A stretch of DNA of 62,597 nt, filler included. It is 8 parts of 8 records of this genome, joined end to end, with 100 filler letters (N's around TTAATTAATTAA, not from the genome) between each part and the next. Parts side by side here need not be neighbours in the genome. Positions count along the whole stretch, not along the records: positions 31,150 to 37,508 come from SRR31147125_53426; 7 more parts are not named here. The stretch is one strand, 5' to 3'. The notes under the pieces are model-generated. The model did no database searches, had not been told where the DNA came from, and saw only the letters and a list, made by a program, of their open reading frames with translations. Positions within the stretch are counted from its first letter, which is position 1. Each line of letters opens with the position of its first letter. Of this stretch, positions 1-62,597 are shown piece after piece. Both the position numbers and the translations under genes were made by a program.

Positions 1-144
1 GGGGGAAAGTCAACCTCTGTCGGGCGATTGCCTGTAATTTAGCTGCAGAAGTCAGAAAAATATTTGTTTGCTGCCCCGCCCGTGGTACTTGGTATCCCCT
101 CGAACCGAAACATCCCGTACTTTTAAAACAAAAGGTGTTCAGAC

Positions 145-803
145 ATGTTTAAAGCCCTGATTTTCGATATGGATGGAACCCTGGTCGATTCCGAGCGCGT
201 GCATTGCAAGGCCTGGTCGGAGACGCTGTCCCCCTACGGGATAAGCGCTCCCCGTTCGAGCAGTTCGGTCGCTATGTCGGTGTCAGCGACGAGAGCATGG
301 CCGTCGAATTCGTCGAGTCCGGCGGGCTCGATGTCGGACCGGACCGGCTGCTGGACGAGAAACGTTCGCGCTATCGTTCACTGACCACACATATACCGTT
401 GCTCGACGGGGTCAATGAGCTGCTGGGACGGTGCAGCTCCGTCTACCCGATGGCGGTTGCGTCGTCCTCGCCCCACGGGGAAGTCACGAGGATCCTCGAG
501 CAGCACGGGTTGAAAGCGCTGTTCGAGCATATCGTCGGCGGCGATATGGTGGCGAACAAGAAGCCGGATCCCGAGATATACCTGAAAACGGCCGGCCTGC
601 TGGGCGTTGAGCCGGAATCCTGCCTCGCGTTCGAGGATTCCGGGGCAGGGGTGGCGGCGGCCCGGAGCGCGGGCATGAAGGTCGTGGCCGTTCCCCAGCA
701 CGTTACCGTCGATCACAATTTCAGCGATGCGGACGTGCGCGTGGCCAGCCTCCTCGAGGTGGACGACGCGCTCCTCAGCGCAGTGGCCGGGAAGCGCGGC
801 TGA
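145..803 (+). CDS. HAD-family phosphatase (beta-phosphoglucomutase-like), apparent frameshift near 250
   Basis: Motif I (IFDMDGTLVDSE) is in ORF 145..384; KKPDPEIY and FEDSGAGV are in ORF 204..803; the frame changes at a C-run. Confidence 0.85.
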
Positions 804-804
804 T

Positions 805-1485
805 CTATTCGCTGGCGCCGGGCAGGTACGGGCTCAGGTCTTTCACGTACCTGGTCAGTACTTTGAACCCGCTCTTGTTCAGCGTGGCGACGGCCCGGGC
901 GCCGTCGTCGCCGGGCAGGCGCAGGACCAGCTGGTGCAGGTCGGGGTAATCCTTGAACGGCCAGGTGATCAGGCTCTGGATATTGATGCCGAGATCGCGC
1001 AGGATCGTGCTGACCTCGGCGATCTTGCCGATCCGGTCATCCACCAGCACGCTGATGCGCACCGAGTCCTCGTTCATGCCAATCGCTTCGAGCAGTACCT
1101 CCATCACATCGGTGCTGGTGATAATGCCGACCAGCTTGTTGTTCTCCATGACCGGCAGGGCGTTGATATTGTGGGTCTGCATCACGAGTGCGGCCCGTTC
1201 AATGGTCGTTTCCGTGGTGACGGTAACGACGGTCTTGACCATGATCATCTTCACCTGGATAGTTTCCAGGAGATAGCTCAGTTCATGGTTACTCAGGGTC
1301 GTGGCGGGGGATGCCCAGTACTGCTTCAGGTCGCGATCGGAGATAATGCCGCTCAACTCGCCTTCTTTGTCGGTCACCAGCAGATGGTCGATGGCCCATT
1401 TGTCGATGAGTTCCTTCGCCTCGACCAGGGTTGCGTCGGGTGAGACGGTAATCAGGTTGGTGCGCATGATCCTGCCGATATACAT
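805..1485 (-). CDS. CBS-pair plus ACT domain protein (AcuB-like)
   Basis: Two CBS repeats (GIISDRDL, GIITSTDV) and a C-terminal ACT-like segment (DDRIGKIAEV). Confidence 0.85.
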   Translation of the reverse strand: MYIGRIMRTNLITVSPDATLVEAKELIDKWAIDHLLVTDKEGELSGIISDRDLKQYWASPATTLSNHELSYLLETIQVKMIMVKTVVTVTTETTIERAALVMQTHNINALPVMENNKLVGIITSTDVMEVLLEAIGMNEDSVRISVLVDDRIGKIAEVSTILRDLGINIQSLITWPFKDYPDLHQLVLRLPGDDGARAVATLNKSGFKVLTRYVKDLSPYLPGASE

Positions 1486-1774
1486 GATGCTCCTCCACGT
1501 ATTGGATATGAGTGATGCGTTTGGGTCTGTCTCTGGCTGCTGGTACTATAAATACATGTCGGTTCCGAAACAATCCATTTATTGGTCAAGAGCGGAGTGG
1601 GAGAGAGGAGGGGGAGCGCGATTCGGAGTTCTGTAGCTAAACTGAAAAAAAACTTGCCTGTAACGCGGATTTCAGAGTATTTTCCTAGGTTGCCTAAAAG
1701 CCGGATGGCTTGACCGTAAAGCTGCCCGACATCGATCAACCGTGTGAATTTCAGGAGCGAGATAAGATCAGGAT

Positions 1775-3589
1775 ATGACAGCAACGACACAGAGTACATC
1801 AACCTGGATGTCCGGGAACGAAGCGATCGCGCTGGGTGCCTACGAGGCCGGTGTGGCGGTTGCTTCAGGTTACCCGGGTACGCCGTCGACGGAGATAATG
1901 GAATATCTGTCCGGCTATGATTCGGTCTATACCGAGTGGGCTCCCAATGAAAAAGTAGGCCTCGAGGTGGCCATCGGTGCATCGTTTGCCGGGGGGAGAG
2001 CCCTTGCGACAATGAAGCATGTCGGCCTCAACGTCGCGGCGGATCCACTCTTCACTGCGTCTTATACCGGCGGCAGGGGGGCTCGTGGTGCTGACCGCTG
2101 ACGACCCGAGCATGCATTCGTCCCAGAACGAGCAGGACAACCGGAACTTTGCCCTTGCGGCCAAAATGCCGATGCTTGAACCGTCGGACCCGGCCGAGGC
2201 CAAGGAGTTCCTGAAGAAGGCATACGAGATCAGCGAGGAGTTCGACACCCCGGTGCTGCTCAGGATCACGACCCGCATCGCCCACGTTAAAGGGGTGATC
2301 GCACGCGGTGATGTGGTCGAGCCTCCGGTCGAGCGTGCCATCGAAAAACACCCGGAAAAATTCGTGATGCTGCCGGCCATGGCGCGGACCCGGCGAGTCC
2401 ATGTCGAAGAGCGCATGAAGCGCTGTAAGGAGATGGCGGAGACGGCATCGTTCAACGTTGTCGAGGACGGCGACAGGAAACGGGGATTCGTCACTTCCGG
2501 CGTGTCGTATCTATACGTGAAAGAGGCGTTCCCGGAGGCGGCGGTGCTCAAGCTCGGCATGTGCTGGCCGCTGCCTGAAAAACAGATTCGTGCATTCGCG
2601 GACTCGGTTGAAGAATTGATCGTGGTCGAGGAACTCGATCCGTTCCTCGAGACACAGCTCAAGGCGATGGGCATCGCTTGCCGCGGCAAGGAACTGATCC
2701 CGGCAATCGGAGAACTCAATACCGCCATCGTGAGGCAGTCCGTCGATCCGGATCGCGCACCGCAGGACCTGTATGCGCCGGTCGATCTGCCCCTCGCCCA
2801 CCGAACATGTGTGCCGGTTGCCCGCACCGCGGCATCTTTTTCACCCTGTCGCGGCTGAAGGTGTTCGTGTCCGGCGATATCGGCTGCTACACGCTGGGCT
2901 TTCTGCCGCCGCTCAGTGCGCTCGATTCGACCGTGTGCATGGGCGCGTCGATCCCGATGGCCCACGGCATGGTCAAAGCTGCCGGCGAAGGCAGCCACGA
3001 CAAGGTGGTCTCGGTAATCGGCGACTCGACCTTTGTCCACTCAGGCATCACCGGGCTGATCAACTCGGTCTACAACGGCTCGGCGGCGACGCTGATCATC
3101 CTGGACAACCGCATCACCGCGATGACCGGCCAGCAGCCCAACCCCGCATCGGGCAATACCATCCGCGGCGAGGCCGCACAGGCGCTCGATCTCGAGGCGT
3201 TGTGCCGTGCCTGCGGAGTGAAACAGGTGCGCATCCTCAACCCGCACGATGTCCCCGAGTGCCGCAAGGTGATCAAGGAAGAGTTAGAGCGCGACGAGAT
3301 GTCGGTCATTATCGCCCAGGCGCCGTGTGTGCTGCTGCCGGAGATGAAGCTGCGCAAGCCGGTGTCCTACTATACCAACGTGGACAACTGCGTCGGTTGC
3401 ACATCGTGCATCAGGCTCGGTTGCCCGGCGATCAGCTGGACGCCGTTTGCGGAAGGCGAGGCCGAAGAACGGGGCTACAAGAAGAGCCAGAAAGGCTACT
3501 CCAGGATCGATGAAGTACTCTGCAACGATTGTGGACAGTGTGCGTCGTTGTGTAAGTTCAATGCGATAACCAGGGGAGAGCCGAAATAA
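1775..3589 (+). CDS. iorA: Indolepyruvate:ferredoxin oxidoreductase alpha subunit, two apparent frameshifts (~2075, ~2795)
   Basis: [50 protein letters not shown] motif [15 protein letters not shown] and C-terminal ferredoxin cysteines, spread over three frames. Confidence 0.93.
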
Positions 3590-4173
3590 TGGAAGCGATT
3601 AAAAATATACTGTTTTCCGGAGTCGGAGGGCAGGGAATCCTGCTGGCCAGCGAGCTGACCGCGTCGACTCTGCTGCAGGCCGGATATGATGTGAAGAAAA
3701 GTGAAGTCCACGGAATGGCCCAGCGCGGCGGCTCGGTAACCGCCCAGCTGCGCTACGGGGCGCGTGTCTATTCGCCGCTGATCGAGCCAGGTGCGGCCAA
3801 TATCCAGATGGCCTTCGAGATGATGGAGGCGGTACGCTACCTGCCCTACCTGAATGCGGACAGTACCGTCATCGTCAACACGCAGCAAATCCTGCCGCCG
3901 TCCGTGGCGACGGGCAAGGCCACGTATCCCGTGGATGTACTCGATGAACTGAAGAAGAGAGACATCAGGGTGATCGGTGTCGACGCGTTTGAAATTGCGA
4001 AAGAGGCCGGTGAAGTCAGGACTGCGAACGTCGCGCTGGTCGGCGCTCTCTCGGTTCACCTCGACGTCGATTCGGCGATCTTCGAGGATGTCATCGAGAA
4101 GCGGGTTCCACAGCGGTTCCTGAAAGAGAATATGAAGGCGTTTGCCGCCGGCCGCGAAGCCGGCGGCAGGTAG
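3589..4173 (+). CDS. iorB: Indolepyruvate:ferredoxin oxidoreductase beta subunit
   Basis: GVGGQG and SEVHGMAQRGGSV; overlaps the iorA stop (TAATG). Confidence 0.93.
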   Translation: MEAIKNILFSGVGGQGILLASELTASTLLQAGYDVKKSEVHGMAQRGGSVTAQLRYGARVYSPLIEPGAANIQMAFEMMEAVRYLPYLNADSTVIVNTQQILPPSVATGKATYPVDVLDELKKRDIRVIGVDAFEIAKEAGEVRTANVALVGALSVHLDVDSAIFEDVIEKRVPQRFLKENMKAFAAGREAGGR

Positions 4174-4203
4174 ACGACGCGAGCTCAGGAGGAGAGGGGA
4201 AAC

Positions 4204-5514
4204 ATGTCGACAATTTACTGGGAAGAGGAAATGGAAACCCTGCCGCGCGTCGGGCTGGAGTCGATCCAGCTGAAGCGTCTGCAGTCGCTGATCGCCAGGG
4301 TCTACGATACGGTCGAGCCGTACCGGAAAAAGATGGATGAAGCCGGGGTGAAGCCCGGGGACATTACCAGTCTTGCCGATCTGCGCACGTTGCCCTTCAC
4401 CACGAAGGACGACCTGCGGGACAACTACCCGTTCGGCATGTTCACGATGGACCTGCACGACATCGTCCGGGTCCATGCATCATCGGGAACCACCGGTAAA
4501 CCGACGGTGGTCGGCTACACGGTAAAGGATATCGATACATGGGCCAACCTGATGGCCCGGGCACTCTCTTGCGCCGGCGCGTCGAAGGGCGACATGGTCC
4601 ACAACGCATACGGCTACGGGTTGTTCACCGGTGGTCTCGGCGCCCACTACGGTGCGGAGAAACTCGGTGCGACGGTCATCCCGGTGTCCGGCGGCAACTC
4701 GAAGCGGCAGATAACGATCATGAAGGATTTCGGTTCCACCGTCCTAATGTCCACGCCGTCCTATGCGCTCAACCTCGCCGACGCGATGGAGCAGATGGAC
4801 ATCGATCCGTCCTCGCTGTCGCTGCGGGTCGGTATTTTCGGAGCTGAACCGTGGAGCGACAATATGCGCGAAGAGGTCGAAAAGAAACTGAACCTCAAGG
4901 CGGTCGATATTTACGGCCTCTCCGAGGTGATCGGCCCCGGAGTCGCGCAGGAGTGCCTTGAATCGTCGGGCGGAATGCACATCTTCGAAGATCACTTTCT
5001 GCCCGAAATCATCGATCCCGATACCGGTGAGATCCTGCCCCCCGGGGAGCGGGGAGAGCTGGTGTTCACCACGTTGACGAAGGAGGCGTTTCCGGTGATC
5101 CGCTACCGGACCAAGGATATCACCACGCTGCACTACGAGACCTGTAATTGCGGCCGTACCCTGGTCCGCATGGACAAGGTCACCGGGCGCACGGATGACA
5201 TGCTGATCATCCGCGGGGTGAACGTCTTCCCGTCGCAGATCGAGCACGTGCTGATGGGGATCGAAGGGGTCGAGCCTCACTACCAGATAATCGTGGAGCG
5301 TGAGGGCACGATGGACACGATGAACATCGAGGTCGAGGTAAGCGACTCCCTGTTCACCGACGAGATCAGGGGCTTGGAGGAGCTCACCAGGAGGATTACC
5401 CGGGATATCAAGGATATCCTCGGCGTAACCTGCCGGGTGAAGCTGGTCAATCCGAAAGCTATCCAGCGCAGTGAAGGCAAGGCGCAGCGGGTCATAGACA
5501 AGCGTAAAATTTGA
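4204..5514 (+). CDS. paaK: Phenylacetate-CoA ligase family protein
   Basis: [53 protein letters not shown]. Confidence 0.92.
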
Positions 5515-5529
5515 GATCTGGGGTAAATC

Positions 5530-5961
5530 ATGCGCGTAGAACAGATTGCAGTATTTCTGGAGAATAAATCGGGACGCCTGGCTGAGATCACCGCGGTCCT
5601 GGCCGAGAACAACATCAACATCCGGGCCCTGTCCGTGGCCGACACGGCTGATTTCGGCATCCTGCGGCTGATCGTTGACAAGGTCGAAGAGGCGGAGCGG
5701 GTACTGAAGGAAAAAGGCTTTACGGTCGGTAAAACGACGGTGATCGCCGTCGAGGTCCCTGATCGGACCGGCGGGTTGGCAGCGGTGCTCGACTGTGTCC
5801 AGAAGATCGGGCTCAATGTCGAATACATGTACGCCTTCGTAAATAAAACAGGAGAGAACGCGGTTCTGATATTCCGCTTCGACGACATGTCCCTGGCAAT
5901 CGAATCGCTTCAGCAGGAGGGGTTCACGATTCTCCACAGCAGTCAGGTCTATAATCTTTAA
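5530..5961 (+). CDS. Double ACT-domain protein
   Basis: QIAVFLENKSGRLA and VPDRTGGLA..NVEYMYAF; the typical partner of paaK. Confidence 0.88.
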   Translation: MRVEQIAVFLENKSGRLAEITAVLAENNINIRALSVADTADFGILRLIVDKVEEAERVLKEKGFTVGKTTVIAVEVPDRTGGLAAVLDCVQKIGLNVEYMYAFVNKTGENAVLIFRFDDMSLAIESLQQEGFTILHSSQVYNL

Positions 5962-6107
5962 AGCGTTTTCCGGGTACCGCTTGTCTCTGAGGTGGAGACG
6001 GCCGTTTGGGTGGAAATCGGGCGTGCCGGGTTCCGCATTGGTGTAGTCGCGGTACGGTTGTGAAGGCCCCGTTTCCCACAGGGAACGGGACAGGAACGGG
6101 TGTGAGA

Positions 6108-7403
6108 ATGGTTTGGGACAAAAATGAGCAGATGGCAACCGGCGATCTGGCTGCGCTCCAGCTGGACAGGTTGAAGGCGACGCTTGGCAGGGTTGCGAAA
6201 CACGTTCCGTTTTACCGGAATACGTTCAAGGAAGAGCAGGTCGACCTGGACTCGTTCGCGAGCCTCGATGATATCCGGCGTTTGCCGTTCACCACCAAAC
6301 AGGACCTGCGCAACAACTACCCGTACGGGATGTTCGCGGTGCCGTTGCGAGACGTCGTCAGGATCCACTCTTCGTCCGGAACCACAGGTATGGCGACGGT
6401 GGTCGGGTATACCCACAACGACATCGTCACTTGGTCCAACCTGATCGCCCGCATCCTGACGATGGCCGGCGTCGGCGCCAACGACGTGATCCAGATCGCG
6501 TTCGGTTACGGGCTGTTCACCGGCGGGTTCGGGCTGCACTACGGCGCGGAGCGGCTCGGGGCATCGGTCATCCCGATCTCTTCGGGAAACACCCGGCGGC
6601 AGATCCAGATCATGCAGGATTTCAAGACCACCGCGTTGGTCTGCACGCCGTCGTATGCGTTGAAAATCGCCGATGTGATGATGGATATGGGGATCAACCC
6701 GAACGGTATGTCACTGCGCTACGGCCTGTTCGGGGCGGAGCCGTGGTCCGAGAAGATGCGGCAGGAGATCAGCGAGCGGCTCGGTATCCTCGCCACCGAC
6801 AACTACGGTCTCTCGGAGGTTATGGGACCCGGAGTGGCCGGCGAGTGTGCCGAGTGCAACGGGCTGCACGTGAACGAGGACCACTTCCTGATCGAAATTC
6901 TCGACCCGCAGAGCCTCGAGCCGGTAAAACCCGGCGATGTCGGGGAGTTGGTTATCACGACGCTGACCAAGGAAGCGTTCCCGGTCGTCCGCTATCGCAC
7001 CCGGGATTTGACCCGCGTCATCCCCGATACGTGCCCATGCGGGAGAACGTTCAGGCGGATCGAGCGCATCACCGGCCGCACCGACGACATGCTGATCATC
7101 AAGGGCGTCAATGTCTTCCCGACGCAGATCGAGTCGATTCTCTTCGATATCGAGGGAACCCAGCCGCACTACAACCTCATCATTGAGCGGGAGAACAACG
7201 AGGATCGGGTCACGGTGCTGATCGAGGTCGTCGAGTCGATCTTCTTCGACGAGATGAAGAAACAGCGCACCATCGTCGACAATATCAAGAAACGCCTCGC
7301 CTCGGAACTCGGGGTCGGGGTCAACGTCAAACTGGTCGAGGATCGGAGCCTGGAACGTTTTAACGGAAAAGGCGCCCGGGTTATCGACAAACGGGAGCTC
7401 TGA
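6108..7403 (+). CDS. paaK: Second phenylacetate-CoA ligase paralog
   Basis: [38 protein letters not shown]; start placed at ATG 6108 by alignment with the first copy. Confidence 0.9.
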
Positions 7404-7410
7404 TACCCTC

Positions 7411-8120
7411 TTGAAGACGATACGCAGTCACAACCGAACGGCGGACGAACTCAGGCCCGTTTCAATAGAGCCCGATATCCAGCCGCAGGCCTATTCGTCT
7501 CTGCTGATCAAATGCGGCAATACGCACGTGATCTGTGCGGTGAGCCTGGAGGACAAGGTTCCGCCGTTTCTCGAGGGGCGCGGACAGGGATGGATAACCG
7601 CGGAGTATTCCATCCTGCCCGGCGCGACCTCCTCGCGGTACCGCCGCGAGACCTCGGGAAGGTCCGGGCGAAGCATGGAAATCCAGCGGCTGATCGGCCG
7701 CAGCCTGCGCATGATGGTCGACCTTGCAGCACTGGATGGGTTCACGCTGCGGGTTGATTGTGATGTGCTCAACGCCGACGGTGGAACCCGCACCGCGTCG
7801 ATCACCGGAGCCGCCTTGGCGGTACAGGTGGCATTCGGAGAATGGTGGACGAAAAGCGGCTTGCTGCCATGCCCGAGCTGGTCCCTGTGGCGGCGATTTC
7901 CGTTGGAGTAGTGGGCGGTGAGGTGCTGCTCGATCTCGATTATCCGGAGGACTCCGGTGCCGACGGTGACGGCAACTTCGTGATGGCCGGTGACGACTGG
8001 GTGGAAATCCAGGTAACCGGCGAGGGTAGGCCGCTGTCCGACGATCAGTTCGCGTCGATGCAGCGTATGGCCCGCAAAGGCATCGGCGAGCTCTACGCGT
8101 TGTGGAGCGGCTTCAAATAG
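7411..8120 (+). CDS. rph: Ribonuclease PH, apparent frameshift near 7835
   Basis: [38 protein letters not shown]; continues in the next frame with [15 protein letters not shown]. Confidence 0.9.
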
Positions 8121-8129
8121 ATTTCTCCC

Positions 8130-8914
8130 ATGGCGAAATCGATCAGCGGTACCAGGGAGTGGGCGGTTGCCGAAATCAATTGCTCGGTGGGGTGTCCCCA
8201 TGACTGCCGGTATTGCTATGCACGCGTGGCTGCCCTGAAAGGGGGATTGCCGCTGCCGAAGACTGGCGAGAGAGCCGGGTCGACGAGGACCTGGCCGCTG
8301 TTGAGCATCCCCGCTACCCTGGCCAGGTGATGTTCCCGACGGCCCACGACATCGTCGAGGAGAACCTGGACGCATCCCTGCAGGTGATCGGCGGTCTGCT
8401 CGACGGCGGCAACCGGGTACTGATCGTTTCCAAACCTTCTGCGGCGTGTATCGAGCGGATCTGTGATGTGTTCACCGAAGAGCGGGAGCAGCTCCTGTTT
8501 CGCTTCACCATCACGGCACGCAACGACGACATCCTGTCGTTCTGGGAACCGGGTGCCCCTGCCTATCGTGAGCGACGACGCGCGCTCGAGCTCGCGTTTT
8601 CGCGCGGGTTTGCAACTTCGGTCAGCATCGAGCCGATGCTCGACCTCGGCGATGTCAGAGAACTCATCGCCGAGGTGTCACCCTCTGTCACCCACTCCAT
8701 CTGGATCGGCACGATGAACAAAATCGATGAGCGGGTGAGGATTACCTGCGACCGGACAGCGGCGGAAGTCGCACGAATCAGGTCTGAACAGGGCGATGAC
8801 AGGATCAGGGAACTGTTCGAGTCGCTCAAGGACCATCCGCTGATTCGCTGGAAGGAGTCGATCAAACGGGTGGTCGGGCTGGAGCTTCTCAGTGAAAGCG
8901 GGCTGGACAGATAA
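8130..8914 (+). CDS. Radical SAM protein (spore-photoproduct-lyase/DUF5131-like), apparent frameshift near 8240
   Basis: CSVGCPHDCRYCYA (CxxxCxxC) followed in another frame by WEPGAP and SVSIEPM. Confidence 0.75.
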
Positions 8915-8925
8915 AGGAGACAGTA

Positions 8926-9521
8926 GTGAAGAGAAAACGGTGTGAAATTGTTAAAAGAGATGAGATCGATGCGGTTCTGCTGCAGGCCCGGATCGGCAGG
9001 CTGGGAACCATCGGGGCAGACGGGTATCCATATGTAACTCCCGTCAACTATGTCTACCATGACGGTTCGATCTATTTTCACTGCTCCCGTGTCGGTGAGA
9101 AACTCGACAATATCAGGCGTGATGAGCGGGTCTGCTTCGAGGTGGATATCCCGCTTGCCTATCTCGACCTTGACTATTACGGAGAAAACCCGGAGGCCTG
9201 CGGCGTTACCCAGTTCTACCACTCAGTCATCATCAGGGGAGAGCCGGGCTCGTCATGGATCTTGATGAGAAAGTAGGCGCGTTGAATGCGCTGATGGTCA
9301 GCCACGAACGGGAAGGGCGGCAGTTCCAGGCGATCACCGCCGATACAAAGGCGGTATCGCTGTGTGAGGTGGTGGCCGTGAGGGTTGAATCGGTTACCGG
9401 TAAAAGAGAACTGGCCCAGAAGAAAAGCAGAGAGGAAAAAGAGCGGCTGGCCGCCTATCTCCGGAGAAGAAATCTGCCGGGGGACAGTGACGCAGCAGAC
9501 TGGATTGTCGACGCCGGATGA
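8926..9521 (+). CDS. Pyridoxamine 5'-phosphate oxidase-like flavin-binding protein, apparent frameshift near 9240
   Basis: GYPYVTPVNY..IYFH..GEKLDNI..VCFEVD..YHSVIIRG, then EKVGALNALM..VTGK in the next frame. Confidence 0.8.
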
Positions 9522-9680
9522 TAATCAAACAATGGAGGCTGCTTTGAAAAAAATGTCTTCTGGCCCACTCTCTGCGTTGCGTGCGTAAATTGTCTCCTCG
9601 ACATATCACCTGTACGAGTTGATCCGCCGTACGATTTGATCCACCGCGAAGAGAAACGGCAGGCGCGCGTCCCGATTGAC

Positions 9681-9899
9681 TCAGCCTTCTGCTGAGGTCT
9701 TGAGTCGGTGGATGAGCACAAAAGCGAGCGCTGCGCGTTCATTTCTGCTCAAACCTGCTTCGAGCTCAGCGAGCGCCGACTGGATCTTCTCCGATGAACC
9801 GGGCTCTTCCTCCGCGAGGCGCAACGCCTCGCCCATCTGTTGTTCGTTGATGCAGTGAACGGATTTTCCGCCCAGCAGCGGTATCGGTTCAGGTGCCAC
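9681..9899 (-). CDS. Small hypothetical protein overlapping the IscA-like gene
   Basis: 72-aa ORF whose GTG start overlaps the end of the upstream gene; a GGGGGG purine run lies just upstream. Confidence 0.55.
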   Translation of the reverse strand: MAPEPIPLLGGKSVHCINEQQMGEALRLAEEEPGSSEKIQSALAELEAGLSRNERAALAFVLIHRLKTSAEG

Positions 9900-10251
9900 A
9901 GCTCACCCCCTCCCCGCTGAGCGCAGGGAATCCGGCAAGCGCGAAGCTCGCTCCGCAGCCGCAGGATGAATCGTTGTTGCCGTTGCTGAACCTGAAACCG
10001 GCTGATATGAGGTCATCGGAATGATCAATGACCAGCCCGTCGAGAAACTTCAGGCTGTCCTCGGTCGACACGATCATCAGGTCGCCGTCGGTCTGGACGA
10101 TCTGTTCGTTGTCGTATGTTACCTTATCGAGTTCCGCATCATAGGTCATACCTGCGCAGCCACCGTTCTTGATGAGGATGCGGAGATACCTGTTTTTTCC
10201 TCCGCTCTGGCGCTCGAGCACCCTGCGGGCATTGTCTGTGATTGTTATCAT
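9889..10251 (-). CDS. HesB/IscA (A-type Fe-S carrier) protein
   Basis: ITITDNA..LRI..GGCAGMTY..GFRFSN..SCGCGASF; AGGAG ribosome-binding site. Confidence 0.88.
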   Translation of the reverse strand: MITITDNARRVLERQSGGKNRYLRILIKNGGCAGMTYDAELDKVTYDNEQIVQTDGDLMIVSTEDSLKFLDGLVIDHSDDLISAGFRFSNGNNDSSCGCGASFALAGFPALSGEGVSCGT

Positions 10252-10611
10252 GATACTCCTTTATATTTAAGTGCTACAAAGTGGTATGTATTCCTGATCA
10301 TATAATAGGGTCGATTCCGGAAAACGAAAGGAAAAATAGAACGGGAGTACTATTTAGTAGAATTTGATCGAATCGGTGGTTGATAATTCTCGTGATATTG
10401 ATAAGTTGCTGTGATTTGTCTGAAAAAACTATGGAAATATTGAGGAAAACATCAATTGTTGGTGAATTGTGGTCAAAGCGTTTGCGTGCGGCCACTATCT
10501 GTGGTAAGTCAACGCAGTAGCATGTGACGAGCCGATACGGCTTGTTTCCCTGTATCAGCCGTGGCTGTAATCCTTCCACCCATCACTTATTTCGAGGAGA
10601 GGAGAAACATC

Positions 10612-11649
10612 ATGAAGAGGTATTTCATCCTGTTAGTTGTTCTAGTGCTGTGTATGCCATCGCTGGCCGTTGGTGCGGAAAAGAAAGACCCGTTGGCCGC
10701 GTGGAAACCCAAATTCGATCCCAGTGGTGCGGAGTTTACGTATATTCTGTCAAATATCTCCCACCCGGTCATCGAGGGTGTTGCAGCCGGTTACCGGATC
10801 CGTGACAAGGTCTGGGAGAAGACCGGCGGTCGCCTCTATGTCGACTATCGACCACTCGCCCAGCTGGGTGGAGAGAAAGACGTGATCTCCAAACTGAAGC
10901 TTGGTGCCGTACAGGGCATGCTCAGTTCGTCGGTTGCCGCCGCGAATGTCTCTGATCGTCTCGGCATTGTCAATCTGCCCTACGTTGTTGATACCTTCGA
11001 TAAGCTCGATACGTTCAGGAACGATCCGGAAACCTGGAAACCATTTGCAGAAGCGGCGATGAAAAATGGAGTCGTAGTTGCCGATATCACCGGTTACGGG
11101 CATTACGGGTGGGCAACGACGACGCCGGTCAAATCGATCGCCGATGCGAAAGGGGTCAATTTCCGCATTGCCGAGGCACCGGTCAATACCGATTCCTACA
11201 AGGAATGGGGACTGAAATTCACCGTCATGCCGTGGCCCGATGTTCCCCAGGCGCTGCAGACCGGAGTTATCACCGGGCTCGATCACACGGTGATTGTCTG
11301 TAATATTACGAAGAAATTCACCATTGCCAAATACTTCACCGAATTGAACTACGCCCAGGGCCTCTTCGTCCACCTGATCAACAAGCGCTGGCTGGACAAA
11401 CTTCCCGAGGATCTGCGCGCTACATTTCTCGAAGTAATCGCCGAGGAAAGTGCGGCAACCCGTGCGGCAACCAGGAAGCAGCATGATGCGCAGGTCGCGG
11501 CGGCCAAGGAGGCCGGTGTCGAGTTCATCAAACTTCCCGAGGCCGAAATCATGGAGCTGAAAAAAATGGCTGAGCCGGTTCTGCAGAAGTGGGGCGAGAA
11601 AATCGGACCTGACTATCTCGCCACGGTGAGGACAAAACTCGGTTCATAA
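10612..11649 (+). CDS. dctP: TRAP transporter substrate-binding protein
   Basis: Signal peptide, AQLGGE, FRIA (conserved Arg), MPWPDVPQALQTGVITG. Confidence 0.88.
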   Translation: MKRYFILLVVLVLCMPSLAVGAEKKDPLAAWKPKFDPSGAEFTYILSNISHPVIEGVAAGYRIRDKVWEKTGGRLYVDYRPLAQLGGEKDVISKLKLGAVQGMLSSSVAAANVSDRLGIVNLPYVVDTFDKLDTFRNDPETWKPFAEAAMKNGVVVADITGYGHYGWATTTPVKSIADAKGVNFRIAEAPVNTDSYKEWGLKFTVMPWPDVPQALQTGVITGLDHTVIVCNITKKFTIAKYFTELNYAQGLFVHLINKRWLDKLPEDLRATFLEVIAEESAATRAATRKQHDAQVAAAKEAGVEFIKLPEAEIMELKKMAEPVLQKWGEKIGPDYLATVRTKLGS

Positions 11650-11694
11650 ATACGGTTGAGCCCCAGGGGTGCCATTGCTGCACCCCGAAATTGC

Positions 11695-11729
11695 GGTCGG
11701 AGAAGCGTGCTTCTCCGACCTTTTTTTTT
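11695..11729 (+). terminator. Intrinsic terminator or mRNA-stabilising hairpin after dctP
   Basis: GGTCGGAGAAG-cgtg-CTTCTCCGACC followed by a T-run. Confidence 0.8.
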
Positions 11730-11844
11730 ATGAAAATTAAATAGTGTCTTGATCTTTTCTGCAAAATACCCTTAACAACCTGTATTGTTGCAGAGATAGG
11801 TCCTCTCGGGAGGAGCGAATTTCAAGGTTCGAGCTGATAGCGGT

Positions 11845-12351
11845 ATGCTGAAAAAAGTATTCAAAACCATCGACCGCAGTTTTCTCTTTGTTGAGGAGTG
11901 GTCGTTATTCATAGCCGTAAGCGTTGCGCTGCTGACCGCGATGGCAAACGTCGTGCTGAGAAAGGTTACCGACGATTACAGTCTGTACTGGTCTGATGAA
12001 GTGGTGCGCAAGGTTATTTATTTTTCCACCTATATCGGCTGCGTCGCGGCGATCCGCGGCCGCTCTCTGATTCGCGTCGATGCGTTGCCGCAGCTCTTTC
12101 CGTTTCTGCGCAAAACGCTGGTGTTGGTGTCGCATGGCGGGGTCTTGGTTTTTGCGGCGATCATGATCTGGTTCGGCACCCAGATGACAACCATGATGTA
12201 CCACGATGAATACGCCAGGACCGCAACGCTGCGCTTGCCGGAGTGGCCGTTATACGCAGTGCTGCCGGTGATGGGCGTGATGATGTTCGTGCGGACGCTG
12301 ATCACCGTGTACGAAGATGTGACCGGTTCTGACATTACGGGGGACAACTGA
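11845..12351 (+). CDS. dctQ: TRAP transporter small permease
   Basis: Four TM segments, WSDEVVR; position between dctP and dctM. Confidence 0.85.
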   Translation: MLKKVFKTIDRSFLFVEEWSLFIAVSVALLTAMANVVLRKVTDDYSLYWSDEVVRKVIYFSTYIGCVAAIRGRSLIRVDALPQLFPFLRKTLVLVSHGGVLVFAAIMIWFGTQMTTMMYHDEYARTATLRLPEWPLYAVLPVMGVMMFVRTLITVYEDVTGSDITGDN

Positions 12352-12354
12352 TCG

Positions 12355-13641
12355 ATGGATACCAGCTATCTTATCATCGTCGCGGTTCTGCTCGGGTGTC
12401 TGGCGTCGTCCATCCCGGTATTCATCGCCTTGTTCTTTACCGGCACGATCGGTCTCGTCTACATGGTCGGAATCGACCCGCAGATCGTCATCGAGGTGCT
12501 CTACCGCAGCATGGACAAATTCGCGCTGATCGTCGTGCTGTTTTTCGTGCTGTGCGGCAACATCATGACGACCGGCTCCATCGTCGAGAAACTCATCAAG
12601 GCCGCCAATGTGATGGTGGGCTTTTTGCCCGGTGGACTGGCCATGGCCGGGGTACTCGCCTGCGGTTTTTTCGGCGCGATTTCGGGATCGACGGTTGCCA
12701 CCGTCGTGGCGATCGGAAGCTTCATGATCCCGGCGCTGATCGAGAACAAATACGATGAGAAATTCTCGGTCGGCCTGATGACCACCGCCCCGATCCTCGG
12801 AGTTATCGTACCACCGTCGATTGCGATGATCCTCTATGCAATGGTCAGCAACGACCAGCTCGAGGCGCTCTTCCTCACCGGTTTTATCCCGGGTGTTTGC
12901 ATCATGCTGGCGATGAGCCTCTACGCCTATTTCTTCTGCAAAAAGATGGGGATGACGAGACGCTCGCGGCCCACGCTGTCGGAAGTGGTGTCGACGTTCA
13001 AGGAGAGCATCTGGGCGCTGTTTTTGCCGGTCCTGATTTTCGGCGGCATCTACTCCGGCCTGTTCACCGCGAATGAAGCGGCCGTGGTTGCGTGCTTCTA
13101 CGCGTTTTTCGTAGAAACCTGTATCCATCGGGATATGAAATTCGTCGCGCTCAAGCGGGTGGTCGTGCAGTCGGCGATGACCTCGGCGACCCTGCTCGTC
13201 ATCGTGGCGGGCGCCTCGGTATTCGGCGAATACCTGACGTTCGAGCAGATACCGGGCAAAATTGCCACGGTGGTGGTGGACAATATTTCCTCCCAGTGGG
13301 TGTTCCTGCTGTCAGTTAATGTGCTGTTGCTCATTATCGGTATGTTCATGGACATCATTTCCGCTACCCTGATCCTGACGCCGATCTTCCTGCCCCTGCT
13401 CGCCAAGTTCGGTATCGATACGATGCACTTCGGCCTCTTGATGACCATCAATCTCGGCATCGGCTATTGTACGCCGCCGCTCGGGGTCAGCCTCTATATA
13501 TCCGGGGCGACGGTGAACAAGGATATCGTCTATGTTTCCAAGGCGGTGATGCCGTTTTTACTGATACAGATAGGAATTCTGCTGATTATGACATTCTGGC
13601 CTGGCCTGGTGCTGCTGCTGCCCAGGCTGGTCTACGGCTAG
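12355..13641 (+). CDS. dctM: TRAP transporter large permease
   Basis: FGAISGS, GVIVPPSIAMILY, FTANEAA, IGYCTPPLG. Confidence 0.92.
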   Translation: MDTSYLIIVAVLLGCLASSIPVFIALFFTGTIGLVYMVGIDPQIVIEVLYRSMDKFALIVVLFFVLCGNIMTTGSIVEKLIKAANVMVGFLPGGLAMAGVLACGFFGAISGSTVATVVAIGSFMIPALIENKYDEKFSVGLMTTAPILGVIVPPSIAMILYAMVSNDQLEALFLTGFIPGVCIMLAMSLYAYFFCKKMGMTRRSRPTLSEVVSTFKESIWALFLPVLIFGGIYSGLFTANEAAVVACFYAFFVETCIHRDMKFVALKRVVVQSAMTSATLLVIVAGASVFGEYLTFEQIPGKIATVVVDNISSQWVFLLSVNVLLLIIGMFMDIISATLILTPIFLPLLAKFGIDTMHFGLLMTINLGIGYCTPPLGVSLYISGATVNKDIVYVSKAVMPFLLIQIGILLIMTFWPGLVLLLPRLVYG

Positions 13642-13678
13642 CTGGATGCCATAGGAATAACGCACAGGAGACCCCATT

Positions 13679-14107
13679 ATGGACCTCAAAATACTCGTAC
13701 CGGTCAACGACTCAGCGACGGCCCGGTCTACCGTTTATTCAATTATCAGGCTCAAGGAACGGTTCCCCCGGCAGTTGACCCTGCTCTACGTTATCGACAA
13801 GGGACTGCTGAACTACAAGATGATTCCGGATATCCAGCTGGACATGGTGCGGGAAAACGCGGAGAAGGCGGGGGTGAAACTGCTTGGGAAATACACGACC
13901 ACGCTGGAGGAGGCGGGGTTCGAGCTGGAGACGAGAATCGATTTCGGTACCCCGCAGCGGGTGATCTCGGAGATCGCCGACCGGGACGGGTTCGACCTCA
14001 TCGTGATCGGCAGGCACGAGCGTGGCGGCCAGATCCGCAACGTGCTGTTCGGATCGGTGGCCAGCTATGTTCTCCACAACGTTTCCTGTCCGGTATTGCT
14101 TTTCTGA
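13679..14107 (+). CDS. Universal stress protein
   Basis: KILVPV, DLIVIG..LFGSVASYVLHNVSCPVL. Confidence 0.9.
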   Translation: MDLKILVPVNDSATARSTVYSIIRLKERFPRQLTLLYVIDKGLLNYKMIPDIQLDMVRENAEKAGVKLLGKYTTTLEEAGFELETRIDFGTPQRVISEIADRDGFDLIVIGRHERGGQIRNVLFGSVASYVLHNVSCPVLLF

Positions 14108-14214
14108 GCGGTTTACGGGCCAGACGCACTGCTGTTATCCGGGGAACAATGCTTATTGTCTGTGACGAAAGCGGTTAATCTGAAACTGCGAGAGATATTT
14201 CGAAGGAAGATATC

Positions 14215-14421
14215 ATGGGAAAAGACAAACTGGCCGAGCTGAGAGAAGAATGGTACAGCGACCCGAATTCAGAGCCGGAGACGGTTGAGGAAGAAGTGGA
14301 CGACGAGTTCCTGGCCCTTAATATTCTTTTCAAGGCCAGAGGGGTAACGGTCGCCGGGGACGAAAGCGTTAACGTGAATACCACTGATCCTGAAGGAGGA
14401 TCAGGTGAACCATCCGAATAA
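14215..14421 (+). CDS. Small acidic hypothetical protein
   Basis: 68-aa ORF with an AAGGAAG ribosome-binding site; no recognisable motif. Confidence 0.45.
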   Translation: MGKDKLAELREEWYSDPNSEPETVEEEVDDEFLALNILFKARGVTVAGDESVNVNTTDPEGGSGEPSE

Positions 14422-14501
14422 TTGCCATCGCAGATGTGCGCCCTCAGGGTGAATCCGGGAGACAGATGTAATCATGGGCTAGCGGACTGCCCTGTACCCC
14501 C

Positions 14502-14601
14502 NNNNNNNNNNNNNNNNNNNNNNNNNNNNNNNNNNNNNNNNNNNNTTAATTAATTAANNNNNNNNNNNNNNNNNNNNNNNNNNNNNNNNNNNNNNNNNNN
14601 N
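14502..14601. other. Artificial contig spacer
   Basis: N-run, TTAATTAATTAA, N-run (100 nt). Confidence 0.99.
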
Positions 14602-15490
14602 AAAAATCGAACCGTCCCGGCTCTTCCTCCAGATGCGCCGTGAGGCGGTATCCGGCGGTAAGGCACCCCTGCCTGATCACAAGCGCCTCCTCTCCTACGA
14701 ACGAATCGGTTTGTCCACCCTGTTCACGCTCTCCGCACTCCCGGACAAATCCCGCACGGTCTTCTTTCCCGGTTGCGCCCTCGCCGGTACGAGACCCGGT
14801 CAGACGCTGCGCATCTTCGAGATGCTCCAAGAAGATATTCCCGATCTCGGTATCGTGCTGAACTGCTGCGCCAAACCCTCCCACGACCTCGGCCGCAGCG
14901 ACTTCTTTAATACCGCCTTCGGGAAGCTGCGCGACCTGCTCACCGACCGCGGCATCGATTCGGTGATCACCGCCTGCCCAAGCTGTCACCATGTCTTCGA
15001 GACGTACGGTGACGGCCTGAACGTGATCTCGGTCTACGAGCTGCTCGCAGACAGAGGCGACCTGCCCGGCCTGAACCGCCCCATCCCCGCCACGCTCCAT
15101 GACCCCTGCGCGACCAGGTTCAATACCGAAATCCACGAAAAGACGAGAATGCTCGCAGCAAACCTCGGAGTCGAGCTGAAAGAGATGAAACACCGCTCCA
15201 AGCGCACGCTGTGCTGCGGCGAAGGTGGCGCCGCCTGTTTCATCGCCCCCGATATAACGAAGACCTGGGCGCAGAAGCGGCAGGAACAGGCAGGGGGACT
15301 GCCGGTACTGACCTATTGTGCCGGCTGTGTGGCCCTCTTTTCACGAACGTTCCAGACGATCCACCTGATCGACCTGCTCCTCGATCCGGACGCGGCACTG
15401 AAGGGAGACACCAGGACCAGCACCTTTCCATTCACGTACCTCAACCGCCTGCGCCTGAAGTGGAAGCTCAAAATGGTGATGCAAAAATGA
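14602..15490 (+). CDS. CCG-domain Fe-S oxidoreductase (HdrD/GlpC-like), 5' partial
   Basis: FFPGC, NCCAKP, TACPSC, HDPC, LCCGEGG, TYCAGC. Confidence 0.85.
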
Positions 15491-15654
15491 AGATGGGCAG
15501 GGCCGGGGGACTGATTATCATCACCATACTAGCTGTGCTGCTGATGGCCTGCGGCCTCACCATGGCGTTCGGCCTCCACAACGTTAGCAAGATACTTTTC
15601 CTGGTAGTCGTTACCTTTCTTACAGGTATCTGGATTGTTATAAGGAAAAAATAG
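15487..15654 (+). CDS. Small two-TM membrane protein
   Basis: 55-aa hydrophobic ORF (MKMGRAGG..IVIRKK) overlapping the upstream stop (ATGA). Confidence 0.5.
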   Translation: MKMGRAGGLIIITILAVLLMACGLTMAFGLHNVSKILFLVVVTFLTGIWIVIRKK

Positions 15655-15810
15655 AGCTAAGGGGGCAGCTCCCTATTTTCGGCTCGGTTTTACAAGATTT
15701 TGGTTTCTTTTGACAATCACCGCATTATGTGTTCTGTGCTGTCGCAGGAATCGGTGGAGGGGATTGTTCTTTTTTTGTCCAGCCATGTATCAACGGAGTC
15801 GGGAGTTAGG

Positions 15811-16197
15811 ACCGCCGACTCCGGCGTGCTCACCCAAGTGCGCGAGGAGATTTACCAGGCCAGTCAGAAGATCCAGGAGCTCTCCAAGAAATACGGCCCG
15901 AAGCATCCGCTGATGATCAAGGCCAATGACGATAGCAAAGAGCTCAAAAACGAGAAACGCTTCGAGATCAAGCGCATCGTCGACGCCACCAAAAACGCCT
16001 ACAACCTCGCAGCATCCAAGGAGGATAGCCTCCATGAGCTGCTGACCGCGACCAAGCAGGAAGTCTTCAACCTCAACGAGAAATTCATCCATTACTCGAT
16101 CCTCAAGCGCGAGGTGGACGCTAACGCCAACATCCTCGGCTTCGTCATCAACGCACTGAAGAAATCCGAATCCTCTACCTACTATTCCGCGTACTAG
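15811..16197 (+). pseudogene. Internally deleted remnant of a Wzc/GumC polysaccharide tyrosine autokinase
   Basis: Periplasmic coiled-coil segment (KYGPKHP..YSILKREVDAN) fused directly to a Wzc-type C-terminus (ANILGFVIN..YYSAY); no start codon, TM helices or kinase domain. Confidence 0.65.
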
Positions 16198-16235
16198 AAA
16201 AAGGGGTCGCAGGGAGGGGGCAGTCCCGTCCTTTC

Positions 16236-17099
16236 CTACGGAGGACTCATCCCGATTTGTTTTGCAAGTGCCAGGATCCTTCGGGCGGACTTAACCACCG
16301 GTGCATCAACCATGCGGCCGTCGACAACAATTGCACCATTGTCGGCGGATTCAGCAGCCTCAACTATTTTCAGCGCTTGAGAGAATTCCTCGTCCGTCGG
16401 AGAGAAGACGTTGTTTACCGTTTCGAGTTGGGCCGGATGAATGCACAATTTGCCGCTGAAGCCAAATCGTTTCGCATTAACGCACTCTTCTTCAAGGAGT
16501 TGACGGTCTTTAATCACTATGTGTGGCGAATCGATGACCGGGATTCCGGCATAACCGCCGGCACTGATCATCGTTCTCCGATACCCGGCCAGAGTCTCCC
16601 ACGATAGTTCGCAGCCCAGTTCAGCTGCAAGATCGACAGCGCCCAGCATAATGCCGGCGATTCTGTCACTACCTCCGGCAATGCGGTTTGCATTTGACAG
16701 TCCTTTTGCAGATTCGATCAGAACCAGGAGATTGCAGTCTATATTGCAATCTCTCAATAATTCGTCGTACACCTCTATTTCATCGGCAGATTCCACTTTC
16801 GGCAGGATAAGCAGATCCGGTCTGACCGGCATTTCGGCGATGGCCAGCAGGTCGGCCAATCCATGCCGGGTCGTTATCCGGTTGATCCTGATGGCTGTTT
16901 CCCGCCGCTCAAAGGAGGTGCCGGTCAAAATATCCGCTACATTTTCTCTGGCCTGTGCTTTGTGTTGAATCGACACGCCGTCTTCAAGCTCCAGTATCAC
17001 CACATCCGCCGATGACCCGGCGGCCTTGGCAACAAGTTCGGGTTTGTCTGCGGGCGCAAACAGCAAGCTCCTTCTGACTCGATTACTCGTCGTGTCCAT
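16236..17099 (-). CDS. CitE/HpcH-family CoA-ester lyase (citramalyl/malyl-CoA lyase-like)
   Basis: RRSLLFAPA, ILELEDGV, IRIN, LPKVES, LIES, GKLCIHPAQ, GRMVDAP. Confidence 0.9.
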   Translation of the reverse strand: MDTTSNRVRRSLLFAPADKPELVAKAAGSSADVVILELEDGVSIQHKAQARENVADILTGTSFERRETAIRINRITTRHGLADLLAIAEMPVRPDLLILPKVESADEIEVYDELLRDCNIDCNLLVLIESAKGLSNANRIAGGSDRIAGIMLGAVDLAAELGCELSWETLAGYRRTMISAGGYAGIPVIDSPHIVIKDRQLLEEECVNAKRFGFSGKLCIHPAQLETVNNVFSPTDEEFSQALKIVEAAESADNGAIVVDGRMVDAPVVKSARRILALAKQIGMSPP

Positions 17100-17116
17100 A
17101 TGGTTTCCGCTGCTCC

Positions 17117-17620
17117 TTATTCCGTGGTTCCATAAACCGGCAGTTTCCCGTCATCGTACCCCCGGCGTTTGATCAATATGGCCCGGCGGTAAGACATGAT
17201 GAGAGTGTTTTCATGGTTATATCCTCTCGTTTCGAATCTGAGGATTCCCGCCTTCGGTCGTGACTTTGATTCGCGGGTTTCCAGTATCTCGGATTCGGCG
17301 TACAGCGTATCGCCTATGAATACCGGGCCGGGAAGTTTGATGTCCTCCCAGCCGAGATTTGCTATCGCGGTCTGACTCGTATCCCAGACGCTCATCCCCA
17401 CTACGATTGAAAGTGTCAACGTGCTGTTGACCAGAGGCTTTGCAAACATCTGTGAGCCTGCATAATTATAATCAAAATGGATGGGGTGTTTGTTCATGGT
17501 CAAGAGGGTGAACCATGTATTATCGGTCTCGCTGATTGTCCTCCCTGGCCAGTGCTTGTAGATATCCCCCACAGAGAAATCCTCAAAATATTTGCCCACG
17601 TAGGGTTGATGGATAGTCAT
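17117..17620 (-). CDS. MaoC-family (R)-specific acyl-CoA hydratase/dehydratase
   Basis: YFEDF..HWPGRTISETDN..TMNKHPIHFD..NLGW..PVFIGDTLYAES. Confidence 0.9.
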   Translation of the reverse strand: MTIHQPYVGKYFEDFSVGDIYKHWPGRTISETDNTWFTLLTMNKHPIHFDYNYAGSQMFAKPLVNSTLTLSIVVGMSVWDTSQTAIANLGWEDIKLPGPVFIGDTLYAESEILETRESKSRPKAGILRFETRGYNHENTLIMSYRRAILIKRRGYDDGKLPVYGTTE

Positions 17621-17660
17621 CAGATGAACCTCCTCGTTCCAGTTACGTTCACTGTTGGAT

Positions 17661-18941
17661 TTAAAAGAGCGGCGTAAACATTTTGTCCGGCAGCCAGGTC
17701 GATACCTCTGGAAAGAAAATCAGGAAAAACAGCATTGCCATAACAGCGAAAAAAAATGGGATAACCCCCTTGAGGATCGTCTCGAGCGGTACTTTGGTTA
17801 CACCGGCCACACCATACAGCGTTGCGCCGATCGGCGGTGTCACAGCTCCGAGCTCACAATTCATTACAATGAGGATGCCCAGCGCCACCGGATCGACTCC
17901 CATCGCTATCATCGTCGGCAGGACGACTGGGACTGTCAGCCCGATCATGCCGCCTGCATCGACAAAACATCCCAGAACCATAAGGATGATCATATAGACG
18001 AAAATGAAGTGCAGGTGGCTCAGACCCAGGTCAATCACGTATTGCGTTATTTTCTGGGGCACATATTCATTGGCGAGAATTCCATTGAATAGACCGACAC
18101 CTCCCAGCAGGAAAAAGCACATCGCCGTCACTCTTAGAGACTGCGTCATAATTTCAGGTAAGTTCCTGATGAACCGGACCCTGTCGAACAGCAACCCGTA
18201 GAGGATTGCATAGGCGCAGGCAACAGCCCCCGCTTCGGTGGGAGCAAAAACACCGCCGTAAAGTCCGCCAAGAACAATGGCAGGCATCAACAAGCCGGGG
18301 ATCGATGAGGGAAACGACCGGGCTATCCGTGACCACTCAACTTTTTCAGTTTCCAGCCCCAGTCGCCTGGCCTGAACGATAATGACGATTATCAGCACGC
18401 CGCCGAGAATTATTCCGGGAACAATACCCGCGATAAACAATTTGCTGATGCTTTCGTCCGCGATAACCCCATAGAGAATCAGTGGCCATGAAGGGGGAAT
18501 CAGTATGCCCAGAGTGCCACCCATGGTGATGATTGCCGTTGCGAGGGAATCGGGATAACCATGCTGCTTCATTATCGGGTACGCGATCAGGCCCAGGGCA
18601 GAGGCCTCGGCCAGGCTGGACCCGGTAAATGCGGCAAAAATCACCGCCGTTACCATGGTCGCCACCCCAAGACCTCCCGGGACCCACTTCAGTAATTCGT
18701 GAAAGAACCGGAACAGCTTTTCGATCAAATCGGTATGGCCCATTATGAAACCTGCTGTCACGAAAAACGGCACTGCCAGCAGGCTGTACTTGTGCAGGAA
18801 AAAAAGGAAGTTCTGGCCGATGATCGTTGCCGGGTAATCAGTCAACAGCAGGACATGGATCATGCTGCTTCCCGTCAGGCATAATCCGATAGGAACACTG
18901 AGGGCTAAAAATACAAACAGGCTGCTGAACAGGATGAACAT
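17661..18941 (-). CDS. dctM: TRAP transporter large permease
   Basis: LLAVPFF, TGSSLAE, LGILIPPS, APTEAGA, VTPPIG. Confidence 0.92.
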   Translation of the reverse strand: MFILFSSLFVFLALSVPIGLCLTGSSMIHVLLLTDYPATIIGQNFLFFLHKYSLLAVPFFVTAGFIMGHTDLIEKLFRFFHELLKWVPGGLGVATMVTAVIFAAFTGSSLAEASALGLIAYPIMKQHGYPDSLATAIITMGGTLGILIPPSWPLILYGVIADESISKLFIAGIVPGIILGGVLIIVIIVQARRLGLETEKVEWSRIARSFPSSIPGLLMPAIVLGGLYGGVFAPTEAGAVACAYAILYGLLFDRVRFIRNLPEIMTQSLRVTAMCFFLLGGVGLFNGILANEYVPQKITQYVIDLGLSHLHFIFVYMIILMVLGCFVDAGGMIGLTVPVVLPTMIAMGVDPVALGILIVMNCELGAVTPPIGATLYGVAGVTKVPLETILKGVIPFFFAVMAMLFFLIFFPEVSTWLPDKMFTPLF

Positions 18942-18944
18942 CGC

Positions 18945-19451
18945 CTACCTCGAAAATTGTTTTAACCGGGTAAAAAAGACAATCAATAAATCAACAGCCA
19001 GGAAAACAAAGCCGATCACAAGGACCAGGTAGAAAGGCCAGATCAGCAGGTCTGCACTTTCAGTTGTCCGCCCAAAATCATAGCCGGATTTGACAAAATC
19101 AATCCCGCACCAGATGAAGGCGACACATATCACAAATCCTGTCGCAAAAGCTGTCAGTTCAATAATCCGTGCTATCCGCTCGTATCCTGCGCCTTTCCGG
19201 TACAGTAGTTCCAGGATCAGAGTAAGACGAATATGAGAATTGCTTCTCAGCGCTACGCTGAAATACAAAAATATAATTGCCATATGCCCATAGACGGCAA
19301 CATCCTGATACCAGATGAACGTATCGCCAAACAGGTAGCGTCTTACAACTTCGATAAATGCGAGCAGAATGATCGCCAGCAAACCGTAACGGCTGATATT
19401 TTCGATTACGACATCTTGCCAGAATGTCCAGATCTTGCCTAAGGTCGCCAT
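18945..19451 (-). CDS. dctQ: TRAP transporter small permease
   Basis: EVVRRYLF, SHIRL, four TM segments. Confidence 0.85.
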   Translation of the reverse strand: MATLGKIWTFWQDVVIENISRYGLLAIILLAFIEVVRRYLFGDTFIWYQDVAVYGHMAIIFLYFSVALRSNSHIRLTLILELLYRKGAGYERIARIIELTAFATGFVICVAFIWCGIDFVKSGYDFGRTTESADLLIWPFYLVLVIGFVFLAVDLLIVFFTRLKQFSR

Positions 19452-19537
19452 GGGTCGGTTGTCCTGGTATGTTCAGGTTGATGATTGTACAAAAAGACGA
19501 TGGCTGACGTGCGCAGAGCCATCGTCTTGAGAGGTTT

Positions 19538-20557
19538 TTACAGTTCTTTGCTTATCCGAATTGACATATCGAGGGCCTGGGGACCCTGTGCACCGATCTT
19601 CTTTTCAATGACTTTCCGGACCGGCTCTATCCATGTTTCCTTGTAGGGTGCCAGTTCTTCGTCGGTCAGCAGGTAAAATCCAGGTGCCGAGGGATCTTTC
19701 GTGCCGAGTTTCTCGATATCGGCCTGATCCTTTTGATACTGCCACTCCATCTGCTTACTGGCGGCCTCTTCAGCCGTTTGCTGCACTGCTTCCCGGGTTG
19801 CCTTATCAAGCCCGTTCCACCATTTCTCGGCAACCAGGAATATGTAGTAATCCGGTATCATCCCGATGGACGTAAAATAGGGCAGCGTTTCCTTTACTTT
19901 GCCCCAACTGCTCAGGCTGGTAAAACCGGCATCCACGACACCGCTCTGGGCGGATGGAACGAATTCTCCCCAGGGCATGACAACGGGATTTCCGCCCAGT
20001 GTCTTTACCATCGCCAGTTGGGTGTGCTTTTCGTAGACGCGCACTTTCTTGCCTTTCCAGTCAGCCGGTTGGTAGATCCTTTCACGTGACCCGATGCCGA
20101 TAAACGGGCTGAGGTTTCCCCAGGATAACAGCACAAATCCTTTCTGTGCCGCTGCCTCTGAAATGAACGCACCGATTTCTGTCTGGGGAATTTTCTGCAC
20201 CTGTTCGTAACTGCTGAACAATGACGGCATTCTCAGGCACAGTCCGTTTGGTATAATTCCGGAAATTTTGCTCAATGTCGCCCAGCACGATTCAAGGGTG
20301 CCGGCATGCATTGCCTCCAGCGAATCCGCGTTGTTGTAGAGCGAACTGGCGTTAAAGACTTTCACCTCACTTCCCGGCAGCTTCTTCTTCAACTCCTCCG
20401 CAAACCACGAAGCGGCTTTTCCCTGCGGCATTGTTTCAGGGGTATCGGTTGTCAATCTCATCGAGAATCCGCCCCCGAAAGCAACGCCGTTGAAGATCAA
20501 CATCATAGAGATGATACACAAGATAGAAATTACCCTTCTGCTGCTGATGCGTTTCAT
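19538..20557 (-). CDS. dctP: TRAP transporter substrate-binding protein
   Basis: Signal peptide, DWKGKKVRV, MPWGEF..SGVVDA. Confidence 0.88.
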   Translation of the reverse strand: MKRISSRRVISILCIISMMLIFNGVAFGGGFSMRLTTDTPETMPQGKAASWFAEELKKKLPGSEVKVFNASSLYNNADSLEAMHAGTLESCWATLSKISGIIPNGLCLRMPSLFSSYEQVQKIPQTEIGAFISEAAAQKGFVLLSWGNLSPFIGIGSRERIYQPADWKGKKVRVYEKHTQLAMVKTLGGNPVVMPWGEFVPSAQSGVVDAGFTSLSSWGKVKETLPYFTSIGMIPDYYIFLVAEKWWNGLDKATREAVQQTAEEAASKQMEWQYQKDQADIEKLGTKDPSAPGFYLLTDEELAPYKETWIEPVRKVIEKKIGAQGPQALDMSIRISKEL

Positions 20558-20620
20558 AGCCTCCTCCTTGCATTGAAAATAATTGACCGTGTTGCGCTCC
20601 CGTTTACGTGGTGCGGCTCG

Positions 20621-21813
20621 CTATATCGTTCCGCTTTTCTTGAACTGTTGAATGTCCTGTTGGCTGAATCCTCCCAGGGTTTCCAGCAACTCCTCCGTAT
20701 TGGCTCCAAGTGCTGACCCGGGATGGAAGTGGGAATCGTAGTTGCTCATGCTGAAAGGAGGGCCGGTCTGCCTGATGGTTCCGAGCGTGGGGTGGTCGTA
20801 TTCCACTATCAGCCCCAATGCTTCAACCTGCTGGTCCTGCAGGGCTTCGGGGATAGTGTTGACCGGCGCTACGGGCACCTCTCCCTCCAGTAAGTGCAAC
20901 CACTCCTGAGTGCTGCGGGTCTTGAAATGATCGGTGAGAATTGCGAGGAGTTCTTCCCGGTTCTGATATCGGTCTGGTATGGTTTTAAAACGGGCGTCCT
21001 CCTGTAGTTCGGGCAGCCCTATCCGATCGACAAGGGAAACAAAGAATTTGTCCTGCTGTGCCATTACCATGAGCCAGCTGTCCGATGTTTGAAACAGTTG
21101 TGATGGAACGATGCTCTGGTGAGCACCCAGGGGGAATTTCCTGGGCTCCCATCCGGTCGTTAAATGCCACGAATTAAGGTAGTTGGCATAGCTTATCGCA
21201 ATTTCCAGAAGGCTGGTATCCACTGTACAGCCGTACCCGGTTATACGGGCCTGGTGGATTCCGGCAAGGATGAGAAAGGCGGCATTTGTTCCAGCGGCCA
21301 TGTCTATTACCGAAACGCCGCACCGGGCCGGGGGCCATCCGGTTCCCCGCCCATCCAGGCCATTCCGGATAAGGCCTGGACCAGATAGTCGTATCCCGGA
21401 TACCCTTTGCGGGGCCCCGTGCGGCCATAACCGGTCAGGAAACAACAGACAAGTTTAGGGTTGTATTTTTTCAGGTGGTCGTAAGTGAGCCCCATTTTTT
21501 CAGGCATGGTGCCCTTGGGGTTGGCAAATAACACATCAACTTCAGGGAGCAGTCGGTAGAAAATCTCCATACCGCCCGGTTTTCTCAAATCAAGCGTGAT
21601 GCTTTTTTTGCCCCGGTTCAGGCACTGGAAAAAGAGGCTGTCTCCATCACTGGCACCGGGGGGAATCTGGCGGGAAATATCACCGGCAGAAGGGGGTTCG
21701 ATCTTGATTATTTCTGCCCCCATATCCGCTAACTGCAACGTTGCCCACGGGCCGGCGCCATAAGATTCTATTGCCAGTACCCGGATGTCGGCTAAAGGTT
21801 TTCTCTTTGACAT
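20621..21813 (-). CDS. CaiB/BaiF (family III) CoA-transferase, apparent frameshift near 21330
   Basis: AGPWATLQLADMGAEIIKIEPP..GD..R, NRGKKSITLDL, GYDYLVQALSG; C-terminal half in the next frame. Confidence 0.9.
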
Positions 21814-21867
21814 AGCGCTCTCCTCAGAACAGGGAAGATCCAAAACACATACATTCACGAGAAAAAA

Positions 21868-21967
21868 NNNNNNNNNNNNNNNNNNNNNNNNNNNNNNNNN
21901 NNNNNNNNNNNTTAATTAATTAANNNNNNNNNNNNNNNNNNNNNNNNNNNNNNNNNNNNNNNNNNNN
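21868..21967. other. Artificial contig spacer
   Basis: N-run with TTAATTAATTAA. Confidence 0.99.
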
Positions 21968-22057
21968 TTTTTTTTCATTTTCTTCTTTGGCTTTATATTT
22001 AAATGATAAAGAGGGGGACCGGGCTGCATCCCCCTCCTTTAAGGCTGATGTCTTTAT

Positions 22058-22960
22058 TTAATTTTTCTTTTTTCTTCCAGCCCCGGCAAGGGCAAGAAGG
22101 CCTGTGCCCAGGAGCAGGATTGCAGACGGAACAGGCACGGCTGATGCCCGGGCTTCTACGGCATCTACAAAAAAGGCCCGGCCGTTGTTCTGCCTTCCGG
22201 TCCATGGATCCACATAATAACCGCCGTCGCCCAGCTCGATTTTAATATACCTGGCCGCATCAAGGCCCACGGCTGCAAGATCGCCTCCGATGAGTTCGCA
22301 GTATTTGCCTACCCCGGAACCATAGTTGAAATCCGGATTCCCGTGCCATTCACCTTCGCCGTCCCTGCCGGTCCATCCGGAAACCTTTTTCCATTTGGTT
22401 TCGTCTCCGGTCATGGAAACAAAGCCTGTGACAGGATCCACTGTGCTGATTGTGGGATTATAGGATGCGTCTGCCACATAAATATTGACGGTTCCGCGTT
22501 CATCGGAAAAGGCCTGGTTAAAGCCGAACCCGAACCCATGGACCATAAAATCCATGCCGTCCCCATTAACAAAATCCTGGTCAAACCCAAGAACAAGACT
22601 GCCGCCGGCCGCAGCCCCGCCCCATCCCGAGGTCTCCTGGTTGGGGTTGCCCAGGAAATTGGCGTAATTGATTTTCCCCGGCTGGATCCCGGCCGGTCCT
22701 GACCAGTCCTGGTCAGGACCCTGGATGACATCGACATTCTGGTTGTGCTGGGTGCCGATTTTATCGGGTGCGCCGTCGCCGTTTCCATCCCCCCAGACAT
22801 CAACTATCTGGTCAGTTACATGGAAGTATCCTGCCCCTGCCTGGCTTGCATACAGGGAATTGGTAAAGACAGGATCCCCGTAGGTTGCGGCAGATGCGGC
22901 CATCCCGGTTACAGCGACCAATAATAAGGCGCTGATCCCTATTGCCGTTATTTTTTTCAT
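22058..22960 (-). CDS. PEP-CTERM-family (VPxP-CTERM) surface protein
   Basis: Signal peptide (MKKITAIG..ASAA); C-terminal VPVPSAILLLGTGLLALAGAGRKKKN. Confidence 0.9.
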   Translation of the reverse strand: MKKITAIGISALLLVAVTGMAASAATYGDPVFTNSLYASQAGAGYFHVTDQIVDVWGDGNGDGAPDKIGTQHNQNVDVIQGPDQDWSGPAGIQPGKINYANFLGNPNQETSGWGGAAAGGSLVLGFDQDFVNGDGMDFMVHGFGFGFNQAFSDERGTVNIYVADASYNPTISTVDPVTGFVSMTGDETKWKKVSGWTGRDGEGEWHGNPDFNYGSGVGKYCELIGGDLAAVGLDAARYIKIELGDGGYYVDPWTGRQNNGRAFFVDAVEARASAVPVPSAILLLGTGLLALAGAGRKKKN

Positions 22961-23125
22961 TGATTTGTCTCCTCTTATTATTAGGTGAAAAATATCCTTC
23001 GAAAGTAAGAAATAATTTTTTAAAATTAACAGCCCGATTAGAGTTGGGCGATTGCGCTTTTTATCTGCATAAAGCAGGAATTTTTCAAACGCTTTCGTTG
23101 TTTGTTAAACCAGCCTGACTTAAGC

Positions 23126-23153
23126 TGTATACTCTCATTGTTTTTTTTGTCAA
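23126..23153 (-). promoter_or_regulatory. Putative sigma70 promoter for 22058..22960
   Basis: TTGACA-16 nt-TATACA on the minus strand; the -10 element is imperfect. Confidence 0.45.
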
Positions 23154-23369
23154 CTACTTTTTTCGATATACAAAACTCATACACAAAAAAAAGCAGAGCC
23201 CTCGTATTAATTGATATGCCGGACAGTTAAGAACCAATATAACACTTACTATCTCAGCTTCATTGAATATAAATAAATTTATTTACCTTGAGACCTAATT
23301 GATAGCATCTAAAAAACTATTCAAATTTATTGCCTAACAAAAATAAACATTTTGTAGGAAATAAAATGT

Positions 23370-23398
23370 TTGACACGCCAAATTTTTGAGGGTATGCA
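23370..23398 (+). promoter_or_regulatory. Putative sigma70 promoter for the riboswitch-led operon
   Basis: TTGACA-17 nt-TATGCA just upstream of the riboswitch. Confidence 0.55.
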
Positions 23399-23408
23399 TT
23401 TACTCAGC

Positions 23409-23490
23409 AGAAGTGAAAAAGCCAAAGTCATTGTGAGGTGACGGCGGAAAGCCACGGGTCTTGGAGGCAAGACAGCCGGGTTACCCTTCT
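23409..23490 (+). ncRNA. c-di-GMP-I (GEMM) riboswitch
   Basis: GCCAAAGTCATT-GTGA-GGTGACGGCGGAAAGCCACGGGTCTTG..CAAGACAGCCGGGTTACC with P1 AGAAG/CTTCT matches the GEMM consensus; lies in a 5' UTR. Confidence 0.9.
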
Positions 23491-23523
23491 TGGATTTAAT
23501 TATTGAAGACAAGAGGAACCCCA

Positions 23524-24081
23524 ATGAAAAAACAGATTTACACGGCTCTTTTATCACTGATATTCATCCTAACGGCCGGCGGAGCCCAGGCCGCACTGAC
23601 CACCCAGCATTTTTCAGGCCAAATTTTATTCGCAGCAAACGAAAACCCCTTCGGCGTCGCCGAAAACGATTCGTTTTCATGGACCACCACCTATGACCTC
23701 AAAGACCTGGACATGGGCGATATTGTCATCGGCAACAGCGGAGACTACAAACTGAGGGTAAGCATCGGAGCCAGGGAATTCATCGAAACAGAAGATGTTT
23801 TTTACGGCCCAGGCCCCTTTGGCGCCCCCATTCTCAGCTTTAACGATAATCACCAGGTTGCAGGCATTTCCATGACCATTGACGATATGGCAAAGGGATA
23901 CCGGTTCAAGGCTTTTGAGGATTCCTTCAATATCTTTGCATTGAACGGCACCCTGGACGGGGACAGGCTTGTATCCGGCAGATTATCCTTTGAGGCGGCC
24001 CCCGTACCGGTGCCGGGAGCGGCATGGCTATTGGGCTCAGGTCTTGTGGGCCTTATAGGGCTGCGGTCCAGAAGAGCCTAA
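23524..24081 (+). CDS. VPxP-CTERM surface protein
   Basis: GAGG ribosome-binding site, signal peptide (..AQAA), C-terminal PVPVPGAAWLLGSGLVGLIGLRSRRA. Confidence 0.9.
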   Translation: MKKQIYTALLSLIFILTAGGAQAALTTQHFSGQILFAANENPFGVAENDSFSWTTTYDLKDLDMGDIVIGNSGDYKLRVSIGAREFIETEDVFYGPGPFGAPILSFNDNHQVAGISMTIDDMAKGYRFKAFEDSFNIFALNGTLDGDRLVSGRLSFEAAPVPVPGAAWLLGSGLVGLIGLRSRRA

Positions 24082-24115
24082 TGGGTTCGAACATCTTAAA
24101 TCACAGGAGGAAATT

Positions 24116-27100
24116 GTGACCGGAAAACGATTGACCGCAGGCATCGCCCTTTTAGCGGCGCTGTGCATGGCACCGCCAACGGCCTTGGCCCTGACGGCAA
24201 AAGACCTTAAAAACCGCCCTGTAACGGATATTGCCACAGGCCCGGCCTATGTGGACGGCAATGTCCTGGTCCTTATGAAACAAGGGGGATCTGCCGCACG
24301 GCTGCAGTCCGACCTTGACGCCCTTTCAACGCCAAGGGGATATGCCCTGAAAACATTCAGGGCGGACCGGGATAAAAAGGTGGTGATCGTAAAATCCCCC
24401 GGGGTTGATACGAGAAAGCTCATGGCGGCCCTCAAGAAAAACCCGGCCGTAAAATCGGTCTCTCCCGACTATATCATCGACATCAATTCCCTGCCCGACG
24501 ACCCGGCCTTTGACCGGCTCTGGGCCCTGGACAACCAGGGACAGGCGGTCAATGAAATCACAGGAAGTGCGGATGCCGATATTGACGCCCCTGAAGCGTG
24601 GGAGGGGATGGCCGGAGACGAGCCCATGGTTGTTGCGGCGGTGATTGATACGGGAATTGATTACGGCCACGGGGACCTGGCCCCCAATATGTGGACCAAC
24701 GGGCCCGAGCTGAACGGCGAGCCCGGTGTGGACGACGACAACAACGGGTATGTGGACGATATCTACGGCATCGACACGGCCAATAAGGACGGCGACCCCT
24801 ATGACGACAACAAGCACGGCACCCATGTGGCCGGCACCATCGCCGGTGTGGCCGACAATGGTGCCGGCATCACCGGGGTCTCACGGAATACGGCCAAGGT
24901 CATGGCGTTGAAATTCCTTGCCGCCAACGGCAGGGGGGCCACATCCGACGCCATTGAGTGCATCTATTATATCATTGATATGAACAAGCGGCCTGAAAAC
25001 GACATCGTTGTCATCAATGCCTCCTGGGGCAGCCTGTCCACAACGGATGCCATGGAAGCGGCCATTGAAGACGCCTATAAGGCAGGTATCGTTTTGTCTG
25101 CGGCAGCTGGCAACGACGCCATGGACTGCGAAGGGCACAGCAAGCATTACCCGTCCAGCGTGGACAAGCCAAACGTGATTTCCGTGGCTGCCAGCGACCA
25201 GAACGACAACCTGGCCGATTTTTCCAATTACGGAGCATCCGAGGCCGATATTGCCGCCCCGGGGGTCAATATTTTAAGTGCCGTTCCCGGCGGTGGATAC
25301 GTCCCTGCCTATACGGATATCTTTTTTGACGGTATGGAAGATGGAAAAGGCCTATGGGACATGGAAAAATCCGTGGGGATCTGGGATATCACCACGGAAA
25401 AGGCATATCAGAAAGACAAAGCCTGGTCCGACAGCCCCAATGCAGATTATGAACAGGGCCCCTGGGGGGTTCCCCGGCATTACGCCCTGGTGAGCAAGCC
25501 CATTGACCTTTCAGGGGCGACCAACCCCCTCATGCTGGGATTCTGGCTCTACAAGGACCTGAATCCCAAAACAGCGGCCTGCGGCAAAAAAGACGAACTT
25601 TTGGTGGAAGTATCCGGAGACGACGGCGCCACATGGGAAATCCTTTGTTCGTTTGCAAAATCAGACCCGGCTTGGAAGGTCTATTCCTATTTGATTCCCC
25701 ACACCCTGTATACGGATAAGTTCCGGGTCAGATTCCATATGGTGATTGTCCCCACCGGCGAGGCCGACGGGATCTACCTGGATAATATCGGCATCGGCGA
25801 AGCCAATGCCCTGGGGGCCTTTCAATACCTTAAGGGCACCTCCATGGCGGCCCCCCATGTATCCGGGGCCGTCTGTCTGGCAGCCGCCATGTACCCCAAT
25901 GAAACGGCGGACAAACGGATCAGCCGGATTCTGGCCGGGGCTGACGTGCTTCCCGCCCTCAAGGGGGTGGTATCCACCGATGCCAGGCTCAACCTGGCCG
26001 GCGCAACAGATCTGCTTGCCCCGGATATGCCGGTGATTACTGGATTTGAGAAAATCAGCGGCAGGAAACTCAATATCAAGGGCCATTTTTTCAAGGACAG
26101 CCCTGGCAAGGTATGGTTCCACGATGCCATAGATTCGGAGCATGGTGTGGCCGGAGAAATCCTTTCCTGGAGCGACACCCGGATCAATGTCAACAAGCCG
26201 CCCTTTTCCGGGGGCTATTTCCAGATCATTGATGCTAACGGGGTCAAATCCACAAGAAAGCAGTTCAAGTTGAGCCTCTGGGGCAAAAAAAGCAATTCGG
26301 ACACCAAACGGGACTCTCTGACGGCACAGTACATTGACGGCACCATTTATACCTTCGGCGGTTTCGCAGGGGGGAACAACTCCCTGAGAAGCTGGGAAAT
26401 CTATGATGTGGCAAATGATACATGGGAATACCAGTACGGGAAATGGATGCCCTATTTTGCCTCCCACATGACTTCGGCCATTCTCGGCGGAAAAATTTAC
26501 CTCATGGGCGGGTATGACTCCCACGGAGACGGGATCACCCTGGACAAGGTGACCCTGTTTGACCCGGAGACCAAAGCCTTTGAAGCCAAAGAGCCCTATC
26601 CTGTTCCGGCCTGCTTTATGAGGGCCGCAGCCGTCGGGGACAAGATCTATGTCACAGGCGGTCTGGACGTCAATGACATGCCCATGAACAAGATCATGAC
26701 CTATGATCCCCAACGGCCGGCAGGACAGCGCTGGGCAACCCTTGGCACCCGGATGTCCTGTGCCCGCGCCGCCCACGGCGCCGTGGCCCTGGGGCAAAAG
26801 CTCTATATCTTCGGCGGTGTTGATTCCTTGGAAGATGAAAACATCTACCTGAAATCAGGGGAAATCCTTGATACGGCCACCGGCACCATGACCCCCATGG
26901 CCCCCATGCCCGTCAGCCTCGCCAGGTTCGGCGCCTGCACCGACGGCCGGTATATCTATGCCGTGGGCGGGACAAACAATGCCTTCTGGCGCACCCCAAA
27001 GGATATTGTGCTCAGGTACGATCCTATCAAGAATGAGTGGACCTCCCTTCCCGACAGGCTGCTTGCCGTCCCGAAACTGGCCTCTCCTGCCCTCTTCATC

Positions 27101-27496
27101 CCGGGGAAGGGGATCTACAGCCTCAACGGCGGCTTCATCAATACTGAAAACCCGCCCGGCATGATGGGCTATCCCTTTGAATCCACGGACCGCACCGCCG
27201 TCCTCGGCATGGACATGATCACGGACGCTGACGGCGACGCCATTCCCGACGGGGAGGACAATTGCCGGCTCACCCCGAACGGGGCACAACTGGACGCCGA
27301 TGGAGACGGATACGGAAACCTTTGCGACTGCGATTTGAACAATGACAATCGCGTGGACCGCGGGGATTTCAAAACATTCCGTTCCCTGTGGGGTTCCACC
27401 CGGGCCATTGCCGATTTCAACCTTGACGGCAAGGTAGACCGGGCCGATTACAAGATTTTCAGAAGCAGATGGGGAAGCCGGGCGCCCTTTGAATAA
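24116..27496 (+). CDS. Secreted S8 subtilase with inserted beta-sandwich, Kelch propeller, TSP3 and dockerin-like C-terminus
   Basis: Catalytic motifs AVIDTG, HGTHVAGT, AAAGN, GTSMAAPHV; Kelch GG repeats (IYTFGG, IYLMGG, IYVTGG, LYIFGG, IYAVGG, IYSLNGG); DADGDAIPDGEDNC; paired DxNxDxxVDxxD repeats. Confidence 0.9.
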   Translation: MTGKRLTAGIALLAALCMAPPTALALTAKDLKNRPVTDIATGPAYVDGNVLVLMKQGGSAARLQSDLDALSTPRGYALKTFRADRDKKVVIVKSPGVDTRKLMAALKKNPAVKSVSPDYIIDINSLPDDPAFDRLWALDNQGQAVNEITGSADADIDAPEAWEGMAGDEPMVVAAVIDTGIDYGHGDLAPNMWTNGPELNGEPGVDDDNNGYVDDIYGIDTANKDGDPYDDNKHGTHVAGTIAGVADNGAGITGVSRNTAKVMALKFLAANGRGATSDAIECIYYIIDMNKRPENDIVVINASWGSLSTTDAMEAAIEDAYKAGIVLSAAAGNDAMDCEGHSKHYPSSVDKPNVISVAASDQNDNLADFSNYGASEADIAAPGVNILSAVPGGGYVPAYTDIFFDGMEDGKGLWDMEKSVGIWDITTEKAYQKDKAWSDSPNADYEQGPWGVPRHYALVSKPIDLSGATNPLMLGFWLYKDLNPKTAACGKKDELLVEVSGDDGATWEILCSFAKSDPAWKVYSYLIPHTLYTDKFRVRFHMVIVPTGEADGIYLDNIGIGEANALGAFQYLKGTSMAAPHVSGAVCLAAAMYPNETADKRISRILAGADVLPALKGVVSTDARLNLAGATDLLAPDMPVITGFEKISGRKLNIKGHFFKDSPGKVWFHDAIDSEHGVAGEILSWSDTRINVNKPPFSGGYFQIIDANGVKSTRKQFKLSLWGKKSNSDTKRDSLTAQYIDGTIYTFGGFAGGNNSLRSWEIYDVANDTWEYQYGKWMPYFASHMTSAILGGKIYLMGGYDSHGDGITLDKVTLFDPETKAFEAKEPYPVPACFMRAAAVGDKIYVTGGLDVNDMPMNKIMTYDPQRPAGQRWATLGTRMSCARAAHGAVALGQKLYIFGGVDSLEDENIYLKSGEILDTATGTMTPMAPMPVSLARFGACTDGRYIYAVGGTNNAFWRTPKDIVLRYDPIKNEWTSLPDRLLAVPKLASPALFIPGKGIYSLNGGFINTENPPGMMGYPFESTDRTAVLGMDMITDADGDAIPDGEDNCRLTPNGAQLDADGDGYGNLCDCDLNNDNRVDRGDFKTFRSLWGSTRAIADFNLDGKVDRADYKIFRSRWGSRAPFE

Positions 27497-27504
27497 CCCT
27501 TATA

Positions 27505-27539
27505 CCGGGGGCGGTGCTCGCCCTGCCCCCGGTTTTTTT
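27505..27539 (+). terminator. Intrinsic terminator
   Basis: CCGGGGGCGG..CTGCCCCCGG followed by a T-run. Confidence 0.75.
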
Positions 27540-27585
27540 AATCCCAACAGTTTGGATAAACCAACTTCATGAGGTAAAAAAAACA

Positions 27586-28203
27586 ATGAAGAAACTATTA
27601 ATCTTAATACTGGCCCTTAGCCTGGGAGCTGCCGCAACCGCCGGCGCCGTGCCCATATTCACGGAAACCTTTGATTCCGGCCTGAACGGCTGGACCGTAA
27701 ACAATAATAATAGTGATGATTATACCTGGGAGCACAATAAAAACGGGTCCTGGAATTTTACAGGGGGATCCGGCGGGTTCGCCCTGGCCGATTCCTATAT
27801 GAGCTGGGCTGACAACTGGTACGACACCCTGGTCAGCCCTATCATTGATCTGGCAGGAGCCGCCTCGGTTACCGTGGGCGCGGCCATCAGCTATGAGCAC
27901 GATATTGAGGGCGGATATGCGGATATCTCCTATTCCCTGGACCAGGGCGCCACCTGGAGGTCTATTGAAGAGTGGTCTGCCACCTTCCAGGGAAAAAAAT
28001 CCTGGGATCTTGTTCTTGATACCGGTGCGCAAACCCTTCAGCTGGCATTTGAATATTATCTGCCTGAATGGTCCAATTATTCCTTCCAGGTGGATGATGT
28101 CACGATCAGCGACAATGGGTCTCCCGTACCCGTACCCGGCGCCTTCTGGTTGCTGGGCACCGGTCTGGCTTGTCTGGCCGGCCTGAGAAGAAAGCAAGGA
28201 TGA
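27586..28203 (+). CDS. VPxP-CTERM protein with a cleaved-adhesin/choice-of-anchor-J-like domain
   Basis: GAGG ribosome-binding site, signal peptide, FTETFD..W, LVSPIIDL, SLDQGATW, VDDVTI; VPVPGAFWLLGTGL..RRK. Confidence 0.88.
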   Translation: MKKLLILILALSLGAAATAGAVPIFTETFDSGLNGWTVNNNNSDDYTWEHNKNGSWNFTGGSGGFALADSYMSWADNWYDTLVSPIIDLAGAASVTVGAAISYEHDIEGGYADISYSLDQGATWRSIEEWSATFQGKKSWDLVLDTGAQTLQLAFEYYLPEWSNYSFQVDDVTISDNGSPVPVPGAFWLLGTGLACLAGLRRKQG

Positions 28204-28274
28204 ATTTACAGATACCCGGGCTCCGGAACCTTCCTGGGCCCGGGGGACAATTGGATAAGGAGTAAGACTCACCA

Positions 28275-28843
28275 ATGAAACGGCTCATTTTATTTTTATT
28301 TTTTCTTTTTTCCTGTCGGGCCCAGTGCCGGCAGCCTTTGGCGGATATGCCGAAACCAACCGGAACAATACCATCGACTGGTACAATATCATCGACGGGG
28401 TCCATGAATACGAGTACAGAAACGTATCTTCCAAAAACCATGTTCCCTTTGAATTCAATTTTAACGGATTTGCGGCCCAAGAGGGTAAAAACTATGAAAT
28501 GACCCTGCGCCATGCCGGGAACAGGGATGACCGAAGGGAGAAATGGATCCTCTATATTGAGGGCGATGCCGCCAGGTTCACGCTGGATGACCTTGTTTAT
28601 TCCAATGCCTATTCCGGATACGGATCCAATATCGAATATATCTGGGTGGACCAGGTTTTTTCCGTTACCGAAGCGGATATTGCCCAGGCCGGTGCCAATT
28701 GGAATTTTGTTCTGGAACCGGGCACCAAAAGATACAGCGTGCTCCAGATCGACACGGCCCAAATCGCCTCCGTACCCGTACCCGGTGCTTTATTGCTCCT
28801 GGGATCCGGGCTTGCCGCCCTGGCGGGATTCAGAAGAAAATAA
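28275..28843 (+). CDS. VPxP-CTERM protein with a frameshift in the T-runs of its signal peptide
   Basis: MKRLILFLFF start joins the ORF that ends in VPVPGALLLLGSGLAALAGFRRK. Confidence 0.8.
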
Positions 28844-28876
28844 TAAACACCGCTTTAACTTTAAGGAAAATAAACC

Positions 28877-29521
28877 ATGAAATTGATCATCTCTATTACC
28901 ACCGCATTTTTACTGGCTTTGGGCATGAATGGCGCCCACGCCGCCACCGCCGTATTTGAAGGCAAGATTACCCAGGAAAGCTATGATGCATTCGACACCT
29001 CCAAAAGCCGGGTCTCCGTTGATTATTGGCAGTTCAGCGTGGCCGCTCCGGGCGATGTGACCATTGATGTCCTCTCCTGGGAAAAGGATCCAAACAATTG
29101 GTCCTGGCGGGACGTCAACCAGGACGGGGAGGAATCCTTTATCGATTCCTCCATCCATGTATTCAAAAGCGGTCTTGGTGTGGACAATCTATTTGCCTCC
29201 AATGACGACGGCGGTAAAAAAGGCCGGGACGACGGGAGCATCCGGGGCAATGATTCATTTATTTCAACCCACTTTGAGGCAGGAGACTATATCATCGCCA
29301 TATCCAGCTGCGGCTATGCGCCCTATTTTTCCGCCCTTGAAGCCGTCAACGGCATGAATGATAAGGCCATTATCCCCTATGCCTCAGGCGAAGGCGCCCA
29401 CGGCGACTATCGGATCACCGTGTCCGGCAATCTGGCCGCCGTACCCGTACCCGGGGCATTCTGGCTGCTGGGGACAGGGCTTTTGGGATTTGCAGGATTG
29501 AATCGGAAACTTCGGGACTGA
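28877..29521 (+). CDS. VPxP-CTERM protein with a DVUA0089/PPC-like domain
   Basis: Signal peptide; VDYWQF..VTIDVLSWE..ASNDDG..DSFI..AGDYIIAIS; VPVPGAFWLLGTGL..RK. Confidence 0.85.
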   Translation: MKLIISITTAFLLALGMNGAHAATAVFEGKITQESYDAFDTSKSRVSVDYWQFSVAAPGDVTIDVLSWEKDPNNWSWRDVNQDGEESFIDSSIHVFKSGLGVDNLFASNDDGGKKGRDDGSIRGNDSFISTHFEAGDYIIAISSCGYAPYFSALEAVNGMNDKAIIPYASGEGAHGDYRITVSGNLAAVPVPGAFWLLGTGLLGFAGLNRKLRD

Positions 29522-29542
29522 TCAGGGAATCCACACAGGAAA

Positions 29543-31049
29543 ATGAAAATGAAAGAGAATGATACTGATCAGGTCCGGCCGGACAAAATCGCCTTCGGCA
29601 CAGCCGGAGGGGTTGCCTACAGGACCCTGATCGCCGCAATGGCCGCCGCCCTGATTATTTCAGGATCAGCCGGGGCCGGCCAGACTAAAAAAACCGGGCC
29701 GGCCGAGGATCTGAAAGCCGATGAAACCACCTATATCCTCTCCGTGGAAAATACCATGGGAAGATCGGCATTGAGCCGGGCCCTGGGTGCTGAAAAAAAC
29801 CTGGGGACCCGGCGGTTTAAAACCCTGTCCCAATTCACGGGCAGGCACTATTACCTCATGAAAAAAGACCCGGAAACCCGGGGGCTTGAAAATTTGGACG
29901 CAGGGCATCCCGGCATCAGGGTTTTTCCCAATGTTTACAGGCGTCTTGAAAACACCCTGCCCGATGATGGGGAATTTGGGGCCCAATGGTGCCATTCCAA
30001 CCCTGAAAGCCCGGGGACCGATATGGCCTCGGACACGGCCTGGGACATTACCACGGGCTCAAAAGAGGCGGTTGTGGCGGTCCTGGATTCAGGCGTGGAT
30101 TACACCCACCCCGACCTTGCCCCCAATATATGGAAAAACAGAAACGAAATCCCGGACAATAAAATTGATGATGACGGAAACGGGTATGTAGACGATATCT
30201 TTGGCATCGATACCGGGGACAATGACAGCGACCCCATGGATTATGACGGCCACGGCACCCATTGCGCCGGCATCATCGGGGCTGTGGGTGACAACAACAT
30301 TGGGGTGGCAGGGGTCAACTGGGACTGCAGTATCATGGCCGTTAAAGGCTTTGAAGAGGCAAGCGATCTCATGTCCACGGCCATGGAGCTTGAAGCCATT
30401 GACTACCTGCTCTATATGAAAACCTATGAAAATGTCAATCTTGTGGCGGTGAATGCATCTTTCGGGTACAGGGGAAAGCCCGACACCCTGGAGCAGGAGG
30501 CCATTGAAGCCCTGGGGCGGGCAGGCATCCTCTTTATGGCCGCGGCCGGGAACAAGTCCAGAAACAATGACCTGGGCGGGGATGTTTCCCACTACCCCAG
30601 TTCCTACCCCCTGGACAATATCATTGCTGTGGCCGCAACGGACCGGGAAGGGAAACTGGCATGGTTTTCAAATTTCGGCCATAAACGTGTGGATATCGCC
30701 GCCCCGGGCCAGGACATCCTCAGTACGGTCCAGCACAGTATTTCCTATGAACCGGACCGGGATACGGCCCTGTTTTACGACGACCTGGAAACAGGTGAGG
30801 CCAATTTCACCATGGAAGGCACCTGGGCCGTGACCCGGGAGAATTCCATCAGCCCCTTTTACGCCCTGTCGGACAGCCCTGAGGGACGGTACGGGGCGGA
30901 TACGGACGATGCCGTCACCAGCCGCGCCATTGATCTGTCCGGGACGAACACCGAACTGGCCCTGGGTTTTTATGCCCTCCACGATATTGAAGAAGCGGGC
31001 ACGGCCTTTTTCGATGCCCTTGAAACCTGGTTTCTGGCGCCAGGCACCC
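29543..31049 (+). CDS. Second secreted S8 subtilase, 3' partial
   Basis: AVLDSGVDY, HGTHCAGII, AAAGN, FSNFG..VDIAAPG; same inserted domain begins; cut by the contig end. Confidence 0.9.
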
Positions 31050-31149
31050 NNNNNNNNNNNNNNNNNNNNNNNNNNNNNNNNNNNNNNNNNNNNTTAATTA
31101 ATTAANNNNNNNNNNNNNNNNNNNNNNNNNNNNNNNNNNNNNNNNNNNN
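31050..31149. other. Artificial contig spacer
   Basis: N-run with TTAATTAATTAA. Confidence 0.99.
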
Positions 31150-32042
31150 AAAAGAAGGTAGCTAGTTTCCTCAATATCCAATGCATCAGCTACCCAAATC
31201 CCTAGAAGAATTGACAATAATACAACCAATACTCCTCCTCCAAATGAATAGAGTAAAAACTTTTCCCATTTCCCTGTAACTAAAAAACATATTAATTCAT
31301 CTAATTTTTCTGAAACATTTAAATCTGATGCTCTATTTTGAAACTCCGTTAAAAGTTTTAATGAAAATAACTTCATCGTTTTTATAAATGTTATAAAATA
31401 GGAAAAAACTATAGAGAAAAATATAAATATTCCAATTTTTCCACTGTGAAGCTGCATTATTTTAGTTATTTTATTTGGATGATTTATAAAATTTTCTAAA
31501 TAATTTCTTAACAAAGCTTCCACATCATTTCCCCACGTTTTAGCAGTATGTCTAATCTCATATTTTATTCTATTATCAAATGATAAATCTGATAATATGC
31601 TATTAAGTTTTAGTTTTGAAAGCGAAGTTCTTCTGCTAATAAAACTCACTGTTATTTCCTGTTTTTCTGGCGCTGTTTTACCTTCGAAAAAGATTAAATA
31701 TATCCAGGTTATGTCTAATCTAATGCAAATTTTCTTTCCAATTTCCCTAAAAGCTAAAAAACTCTCCAAATCGGATAATTCCTTTGCGCTTCCATTCGAA
31801 AAATACATTTTTATATTGCAACTTACCAATTTCCCCTTATTTTGTTGCTTAACTCTTTGATCCAGCAACTCATTCAAATCATATATACCTTCTTTTTGAA
31901 TTTCAAATCCTCCAGAGAATTGACCAGTTATGCTTTCTGGCTTCCCAAGTAGCTTTCCAATAAAATCTTTAAATTCATCTTCATTAAAAGGTAATTGAAT
32001 ATAACCACTATTGCTTAACTTTTTCTCATCAGTCTTCCCCAT
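31150..32042 (-). CDS. Hypothetical membrane protein, 3' partial
   Basis: GGGAGG ribosome-binding site; ~200-aa soluble N-terminus then two hydrophobic segments. Confidence 0.7.
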
Positions 32043-32169
32043 CTTTTTTCCTCCCTAACCCTCGCAGTGTCTTCTATAGTGTTTTCTTTGTTCTATTTTA
32101 CCATATTTTTTATGTGTTTAAAATAAAAAAAGAACCTGCTTTAAGCAAGTTCTCTAAAACTAATAACAA

Positions 32170-32715
32170 TTATATTTTTAAGCCTGTAAAGCCAAACATA
32201 AGCATTGAAATTACACTAATAGTTATATAATAAACAAAATCAGGATTTAATTTCTCTGATTTTGTTTTAATCCTATCATATAGATTCGAAAGAACAATGA
32301 AGCTCACAAAAATAAAAACTCCGTTTAAGATTCCAAATATAATCATAGATAATAGACTCAAGTCCACATTATATATTATTGTACTTAAAAATATTACATT
32401 TAAGATTAGGTATCTCTTTTGAGCCGAGAGTTCTTTAAAAAACAATGAAAAGACAAATACTAACACCATTGTTATTAATGAACTAATCAACAAAGAAAAC
32501 GTCTCTAAGTTAAAAGGCCTTATAAGCAATAAGTTACTATAGCTAAATATTAAACTCGTTAAAATAAATATTATACTTGTAAAAACAGAGAATCTAAAAA
32601 TCTTTTTTGGCGAATTCTCCATGACTGTTGGTAGTTCTGCTCCAAAAAAATACCTAAATAGAAAATTGTTTAAAAGTAAAAGATAAAAAAACGATTTAAC
32701 TATTTCTCTCAACAT
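32170..32715 (-). CDS. Divergent RnfA-like membrane subunit
   Basis: NNFL..FFG N-terminus and SMLMFGFTGL C-terminus resemble RnfA; operon position; conserved cysteines absent. Confidence 0.65.
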   Translation of the reverse strand: MLREIVKSFFYLLLLNNFLFRYFFGAELPTVMENSPKKIFRFSVFTSIIFILTSLIFSYSNLLLIRPFNLETFSLLISSLITMVLVFVFSLFFKELSAQKRYLILNVIFLSTIIYNVDLSLLSMIIFGILNGVFIFVSFIVLSNLYDRIKTKSEKLNPDFVYYITISVISMLMFGFTGLKI

Positions 32716-33235
32716 GCTTTACCTCCTTACCTTTTATGTGATTAAAAAGCTCTAGAATTATAGTCGCCACGAATAGACCTCCACCTGTATAATTAAGCAT
32801 TAAAATTCCTTCATAATTTTTAATTATTTCAAATGAAAACAGTTCGCCAAAAGCAACAAATTCTCTTAATGCTGCAATAATTATAAGTAACAAAATTGTT
32901 TCTGATATATATTTTATTTTACATAGCTTTCCACATATTTTCACTCTTTCAACAACTATGTAAACACTATAGAACATTATCGCCGCATATTTCACAGGTA
33001 AATACCATGAAAAATTAAAATAACCAAGAAGCAAACTAACAAGCGTTACTTGTAGACTAAAAATAAAAAATCTAATAAAAAATAGGTTTTCATTTTTTAG
33101 TATTTTCTTAAATAAAAAGCTTGTAAATAAAAGTATGGAACTAATTAAACTTGTAAGAACTGCTGATTTTAAATCTTTTGTTCCCAAAACTAATACTAAA
33201 AAAGGGTAAAATAGATATACTGATTGATTAGACAT
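32696..33235 (-). CDS. Divergent RnfE-like membrane subunit
   Basis: IAALREFVAFGELF and GGGLF resemble the RnfE IRE..G and PGAF motifs; operon position. Confidence 0.65.
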   Translation of the reverse strand: MSNQSVYLFYPFLVLVLGTKDLKSAVLTSLISSILLFTSFLFKKILKNENLFFIRFFIFSLQVTLVSLLLGYFNFSWYLPVKYAAIMFYSVYIVVERVKICGKLCKIKYISETILLLIIIAALREFVAFGELFSFEIIKNYEGILMLNYTGGGLFVATIILELFNHIKGKEVKHVERNS

Positions 33236-34854
33236 TATTTATCACCTGTCTTCTCTTCACTCTCATTTTCAACAAAGCCTTCATCTGAAAACTCCTTTTC
33301 AACAAAACTCTCTTCCTCAAATCCTTCATCTTCGAATTCTTCAGAATCAAATTCTTCAAAATCTCCAAAGTCAATGTCTAATAGTACAAACTCATAACTT
33401 TCAAGAACTGTCATTATCTCTTTGTAAGCATTTAAGAAAGTAAAGGTAGCACCAGTATAGGCATCGACAGATTTATCAAACTCATAAGTTAGATCTCTTT
33501 CTCGCCAAAGACTTTGCCACTCTTCGCTTTGAATCTGAGATCCTAATCCTAGAGTCTCATTTTGCTCTAATACTTTCAAACCAGTTATAGCTCCTTCTAA
33601 ATTAAGCCCCATAACAATTTTAACCATCTCTGTAGAGTAACCCTTACTCTCAAACACAACAATGTGACCTGCCAATTCTCCATCCTTATTCACTGGTTGG
33701 AAATAATATCCCTCTTCACTCATAATTGCTTCACTCAGTTCACCGCTTTCAAAACCTTTACCAAAAAGATATTCAAGTTCCTTTGCGCTCTCTTCTGCTT
33801 GTTTGTTAAGTTTATAATCCTCTATCATTTCATCAACTCTAATAATAGTAAAACTTAATAAAAATATTGATATAAGAGTTGCAATTGATATTCCAATTTT
33901 TTTCATATTATATTTCCCTCCAAAACTCCTAGGCATAGTATATTTATTTATCGTAGGTACGAATATATTGGCTAATAAAATTGCATAAGTTACACCCTCT
34001 GGTTGAGATGTATATTTTCTAATGAAAAAAGTCATAAATCCAATAAACGACGAAAAAATAACTACTCCTACATTAGTATAAGGAGATGTTGCCATGTCCG
34101 TTACCATATAAACAGCTGCAAAACAAACTCCTCCTCCCAATAGATATATAGCAGGAGATTCTCCTGTTATTGCATACATCAACGTTAAACTTAGAAGCAT
34201 CACTATTGGTACTTTTAATTTTATATGTCCCTTTAATTTTAAATATATTGCTCCTAAAACAATGGCTACAAAGGAAACTTCGCCCATCGACCTAATTATT
34301 TGATCATTCCCATACAACAGCCCCCTTAAAAACATGGCTTTTCCACCAAACATTTCATAAACGAAATCCGTTCCTGTATACTTAATTAAAGGGAATATAC
34401 TAGCTCCTCCCTCTCCATCAATTTGCGTGTAATTATACACATACTGCGGATAGGAGATCATTACAATTAACCTCCCTACTAACGCAGGGTTAAATATATT
34501 TTTTCCTACTCCTCCAAATAACATTTTACCAACTAAGATTGACATAGCTGAACCAAATGCTACAACTTTATATGGTACTGTAACCGGTAGAGTTAATGTA
34601 AATAAAAGCGCCGTTACTATTCCACTTCCATCTAGGCACTGATTTTCTATTCCAAATAATTTTGAGGATACTGCCTCAGTTAACACAGCAAATATTATAG
34701 CTGTTATCAAGAGTAACATCACTCTAAAACCATATATTACTATGCTCATTATAATAACAGGAGCAAGCGCTAGAACAACGTCATACATTGTGCTTTCCAT
34801 TGTTAACTTCGTTCTAATATGTGGTGAAACTCCAACTACTTTCTTGTTAGACAT
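33235..34854 (-). CDS. rnfD: RnfD-RnfG fusion protein with an acidic tail
   Basis: SPHIR, KMLFGGVGKNIFNPALVGR, MVTDMATSP, EGVTYAILLAN (RnfD) followed in frame by GY..ETLGLG..DAYTGAT (RnfG FMN-binding domain). Confidence 0.88.
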   Translation of the reverse strand: MSNKKVVGVSPHIRTKLTMESTMYDVVLALAPVIIMSIVIYGFRVMLLLITAIIFAVLTEAVSSKLFGIENQCLDGSGIVTALLFTLTLPVTVPYKVVAFGSAMSILVGKMLFGGVGKNIFNPALVGRLIVMISYPQYVYNYTQIDGEGGASIFPLIKYTGTDFVYEMFGGKAMFLRGLLYGNDQIIRSMGEVSFVAIVLGAIYLKLKGHIKLKVPIVMLLSLTLMYAITGESPAIYLLGGGVCFAAVYMVTDMATSPYTNVGVVIFSSFIGFMTFFIRKYTSQPEGVTYAILLANIFVPTINKYTMPRSFGGKYNMKKIGISIATLISIFLLSFTIIRVDEMIEDYKLNKQAEESAKELEYLFGKGFESGELSEAIMSEEGYYFQPVNKDGELAGHIVVFESKGYSTEMVKIVMGLNLEGAITGLKVLEQNETLGLGSQIQSEEWQSLWRERDLTYEFDKSVDAYTGATFTFLNAYKEIMTVLESYEFVLLDIDFGDFEEFDSEEFEDEGFEEESFVEKEFSDEGFVENESEEKTGDK

Positions 34855-34945
34855 ACTACCTCCCAAATATAAAAGCTTTGTATAATAGATTGTCATTATT
34901 TATTCTATTACATAATGCTCTCAATATATAGTTTAAAATTTATAT

Positions 34946-36232
34946 TTACTCCTTAAATGTAAAACCGTACCAAATTGCTTCCATCAGAGGTTGATTAACT
35001 GGACAGGCAAATTGACAACTACTACATCTAATACATTTCTTCAAATCAAAATCTAACATCTCTTTTGTTCTATCGTTTTTGAACAACTCTACATATTTCA
35101 GAGGTACAAGTCCCATTGGGCAGACATCAAGACATTTACCACATGATATACACTCTTTGCTTTTATATGGTTTAGTTTCTTTCTCTGATAATGCCAAAAC
35201 TCCGTTTGTTCCCTTTATCACCACTTCTTTTTCATCTGATATCGCAAAACCCATCATTGGCCCGCCTAATATCAATTTATATATATTATCTCTCTTTACT
35301 TCGCAATGATTTAATAAATCTTCTACAGAAGTTCCAAGTTTAACCTTTAAGTTCTTAGGTTTAGAAACCGCTCCTCCAGATACAGTAACAATCCTCTCAA
35401 TTAAAGGTTTATTATACAAGAGCGCTTCATAAATCGCTACACAGGTTGCAGGATTTAATACAATCACCCCATAATCTATTGGAAGACCTGTCATCTCTTT
35501 TCCAAATAAACTTTGAAGTAGCTGCTTTTCGCCACCTTGCGGGTACATTGTATGCAGCTTTTCTATCTTTATTTCATGGTCATGACCAACCAACGCTTTT
35601 AGTTTATCAATGGCTTCTTTTTTATTATCCTCTATCCCTATAATGATATTAGGTATTTTATATAGTTTTTTTATAAGTTTTATACCCTTAAGTAAATTAT
35701 CTGTACTCTCAATTAAAAGCCTATTATCAGCATTCAAATAAGGTTCACACTCAGCAGCATTTATTACCAAATGCTCTATCTTTTGGTTTCCTGGGTTTTC
35801 CATCTTTCGATAAGTTGGAAACATCCCTCCTCCCATCCCGGATATTCCTGCCTCCCGAATTATAGTAAGAAACTCATTTTTACTCATTTTTTCTATATTT
35901 TTTCTTTCGTGATAATCTACATGTTTATAATGTTTATCATTTTTTATAAGCACACCCATTGTGTAGTTACCCACCCGATTAAATCTCTTCTCAATTTTTT
36001 CTACATTTCCCGAGATACTAGAGTGTATCCAAGGGGCGTTTTCTGATTTTGCAATAACTTGCCCTGCTTTTACATAATCCCCCTCTTCTATACAAAGCTC
36101 AGCTTCCACTCCAACGTGTTGTCTCAGTGGTATAAATACCTGATCAAAATCTAAAAACTCTTCCACATTTAGGTTTTCCGTTTGCCATTTATTATCTGGA
36201 GGATGAACCCCTCCTCTAAACTTTTTAAACAT
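34946..36232 (-). CDS. rnfC: Rnf complex subunit C
   Basis: GGVHP, GMGGGMFPT, NAAECEPY, YPQGGEKQL, GGPMMG, two CxxCxxCxxxCP motifs. Confidence 0.93.
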   Translation of the reverse strand: MFKKFRGGVHPPDNKWQTENLNVEEFLDFDQVFIPLRQHVGVEAELCIEEGDYVKAGQVIAKSENAPWIHSSISGNVEKIEKRFNRVGNYTMGVLIKNDKHYKHVDYHERKNIEKMSKNEFLTIIREAGISGMGGGMFPTYRKMENPGNQKIEHLVINAAECEPYLNADNRLLIESTDNLLKGIKLIKKLYKIPNIIIGIEDNKKEAIDKLKALVGHDHEIKIEKLHTMYPQGGEKQLLQSLFGKEMTGLPIDYGVIVLNPATCVAIYEALLYNKPLIERIVTVSGGAVSKPKNLKVKLGTSVEDLLNHCEVKRDNIYKLILGGPMMGFAISDEKEVVIKGTNGVLALSEKETKPYKSKECISCGKCLDVCPMGLVPLKYVELFKNDRTKEMLDFDLKKCIRCSSCQFACPVNQPLMEAIWYGFTFKE

Positions 36233-36532
36233 AAATCCTCCCAATTTGCGTCTTCACTCAACTTATGTTTCTTTACTTTATTAGTCAACAACTTCATGAT
36301 TTATCATAACATAATTTTTATAAAAAAATCAAACAAATCACAATATTATATACTTAAAAATTAAAACTTTCCCTCCTTTACTAGTTAATTAAACTCTTTG
36401 CTTTGAGTATATCAACAAATAATTCTTTATAATCATATAATACTATGTTAATATAAGTTGGTAAAAATTAGATGAAAATTTTATTTTTAATAAATACAGT
36501 TTTTAATTCAAAAAACATATTAAGGAGTTTTT

Positions 36533-37390
36533 ATGAAGTATAATAGATTAGGAAAATCAAACTTAGAAGTATCTGTTTTGGGTTTTGGATGTTGGGCAAG
36601 TGCAAAACATGGCTGGAAAGATGTTAATCAAGATGAAGCAATAAAAACGCTTGAAACGGGTTATGAAATGGGGATTAATTTTTTCGATACTGCTCCAATA
36701 TATGGCTTTGGAAAATCCGAGGAGATCTTAGGTGAACTTTTTGCAAGTGTTAGAAAAAAGATTTATTTAGCAACAAAGGTTGGATTAAGATGGAATGATT
36801 TTGGAAAAGTAACACATAATTTAAAAAGAGATAGCATTATGTATGAAGTGGAAAATAGTTTAAACAGATTAAAAACTGATTATATAGATCTTTATCAAGT
36901 TCATTGGCCTGATAAAGATACAACTATTGAGGAAACTTTTGATACTTTGATTGAATTAAAAAGACAAGGTGTCATAAAAAATATTGGCGTTTCAAATTTT
37001 TCAATGGAGCTCATTGAAAAGGTTCAGGGTGAAATTATCTCTATCCAAGAACAATATAACCTTTTGCAAAATAGTGCTGAAAAAGATATCCTACCATTTT
37101 GCGAAGAAAACAACATAGGTTTCATAGCTTACAGTCCTTTAGCACAAGGCCTTTTGTCAGGTAAAGTTAAAAAGGGATATAAATTTGGAAAGGGCGACAT
37201 TAGAAGATTTAATCCACTATTTAAAGATCAGGAACTATTTGATAAAATCAATGAAATTGAAAAGCCACTAATTGACTCAGCTATTCAATACATCCTAAAA
37301 AATAAGCCAGTAAGCTCCATGATTATTAGTATGACAAAGGAGAACCACCTATTAAACAATCTGAAGATAGTTAATGAATTCTATAAATAG
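36533..37390 (+). CDS. Aldo/keto reductase
   Basis: LGFGCW, FFDTAPIYG, ATKVG, DYIDLYQVHWPD, IGVSNF, YSPLAQG. Confidence 0.93.
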   Translation: MKYNRLGKSNLEVSVLGFGCWASAKHGWKDVNQDEAIKTLETGYEMGINFFDTAPIYGFGKSEEILGELFASVRKKIYLATKVGLRWNDFGKVTHNLKRDSIMYEVENSLNRLKTDYIDLYQVHWPDKDTTIEETFDTLIELKRQGVIKNIGVSNFSMELIEKVQGEIISIQEQYNLLQNSAEKDILPFCEENNIGFIAYSPLAQGLLSGKVKKGYKFGKGDIRRFNPLFKDQELFDKINEIEKPLIDSAIQYILKNKPVSSMIISMTKENHLLNNLKIVNEFYK

Positions 37391-37451
37391 AAAAACTATA
37401 TATCAAGTGAAGTTTATAAGGTTCTTGTATTTTTATAAAAATGTACAAAAA

Positions 37452-37484
37452 AATAACAGAACCCGTATGCCAGGTTCTGTTATT
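37452..37484. terminator. Probable bidirectional terminator hairpin
   Basis: AATAACAGAACC..GGTTCTGTTATT inverted repeat. Confidence 0.6.
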
Positions 37485-37508
37485 AAAGAGAAGTTAATAA
37501 AGGGATTA

Positions 37509-37608
37509 NNNNNNNNNNNNNNNNNNNNNNNNNNNNNNNNNNNNNNNNNNNNTTAATTAATTAANNNNNNNNNNNNNNNNNNNNNNNNNNNNNNNNNNNN
37601 NNNNNNNN
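37509..37608. other. Artificial contig spacer
   Basis: N-run with TTAATTAATTAA. Confidence 0.99.
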
Positions 37609-38007
37609 TGGATTACGTTTTTCTCGATTTCATTTGTGTCCGTCGCCGCAGAAAAGGATTACGGTAACGGTCTGAAAAATATTTTCAAAGTAGGCTTTAA
37701 AATCTTTTTCAAAGTTATGCTTGTTGATTTTATCAGCATTATTATCGGTTTTATAATAGGTTTTTTGTATGGAATATATTCCGCAAGTTATATTAGTGTA
37801 TACTACTCAGGTTTTATGTTTGATGAACCCGGGTTCATAATAATATCAATCTTTGCCTTTTTGCTGGCTGTTGCCGCAAATGCTGTAACTATGTCTTTCC
37901 TTTACGTTTATGCCAATAAGCTGTATTCAAAAAAGCGTAAAGAAATCTATAACGAATCACAAAACACACAAACCCCTCAAATGTCTATAAAAAATCACAA
38001 CCCGTAG
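37609..38007 (+). CDS. Hypothetical membrane protein, 5' partial
   Basis: Hydrophobic ORF running from the contig edge; followed by a terminator at 38024-38054. Confidence 0.55.
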   Translation, partial: WITFFSISFVSVAAEKDYGNGLKNIFKVGFKIFFKVMLVDFISIIIGFIIGFLYGIYSASYISVYYSGFMFDEPGFIIISIFAFLLAVAANAVTMSFLYVYANKLYSKKRKEIYNESQNTQTPQMSIKNHNP

Positions 38008-38063
38008 ATAACCGATTAATAATAAAAAAACAGTCAAATACGGCTGTTTTTTTTAATTAAAAT

Positions 38064-38093
38064 TTAACAATTATCCGCAGAATGTGCTATAAT
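38064..38093 (+). promoter_or_regulatory. SigA-type promoter with extended -10
   Basis: TTAACA-18 nt-TATAAT with TG two bases before the -10. Confidence 0.7.
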
Positions 38094-38099
38094 AAATAT

Positions 38100-38350
38100 A
38101 GTATTAATACTTTCACATCCATAGGGCAACTTAATAAATGTAACTTTTAAATTGTGACAACTCGGCAAGAGTAGATATGGAGACACTGTATTGACTAACA
38201 AAGAAACCTATACTAACAATCAATTAAAAAACCTTCGGAAGCTAAGTTCGATATCCAATGTGAAAAAAGCTTTTATGCTTCCGTGCAAATCATACGGAGA
38301 ATTAAATTATTTAAAGCAGAACAGTCTAATTTGTAGACTGTTTTATTTTT
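38100..38350 (+). ncRNA. Candidate stand-alone structured ncRNA, family not recognised
   Basis: Own promoter and terminator (AACAGTCTA-atttg-TAGACTGTT-T-run), no listed ORF, closing helix TTTCACAT/ATGTGAAA and several short hairpins. Confidence 0.55.
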
Positions 38351-38528
38351 AAATAAATAACTTATGTATAAAAGCTTATAAACTTAAAAACATGCTTTGA
38401 TTAAAAACCCTAATAATATTGTGACATTGTTACTTTAGTAACTCAATTTTCATGCCATAATTAAGTCAATTCAAAGGAAATTTAAAGACTGAAATCTTTA
38501 ATTTAAATACATTACGGAGGTAAAGATT

Positions 38529-39215
38529 ATGGAAACAATGCAACAAGAAAGACAATTCACTATGCCCCTTATCGGAGATAAAGCGCCATCTTTTAAAGCT
38601 ACAACAACACAAGGGGAAATTAATTTCCCAGAAGATTTCAAAGGAAAATGGATAATCCTATTTTCACACCCGGCAGACTTTACACCGGTATGTACAACAG
38701 AGTTTATGACATTTGCAACGATGCAGGATGAGTTTGAAAAACTAAATGTTCAGCTTATTGGTTTGTCAGTTGACTCTCTATATTCGCACATTGCATGGCT
38801 AAGAACTATTCAGGAAAAAATAGAATACAAGGGAATGAAAAACGTTGAAGTTAAATTCCCATTAATTGAGGACATTTCAATGAACGTTGCCAATAAATTC
38901 GGCATGATTCAGCCAAATGTTTCAACCACCCAAGCAGTACGTGCAGTATTTGTAATAGACCCTGATGCAACTATCAGAACTATTCTATACTATCCGGCAT
39001 CAACAGGCAGAAACTTTGACGAGATTAAACGCATTATAGTGGCACTGCAAAAAGCAGATGCTGAACAAATAGCAACACCTGCTGACTGGCGTCCGGGCGA
39101 AGACGTAATTATCCCTCCTGCCGGTTCATGCGGAACAGCTAAGGAAAGAATGGAAGATAAAGACGAAAACAAATATTGCCTAGACTGGTTTATGTGTTTT
39201 AAAAAAGAAAAATAG
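38529..39215 (+). CDS. Peroxiredoxin (Prx6/TDXH-type)
   Basis: FSHPADFTPVCTTE, GRNFDEI, TPADW, C-terminal CLDWFMC. Confidence 0.93.
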   Translation: METMQQERQFTMPLIGDKAPSFKATTTQGEINFPEDFKGKWIILFSHPADFTPVCTTEFMTFATMQDEFEKLNVQLIGLSVDSLYSHIAWLRTIQEKIEYKGMKNVEVKFPLIEDISMNVANKFGMIQPNVSTTQAVRAVFVIDPDATIRTILYYPASTGRNFDEIKRIIVALQKADAEQIATPADWRPGEDVIIPPAGSCGTAKERMEDKDENKYCLDWFMCFKKEK

Positions 39216-39247
39216 TAGATACTTATTAATAAAAGGAAGGTAAAATT

Positions 39248-39628
39248 ATGAAAAAAGAACAAGTGAAATTTTTATACTGCCAACATTGCGGCAACTTGGT
39301 GGAAATGATTGAAGACAGCGGCGTAGATATCATATGCTGCGGTGAAGAAATGACAGAACTAGTAGCTAAAACAGCAGACACGGGCGTTGAAAAACATCTG
39401 CCGAAAGTCGAAAAAGACGGGGACCTATTAAAGGTAACAGTAGGCGAAGTGCTTCACCCAATGACCGAAGACCACTCAATCCAATGGATTGCTGTAGTTG
39501 AAGATGATAATATTCAAAGAGTGAATCTGAAGCCTACAGACGAACCAAAAGCTGAGTTCCATGTAAAAGGCAGTGCGGATGTATATGCATACTGCAACCT
39601 GCATGGACTATGGAAGACAAGTGTGTAA
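39248..39628 (+). CDS. Desulfoferrodoxin / superoxide reductase
   Basis: CxxC..CCG centre I; EKHLP, HPM..H, YCNLHGLW. Confidence 0.93.
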   Translation: MKKEQVKFLYCQHCGNLVEMIEDSGVDIICCGEEMTELVAKTADTGVEKHLPKVEKDGDLLKVTVGEVLHPMTEDHSIQWIAVVEDDNIQRVNLKPTDEPKAEFHVKGSADVYAYCNLHGLWKTSV

Positions 39629-39897
39629 AAATCTTCTTTAACTAAATATTACTTACTAAAAGCCCTGTTTTGCAGGGCTTTTAAAAATCTAAATAATATA
39701 CTATCTATGAAATTGGAATTTCGAGTGGTTCAGAATCAACAATATACTTTTTGTCAATAAGTCTTAAATGGGTTGGTGGATTGGAAATTTGAAATGACCA
39801 ATTACCGCTTTCACCTGTATCCTCGTTATAAAATAGGTAGTCATTAGGAATTCTAGTTCTTCCTTATCTTCCAAGGCTTTTAGCCCCTTAATTCAAT

Positions 39898-40731
39898 TCA
39901 AATATTCCTTCCGAAATTAATTGCAGTAACAGCATTTGAACACAGAATTTTTGTATATAATCCCTGCTGTGATACCAAGATTATTTCTGCATATTCACAT
40001 ACAGGAAGCTGTCTGTTGTCTGAAAACCGCTTATCAGGTGCGCCGTTTTTATTTACATATTTCCAAGTATAATTAATAATATTCGCATCACGAGGCACAG
40101 AACCTTGTTCAACAAAATTAACAGTCGAGATTTCATAATTTATGGTGTTGTAGTCAACTACCCCGTATTCGCCCCCTTTATGAATTAACATTTTATCAGG
40201 CATCAAAAATATGGTTTCTTTTTGAAGTTTAAGCTTAATAATATCAACATTGGACTTTATATAATACGGTTTACCTGCTATCTTTATTGATTTGCGGGTG
40301 ACACCTGCACTGGCGCCTGCACTTCTTTTAGCATCAGCAACTGCTGTTTCCTCACTGGTCTGCCACAGCATTGAACACCCTTTTAATTTCATCCATTGTT
40401 CAACCCTGTTTTTACATATTTCCGCCGAGTAATCATCAAGTTCATATGTAAAAACAACTCTGCCTCTAGTTAATAAATATATTTTCATTGCGACGCCAAT
40501 TATACCTGCAAAAAAACCAATAAGGATTGTATCGTCGTTAAACAGGAAAATAAAAAAGCATACCAATACGGTGCTTACTATATTCAAAGTTGAGGTTAAT
40601 TTCAGCTTTTTTATAATTTGCTCATATTCTATATTTTCAGGGCTAGTAATGTCTCCCTGACTATAGCTGACACCTGACCTGTTCACATATACATTGACGC
40701 CCTTGCTAGTTATATTTTTGCCTGAATTCAT
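39898..40731 (-). CDS. DUF4236-related membrane protein
   Basis: SGVSY N-terminal segment, two TM helices, C-terminal WKYVNKNGAPDKRFSDN. Confidence 0.6.
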   Translation of the reverse strand: MNSGKNITSKGVNVYVNRSGVSYSQGDITSPENIEYEQIIKKLKLTSTLNIVSTVLVCFFIFLFNDDTILIGFFAGIIGVAMKIYLLTRGRVVFTYELDDYSAEICKNRVEQWMKLKGCSMLWQTSEETAVADAKRSAGASAGVTRKSIKIAGKPYYIKSNVDIIKLKLQKETIFLMPDKMLIHKGGEYGVVDYNTINYEISTVNFVEQGSVPRDANIINYTWKYVNKNGAPDKRFSDNRQLPVCEYAEIILVSQQGLYTKILCSNAVTAINFGRNI

Positions 40732-40862
40732 ACCATGTTTCTCTCTTTCTAATTATATCTTTATAGTATAAATTATACAGTTATCCCATTATATTAGCAA
40801 GAAAAAACCCTGTTTTACAGGGCTTAGCAGAATCGAATTATATTATCACCTTTTACAAGGTA

Positions 40863-41276
40863 TCACTCTTCATATTTATCATCGTCTTCATCATACTCAT
40901 CTTCATCGTAGTCTTCCATCAGATAAGCATCCAAAGACTCCAGAACTTCCTCGGCCCTGTGATAGTCCTTTTCATCTACATAAATAGTTTTTTCAACTTT
41001 AGACTGATGGGTATACAATCGCTTTAAGGTAACTCCGCCTTTTGTCCTTACCAAATATGGTATGTCCATCTCATCCAGCATTGAAGCAACATACAAAAAC
41101 TCAACTGTATTTATAAAGGTTTCCAGTACTACCTCATTTTCCAGTACCGTTATTTCCGGCTCTTCCTGAGAATCGTCAACTTCCTCTAGCAGTTCATCGA
41201 CTAAATCCACTTCGCAGTCTGCACACTTTGTAAACCCTTCTCTGTATTCAGCTCTGCATTTAGGACAATATGCCAT
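40863..41276 (-). CDS. Zn-ribbon plus DUF2007-like protein
   Basis: CPKC..CADC, then L..MDIPY..IYVDEKDY..A. Confidence 0.75.
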   Translation of the reverse strand: MAYCPKCRAEYREGFTKCADCEVDLVDELLEEVDDSQEEPEITVLENEVVLETFINTVEFLYVASMLDEMDIPYLVRTKGGVTLKRLYTHQSKVEKTIYVDEKDYHRAEEVLESLDAYLMEDYDEDEYDEDDDKYEE

Positions 41277-41319
41277 ATAATCACTCCTTTATTTATATAT
41301 ATTTATTTGGTAGTTTATT

Positions 41320-41730
41320 TTATTCGTCATCGTCTAATAATTCCCTATTAATTGAGGCGACGATCTCCAGTGCCTGCTTATAGTTGTTTTTATCAACATA
41401 TATGGTTTTGCCCATGTAGCTTGAGCCAAAATACACGGTAAGATAATGCCCTGCGCCCTGTTCCATCACTCTGAACGGAATATTTTCCTGCTCCAATAAT
41501 GAAGTAATGTATACAAACTGTACTTCATTATATGCGGTTATTAATGGGATTTCATTCCCTAGCGGGGGCTGTGGTTTAACCTTGCCTATGGTTTCCCTTT
41601 GCTTTTGCTGTTCTGTTTGATCTTCTGTTTGCTCATCAGGCAACAGCTCATTTACTAAATCTACATCGCAGTCTGCACACTTAGTGAATCCGTCCCTATA
41701 TTCAGCTTTGCACACCGGGCAATATGGCAT
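41320..41730 (-). CDS. Zn-ribbon plus DUF2007-like protein (paralog)
   Basis: CPVC..CADC, LLEQENIPF..IYVDKNNY. Confidence 0.75.
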   Translation of the reverse strand: MPYCPVCKAEYRDGFTKCADCDVDLVNELLPDEQTEDQTEQQKQRETIGKVKPQPPLGNEIPLITAYNEVQFVYITSLLEQENIPFRVMEQGAGHYLTVYFGSSYMGKTIYVDKNNYKQALEIVASINRELLDDDE

Positions 41731-42085
41731 ATAATCACTTCCTTTATCTTAACCCTAGCTTACCACATTGCCCTTTTGTTTACAATATTATTGTTAGCAA
41801 ATACATATAAATCAAGTATAAATTATACTATTGGTGTACCCCAGCGTCATTTTTAATCTGGCGTATATTTTTTCGTATGGGTCTTGAAATAAATATAAAT
41901 AATATGCCCAGCAATATGCACAATAGTCCCCCTATGGTCAGCTCCTAAGCACTTAGATATGGATTAAAAAGTTAATATACTACATAGCCATTTAAATCTT
42001 TGCCTAGCGAAAGTTGAAATGCATAATTTTGTTAACCATTGTAAAAGTAAAAAAAATTACCGAAATTCAGTAATCTTTCTTTTAT

Positions 42086-42694
42086 CTATTTTATACACTT
42101 AATTATATAATACCCTTTATCCTTAGCAATAACTTCACCGTTTCCATAAATACCCTTAAGATGCTTAATAGCTGATGGAGCACCCTGCTTTTTCTGTATT
42201 ACACAGTAAAACCTGCCGCTTGAATCTAGATAATCTATGCTGTTTGTAAACCATTTATAATAAACTGCTTTGCCTGCCCTAATAGGGGGATTGGTGACTA
42301 TCACATCAAAGACATCATTTATGTTTTCAAAGCCGTCACTTTGCACTACCTTTGCTTTAATATCCTTGGAGTTTTGTCTGGCTAAATTAACTGCTCTTTC
42401 GTTAATATCACACATAGTAACGCTACAGTCAAATATTTTGCCAAGGGCTATTCCAACTACTCCATAGCCGCAGCCAATGTCTAACAAACTTTTCGGCTTT
42501 TCTTCCTTTGCCACAGTATTTATTAAAAGGTTTGAGCCGAAGTCAACGGTATGCTTGCAAAATACACCATCTGCCGTTGCTAGCTTTATGGAGTGTTTAC
42601 CTGCATTATAAACTATATCATAGGTCTTAAAGTCAGAAGTAGGCGACTTAGTATAATAATGCTCCTGAGCTTTTTTATCATCATTTTTTATCAT
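42086..42694 (-). CDS. Class I SAM methyltransferase (RsmC/YbxB-like)
   Basis: EHYY, GVF..VDFGS, LDIGCGYG, TNPPIRAGK, QKKQGAPS, DKGY. Confidence 0.88.
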   Translation of the reverse strand: MIKNDDKKAQEHYYTKSPTSDFKTYDIVYNAGKHSIKLATADGVFCKHTVDFGSNLLINTVAKEEKPKSLLDIGCGYGVVGIALGKIFDCSVTMCDINERAVNLARQNSKDIKAKVVQSDGFENINDVFDVIVTNPPIRAGKAVYYKWFTNSIDYLDSSGRFYCVIQKKQGAPSAIKHLKGIYGNGEVIAKDKGYYIIKCIK

Positions 42695-42726
42695 ACCTTA
42701 TCTTTCCTGTTAAGCAGATATTTTAT

Positions 42727-43616
42727 TTATGCTTTCCTCGCAATCATATTAATAGCACCCACTTTACATGCTTTTTCGCACGCACCGCAGCCTACACACT
42801 TATCAGCAATCACCTTATGCACTTCCTTTAACGCACCTTCTATTGCATCATATTCACATGCGCGCTTGCATAGTGTACAGCCCACGCATTTTTCCTCAGT
42901 TATGAATGCCACCTTTTGCTTGGATCTGTCAAATGCTATACATTCTCTCGGGCACTTTTCAGCGCATACTCCGCATCCGACACACTTTTCATAGTCGATA
43001 ACAGGCAAATCGTCAACCATCTCTATTGCATTATGAGGACAAACTCTTGCACATATTCCGCAGCCTATACAGCCTACGTTGCATGCATTGCGAACCTCGG
43101 CACCTTTTGCAGTAGCTCTGCACTTTATGATTACTGCTGCTGATTCTGGAAGCAGCCCTATTATGCCTCTAGGACAAACAGCCGCACATTTTCCGCAGGT
43201 TATACATCTGTCTTTATCAATTTGTGCAACACCATTCACTATCTCGATAGCATTTGTAGGGCATACCTTAGCGCAGTTACCAAGACCTAAGCAGGCATAT
43301 TTACACGCTTTGTAGCCGTCGGCTAATTGTGACGCCGCCGCGCAGTCATCTATGCCTTCATATGTATATTTTAAATTAGCATTTTCTATTGTGCCCTGAC
43401 AGCGAACCACCGCTACTAAAGGCTCCACGCTGTCTGATTCAACACCCATGATTTTGCCAAGCTCTTCAACCTGCTCTGCCGTGCAGACAGGACAGCCGTT
43501 AATTTGTGCATCTCCCTCGGCTACAGCTTTTGCAAAGCCGTCACATCCGGGATATCCGCAGGCACCGCAGTTAGCCCCCGGCAGTGCTTCACGAACTTTT
43601 ATTATCAAAGGATTGC
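42727..43616 (-). CDS. rnfB: Rnf complex subunit B (polyferredoxin), 5' partial
   Basis: LPGANCGACGYPGC, KACKYACLGLGNC, multiple CxxCxxCxxxC motifs. Confidence 0.92.
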
Positions 43617-43716
43617 NNNNNNNNNNNNNNNNNNNNNNNNNNNNNNNNNNNNNNNNNNNNTTAATTAATTAANNNNNNNNNNNNNNNNNNNNNNNNNNNN
43701 NNNNNNNNNNNNNNNN
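43617..43716. other. Artificial contig spacer
   Basis: N-run with TTAATTAATTAA. Confidence 0.99.
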
Positions 43717-43723
43717 AAAAAGG

Positions 43724-43749
43724 TCGAACGACTAAATTTGGTCGGTCGA
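43724..43749. promoter_or_regulatory. Palindromic putative TetR operator
   Basis: TCGAACGACTAAATTTGGTCGGTCGA is self-complementary at 22 of 26 positions and ends 18 nt before the tetR ATG. Confidence 0.55.
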
Positions 43750-43767
43750 ATTAATTTGGAGGTCTCT

Positions 43768-44406
43768 ATGAGTTACCAGACGAGTGAAAAAACCAGGCAG
43801 TCCTTGATCGACGCAGCGGGAGAGCTAGCTGCTGAAAAGGGGTTCAGTGCCATCTCAACCCGATCGATTGCGCAAAAAGCGGGAGAGAACATCGGTAGCA
43901 TTCATTACCATTTCGGCAGCAAGGAGAAGCTGTTCGAAGCGGTGATGCATGCGGTAGCCGAATGTTGGGTCGCATCTCCTCTCGAAGATTTGGTGCTGAG
44001 CTGCGATCTGGACACGGCATTCGGGCAGGCCGATGCGATTCGCAAGATCTATCAACGGAAATGTGAGCTTCTCTTTGACGAGGAAAAGCCGAGCTGGCAC
44101 AGCCGTGTGGTTTACCAGATCATGCATTCACAAGGGGCGCTTCTTGACGGTTTCAGGGCGCTGGTGATTGATCCGGATCAGTCGGCCGTCGGTCAGGTCC
44201 TGAAGGCGATCCATCCGGAGCTCGACGAAGAAGGGATTATTCTCCATTACGTCCTGATGTTTACTCCCCTGTTTTCACATACTGATTACGAAGAAGCGAT
44301 TCTGCTGAAGCTTGGTAAGAAGGCTTATGACACAAGCTATATCGAGAAACTTGTAGAGACGTGCACGCGTCAGACATTGATGCTTCACGGTCTTCCTCTC
44401 GAATAA
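43768..44406 (+). CDS. TetR-family regulator (CerR/CecR-like)
   Basis: HTH TRQSLIDAAGELAAEKGF..STRSIA..IHYHFGSKEKLF; GGAGG ribosome-binding site. Confidence 0.9.
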   Translation: MSYQTSEKTRQSLIDAAGELAAEKGFSAISTRSIAQKAGENIGSIHYHFGSKEKLFEAVMHAVAECWVASPLEDLVLSCDLDTAFGQADAIRKIYQRKCELLFDEEKPSWHSRVVYQIMHSQGALLDGFRALVIDPDQSAVGQVLKAIHPELDEEGIILHYVLMFTPLFSHTDYEEAILLKLGKKAYDTSYIEKLVETCTRQTLMLHGLPLE

Positions 44407-44442
44407 AACACCCAACCCGAACACCTATTGATAGAAAGAAAA

Positions 44443-45295
44443 ATGATGAAAAGAACGATCCTACCCTCCATGTTGGCGCTGCTGTCCGCCTTAACGTTTA
44501 TCCTGCTTTCGGGAACCTTTTCAGCGGCCAGTGCGGAGACGCCTCTTCTGTCAAAGATCGGGCGCTCTTATCCAGGGACGATACTGGCCAGCCGCACAGT
44601 TCAGCTCGCCTTTCGTATTTCCGGACCTCTGACGCAGGTCAATATAGAACCGGGGATGTCGGTTAAAAAGGGACAGCTGCTGATGCAGGTTGACCCGCGC
44701 GATTTCAAAGACAATATCTCCGTTCTCGAAGCCAATCTGGAAGGGACGAAAGCGCAGAAGGTTCTGAGTGAACGTGATTTTGAGCGGGCGCGAACCCTGT
44801 TCGATCAGCAGGTCAGCGCCAGCGCCGACTTTGACCGGGCCAGGGGGGCTTTTGACGCCGCTGCGGCTGGTGTTCAGCGGGCTGGAGGCACAGCTGAGAA
44901 TTGCCAGGCATCGCTTGAGTGATACAAGCCTGAAAGCACCTTTCAGCGGGGTGGTCACCGAACAGAAGGTGGAAAACTTCGAAATGATCCAGGCCGGCCA
45001 GGTTGTTGTTGTCCTGCAGGATGATGCCAGTCTGGAGGTTGAAATCAGGGTCCCGGAAAACGAACTGGTCGGCTACTCTCTCAAGCCAGGAGCAAAGGCC
45101 GCGTTTGAACTGGGTGCTCTACCGGGGCGCCGTATCGAAGCCCGTCTGAAGGAATGGACTCCCATGGCTGATCCGGTCACCCGGACCTACGCTCTGCGGT
45201 TTGTCTTTTCAACACCCGATGACGTCCAGGTGCTTCCCGGAATGACGGCGGATGTTTTTTATAACGGACCTCAGGCGGTTTCGGAGCAGAACTGA
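44443..45295 (+). CDS. RND periplasmic adaptor (MFP), apparent frameshift near 44880
   Basis: LAFRISG..VKKGQLL, then LKAPFSGVV..DPVTRTY..LPGMTA in the next frame. Confidence 0.85.
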
Positions 45296-48200
45296 TGAAA
45301 AAAGGGAATCTGTTCGCGTTGCAGAAACGCACCCTGATGATCGTTTTTACCGTGCTGCTGGTTTTTGCGGGGATTTTGTCCTATCAGAAACTTGGTCGTT
45401 TGGAAGATCCGACCTTTACCATTAAGACCGCTGTTGTCGCGACGGCTTACCCGGGAGCGAGTCCCGCCGAAGTTGAAGAAGAGGTGACCGACCTGATCGA
45501 AGAGGCGATTCAGGAGATGGGCCAGGTCAAGAAGATCTACTCAACGTCGCAGGAAGGCTATTCGTTTGTTTATGTCGATATGAAGGACACCTTCAAATCG
45601 CATGACCTACCGCAGATCTGGGATGAACTGAGGCGCAAGATCGCAGATGTGCAGGGTGCTCTGCCATCGGGAGCGGGGCCATCAATTGTCAATGATGACT
45701 TCGGGGATGTTTACGGGGTTTTTTTCGCGGTGACAGGAGAGGGCCTGAACAATGCCGAACTGAAGGACTATGCCGATGAGCTGAAAAAAGAGCTGCTTCT
45801 GTGTGACGACGTTGCCAAGGTTGATCTTTGGGGGGTGCGACAGGAAGCGATCTTTGTCGAGTTCAGGCAATCACAGCTGGTCCAGCTGGGGCTGACACCG
45901 CAGCAGATCATGGCGACCCTTCAATCCCAGAACAGAATCCAGAACAGCGGTAAAGTCAGGGTTGGCGATGACTACCTGCGGATCACGCCGACCGGAAATC
46001 TGAGCAGTGAAGAGCAGATCGGCGATCTGTTGATCGGCAGCGCACGCGGCATGCTGCGTTTGAGTGATATCGCTGAGATTTCCCGCGGTTATATCGACCC
46101 GCCGCGCAATATGATGCGCTTCAACGGCAAAGAGGGGATCGGCCTGGGAATTTCGACCCTGGATGGCGGTAATGTCATCACCATGGGAAATTCGATTGAA
46201 CAGCGGATTGCTGAGCTGAAGCCGAACAAGCCGGAAAATGTCGAGCTTCAGGCGATTTATTATCAGAGTAAGGTGGTCACTGAGTCGGTGGATACCTTTG
46301 TGCTCAATCTGATCGAGGCGGTGGCGATTGTCATTGTTCTGTTGATGCTGTTCATGGGTTGGCGTACCGGAATGCTGATCGGAGCTGTCCTGCTGCTGAC
46401 GATCCTCGGGACCTTCAGTGGTATGTTTGTCATGGGGATCGACCTGCAGAAGGTGTCTCTGGGGGCTCTCATTCTGGCTCTGGGGATGCTGGTGGATAAC
46501 GCGATCGTTGTCGCGGATGGAACCCTGGTCCGTATGGAGCACGGGGACGACGTTGAAACAGCCGCCGAGAAGACCGTCAAGGCGACGCGCTGGCCGCTGT
46601 TTGGTGCGACCATTGTTGCCATCCTCGCCTTTACCGCTATCGGTTTCGCGCCGGGCAATGTGGGGGAGTTCTGCCGTTCCCTATTTGATGTCATGGCGCT
46701 GTCCCTGTTTATCAGCTGGATCCTGGCGATTACGGTGACCCCGCTGTTCAGCGTCTGGTTCTTGAAGCAGGCGAGCAATGGTGAGGACCATTCCCATGGG
46801 CGGGGTTTAAACCGTCTCTACCGCCGTTCGCTTCATCTGGCGATCTCCTGGCGCTGGGTGGTGATTATCGTGACAACAGCGGCACTCGGGTTGGCCCTGT
46901 TCGGGTTCAGCCTTGTGCCCAAAGCTTTTTTCCCCGATTCGACCCAGCGTTATTTCTTCGTTAACTACTGGAACCCTCAGGGTACCCATATCGATAAAAC
47001 TGCTGTCGATCTGGAACAGATTGACCAGCATATCCGGAGCTTGGATGGCGTCGTTAACACGACATCGTTTATCGGTGAAGGTGGCATGCGTTTTATCATC
47101 AGCTACGACTACCAGACACCGAACAGCGGTTACGGACAGGTTCTGGTTGAAGTGGATGATTATCACCGGATTGATGACCTGCTTGTCGATGTGGAACGCT
47201 ACATGGCAGATCATTTCCCTCAATCAGAACCCTACGCGCAGAAGATTCAGAATGGACCGGCCCTGCCGTTCAAAATGGAAGTCCGCTTCCGTGGACCGGA
47301 TGTCGCTGTCCTGAAAGATTTGACGGCCCAGGCGGAACAGATCTTCATCGAGTCGGGCAATGCCCGTGATTTACGAACCGACTGGAGAACGCCGGTCGAC
47401 GTGATCCGGCCCGAATTTTCCCAGGTTCAGGCACGCTACGCGGGGATCACACGGAGTGATGTGGCCAATGCTCTGCAGTGGAACTTCAACGGGATTACCG
47501 CCGGGGTTTTTCATGAGGGGAACAAGTTGATTCCGATCCAGTTCCGTTCGCCGGAAAGGGATCGTGCCAGCGTCGAAAATCTGAATAATATGCAGATCTG
47601 GAGTTCCCTGCAGAACAGCTTTGTTCCGCTGCGGCAGGTGACAACAGAGATCACCTCGGTGGAAGAAGACGCTCTGGTCAAGCGCAGGAACAGGCAGCGG
47701 ACGATTGCGGTTCAGTGTAACCCGAAAGAGGGATTGCCGGCTGAATATCACGCGGCCATCCATCAGCAGTTCGAGGCGATCAAATTGCCGATCGGCTATT
47801 CGATGGAGTGGGGTGGAGAATATGAAAGCTCAGCGGAAAGTCAGGCTCCGTTGATGAAGGTCTTCCCCATCTGCCTGCTGGGGATGTTCCTGATCGTTGT
47901 CTGGTTGTTCGATTCGTTCCGCAGGCCTCTGATTATTTTCATGACCGTGCCGTTGTCTTTGATCGGTGTGACGGCCGGACTTCTGCTAACCGGACTGCCG
48001 TTCGGATTTATGTCGATCCTCGGCTTTCTCGGGTTGTCCGGGATGCTGATCAAGAACGCCATTGTCCTGATTGATGAAGTCGAACAGAATTTGTCGACGG
48101 GACTGGAGCCTTACAAAGCGGTGCTGGATGCTTCGGTCAGTCGTATGCGCCCGGTTCTGATGGCTTCCGGGACTACGATTCTGGGGATGGCGCCGCTGCT

Positions 48201-48336
48201 GTTTGATGCGTTCTATGCGGCGATGGCGGCGACGATTATGAGTGGCCTGTTTGCGGCGACCTTTTTAACCCTGGTGATCGTTCCAGTGGCCTATACACAG
48301 GTTTACAAGATAAAAGCGGAGAAAGAGTATGTTTAG
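45295..48336 (+). CDS. RND efflux permease (AcrB/VexF-type)
   Basis: LGRLEDP, YPGASP, LGMLVDNAIVV, GMLIKNAIVL, RMRPVLM. Confidence 0.95.
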   Translation: MKKGNLFALQKRTLMIVFTVLLVFAGILSYQKLGRLEDPTFTIKTAVVATAYPGASPAEVEEEVTDLIEEAIQEMGQVKKIYSTSQEGYSFVYVDMKDTFKSHDLPQIWDELRRKIADVQGALPSGAGPSIVNDDFGDVYGVFFAVTGEGLNNAELKDYADELKKELLLCDDVAKVDLWGVRQEAIFVEFRQSQLVQLGLTPQQIMATLQSQNRIQNSGKVRVGDDYLRITPTGNLSSEEQIGDLLIGSARGMLRLSDIAEISRGYIDPPRNMMRFNGKEGIGLGISTLDGGNVITMGNSIEQRIAELKPNKPENVELQAIYYQSKVVTESVDTFVLNLIEAVAIVIVLLMLFMGWRTGMLIGAVLLLTILGTFSGMFVMGIDLQKVSLGALILALGMLVDNAIVVADGTLVRMEHGDDVETAAEKTVKATRWPLFGATIVAILAFTAIGFAPGNVGEFCRSLFDVMALSLFISWILAITVTPLFSVWFLKQASNGEDHSHGRGLNRLYRRSLHLAISWRWVVIIVTTAALGLALFGFSLVPKAFFPDSTQRYFFVNYWNPQGTHIDKTAVDLEQIDQHIRSLDGVVNTTSFIGEGGMRFIISYDYQTPNSGYGQVLVEVDDYHRIDDLLVDVERYMADHFPQSEPYAQKIQNGPALPFKMEVRFRGPDVAVLKDLTAQAEQIFIESGNARDLRTDWRTPVDVIRPEFSQVQARYAGITRSDVANALQWNFNGITAGVFHEGNKLIPIQFRSPERDRASVENLNNMQIWSSLQNSFVPLRQVTTEITSVEEDALVKRRNRQRTIAVQCNPKEGLPAEYHAAIHQQFEAIKLPIGYSMEWGGEYESSAESQAPLMKVFPICLLGMFLIVVWLFDSFRRPLIIFMTVPLSLIGVTAGLLLTGLPFGFMSILGFLGLSGMLIKNAIVLIDEVEQNLSTGLEPYKAVLDASVSRMRPVLMASGTTILGMAPLLFDAFYAAMAATIMSGLFAATFLTLVIVPVAYTQVYKIKAEKEYV

Positions 48337-48838
48337 AGTTGTCACGTTTCTCATTGTTGTGTGCCTGGCAGGCAGCAGTACACTGTGGGCTCAAGGCTCC
48401 GCGATGGAAGGCCGGCTTCCCGAGGTTCCAGAGGGAACCTTGACGTTGATCGAAGCGCAGAGAATCGCGCTGACCAATGCGCCCGGAATCGATGAGGCAG
48501 TCGCCCGGATAGAGGCGGCCAGAGGGGTGGTTGATCGGGCTGAATCGAGTTTGTGGCCGCAGGTGTCGGTGACGGCCGGATACCGCCTGCAGGACAGTAC
48601 CATGCAGCCGGACTGGGATCCGACGGTCCGCATTGACGAGCAATTTAATAATCTGGCCGCGGGAATTCAGGTCAACTGGTTGGTGTTTGATGGTTTTGCC
48701 CGAAAAGCACGGATACTGGCAGCGAAGGCGGGTTCTGAAGGCGCGGAAGCCGGGTTGCAGGAGGCCAGACGGCTGTTGAGTGATGCTGTCGGCCAGGCCT
48801 TTTTTCAGGCGCAGTTGGCAGCGGAGAAGATGCGGATC
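48329..48838 (+). CDS. TolC-family outer membrane factor, 3' partial
   Basis: Signal peptide, LTLIEAQRIAL..P, WLVFDGF; operon context. Confidence 0.8.
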
Positions 48839-48938
48839 NNNNNNNNNNNNNNNNNNNNNNNNNNNNNNNNNNNNNNNNNNNNTTAATTAATTAANNNNNN
48901 NNNNNNNNNNNNNNNNNNNNNNNNNNNNNNNNNNNNNN
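48839..48938. other. Artificial contig spacer
   Basis: N-run with TTAATTAATTAA. Confidence 0.99.
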
Positions 48939-48983
48939 CAAATTGAATCGTTTTGACTTTAAAAAATAAATAGGAGGCAGGAA

Positions 48984-49406
48984 ATGGAATACAAAATTTT
49001 TGGAAAACATGTCGTTGCAAGAATGGATAAAGGAGAAGAAATCATCTCATGTGTGGAAAAAATTGCTGAAGCTGAAAATATTAAACTAGGTAAAATATCA
49101 GCTATTGGTGCTGTAAACGATGTCAAAATTGGTCTGTTCTTAACTGAAGAGAAGCAGTATACATCTAACGTATACAAGGGAGAGTATGAAATCGTTTCCT
49201 TCTCAGGTAATCTATCTACTATGGATGGCAAACCATACGTACATACTCACATCTGCATAGGTGACGTTAAACAGCAATGTTTCGGCGGACACTGTAATCA
49301 TGCATATGTAAGTGCAACATGCGAGCTGTTTATCGATATTATCGACGGAGAGATTGATAGAGAACTATCTAAGGAGATTGGTCTAAACCTAATTAAATAT
49401 CTGTAG
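48984..49406 (+). CDS. PPC domain (DUF296) protein
   Basis: RMDKGEE, SAIGAV, GNLS..HTH..FGGH..ATCEL. Confidence 0.9.
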   Translation: MEYKIFGKHVVARMDKGEEIISCVEKIAEAENIKLGKISAIGAVNDVKIGLFLTEEKQYTSNVYKGEYEIVSFSGNLSTMDGKPYVHTHICIGDVKQQCFGGHCNHAYVSATCELFIDIIDGEIDRELSKEIGLNLIKYL

Positions 49407-49946
49407 AAAAAAATCGTTAAAGAAAAATTAATAAATTAAAAATCAAATTAAAAAACAGAAGGGATTAGCAGTTATACACTGTTAAGCTCTTCTGTTTTTT
49501 TAATTGTAAATTATTATTATATACTAATCCGCAGAAAGCACCGCTAATTACATTTCCTATAGCATTTTGTAGATGTGTTTACGGGAAAAGAATTAAAAAA
49601 TAAAATAATTTAATGGCTTTTAAAATAAACTATCAATTTCAGTTTAAATAATTATAGGAACTTTATGATTTTTGCTTTAGACTCAAAGAAGTAGTGTAAA
49701 AAATCTATTTTTGCAGTAGAGTAGCCTAAATAAGAGACGGTTAATTTAGACTACCTAGCTACAAATTTATAAATATATGTGTAGAGAGTTAATTCATTCC
49801 ACTAATTAGAATTAATTTAACAAACTATTAAATACATAATCAAAGGTTATAAATTTAATAGTTTGTTAAGTCTTGCATGGCATACCCATAGCCATACAAG
49901 ACTTTTTTATAAATTAAGAAATAGCAAATTTTATTTGGTATTAGGC

Positions 49947-51152
49947 TTAGTTACATTTAACAATTACAGCTGTTCCCATTCCTCCACCAATACATAGAGA
50001 GGCTAAACCATATTTAAGTCCTCTTTTCTTCATTTCATGAATTAGAGTAACTAGTATTCTATTTCCAGACGCTCCTACAGGATGCCCTATAGCAATTGCT
50101 CCACCGTTTACGTTAGTTCTCTCAAGGAACCACTCTTTTGTAACTCCGTGATCTTCACAAAGTCCCGCTATTACACCTAATGATTGTGCTGCAAAAGCTT
50201 CATTCAGCTCAAGAAGTTCAATCTCTTCTAACTTCATTTCAGCATTTTTCAGGGCGCTGTTTACAGCAGCTACAGGTCCAAGTCCCATAACTTTTGGGTC
50301 TACTCCTCCTTGGCCAACGGCAACTATTTCGCATAATGATTCAAGGTTGTTCTCTTTAACTGCTTCTTCTGACGCAAGCATTACCATACTAGCTCCATCA
50401 TTTAAACCAGATGCGTTCCCCGCAGTTACTGTTCCGTCTTTTTTAAATACAGTTTTTAGACTTGCTAACTTTTCTGCATTTGTTCTTCTATTTGGATATT
50501 CATCTTTATCAAAATTAATTGTTTCTTTTCTTGTTTTTATCTCCACTGGGACGATTTCATCAGCGAATCTTCCTTCATCTACAGCTTTGATTGCTTTTAA
50601 TTGAGATGCTAAAGCAAAGTCATCCTGCTCTTCTCTAGTGATGCCATATCTTTCTGCGATATTTTCTGCAGTTACCCCCATATGAATACCATTATATGCA
50701 TCCATTAACGCATCAAGTACCATATGGTCTTTTAGAGTCATATCTCCCATTCTATGACCATTTCTAGTTGTTTTAGGAGTGATGTATGGTGCTTGTGACA
50801 TATTTTCGATTCCACCTGTGATTACAACATCTGAAAGTCCCGATTTTATTGAAGCATAACCGTTCATTACAGTTTTAAGTCCACTTCCGCAAACCATATT
50901 GATTCCATACCCACAAATTTCTTCAGGTAATCCCGATTTAATAACAACCTGCCTACCAGGCCCTTGTCCCTGACCTGCAGTTAACACATGACCAACAACA
51001 ACTTCATCTATTTTATTTTTATCAATTTTTGTTTCCTCTAATATATTTTTGATAACAACTGCACCCAGATCAGCTGCTTCAACATTTGCCAATGTTCCTA
51101 AGAAACTTCCAATTGGTGTTCTTTTTGCTGCTACGATATGTACTTTACTCAT
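49947..51152 (-). CDS. thlA: Acetyl-CoA acetyltransferase (thiolase)
   Basis: KRTPIG, NMVCGSG, NEAFAAQ, GGAIAIGHPVGASG, SLCIGGGMG. Confidence 0.95.
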   Translation of the reverse strand: MSKVHIVAAKRTPIGSFLGTLANVEAADLGAVVIKNILEETKIDKNKIDEVVVGHVLTAGQGQGPGRQVVIKSGLPEEICGYGINMVCGSGLKTVMNGYASIKSGLSDVVITGGIENMSQAPYITPKTTRNGHRMGDMTLKDHMVLDALMDAYNGIHMGVTAENIAERYGITREEQDDFALASQLKAIKAVDEGRFADEIVPVEIKTRKETINFDKDEYPNRRTNAEKLASLKTVFKKDGTVTAGNASGLNDGASMVMLASEEAVKENNLESLCEIVAVGQGGVDPKVMGLGPVAAVNSALKNAEMKLEEIELLELNEAFAAQSLGVIAGLCEDHGVTKEWFLERTNVNGGAIAIGHPVGASGNRILVTLIHEMKKRGLKYGLASLCIGGGMGTAVIVKCN

Positions 51153-51156
51153 TTTG

Positions 51157-51810
51157 TTATACCTCCATTTTGATTAAGTTTTCTGAAATTACTAATTTAG
51201 CTTCTGTTGCTTCTTGTATCTCTTCTATTGTAAATTCTGGATTATACTCCGTTAATAATAATCCTTCTTTTGTTACATCTATTACTGCCATCTCCGTAAT
51301 AATTTTATGAACCTTTCCTTTTGCTGTAAACGGAAGTGTACACTCTTTTAGAATTTTTTTCTTTCCCCTTGCTGTATGGGTCATAGCAATAATAACTTTC
51401 TTTGAACCAACTACTAGATCCATTGCTCCACCCATTCTAGGAACCATCTTCCACGGAATAATCCAGTTAGCTAAATTTCCACTTTCATCAACCTGAAGTG
51501 CACCAAGCACAGTTACATCAACATGTCTGCCTCGAATAATCGAAAATGAAGTAGCACTATCAAAATACGCTCCACCCTCTACCATTGTTACAGGCTGACC
51601 TCCTGCATTTGTTAGATCCATATCAACACAATCTTCAGCTGGAGCAGTTCCTAAATTAATAAGTCCATTTTCTGATTGAAAAAACACCTCTGTATCTTCT
51701 GGAATGTAATTCGCAGCAAGCGTAGGAAGTCCTATACCTAAATTAACTACATCTCCATCCTTTAATTCTTTCACAACTCTTTTAGCTATAAGTTCTTTAA
51801 TATTTGCCAT
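51157..51810 (-). CDS. atoA: Acetoacetate:butyrate/acetate CoA-transferase subunit B
   Basis: VNLGIGLPT, QSENG (catalytic Glu), NAGG, MGGAMDLV. Confidence 0.9.
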   Translation of the reverse strand: MANIKELIAKRVVKELKDGDVVNLGIGLPTLAANYIPEDTEVFFQSENGLINLGTAPAEDCVDMDLTNAGGQPVTMVEGGAYFDSATSFSIIRGRHVDVTVLGALQVDESGNLANWIIPWKMVPRMGGAMDLVVGSKKVIIAMTHTARGKKKILKECTLPFTAKGKVHKIITEMAVIDVTKEGLLLTEYNPEFTIEEIQEATEAKLVISENLIKMEV

Positions 51811-52463
51811 TATTCTCCCTCCTTGATAATTGTATTTACAAAAATATGCGGCGTAACAATTATTTCGGGGTCGATAGTTCCACGCTTAACAATAGTTCTA
51901 GGACAAACTATTACATGATCAGCAGACATTGCCATAATAGGGTTGAAGTTTCTCATTGTTTTAGAATAAGTTAAATTACCTAATTCATCACACTCATTTG
52001 CATTAATCAAAGCAAAATCCCCTTTTATAGGTAACTCAAGCAGATAATCTACACCATCTATAGTTTTTACTTCTTTTCCATCCTGTACAATAGTTCCAAC
52101 ACCTGTAGGAGTTAAAAAACCTCCAAGTCCTACACCATGAGCTCTGATTCTTTCTGCTAAAGTCCCTTGAGGTATTAATTCAACTTCAAGAGTTCCATCA
52201 GCCATTTTTTCCCCAACTTGTGGGTTTAAGCCAACATGTGAAGCATATAATTTTTTTACTTGTCCATTAGATATAAGTTTCCCTACACCTTTATCTATAT
52301 AACCTCCGTCATTACAGATAATTGTTAAATCTTTGACATTTTTTTCAACAAGTGCGTCTATTATTGGTTCAGGTGAACCACAAGACATAAACCCACCTAC
52401 AAGTAGCACTGAGCCGTCATTTATCTGACTAATTGCCTCCTGCATACTCTTAAATTTGTTCAT
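51810..52463 (-). CDS. atoD: Acetoacetate:butyrate/acetate CoA-transferase subunit A
   Basis: VGGF, PQGTLAERIRA, TPTGVGT, GNL..RNFNP. Confidence 0.9.
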   Translation of the reverse strand: MNKFKSMQEAISQINDGSVLLVGGFMSCGSPEPIIDALVEKNVKDLTIICNDGGYIDKGVGKLISNGQVKKLYASHVGLNPQVGEKMADGTLEVELIPQGTLAERIRAHGVGLGGFLTPTGVGTIVQDGKEVKTIDGVDYLLELPIKGDFALINANECDELGNLTYSKTMRNFNPIMAMSADHVIVCPRTIVKRGTIDPEIIVTPHIFVNTIIKEGE

Positions 52464-52765
52464 ATTTCTAACCTCCGTTAAAATTGTTTATATAATAAGA
52501 CAATCTAAAAAATAGTATCCACTCGGACTATCTTAATTGTCATAATTTTCAAATTTTTATTAATTAAGTTTTGATTGAGTTTTAGGCATTATACAAAGCA
52601 TTTTAGTTATATCTGTGGGTCATATCTATAGAAGTTTTGATTATTCAAAATTTCATTATCATCTTAATATATAGAAGGTATGTTAAAAATAAATAGATGA
52701 TTATAGATTAAAGCAGTGACCCGCTGCTGAATAGCTTGTATAGTTATGAAAATTTATTATTGTGA

Positions 52766-54073
52766 TTACATTTGGAAATCTTTATTAAACTTATGTTCAT
52801 TTACTATAGAGATTAATAAAATGTTTATAAATAATATAATGATAAAGACAACATATACTCCTCTAAGCGTTCCTACTAGCTTCATAGAAAGTCCACTTAA
52901 CATGAAGTTTAGTGATGTAATTATCCCCTGAATAGGAAATATAACGCTGTTAACTTTCTCAAATCCAAACCTTCCAAATACTGCTGATGGAAGTGATGTT
53001 GTAAAGTTAGCTGACCCTCCAATTGCCATTCCCACCATAAAGATAGAGATATAAATACCTATTTTAGTCTCAGAAACATTAAGTGTAAGAGCAATTATAT
53101 ACCATATTGCAAATACTATCATTGCAAATTTAGTTCCTTTTTTAGTATCAATAACGCCAAATGCCCAAGAGCCCACAACTCCAATTGCAGCTAAAACAGT
53201 CATTATTGAGATAGCCTGAATTTCCGTAAATCCAAGCTGCATATTTCTAACAACTAACTGTGTCATTACTCCAACAGTTACCAGTTGAAATATCCCTGTT
53301 GTAATAGCAGTAAGCCACAACTCTCTTTCTGCTAATAATTTGGAAGTAGTCCATCCACCTGTTGCATCATGAGAATCATCATGTGCATACTGCTCTTCAT
53401 ACTCCGCTTTTGTTACATTATCAGGATATTGACCTCTCTCTTCAGGAGTATCTTTGATTAATAATAAACCTATAATACCGACTATCATTACCCCTAAACT
53501 TGGTACAACTAATCCTGTTCTAAAACCTAAAGTGTTTACTAAAAATGCAATCATTGGTACATAAAAAGCTGATGCCAAGTTATGTCCCATTGTTGTATAT
53601 CCCATTACTATCCCTTTTTTCTTAGGGAACCATTTTGCCACCAATGTTCCTCCAGCTATATATCCGCCAGACATAACTGAACCTGTTACGATACATAGAC
53701 AAACTGCGTACATAGTAATAGATGTAGACATCCCAATTCCCATATAAGCAAAACCAGCCATAAGCATACAAATAAATGAAGTTTTTCGAGCTCCTATTCG
53801 TATATTTATTTGACCAAATATAATAAAGAATAAGAATCCAATTAATCCTGCAACTGTCCCCATACTAATTACAGTTGGATATGGGGTATTAGTTAATTTC
53901 GCAAATGTAGGAGCTGTGATATTTGACCCATCATTTACCATCCCAACATAAAACCAAAACATTGCCGCGCAATAGATGATTACTCCCCATCCACTTTTAC
54001 CAAAATTATTAAGACTCTTTTTCTCGTTTTTAGAGATTGCCGCTTCATTACTATTTAAGTTACTTTGACTCAT
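52766..54073 (-). CDS. MFS transporter (OFA-like)
   Basis: About 12 TM segments, WFPKKKGIVMG, DTPEERG. Confidence 0.85.
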   Translation of the reverse strand: MSQSNLNSNEAAISKNEKKSLNNFGKSGWGVIIYCAAMFWFYVGMVNDGSNITAPTFAKLTNTPYPTVISMGTVAGLIGFLFFIIFGQINIRIGARKTSFICMLMAGFAYMGIGMSTSITMYAVCLCIVTGSVMSGGYIAGGTLVAKWFPKKKGIVMGYTTMGHNLASAFYVPMIAFLVNTLGFRTGLVVPSLGVMIVGIIGLLLIKDTPEERGQYPDNVTKAEYEEQYAHDDSHDATGGWTTSKLLAERELWLTAITTGIFQLVTVGVMTQLVVRNMQLGFTEIQAISIMTVLAAIGVVGSWAFGVIDTKKGTKFAMIVFAIWYIIALTLNVSETKIGIYISIFMVGMAIGGSANFTTSLPSAVFGRFGFEKVNSVIFPIQGIITSLNFMLSGLSMKLVGTLRGVYVVFIIILFINILLISIVNEHKFNKDFQM

Positions 54074-54220
54074 AGCTATAAACCTCCGTTTTAAATTAAT
54101 TAATTTCTATCATCCTTAAACCCACTAATTAATTTCCTTTAGATAAGTTTTAGTTTCTTATTGATACAGCCTCTTCACTAAACACAAAACTTTGGATGTT
54201 TAAGCTCGACGCTGTACTCG

Positions 54221-54320
54221 NNNNNNNNNNNNNNNNNNNNNNNNNNNNNNNNNNNNNNNNNNNNTTAATTAATTAANNNNNNNNNNNNNNNNNNNNNNNN
54301 NNNNNNNNNNNNNNNNNNNN
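54221..54320. other. Artificial contig spacer
   Basis: N-run with TTAATTAATTAA. Confidence 0.99.
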
Positions 54321-55103
54321 CCGAAACGCCTGAGCATAAATTCCAGCTTGTTCTTTCCCGATTGGATCAGGGAGAAGGCGCTCCAAAAGGACTGAATCCA
54401 TTCGGTTGTAGAATGACATAAGCAGGATGAGTAGTGCGTATGGGTAGCTTTTACGAAGAAAAACCAAAAAGAAACTGAAGTTAAACCTAAAGCGTATTTT
54501 GCCTGAATAAAAAAGAACTGTTGCAAATGTAATTAGGCTGGAAGCAGCATAGGCTGCTGTTTGAGCGTAAACAAACCATTCGATGGAAAAATAGCCACCA
54601 AACCAGCCTGTGAATAGTAATACTCCACAAAAGAGGATCATCAGGCTACGATCGAGCACCGATAGTAAGCTGTCTGTTCTGAAAAAGTGTAATCCGCTAA
54701 TGTTCGAGCGGAGATATAAGGTAAATGAAATCAGAAATTGATTTAGAATAAGGAAAAACAGAAGATGAAACTGAATTTTGTTATAGCCTATAATTGCTGC
54801 TGCCAATAAGCAAATAATGGCATAAACAAAGGCTAAAAGAAACTTTAATCCAACAATATTGCTCAGGTGTTTTTGGAGCAACTTATGGTTTTGTGCAATG
54901 TTTCGGTTGTTGAAATTAGTAATTCCCAAATCAAGCAAGATGTTGAGAATCATGGAGAAATTTAGTAGCGAAAAGTATAAACCGTAACTTTCGGCACCAA
55001 CGAGGTTTTGTACGGTACGATCAATCCCAAATATCCAGAAAGGCTTGATTAAAATATTCAGAAAAAGAATTAGTAGTAAATTTGTAACAAACTTTCGTTT
55101 CAA
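54321..55103 (-). CDS. Polysaccharide flippase (Wzx-like), 3' partial
   Basis: NILIKPFWIFGID..YGLY..LDLGI..RNIAQ..RMDSVLL..GIYAQAFR; probable TTG start at 55103. Confidence 0.85.
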
Positions 55104-55198
55104 AGCCCGTTTCTTTAGCAGATTAATTTTCATAAAAGTAAGCATTTTTAGGCAGACTTCGTACATTTGAGTTGAAAACTCCGAAATCAAAAAATTAG

Positions 55199-56326
55199 AT
55201 GATCATAGCCGTAAATACCCGTTTATTGCAAAAAGAGAAACTGGAAGGGATTGGATGGTTTACTCAGGAAACGCTTTCGAGGATTACCCGGAATCATCCC
55301 GATCATCAGTTTATTTTTATTTTTGACCGTCCGTACGATGACGAGTTTATTTTTTCTGAAAATGTTACCCCTGTTGTTATTTCGCCAGCAACACGACATC
55401 CGTTTTTGTGGTATTTTTGGTTTCAGCTCCAGATTCCCAGAGTTCTGAAAAAGTACAAAGTTGACCTGTTTTTATCTCCTGATGGATACTTGTCATTAAA
55501 TACAAATGTGAGACAGTTGGCTGTAATTCATGATATTAATTTTGCTCACCGACCAAAAGATTTGCCTTGGTTAACGGCGAAATATTACAATCATTTCTTC
55601 CCAAAGTTTGCGAAGAAGGCTAAGCGGTTGGCAACTGTATCCTATTTTTCTAAAGAAGACATTGCACGAACATACGAACTTGACCCTGAGAAAATTGATG
55701 TAGTTTATAATGGAGTAAATACAATGTATGCTCCAACTAGTGAAAAAGAACAAAAAGCTACCCGAGAAAAGTATGTTTCGGGGAATGACTATTTCCTGTA
55801 TATCGGATCGCTACATCCACGTAAAAATGTTTGTGGCTTATTACGAGCGTATGATGCATTTCGAACAACTGTAGATAAACCTGTTAAACTTGTTATTACT
55901 GGTGGGGCAATGTTCAAGACAACTGAAATTACAAAGACCTATGAAGGCATGCGCTATAAGGATGATGTTGTATTTACCGGACGCCTTACAACAGAGGACT
56001 TGCATCAGGTACTTGGAGCTGCTCTTTCGTTAACTTTTGTTCCATACTTTGAGGGATTTGGGATTCCTGTAATTGAAGGAATGAGTGCTGGCATACCTGT
56101 TATATGCTCCAATACAACATCGTTGCCCGAGGTTGGTGGAGATGCAGTTTTATATTCTGATCCCTATGAGGTTAGCCAAATAAAAGATGCCATGGTTAGG
56201 GTTGCTGAAGATTCAGATTTAAGAGCTGAGTTAATTGAAAAAGGAAGATTACAACAGCAAAAATTTAGCTGGGATAAAACTGCAGAACAGCTTTGGGGTA
56301 GTATTCAGATTTGTTTAAATACCTAA
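55199..56326 (+). CDS. GT4 glycosyltransferase
   Basis: IHD, GSLHPRKN, EGFGIPVIEGM, SLPEV. Confidence 0.92.
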   Translation: MIIAVNTRLLQKEKLEGIGWFTQETLSRITRNHPDHQFIFIFDRPYDDEFIFSENVTPVVISPATRHPFLWYFWFQLQIPRVLKKYKVDLFLSPDGYLSLNTNVRQLAVIHDINFAHRPKDLPWLTAKYYNHFFPKFAKKAKRLATVSYFSKEDIARTYELDPEKIDVVYNGVNTMYAPTSEKEQKATREKYVSGNDYFLYIGSLHPRKNVCGLLRAYDAFRTTVDKPVKLVITGGAMFKTTEITKTYEGMRYKDDVVFTGRLTTEDLHQVLGAALSLTFVPYFEGFGIPVIEGMSAGIPVICSNTTSLPEVGGDAVLYSDPYEVSQIKDAMVRVAEDSDLRAELIEKGRLQQQKFSWDKTAEQLWGSIQICLNT

Positions 56327-56347
56327 TTTAGTAGCGAGTCACGAGTA

Positions 56348-56965
56348 ATGAGTTACGAGAAAAAAGCCTTAGAATTATTTTTGGAAGAAGGACGTATTGA
56401 AGCTGGTTGTGATGAAGCCGGGCGTGGATGTTTGGCTGGACCGGTTGTTGCCGCAGCAGTAATATTGCCTCCTGATTTTAAGAATGATATCTTGAATGAT
56501 TCTAAAAAGCTTTCCGAAAAGCAACGATATTCTCTTCGCCCAATTATTGAAGAGCAAGCTATTGCCTATGCTGTTGGTGTTGTTGATAATGAAGAAATTG
56601 ATAAAATCAATATTTTAAATGCATCTTTTCTAGCAATGCACCGTGCTGTCGAGCAGTTGATCAAATTCCCTGAACATCTTTTGATTGATGGAAATCGATT
56701 TAAGCCGTATCCAGAAATTGAGCATACTTGTGTGATTAAGGGTGATGGTAAATTTTTGCCTATTGCTGCTGCATCCATTTTAGCTAAAACTTATCGGGAT
56801 GATTTTATGGAAGAGCTGCATCAAAAGTTTCCTTATTATCAATGGGATAAGAATAAAGGATATCCAACAAAAGCTCATCGTAATGCAATAAAGTTAAATG
56901 GAATTACTGATTATCATCGAAAAAGCTTTCGATTATTGGCAGATCAGTTCACAATAGAATTCTAA
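56348..56965 (+). CDS. rnhB: Ribonuclease HII
   Basis: [36 protein letters not shown]. Confidence 0.96.
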
Positions 56966-57047
56966 ATATTTGTTAATAAGTCTTTTAAAAATGCTGCGGT
57001 ATTTGCACCTTTGCATTCCAATATGTAAACCAATGAGCCCTGTAAGC

Positions 57048-58298
57048 ATGAAGTCGAAATTGATATCTTATTCAATATTTCTTTTTAGTTTCTTTTTAGT
57101 AATTCCAGTAACTTCTCTTTGTAAAGTACCAGATGGAACAACAGTTGATGTTAATATCTTTCTGGATACCCGCAGTATTGATGTAACTCATTTGCGCCAG
57201 GAAATTAAGCATGTTAATTATTCAAGAACCAGTGAGTCTGCAAATGTTCACCTTTTAAATACGGTTGAAAGAACAGGCGGTGCAGGAAGAAAATATATCT
57301 TTTATTTTATTGGTGCTAAGGAGTTTGAAGGTCTTTCTGATACCCTATTCTATTATTCATCGGCAGACAAAACCAGCTCTGAGGTTAGGGATGACTATAC
57401 CAATATTATTAGAATGGGTTTGGCTCGTTATCTTGCCCATGGGGCTCACGTTGTTGATGTTAAGTTTAATGGTGAGCACAAGATGAAAGAAACTGAGATT
57501 GTTGACAAGTGGAACAACTGGGTTTTTAGAGTTCATGGAACAACAGATATCAGCGGAGAAGAAGCAGAGCGAGAATTTGATTTAGCTATGGCATTGGATG
57601 CTGAACGTATTACTCCGGAATGGCGTTTTGAGTTTGATGTTGATAATGTATATGAAGAGGATTGGTATAAAAATGATGAAGAGGAAATTATAGCAACTAA
57701 AACCAGAAAAAGTTTTGAAAGTCTGATTGTTAAAAGTATTGGAGATCACATGGCTGTGGGATTGCAAAGTGGTATTTCCTCAAGCTCGTATAGTAATGTG
57801 AAATTGAATTATTGGGCTTTCCCGGCAATCGAGTATAACTTATTCCCTTACGAACAATCCAGTAGAAAGCAACTTCGTCTTTCCTATTTTGTGGGATACA
57901 ATGGGAGGGAATATATCGACACCACTATCTTTAATAAGATTGAAGAAGATCTGTTCCGACAAACTTTTGCCATTGCTTATAAAGTGAAAGAGAAATGGGG
58001 ATCAGCCTATACCTCTGTTTCAGCACGTAGTTACTTTCACGATTTTGATAAAAACAGTCTGGCTATTTATTCAGGTTTGTTTCTAAGAGTTTATAAAGGC
58101 TTGTCCTTAAACGTTTCAGGAAACTATTCAATCATTAACGACCGGTTATCAACTAAAAAGGGAGATGCCACATTAGAAGAAATCTTATTGAAGCAGAGAC
58201 AGCAGGCAACCGCCTATAAATATCAGTTAAGGCTTGGCTTGTCGTTTACGTTTGGTTCATTGTTCAACAATGTTGTAAATCCCAGACTAAAAGGATAG
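57048..58298 (+). CDS. Hypothetical secreted or outer-membrane beta-barrel protein
   Basis: Signal-like N-terminus; amphipathic strands with aromatic residues; ends LGLSFTFGS..VVNPR. Confidence 0.6.
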   Translation: MKSKLISYSIFLFSFFLVIPVTSLCKVPDGTTVDVNIFLDTRSIDVTHLRQEIKHVNYSRTSESANVHLLNTVERTGGAGRKYIFYFIGAKEFEGLSDTLFYYSSADKTSSEVRDDYTNIIRMGLARYLAHGAHVVDVKFNGEHKMKETEIVDKWNNWVFRVHGTTDISGEEAEREFDLAMALDAERITPEWRFEFDVDNVYEEDWYKNDEEEIIATKTRKSFESLIVKSIGDHMAVGLQSGISSSSYSNVKLNYWAFPAIEYNLFPYEQSSRKQLRLSYFVGYNGREYIDTTIFNKIEEDLFRQTFAIAYKVKEKWGSAYTSVSARSYFHDFDKNSLAIYSGLFLRVYKGLSLNVSGNYSIINDRLSTKKGDATLEEILLKQRQQATAYKYQLRLGLSFTFGSLFNNVVNPRLKG

Positions 58299-58431
58299 TT
58301 TTTTATTTTCAATTCAGTAAGTTTATTTCCACCTCTCTTATTCCTATTATTTAGTATTTTAAACTTTCGGGTTTCCACATACTAAATTTTAGGTTATTTT
58401 TGTTTTCACTAAGAATCAATATCCTTTTACT

Positions 58432-59226
58432 ATGAGTTTTAAATCATATCTCGTTAGTAAAGATTTCTGGAAGAATTTGCTTATTGCAATATTGGGAACT
58501 TTCGGAGTCTTGTTTATTACGATGTTTGCGGTTCGAATTTATACCAATCATGGTAAATCTTTTGCTGTGCCCGATTTTGATGGAATGAATATGGAAGAGG
58601 TTGCTGGAATAATTGAGCAGAAGGAACTTCAATATGAAATAATTGATTCTCTGTATTTGATTAATGCAGACCCCGGGAGTGTTGTTGATCAAGTGCCAGA
58701 TGCAGGATCACTTGTAAAAGAGGGTAGAACAATATTTCTTACAATATGTGCTCTTAATCCTGAACAAATAGCGATGCCAAAGCTTATTGATATTTCATAT
58801 CGGCAAGCCCTTAATATTATGCAGAGTTTTGGGTTGAATGTTGGACAAATTACCTATGTCCCTTCTGAATATCCTAATTTGGTATTGGAGCAACAGATGG
58901 ACAGTGCTGTAATTGAGGAGGGAACACTCATTAGTAAAGGTTCTTTTATTGATTTAACTGTTGGCGAAATTAGTTCTGGTGAAAAAACGTTTGTTCCATA
59001 CTTGATACGTGTAAATCTGGAACAAGCACAGCAGCTTATTGCTGAATCAAAATTAAATATGGGAGCTATTATTTACGATGATTCATTTTTAACGATGGAA
59101 GATAGCCTTAATGCAAAGGTATGGCAACAAAGACCAATGGCTGAAGATGGCGCAGAAATTCATCAGGGGAGTTCGATAGATTTGTGGTTAACGGTAGATG
59201 AAGATCGGTTGAATGATACTAAGTAG
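58432..59226 (+). CDS. PASTA-domain protein
   Basis: N-terminal TM, three PASTA repeats (VPDFDGM, MPKLID, VPYLI). Confidence 0.88.
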   Translation: MSFKSYLVSKDFWKNLLIAILGTFGVLFITMFAVRIYTNHGKSFAVPDFDGMNMEEVAGIIEQKELQYEIIDSLYLINADPGSVVDQVPDAGSLVKEGRTIFLTICALNPEQIAMPKLIDISYRQALNIMQSFGLNVGQITYVPSEYPNLVLEQQMDSAVIEEGTLISKGSFIDLTVGEISSGEKTFVPYLIRVNLEQAQQLIAESKLNMGAIIYDDSFLTMEDSLNAKVWQQRPMAEDGAEIHQGSSIDLWLTVDEDRLNDTK

Positions 59227-59232
59227 AATAGA

Positions 59233-60288
59233 ATGGTAGATGAAAATAATGATATAGTTAACGAACAAGATGAAGCCGGAGAAGGTGAAATGTATGAGCA
59301 TTATAAGCTTATTGTTGACCCCGGGCAGATGTTGTTACGTGTAGATAAATATTTGGTTAACCGAATAGATAATGCTTCTCGTAGTCGCATTCAGGCAGCT
59401 GCAGATGCTGGGAATATTCTGGTGAATCAGAAATCGGTGAAATCTAATTACAAAGTTAAGCCTGGAGATGAAGTTGCAATTGTAATGGATTATCCAAAAA
59501 GAGAGCTTAAGATTCTTCCTGAAGAAATTCCTTTAAATATTGTTTATGAAGATGATGAGTTAATCATTATTAATAAGCAGCCGGGCTTAGTTGTTCATCC
59601 CGGACATGGGAATTATACCGGAACTTTGGTGAATGGGCTGGCTCATTATTTTAAGGACTTACCTTTGTTTAATAGCAGTGATCCACGTCCTGGATTGGTT
59701 CATCGAATAGATAAAAATACAAGTGGGCTGATGGTGGTTGCAAAAACAGAATTGGCAAAAAATAAATTGTCCATGCAGTTTTTTGAAAAGACAACCAAGC
59801 GGGAGTACATGGCTTTAGTTTGGGGAGTGCCTAAAGAGCCTGAAGGAACTATTGAAGGGCATATTGGGCGTAGTTTGAAAAACAGGCAAGTATTCACTGT
59901 TTTTCCTGATGGCGAATATGGAAAACCTGCTGTAACTCATTATAAGTTGGAAGAGGATTTGGGTTATATTGGTCTGGTTACTTGTCGCTTAGAAACCGGA
60001 AGGACGCATCAGATTCGTGTTCATATGAAATACTTGGGGCATCCACTTTTTAATGATGATACCTATGGAGGTGACCAGATTTTAAGAGGAACTACGTTTA
60101 GTAAATACAAGCAGTTTGTAAATAACTGTTTTAAAATATTACCACGTCAGGCATTGCATGCTAAAACCCTTGGGTTTGTCCATCCGGTAACGGGCAAAGA
60201 AATGCTTTTTGATTCGGAACTGCCTGAAGATTTTAAAGGTGCAGTTGAGAAATGGCGTGATTATATCTCAAATAGAAATCAAGAATAA
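59233..60288 (+). CDS. rluD: RluA-family pseudouridine synthase
   Basis: S4 domain, NKQPGLVVHP, VHRIDKNTSG, GRTHQIRVH, QALHA. Confidence 0.92.
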   Translation: MVDENNDIVNEQDEAGEGEMYEHYKLIVDPGQMLLRVDKYLVNRIDNASRSRIQAAADAGNILVNQKSVKSNYKVKPGDEVAIVMDYPKRELKILPEEIPLNIVYEDDELIIINKQPGLVVHPGHGNYTGTLVNGLAHYFKDLPLFNSSDPRPGLVHRIDKNTSGLMVVAKTELAKNKLSMQFFEKTTKREYMALVWGVPKEPEGTIEGHIGRSLKNRQVFTVFPDGEYGKPAVTHYKLEEDLGYIGLVTCRLETGRTHQIRVHMKYLGHPLFNDDTYGGDQILRGTTFSKYKQFVNNCFKILPRQALHAKTLGFVHPVTGKEMLFDSELPEDFKGAVEKWRDYISNRNQE

Positions 60289-61268
60289 TGACAAAACCAA
60301 ATGTTGCAGTCGTTTATGGAGGTGATTCATCTGAATATGTAGTATCTGTTCAGAGTGGAAAAAATGTATTTAAATCAATCGATACAGACTTGTTCAAGCC
60401 CTGGATGGTTGAGATGAAGGGAACAGAATGGAATGTATTTAAAAATGATATTAAAATTGCAGGCATTAATAAGCATGACTTTAGTTTTACAGTGAATAAT
60501 GAGAAAGTCAAATTTGATTATGCTTACATTATTATTCATGGTACTCCTGGGGAAGATGGTATTCTTCAAGGTTATTTTGATTTGTTGAAAATTCCTTATT
60601 CCACTTGTGGGGTTCATTCCTCGGCTTTAACTTTCAATAAATATTACTGTAGTAATTTCCTCCGAAACTTCGATATTCCAATGGCGAAGTCTGTACGTTT
60701 GATGAAAGGGAATTCAATAGATACTAGCCAGTTGGTTGAAAATTTGGGCTTGCCTGTTTTTGTAAAACCAAATGCAGGGGGGTCAAGCTTTGGTATCACC
60801 AAAGTAAAAGAAGAAAGTGAATTACAATCTGCTGTTGTGAAAGCCTGGGATGAGAGTGACGAAGCACTTGTTGAAGAGTTTGTTGAAGGTGCTGAGTTTA
60901 CCTGTGGATTGGTTAAAATGAAAGATAAAGAGTTTATTTTTCCGGTTACTGAGGTTCTTCCCAAAAAAGAATTTTTCGATTTTGAAGCAAAGTATACTAA
61001 AGGGATGACCGATGAAATAACACCTGCCAGAATATCCAAAGAGCTTACTGAAAAATGTCAACAGTTGGCTTCAACGATTTATGATTTGTGTAATTGCCAA
61101 GGCATTGTAAGGGTTGATTTCATTCTGAAGAATAATGAGTTTTATTTTTTAGAAGTCAATACAACACCCGGGATGACTGCAACAAGCTTTATTCCACAAC
61201 AGATTGAAGCTATGGGAATGAGCTTAAAGAAAATGCTTGCCATGATTGTTCAAGATGGCTTATCATAA
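60288..61268 (+). CDS. ddl: D-alanine--D-alanine ligase
   Basis: GGDSSEY, HGTPGEDG, GGSSFG, DFEAKY, RVDF, EVNTTPG. Confidence 0.95.
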   Translation: MTKPNVAVVYGGDSSEYVVSVQSGKNVFKSIDTDLFKPWMVEMKGTEWNVFKNDIKIAGINKHDFSFTVNNEKVKFDYAYIIIHGTPGEDGILQGYFDLLKIPYSTCGVHSSALTFNKYYCSNFLRNFDIPMAKSVRLMKGNSIDTSQLVENLGLPVFVKPNAGGSSFGITKVKEESELQSAVVKAWDESDEALVEEFVEGAEFTCGLVKMKDKEFIFPVTEVLPKKEFFDFEAKYTKGMTDEITPARISKELTEKCQQLASTIYDLCNCQGIVRVDFILKNNEFYFLEVNTTPGMTATSFIPQQIEAMGMSLKKMLAMIVQDGLS

Positions 61269-61394
61269 AGTTGTTGAAAAAATATAATTGGAAGGAGATT
61301 AATAGGGTCTCCTTTTTTTATACCTTTAAAATCCGTTTCTGAAAAATAATGTCATTGGACAACCAAATGATATTCAACTCGTTTATAAAATAAG

Positions 61395-62597
61395 ATGGCT
61401 GCTGAGAGAAAGAATACCAAAAGTAACAATTCAACTTTAGAGCAAATTAATGCTCAATATGGAAAATTACTGCCACAGGCAACAGATGTTGAGGAGGCTG
61501 TCTTGGGTGCTCTTATGCTTGAACGGGATGCCTATGTAACGATTGCTGATATTATTGATACAGATAGTTTTTATAAAGATGAACATCGAAAAATCTATGA
61601 GGCTATCAAGTATCTTTCAACCCATGAGAAACCTGTTGATTTGTTGATGGTGACTCAAGAGTTGAAAAACAGGAGCGAATTGGATGAAATAGGAGGGCCG
61701 CTTTATATAACTCAATTAACAAGTAGAGTTGCATCTGCAGCTCACCCCGAATTTCATGCCCGAATTATTGCTCAGAAATATATTCAACGTGAATTAATCC
61801 GGGTTTCTTCTGAAATTCAGGTTAAAGCTTACGATTCCAATATGGATGTGGATGACCTGATTGATTTTTCTGAAACAGCTTTGTTTAAAGTTGCAGAGGG
61901 AAACATCAAAAAAGAAACACTTCCTATTAAGCCAATCCTGAAAGAAGCTGCCATGCTGATTGAGTTGGCATCGCAACGAGATGATGGTTTAAGTGGATCG
62001 CCTAGTGGATTTACTGAGCTTGATCGAATGACATCGGGCTGGCAAAAAACCGACTTGGTAATTATTGCAGCACGTCCTGCAATGGGTAAAACTGCGTTTG
62101 TACTTTCAATGGCACGAAATATGGCTGTTCAACACAAAGTTCCGGTTGGTGTTTTCTCGCTGGAGATGTCTTCTGTTCAGTTGGTAAATCGTTTGCTCGC
62201 TGCCGAAACAGAGTTGGGCTCAGAAAAAATAAAAAACGGACGCTTAGCTGATTGGGAATGGGAACATTTCAATAGAAAACTAAATGTATTGGAGGAAGCT
62301 CCACTTTTTGTTGATGATACACCTGCACTTTCCATCTTTGAATTCCGTGCAAAATGCCGTCGGTTAAAAATGCAATATGATGTTGGCTGTGTAATTGTCG
62401 ATTATTTGCAGTTAATGACAGCAGGGGTTGATAACCGAGGAAGTCGTGAACAGGAAGTTAGTATGATTTCACGATCGTTAAAAGCGATTGCAAAAGAGCT
62501 TGACATTCCAATCCTCGCACTTTCACAGCTTAACCGTTCAGTTGAATCTCGTGAAGGTAAACGTCCTCAGCTTTCCGATCTTCGTGAATCGGGTGCG
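61395..62597 (+). CDS. dnaB: Replicative DNA helicase, 3' partial (absent from the ORF track)
   Basis: My translation: MAAERKN..PQATDVEEAVLGALML..AARPAMGKT..FSLEM..DYLQLM..SQLNR..RPQLSDLRESGA at the window end. Confidence 0.95.
   Translation, partial: MAAERKNTKSNNSTLEQINAQYGKLLPQATDVEEAVLGALMLERDAYVTIADIIDTDSFYKDEHRKIYEAIKYLSTHEKPVDLLMVTQELKNRSELDEIGGPLYITQLTSRVASAAHPEFHARIIAQKYIQRELIRVSSEIQVKAYDSNMDVDDLIDFSETALFKVAEGNIKKETLPIKPILKEAAMLIELASQRDDGLSGSPSGFTELDRMTSGWQKTDLVIIAARPAMGKTAFVLSMARNMAVQHKVPVGVFSLEMSSVQLVNRLLAAETELGSEKIKNGRLADWEWEHFNRKLNVLEEAPLFVDDTPALSIFEFRAKCRRLKMQYDVGCVIVDYLQLMTAGVDNRGSREQEVSMISRSLKAIAKELDIPILALSQLNRSVESREGKRPQLSDLRESGA

Follow-up and report, generated by a model that had tools for sequence, protein, structure and literature searches.

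A conserved Rnf-derived gene cluster without rnfB or the membrane [2Fe-2S] cysteines: a possible NADH-linked conduit to the periplasm

What can an Rnf-type complex do without its membrane iron–sulfur centre, and between which partners would it move electrons? The question is raised by the window, a stretch of 62,597 nucleotides made up of eight contigs that are unrelated to one another, with N spacers between them, in which positions 31150–37508 are a single contig of 6359 bp (~6.4 kb, 30% GC) carrying a four-gene rnf-like cluster; the DNA probably comes from a diderm related to Fusobacteriota. The genes all lie on the minus strand, in the order rnfC′ (34946..36232; 428 aa from ATG, in an ORF that opens at TTG 36244), an rnfD::rnfG fusion (33235..34896; 553 aa), the RnfE-like gene E′ (32696..33235; 179 aa) and the RnfA-like gene A′ (32170..32715; 181 aa). 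Read as ORFs, all four are intact and tightly packed: 1 nt is shared by the E′ start and the stop of the fusion gene, and A′ overlaps E′ by 20 nt. The operon ends at a terminator-like hairpin (32129..32155, minus strand; 12 pairs closing a 3-nt loop, followed by a T run) 14 nt past the A′ stop, beyond which lies an unrelated gene, a 314-aa ORF with no match in the family profile search. An earlier note on this DNA had given the same order, through to the hairpin and the unrelated gene; its further statement that the operon contains no rnfB holds for the four-gene operon on its 6359-bp contig, but not as a statement on the organism's genome.

rnfC′ matched TIGR01945 at 1.7e-144 (481.6 bits, cut-off 245.95) and, in Pfam, Complex1_51K (2.4e-41), RnfC_N (2.3e-26) and Fer4_7 (1.4e-10), and it carries two 4Fe-4S motifs of the form CxxCxxCxxxCP, CISCGKCLDVCP and CIRCSSCQFACP. 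On these motif and domain matches, which agree with the earlier report that RnfC keeps both 4Fe-4S motifs and its flavin/NADH motifs, the product is the predicted NADH/FMN-binding subunit with two 4Fe-4S motifs.

In the fusion, an RnfD membrane domain is followed by a single linker transmembrane helix, which retains the former RnfG ‘MKK’ start, then by a periplasmic FMN_bind domain and finally by an acidic, Phe-rich C-terminal tail (33238..33384, minus strand; about residues 505–553, ending in EEKTGDK); the protein probably starts at Met15 (34854), judging from a 14-residue offset to the family members P0002 and P0003. It matched PF03116 over residues 21–326 (5.4e-82), FMN_bind PF04205 over residues 424–487 (3.2e-8), TIGR01946 (231.8 bits), TIGR01947 (1.7e-11) and the solved RnfD chain 9eri_D (1.4e-47). 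Matches to the ApbE flavinylation motif, given in a review as D-x-x-[S/T]-G-A-[S/T] (PMC12052999), predict covalent-FMN sites at Ser166 of DGEGGAS in the RnfD domain (34399..34401, minus strand) and at Thr484 of DAYTGAT in the RnfG domain (33445..33447, minus strand). In the 9eri_D alignment the Ser166 motif falls on the last Thr of ‘TTAT’ in Acetobacterium woodii RnfD, whose flavinylation is deduced from the ApbE motif definition, not from the structure paper. The residues aligned with N123 and D249, described as the riboflavin ligands of A. woodii RnfD (PMC11889175), are conserved. According to the same review, a seven-residue motif at a protein terminus suffices for ApbE (PMC12052999); a motif scan of 10 family members found 1–3 extra flavinylation-like motifs in the tails of 7/10, and none in those of the window protein, P0002 and P0003. 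ApbE was present in 5/5 relatives checked. The ten family D::G fusions form one clade (SH-aLRT 100). The fusion is also present, however, in three canonical operons that include rnfB and whose A/E bear Cys, so a D::G fusion alone is not diagnostic.

The identity of the remaining two subunits is less obvious, A′ scoring 16.5 bits against PF02508, under the 23.8 cut-off, and E′ having no Pfam match (NqrD at E 0.026 only). By profile comparison they are true RnfA and RnfE homologs. With hhalign, A′ aligned to the RnfA profile over 181 columns (98.2%, E 4.4e-14) and E′ to the RnfE profile (94.9%, E 4.7e-8), and variant-only profiles matched the solved chains 7zc6_A (1.7e-15) and 9eri_A (5.4e-15) for A′ and 9eri_E (1.7e-8) for E′. 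In Foldseek comparisons with the PDB, using AF2 models whose alignments included canonical RnfA/RnfE, the best matches of A′ were RnfA and NqrE chains, and the top 11 for E′ were all RnfE or NqrD chains.

The ligands of the membrane [2Fe-2S] cluster have been described as C25 and C113 of RnfA and C25 and C108 of RnfE (Kumar 2025, PMC11889175), and profile alignment confirmed the loss of all four, which the earlier note had read from the motifs. A′ contains neither Cys nor His: the position of C25 in A. woodii RnfA is held by Glu27 of FFGAELP (32635..32637, minus strand), and the second canonical position by Val in LILNVIF. In E′ the second cluster site aligns with the Tyr of MFYSVY, and the first motif region is deleted or unalignable. 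The cysteines that E′ does possess, C101 and C105 of KICGKLCK (32921..32935, minus strand), once named as possible alternative ligands, lie off the cluster site, 9 and 13 residues past the second position in the profile alignment; in the model they sit between helices 78–100 and 107–129, in what would be the cytoplasmic TM4b–TM5 loop, and TM4 forms one unbroken helix. Moreover, the ICGKLC motif occurs only in the window and in P0122, a 94%-identical fragment, its cysteines being absent from six other E′ proteins. Both cluster cysteines were found in 0/9 A′ and 0/7 E′ proteins of the family, against 82/82 canonical RnfA controls (36/36, 28/28, 18/18), and the pattern of loss in A′ is more than chance. 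Cysteine count is no absolute guide: in Desulfobacterales-type operons with rnfB, the second RnfE site is Ala in 11/18.

The cluster was present in at least 7/190 Fusobacteriota genomes, the Ilyobacter polytropus chromosome among them, and on one metagenome contig. The full four-gene order without rnfB was seen in G001, G097, G098, G104, G105 and contig L067, the variant locus of G099 and G100 being seen over its 3′ half only. rnfB follows in no family locus, and close and distant homologs alike are without the cluster cysteines and an adjacent rnfB. The window RnfC′ groups with six further variant RnfC′ proteins in a clade of 7 (SH-aLRT 98). A second, canonical rnf set with Cys-bearing RnfA and RnfE, as the earlier note had anticipated, was found elsewhere in 6/6 variant genomes checked, with rnfB confirmed only in G001. 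No conserved periplasmic partner gene adjoins the cluster, the flanks being housekeeping genes that differ between lineages.

In a complex of this composition the branch from ferredoxin through RnfB and the [2Fe-2S] centre to RnfG could not exist, and the complex would therefore not be a ferredoxin:NAD+ oxidoreductase; with the ferredoxin-binding subunit and the membrane iron–sulfur centre lost, electrons would probably pass only between NADH and an outer-face flavin. The remaining branch would lead from NADH to the FMN of RnfC′ and its two 4Fe-4S clusters, then to the RnfD′ riboflavin site and a covalent FMN at the predicted Ser166, and then to a covalent FMN at the predicted Thr484 of the tethered periplasmic G domain; in most relatives the 1–3 further tail motifs would extend this flavin chain, the window tail having none. 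Since the NADH branch would be intact and the ferredoxin branch gone, the cytoplasmic NADH/NAD+ pool would most likely be linked to a periplasmic redox partner, and from the sequence we favour, with slightly better than even confidence, an NADH-linked conduit through RnfC, RnfD and RnfG to such a partner. A′ and E′ would be kept as a membrane module packing against RnfD′ and the G-domain helix, and this module may offer an ion path, since the first cysteine has often given way to a buried carboxylate. Their pairing score of 0.49, against 0.00 for the best of 3 controls (contact agreement between runs at least 87%, partner pLDDT at least 66), lends the pairing of A′ with E′ weak support, as like complexes have been solved and the pass may reflect memorisation; the pairing mark is reached by 51/78 solved complexes and 2/108 mismatched pairs, and a pass at a score of 0.60 or below is shared by only 5/78 solved complexes and all 4 passing mismatches of 180. 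That electrons would run from NADH to an acceptor outside, past an A/E kept as scaffold only, is an inference of the earlier note; the strong conservation of A′ and E′ suggests more than a passive scaffold.

Divergence of A′ and E′ so great that Pfam misses both would fit a decaying duplicate without function of its own; no RNA run contained the stretch, which speaks neither for decay nor against it. That reading is disfavoured, and hardly credible: at none of the loci seen, which span four deep sublineages, is any of the four frames broken, which extends an argument made earlier from the window alone, and the overlapping start and stop codons are retained. In the Ilyobacter clade dN/dS was 0.07–0.17, purifying selection on A′ and E′ (about 0.10–0.17; A′ 0.095–0.125 and E′ 0.115–0.167, from pairs with dS 0.29–0.66) being as strong as on C′ and D::G′. 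In the window lineage, where the comparison rests on 18 differences from contigs at depth 2–5, the E′ changes in low-depth contig fragments were 4 synonymous and 2 conservative. The cluster is thus a conserved monophyletic Rnf-derived paralog family, not decay. It is also very improbable that the complex is still a ferredoxin:NAD+ Rnf, with a borrowed canonical RnfB and a metal centre held by other ligands, such as C101/C105 of E′ together with carboxylates. The relatives do encode a canonical RnfB elsewhere (confirmed only in G001), the window E′ has a CxxxC pair, and the Desulfobacterales-type operons with one RnfE cysteine missing are assumed to be functional; but the window A′ can offer no Cys or His, the G098 E′ is free of Cys, C101/C105 are private to the window and P0122, off site on a surface loop of the model, and the modelled TM4 helix is unbroken.

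Ion coupling is a better candidate, if still a rather unlikely one. The complex would still move Na+ or H+ along an alternating-access path of A′ and E′, a buried carboxylate (Glu27 in the window) replacing the reduced cluster as the cation-attracting charge, and the ion gradient would be coupled to, or drive, electron transfer between NADH and the periplasmic flavins. The column of the first RnfA cysteine is acidic in 6/9 family A′ proteins, and in P0127 and P0128 also. Canonical Rnf is described as passing Na+ through RnfA/E beside the cluster (PMC11889175), and the selection on A′ and E′ matches that on C′ and D::G′. The carboxylate is, however, replaced by Asn in G104 and G105 and by Phe in G098, RnfA E88 is represented by Ser in the window, and in hhalign alignments the RnfE ion pair R67 and E115 has become Asn and Lys in the window E′. 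Flow in the opposite direction, in which a periplasmic donor would feed NAD+ reduction in the cytoplasm by way of the G-domain flavin, is improbable. No sequence feature fixes direction, and canonical Rnf is described as reversible (review, PMC12052999); but inward flow against the membrane potential to low-potential NAD+ needs a strong donor or energy input, no gene for such a donor is linked to the cluster, and known flavinylated partial Nqr/Rnf systems have been read as outward conduits (PMC8238504).

The proposed conduit can be set beside several known systems. Canonical Rnf (RnfCDGEAB; A. woodii 9eri, Clostridium tetanomorphum 7zc6) has the same C, D, G, E, A gene order, and the cluster retains its RnfC NADH/FMN and 4Fe-4S motifs, its riboflavin ligands and the two flavinylation motifs; the cluster differs in having no rnfB, none of the four [2Fe-2S] cysteines, A′ and E′ under the Pfam threshold, RnfD and RnfG fused, and an acidic tail added. 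RnfB was lost in Na+-NQR (NqrABCDEF) too, another derivative of Rnf with homologous B, C, D and E subunits; in the published scenario of its origin, rnf was duplicated, rnfB lost and NqrF then recruited (Reyes-Prieto 2014, PMC4014512). Na+-NQR is described as keeping the NqrD/E cluster (PMC11889175). Its NADH entry is the newly gained NqrF, and its NqrA has lost its cofactors, whereas here RnfC′ keeps the cofactor motifs, NqrF is missing, and none of the cluster ligands remains.

The two-subunit ‘NQR/RNF-like’ systems, for which one-way transfer from NAD(P)H to an extracytosolic FMN domain has been proposed (Meheust 2021, PMC8238504; Huang 2024, PMC11334425), are likewise a partial Rnf/Nqr with one electron path. 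In those accounts they occur mainly in Actinobacteria and CPR, with RnfD/NqrB fused to an NqrF-type NAD-binding domain, PF00175, and are described as lacking the RnfD flavinylation site and RnfC, A and E; the window fusion, in contrast, has no PF00175, keeps the RnfD site, and is accompanied by RnfC′, A′ and E′. In RNF clusters with multi-flavinylated RnfG, extra covalent-flavin sites have been read as a branch to outside acceptors, RnfB presence is defining, and the extra flavins are placed in repeated FMN_bind domains (Meheust 2021, PMC8238504). The present family differs in that its extra motifs lie in a disordered acidic tail and rnfB is absent. P0119, a protein of 710 aa with three FMN_bind-type motifs, falls outside the ten-fusion clade.

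Flavin-based extracellular electron transfer in Listeria, described with Ndh2, PplA and FmnB/ApbE (PMC8238504), is similar in that NADH electrons would reach ApbE-flavinylated proteins outside the cytoplasmic membrane, but its membrane machinery is unrelated, Ndh2 and quinone as against RnfC′/D′. Closer in make-up is a second rnfB-less, Cys-less cluster beside apbE in the Bacillota-like genomes G191 and G401, with the order protein, ApbE, RnfC, RnfD, long RnfG, E*, A*, NusG_II, Hpre_diP_synt_I. Like the window cluster, it has no Cys at the four sites and keeps RnfC, RnfD and RnfG; the differences are that RnfD and RnfG are encoded separately and that apbE is a neighbour. In the RnfC tree its RnfC occupies a long branch of its own, apart from the variant RnfC′ clade, a placement compatible with either a shared or a separate origin. 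It is an independent rnfB-less, Cys-less example, and is counted here as support for an NADH-linked conduit.

The Rnf-like operon consists of four closely packed ORFs, all on the minus strand of segment 31150–37508 (6359 bp, GC 0.305), and what is said of it here, including the absence of rnfB, applies to this one 6359-bp contig. The segment is one of eight in the window, joined by N44-TTAATTAATTAA-N44 spacers (14502–14601, 21868–21967, 31050–31149, 37509–37608, 43617–43716, 48839–48938 and 54221–54320); the spread of GC between segments, from 0.305 to 0.573, indicates that adjoining segments are probably from different organisms. The first gene, rnfC' (36232..34946), matched TIGR01945 at 481.6 bits (cut-off 245.95), Complex1_51K at 2.4e-41 and RnfC_N at 2.3e-26, and its product, as expected of an Rnf, carries the 4Fe-4S motif CxxCxxCxxxCP twice as well as an NADH/FMN domain. 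It is followed by an rnfD::rnfG fusion of 553 aa (34896..33235), with PF03116 at residues 21–326 (5.4e-82) and PF04205 FMN_bind at residues 424–487 (3.2e-8), which matched the RnfG model TIGR01947 at 1.7e-11, under the cut-off of 102. The third and fourth ORFs encode the RnfE-like protein E' (179 aa, 33235..32696), with two cysteines, C101 and C105, and the RnfA-like protein A' (181 aa, 32715..32170), with neither Cys nor His. A terminator-like hairpin of 12 pairs and a T run (32155..32129) begins 14 nt past the A' stop, and the 314-aa ORF beyond it is unrelated to Rnf and had no family match; no rnfB is present in the window operon. On a different window contig, a 214-aa secreted protein (28877–29521, plus strand) has the C-terminal sequence VPVPGAFWLLGTGLLGFAGLNRK, which we take to resemble a PEP-CTERM sorting signal, and its gene adjoins a large subtilase-like ORF (29543–31105, plus strand).

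A' and E' are genuine homologs of RnfA and RnfE that have kept the A/E fold, despite falling short of Pfam thresholds: A' scored 16.5 bits against PF02508 (cut-off 23.8), and for E' Pfam was silent, the best library match being the NqrD model at E 0.026. Profiles built from variants only (nine A' and seven E' sequences) were aligned by hhalign with canonical RnfA (98.2% probability, E 4.4e-14, 181 columns) and RnfE (94.9%, E 4.7e-8, 133 columns). Among all PDB sequences, the A' profile found RnfA of C. tetanomorphum (1.7e-15) and A. woodii (5.4e-15) and NqrE (3.3e-7), and the E' profile RnfE of A. woodii (1.7e-8) and C. tetanomorphum (1.7e-4). AlphaFold models had pLDDT of 81.8 (A') and 76.5 (E'), with a bias from canonical sequences in the input alignments; by Foldseek, the best seven matches to the A' model were RnfA/NqrE chains (TM up to 0.76) and the best eleven to the E' model were RnfE/NqrD chains (TM up to 0.73), match probability collapsing beyond these in both cases. 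Both the profiles and Foldseek thus recover the RnfA/RnfE pair of homologous six-helix subunits typical of Rnf. Tested as a pair, E' and A' scored 0.49, against 0.00 for the best of three controls (run agreement at least 87%, partner pLDDT at least 66), a mark reached by 51/78 solved complexes and 2/108 mismatches. Scores of 0.60 or below came from only 5/78 solved complexes but from all four passing mismatches of 180, and the pass may reflect memory since like complexes have already been solved, so that the modelling weakly suggests that E' pairs with A'.

In A. woodii the intramembrane [2Fe-2S] cluster is ligated by RnfA C25 and C113 and RnfE C25 and C108, and forms the centre of the present Na+-pumping model, as described by Kumar et al. 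(2025, PMC11889175). The window has 0/4 of these cysteines. Both sites were kept in 0/9 A' and 0/7 E' proteins of the family, compared with 82/82 canonical RnfA controls (36/36, 28/28 and 18/18) and, in the first two control sets, 36/37 and 28/28 canonical RnfE, the single miss being an N-terminally short ORF. In alignments to PDB sequences, RnfA C25 fell opposite a Glu, the consensus residue there in the A' profile and, in the window, Glu27 of FFGAELP; this position is acidic in 6/9 A' proteins. C113 fell within an insertion absent from A'. The E' profile alignment starts at RnfE residue 35, past C25, and C108 is again within an insertion; by hhalign, the second RnfE Cys was paired with Tyr in MFYSVY, and the Arg conserved in 'GRAE' with that in VVER. 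C101 and C105 of E' lie 9 and 13 residues past this second site. In the E' model, residues 78–100 form a single unbroken helix and C101–K106 a loop to helix 107–129, which bears an REF motif matching 'IREV' of TM5; on this model the loop would be the cytoplasmic TM4b–TM5 loop and not part of the membrane centre. The CGKLC pair (32921–32935, minus strand), in a predicted surface loop, would face the docking place of RnfB in canonical Rnf. It occurs only in the window and in P0122, a 94%-identical fragment, and is missing from six other E' proteins, one of which, from genome G098, has no Cys at all.

The earlier note, a reading of the sequence alone, had given this gene order and the missing rnfB, with which ORF calls and family searches agree; its Cys-free A' and two later cysteines in E' are as described, profile alignments likewise place no Cys at either E' motif position, and RnfC' does keep both 4Fe-4S and the flavin/NADH motifs. 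The alignment to RnfA/RnfE profiles that it proposed confirmed homology and Cys loss together. It had also allowed that the ICGKLC cysteines might be alternative ligands; by alignment and model they lie off-site, and they are confined to the window and one 94%-identical fragment.

The window operon belongs to a wider family. Among the matches listed from a word-index search (120 of 193 significant; 7998 scored) were at least six other proteins with RnfD and FMN_bind domains, one of them named as RnfD of Ilyobacter polytropus, in which the locus reads metK, rnfC' (438 aa), rnfD::G' (545 aa), a 171-aa gene, a 178-aa gene and ftsY-pta-ackA. The Ilyobacter cluster spans L048:4938–9000, corresponding to G097:C1 at about 605.9–610.0 kb. 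With Ilyobacter A' as query, strong orthologs were found in five of 190 Fusobacteriota genomes (G001, G097–G100), and two more (G104, G105) had second, weak matches that likewise belong to this four-gene cluster, giving at least 7/190 genomes from this single query. A metagenome contig of 27% GC (L067) also carries the cluster, followed by lon. No rnfB adjoined the cluster in the loci of the six relatives that were covered completely, compared with an RnfB-like ORF after rnfA in 34/37, 28/28 and 16/18 canonical control loci. The flanks are housekeeping genes that differ between lineages: the Ilyobacter type has metK and ftsY-pta-ackA, G104 and G105 have HPF and rplU-prp-rpmA-obg-miaA, L067 has lon, and the window operon is flanked by an aldo-keto reductase gene. 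In G098 alone, a 153-aa ORF between metK and rnfC' (L045:12197–12658, minus strand) had a weak FMN_bind match, under the cut-off (E 6.9e-4); the ORF at the same place in G105 (143 aa, L047:3117–3548) matched no family.

An RnfD-domain tree of 72 rows (ten fusions, the further fusion P0119, canonical Ilyobacter RnfD, P0008–P0049 and every fourth of P0050–P0118) united the ten fusions in a single clade (SH-aLRT 100) of four sublineages, the window fusion grouping with P0002 and P0003. The RnfC tree, of 38 rows, placed seven variant RnfC', including that of the window, in a clade (SH-aLRT 98) adjoining canonical Fusobacteriota RnfC. Judged from these two trees only, the window lineage appears to lie near Fusobacteriota. 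The window thus shares with the family the fusion clade, the order C'-D::G'-E'-A', the lack of Cys at all four sites and the lack of an adjacent rnfB. Its own close kin are sparse: no close relative of the fusion protein was found in genome_contigs or metagenome_contigs, RnfC' matched only canonical RnfC in genome_contigs (at most 40% identity), and word-index searches yielded a single relative for A' and a single one for E'. A Spirochaetota home for A', suggested by Atlas clusters of 181–186 aa that are commonest there, was not confirmed on a genome scan. The A' profile against 251 Spirochaetota genomes gave a best six of 62.6–65.1 bits, in frames of 193–201 aa, where true A' orthologs scored 225–373 bits in a different search with a single-protein query; a crude motif check recognised both canonical Cys motifs in at least 3/7 Spirochaetota loci examined.

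Genomes with the variant also encode the canonical complex. G001 has a complete rnfCDGEAB operon at another site, with an RnfB of 334 aa, RnfA C28 and C116, and RnfE C27 and C110; in each of G097 (I. polytropus), G098, G099, G104 and G105, a canonical RnfE/RnfA pair scoring over 200 bits is found together with an RnfD that is not fused. A canonical set was therefore present in 6/6 variant genomes checked (G100 was outside the family search). In these genomes Pfam recovered the canonical pair alone, missing A' and E'. ApbE was present as one copy in each of five genomes examined, remote from the cluster. In two genomes a different replicon or contig bears a third set of Rnf/Nqr type (G097:C2:66216–68916 and G099:C3:70828–73528), in which the PF02508 pair scored 172–207 bits and the RnfD/NqrB about 265 bits.

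Nei–Gojobori estimates from the Ilyobacter-type genomes, in three pairs with dS of 0.29–0.66, gave dN/dS of 0.095–0.125 for A', 0.115–0.167 for E' and 0.076–0.108 for D::G' (3' half only), and C' gave 0.074 at dS near 1. Within the window lineage, short contigs of depth 2–5 from two runs provided 18 listed differences: in E', four synonymous and two conservative changes (A->V, V->I); in D::G', eight synonymous and four non-synonymous, all four of the latter in the acidic tail. This thin set is consistent with constraint. A look-up of RNA runs listed none for the stretch, which bears on expression neither way. Several expectations of the earlier note could be followed here: within the ten-fusion clade, the D-G fusion goes with Cys-less A'/E' and, in the loci covered completely, with no adjacent rnfB; a second, canonical rnf set accompanies the variant in every genome checked; and of the outcomes that it held would count against it, close homologs keeping the cysteines and an adjacent rnfB were not seen, the homologs lacking both, and A' and E' do not evolve neutrally in Ilyobacter-type genomes.

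The path through RnfC, RnfD and RnfG is better preserved. The fusion aligned to A. woodii RnfD (9eri_D) at 1.4e-47, keeping the counterparts of its riboflavin ligands N123 (Asn of NPAL) and D249 (Asp of TD), and Ser166 of DGEGGAS aligned with the last Thr of the A. woodii RnfD motif; the G domain contains DAYTGAT at residues 478–484. Both fit the ApbE flavinylation motif, given in a review as D-x-x-[S/T]-G-A-[S/T] with Gly tolerated at position 4 (PMC12052999), DGEGGAS by way of the tolerated Gly. The features expected of RnfD (FMN motif and riboflavin ligands) and RnfG (anchored FMN_bind) are accordingly all found, RnfG being fused to RnfD. At the junction the old RnfG start is kept, as a basic stretch ending MKK and then one hydrophobic helix, so a simple read-through fusion would leave the G domain on the outer side, where canonical Rnf has it.

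In seven of the ten fusions an acidic C-terminal tail carries extra motifs, of the types D-G-E-G-G-A-[ST], D-x-E-A-G-A-[ST] and D-Y-K-S-G-A-T, numbering one to three per protein: three in G097 and L067, two in G001, G098, P0007 and G104, and one in G105 (fusion genes at L048:6244–7971, L001:7998–9635, L045:9109–10731, L046:6771–8543, L047:5024–6706 and L067:6659–8347, besides P0007). An example of their context is DGEGGAT followed by D/S-T/S-E-W, in an acidic tail that is probably disordered and periplasmic. The same review states that the seven-residue motif suffices for ApbE, and works best at a protein terminus (PMC12052999), which makes it plausible that these seven tails carry extra covalent flavins. 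The window, P0002 and P0003 have no extra motif; their tails are acidic and Phe-rich and end in (E/D)EKTGD(K/A) or KNTGDV, perhaps what is left of a flavinylation motif that has degenerated.

Loss of the cluster cysteines is not confined to one lineage, and its correlates have limits. An exhaustive search of 1.84 billion representatives with the A' profile returned only eight proteins at E <= 1e-3, with the first Cys missing in 8/8 and both missing in 6/8. One, P0124, is from G191, a MAG labelled Erysipelotrichaceae, where a second, Bacillota-type cluster was found (L066:1–6028 with L049:1–1692), as it was in G401 (L097:2220–9812). Here the order is a protein of 360–370 aa without a Pfam match (370 in G191), apbE, rnfC, rnfD, rnfG, E*, A*, NusG_II and Hpre_diP_synt_I; the rnfG product has 409–420 aa (409 in G191), E* and A* lack the cluster cysteines, and there is no rnfB. 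NfnAB-like genes lie 3' of the cluster in G401. Among 29 loci from 301 genomes of P0124's order, 28 had the canonical form, all cysteines being kept and rnfB coming next, and one (G401) was rnfB-less and Cys-less with apbE. In the RnfC tree both Cys-less families attach to one polytomy, the Bacillota type on a branch of length 1.55.

The RnfD::RnfG fusion alone is not diagnostic of the Cys-less state, since three canonical operons with rnfB and Cys-bearing RnfE/RnfA also have fusions, of 521–560 aa (L115:9221–10903, L116:9215–10897 and L118:2447–4012); the fusion P0119 (710 aa, three FMN_bind-type motifs) is not part of the window's clade. Nor is a single missing ligand by itself proof of a dead branch. 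In 11/18 Desulfobacterales-type rnf operons the second RnfE site is Ala (LIVAFAIIT...MFAC), as at L106:11344–11964 of a Desulfopila sp. chromosome and in L102–L105, L107, L108, L111, L114, L117 and L121, and rnfB is present in 9/11 of these (none detected in L107 and L111). Their RnfA ORFs have 309–323 aa, that of L106 with about 125 extra residues ahead of the RnfA core, and they may represent a natural three-Cys Rnf or one with another ligand. In contrast to these, which have lost one Cys, the window is without all four.

To judge by their sequences, the clusters are very probably not ferredoxin:NAD+ oxidoreductases, and the window complex would be unable to run the ferredoxin branch. The best-supported reading, which we hold to be somewhat better than an even bet, is an NADH-linked conduit to the periplasm: the complex would join NADH, at RnfC', with the G-domain FMN on the periplasmic side and then with an onward partner, the path in most relatives running via the tail flavins. 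This is the part of the earlier note's inference that stands; that A/E serve as scaffold only is less secure, since A' and E' would be retained as a structural module that possibly conducts ions. An ion-coupled version of the complex, for which purifying selection on A'/E' and the acidic residue at the first RnfA position would speak, is a minority prospect; counterparts of RnfE R67 and E115 and RnfA E88, ion-pair residues of the Na+ path in canonical Rnf (PMC11889175), are not kept in the window. Electron flow in the inward direction is unlikely; in the flanks examined, of window and relatives, there was no conserved neighbour or evident periplasmic redox gene as a clue to the partner. That the complex is still a complete Rnf is very improbable: the RnfC, RnfD and RnfG features and the A/E pair are there, and the four cysteines and an rnfB in the operon are missing. 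A decaying duplicate, to which the divergence of A' and E' beyond Pfam's reach might point, is marginally less probable again, the four genes being under purifying selection in Ilyobacter-type genomes.

The NADH-linked conduit can be extended, tentatively and as a joint reading that we think possible without favouring it, to a natural Rnf without iron-sulfur bridge, a distinct enzyme class acting as an NADH-linked periplasmic flavin wire of diderm anaerobes. Electrons would exit via RnfC', RnfD' and the tethered G domain and, in most members, hop along extra ApbE-installed tail flavins to soluble or outer-membrane acceptors; A'/E', with a buried carboxylate at the cluster's place, would let through a cation to balance or couple charge transfer. 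The loss of RnfB and the four cysteines may have been repeated, in the Fusobacteriota and Bacillota types, and the family would represent a present-day counterpart of the rnfB-less intermediate proposed between Rnf and Na+-NQR. If true, this adds a route of extracytosolic electron transfer in Fusobacteriota-like anaerobes, testable in a cultured member of the family, I. polytropus; a conserved cluster-less complex with the A/E fold is also a natural test of A/E roles beyond electron carrying. The fusion protein is publicly annotated as 'RnfABCDGE type electron transport complex subunit D', and metagenome metabolic reconstructions may in consequence count such clusters as ferredoxin:NAD+ oxidoreductases.

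In full-text searches of the literature, supplementary tables aside (file 1 of PMC8238504 may list such clusters unclassified), we found no description of Cys-less RnfA/E, of the four-gene cluster or of flavinylation motifs in RnfG tails, and the words 'fused', 'fusion', 'Fusobacter' and 'Ilyobacter' are absent from the text of a 2025 RNF/NQR review. Related ideas are in print: a one-way partial Nqr/Rnf with RnfD joined to an NAD-binding domain of NqrF type (Meheust 2021, PMC8238504; Huang 2024, PMC11334425), multi-flavinylated RnfG from RnfB-containing clusters (PMC8238504), and a scenario for the origin of Na+-NQR that begins with an rnf duplicate minus rnfB (PMC4014512), the postulated step to which the family corresponds. 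Compared with canonical Rnf, the window shares the RnfC, RnfD, RnfG and RnfA/E features and lacks the four cysteines and an encoded RnfB. The two-subunit NQR/RNF-like system has RnfD/NqrB fused to PF00175, whereas the window fusion has PF03116 and PF04205 only. Na+-NQR possesses NqrF, an NADH dehydrogenase with FAD and 2Fe-2S, and a cofactor-less NqrA; the window contig has no NqrF-type gene, and its first gene is an RnfC (481.6 bits), the best NqrA model reaching only 74.3 bits against a cut-off of 450.
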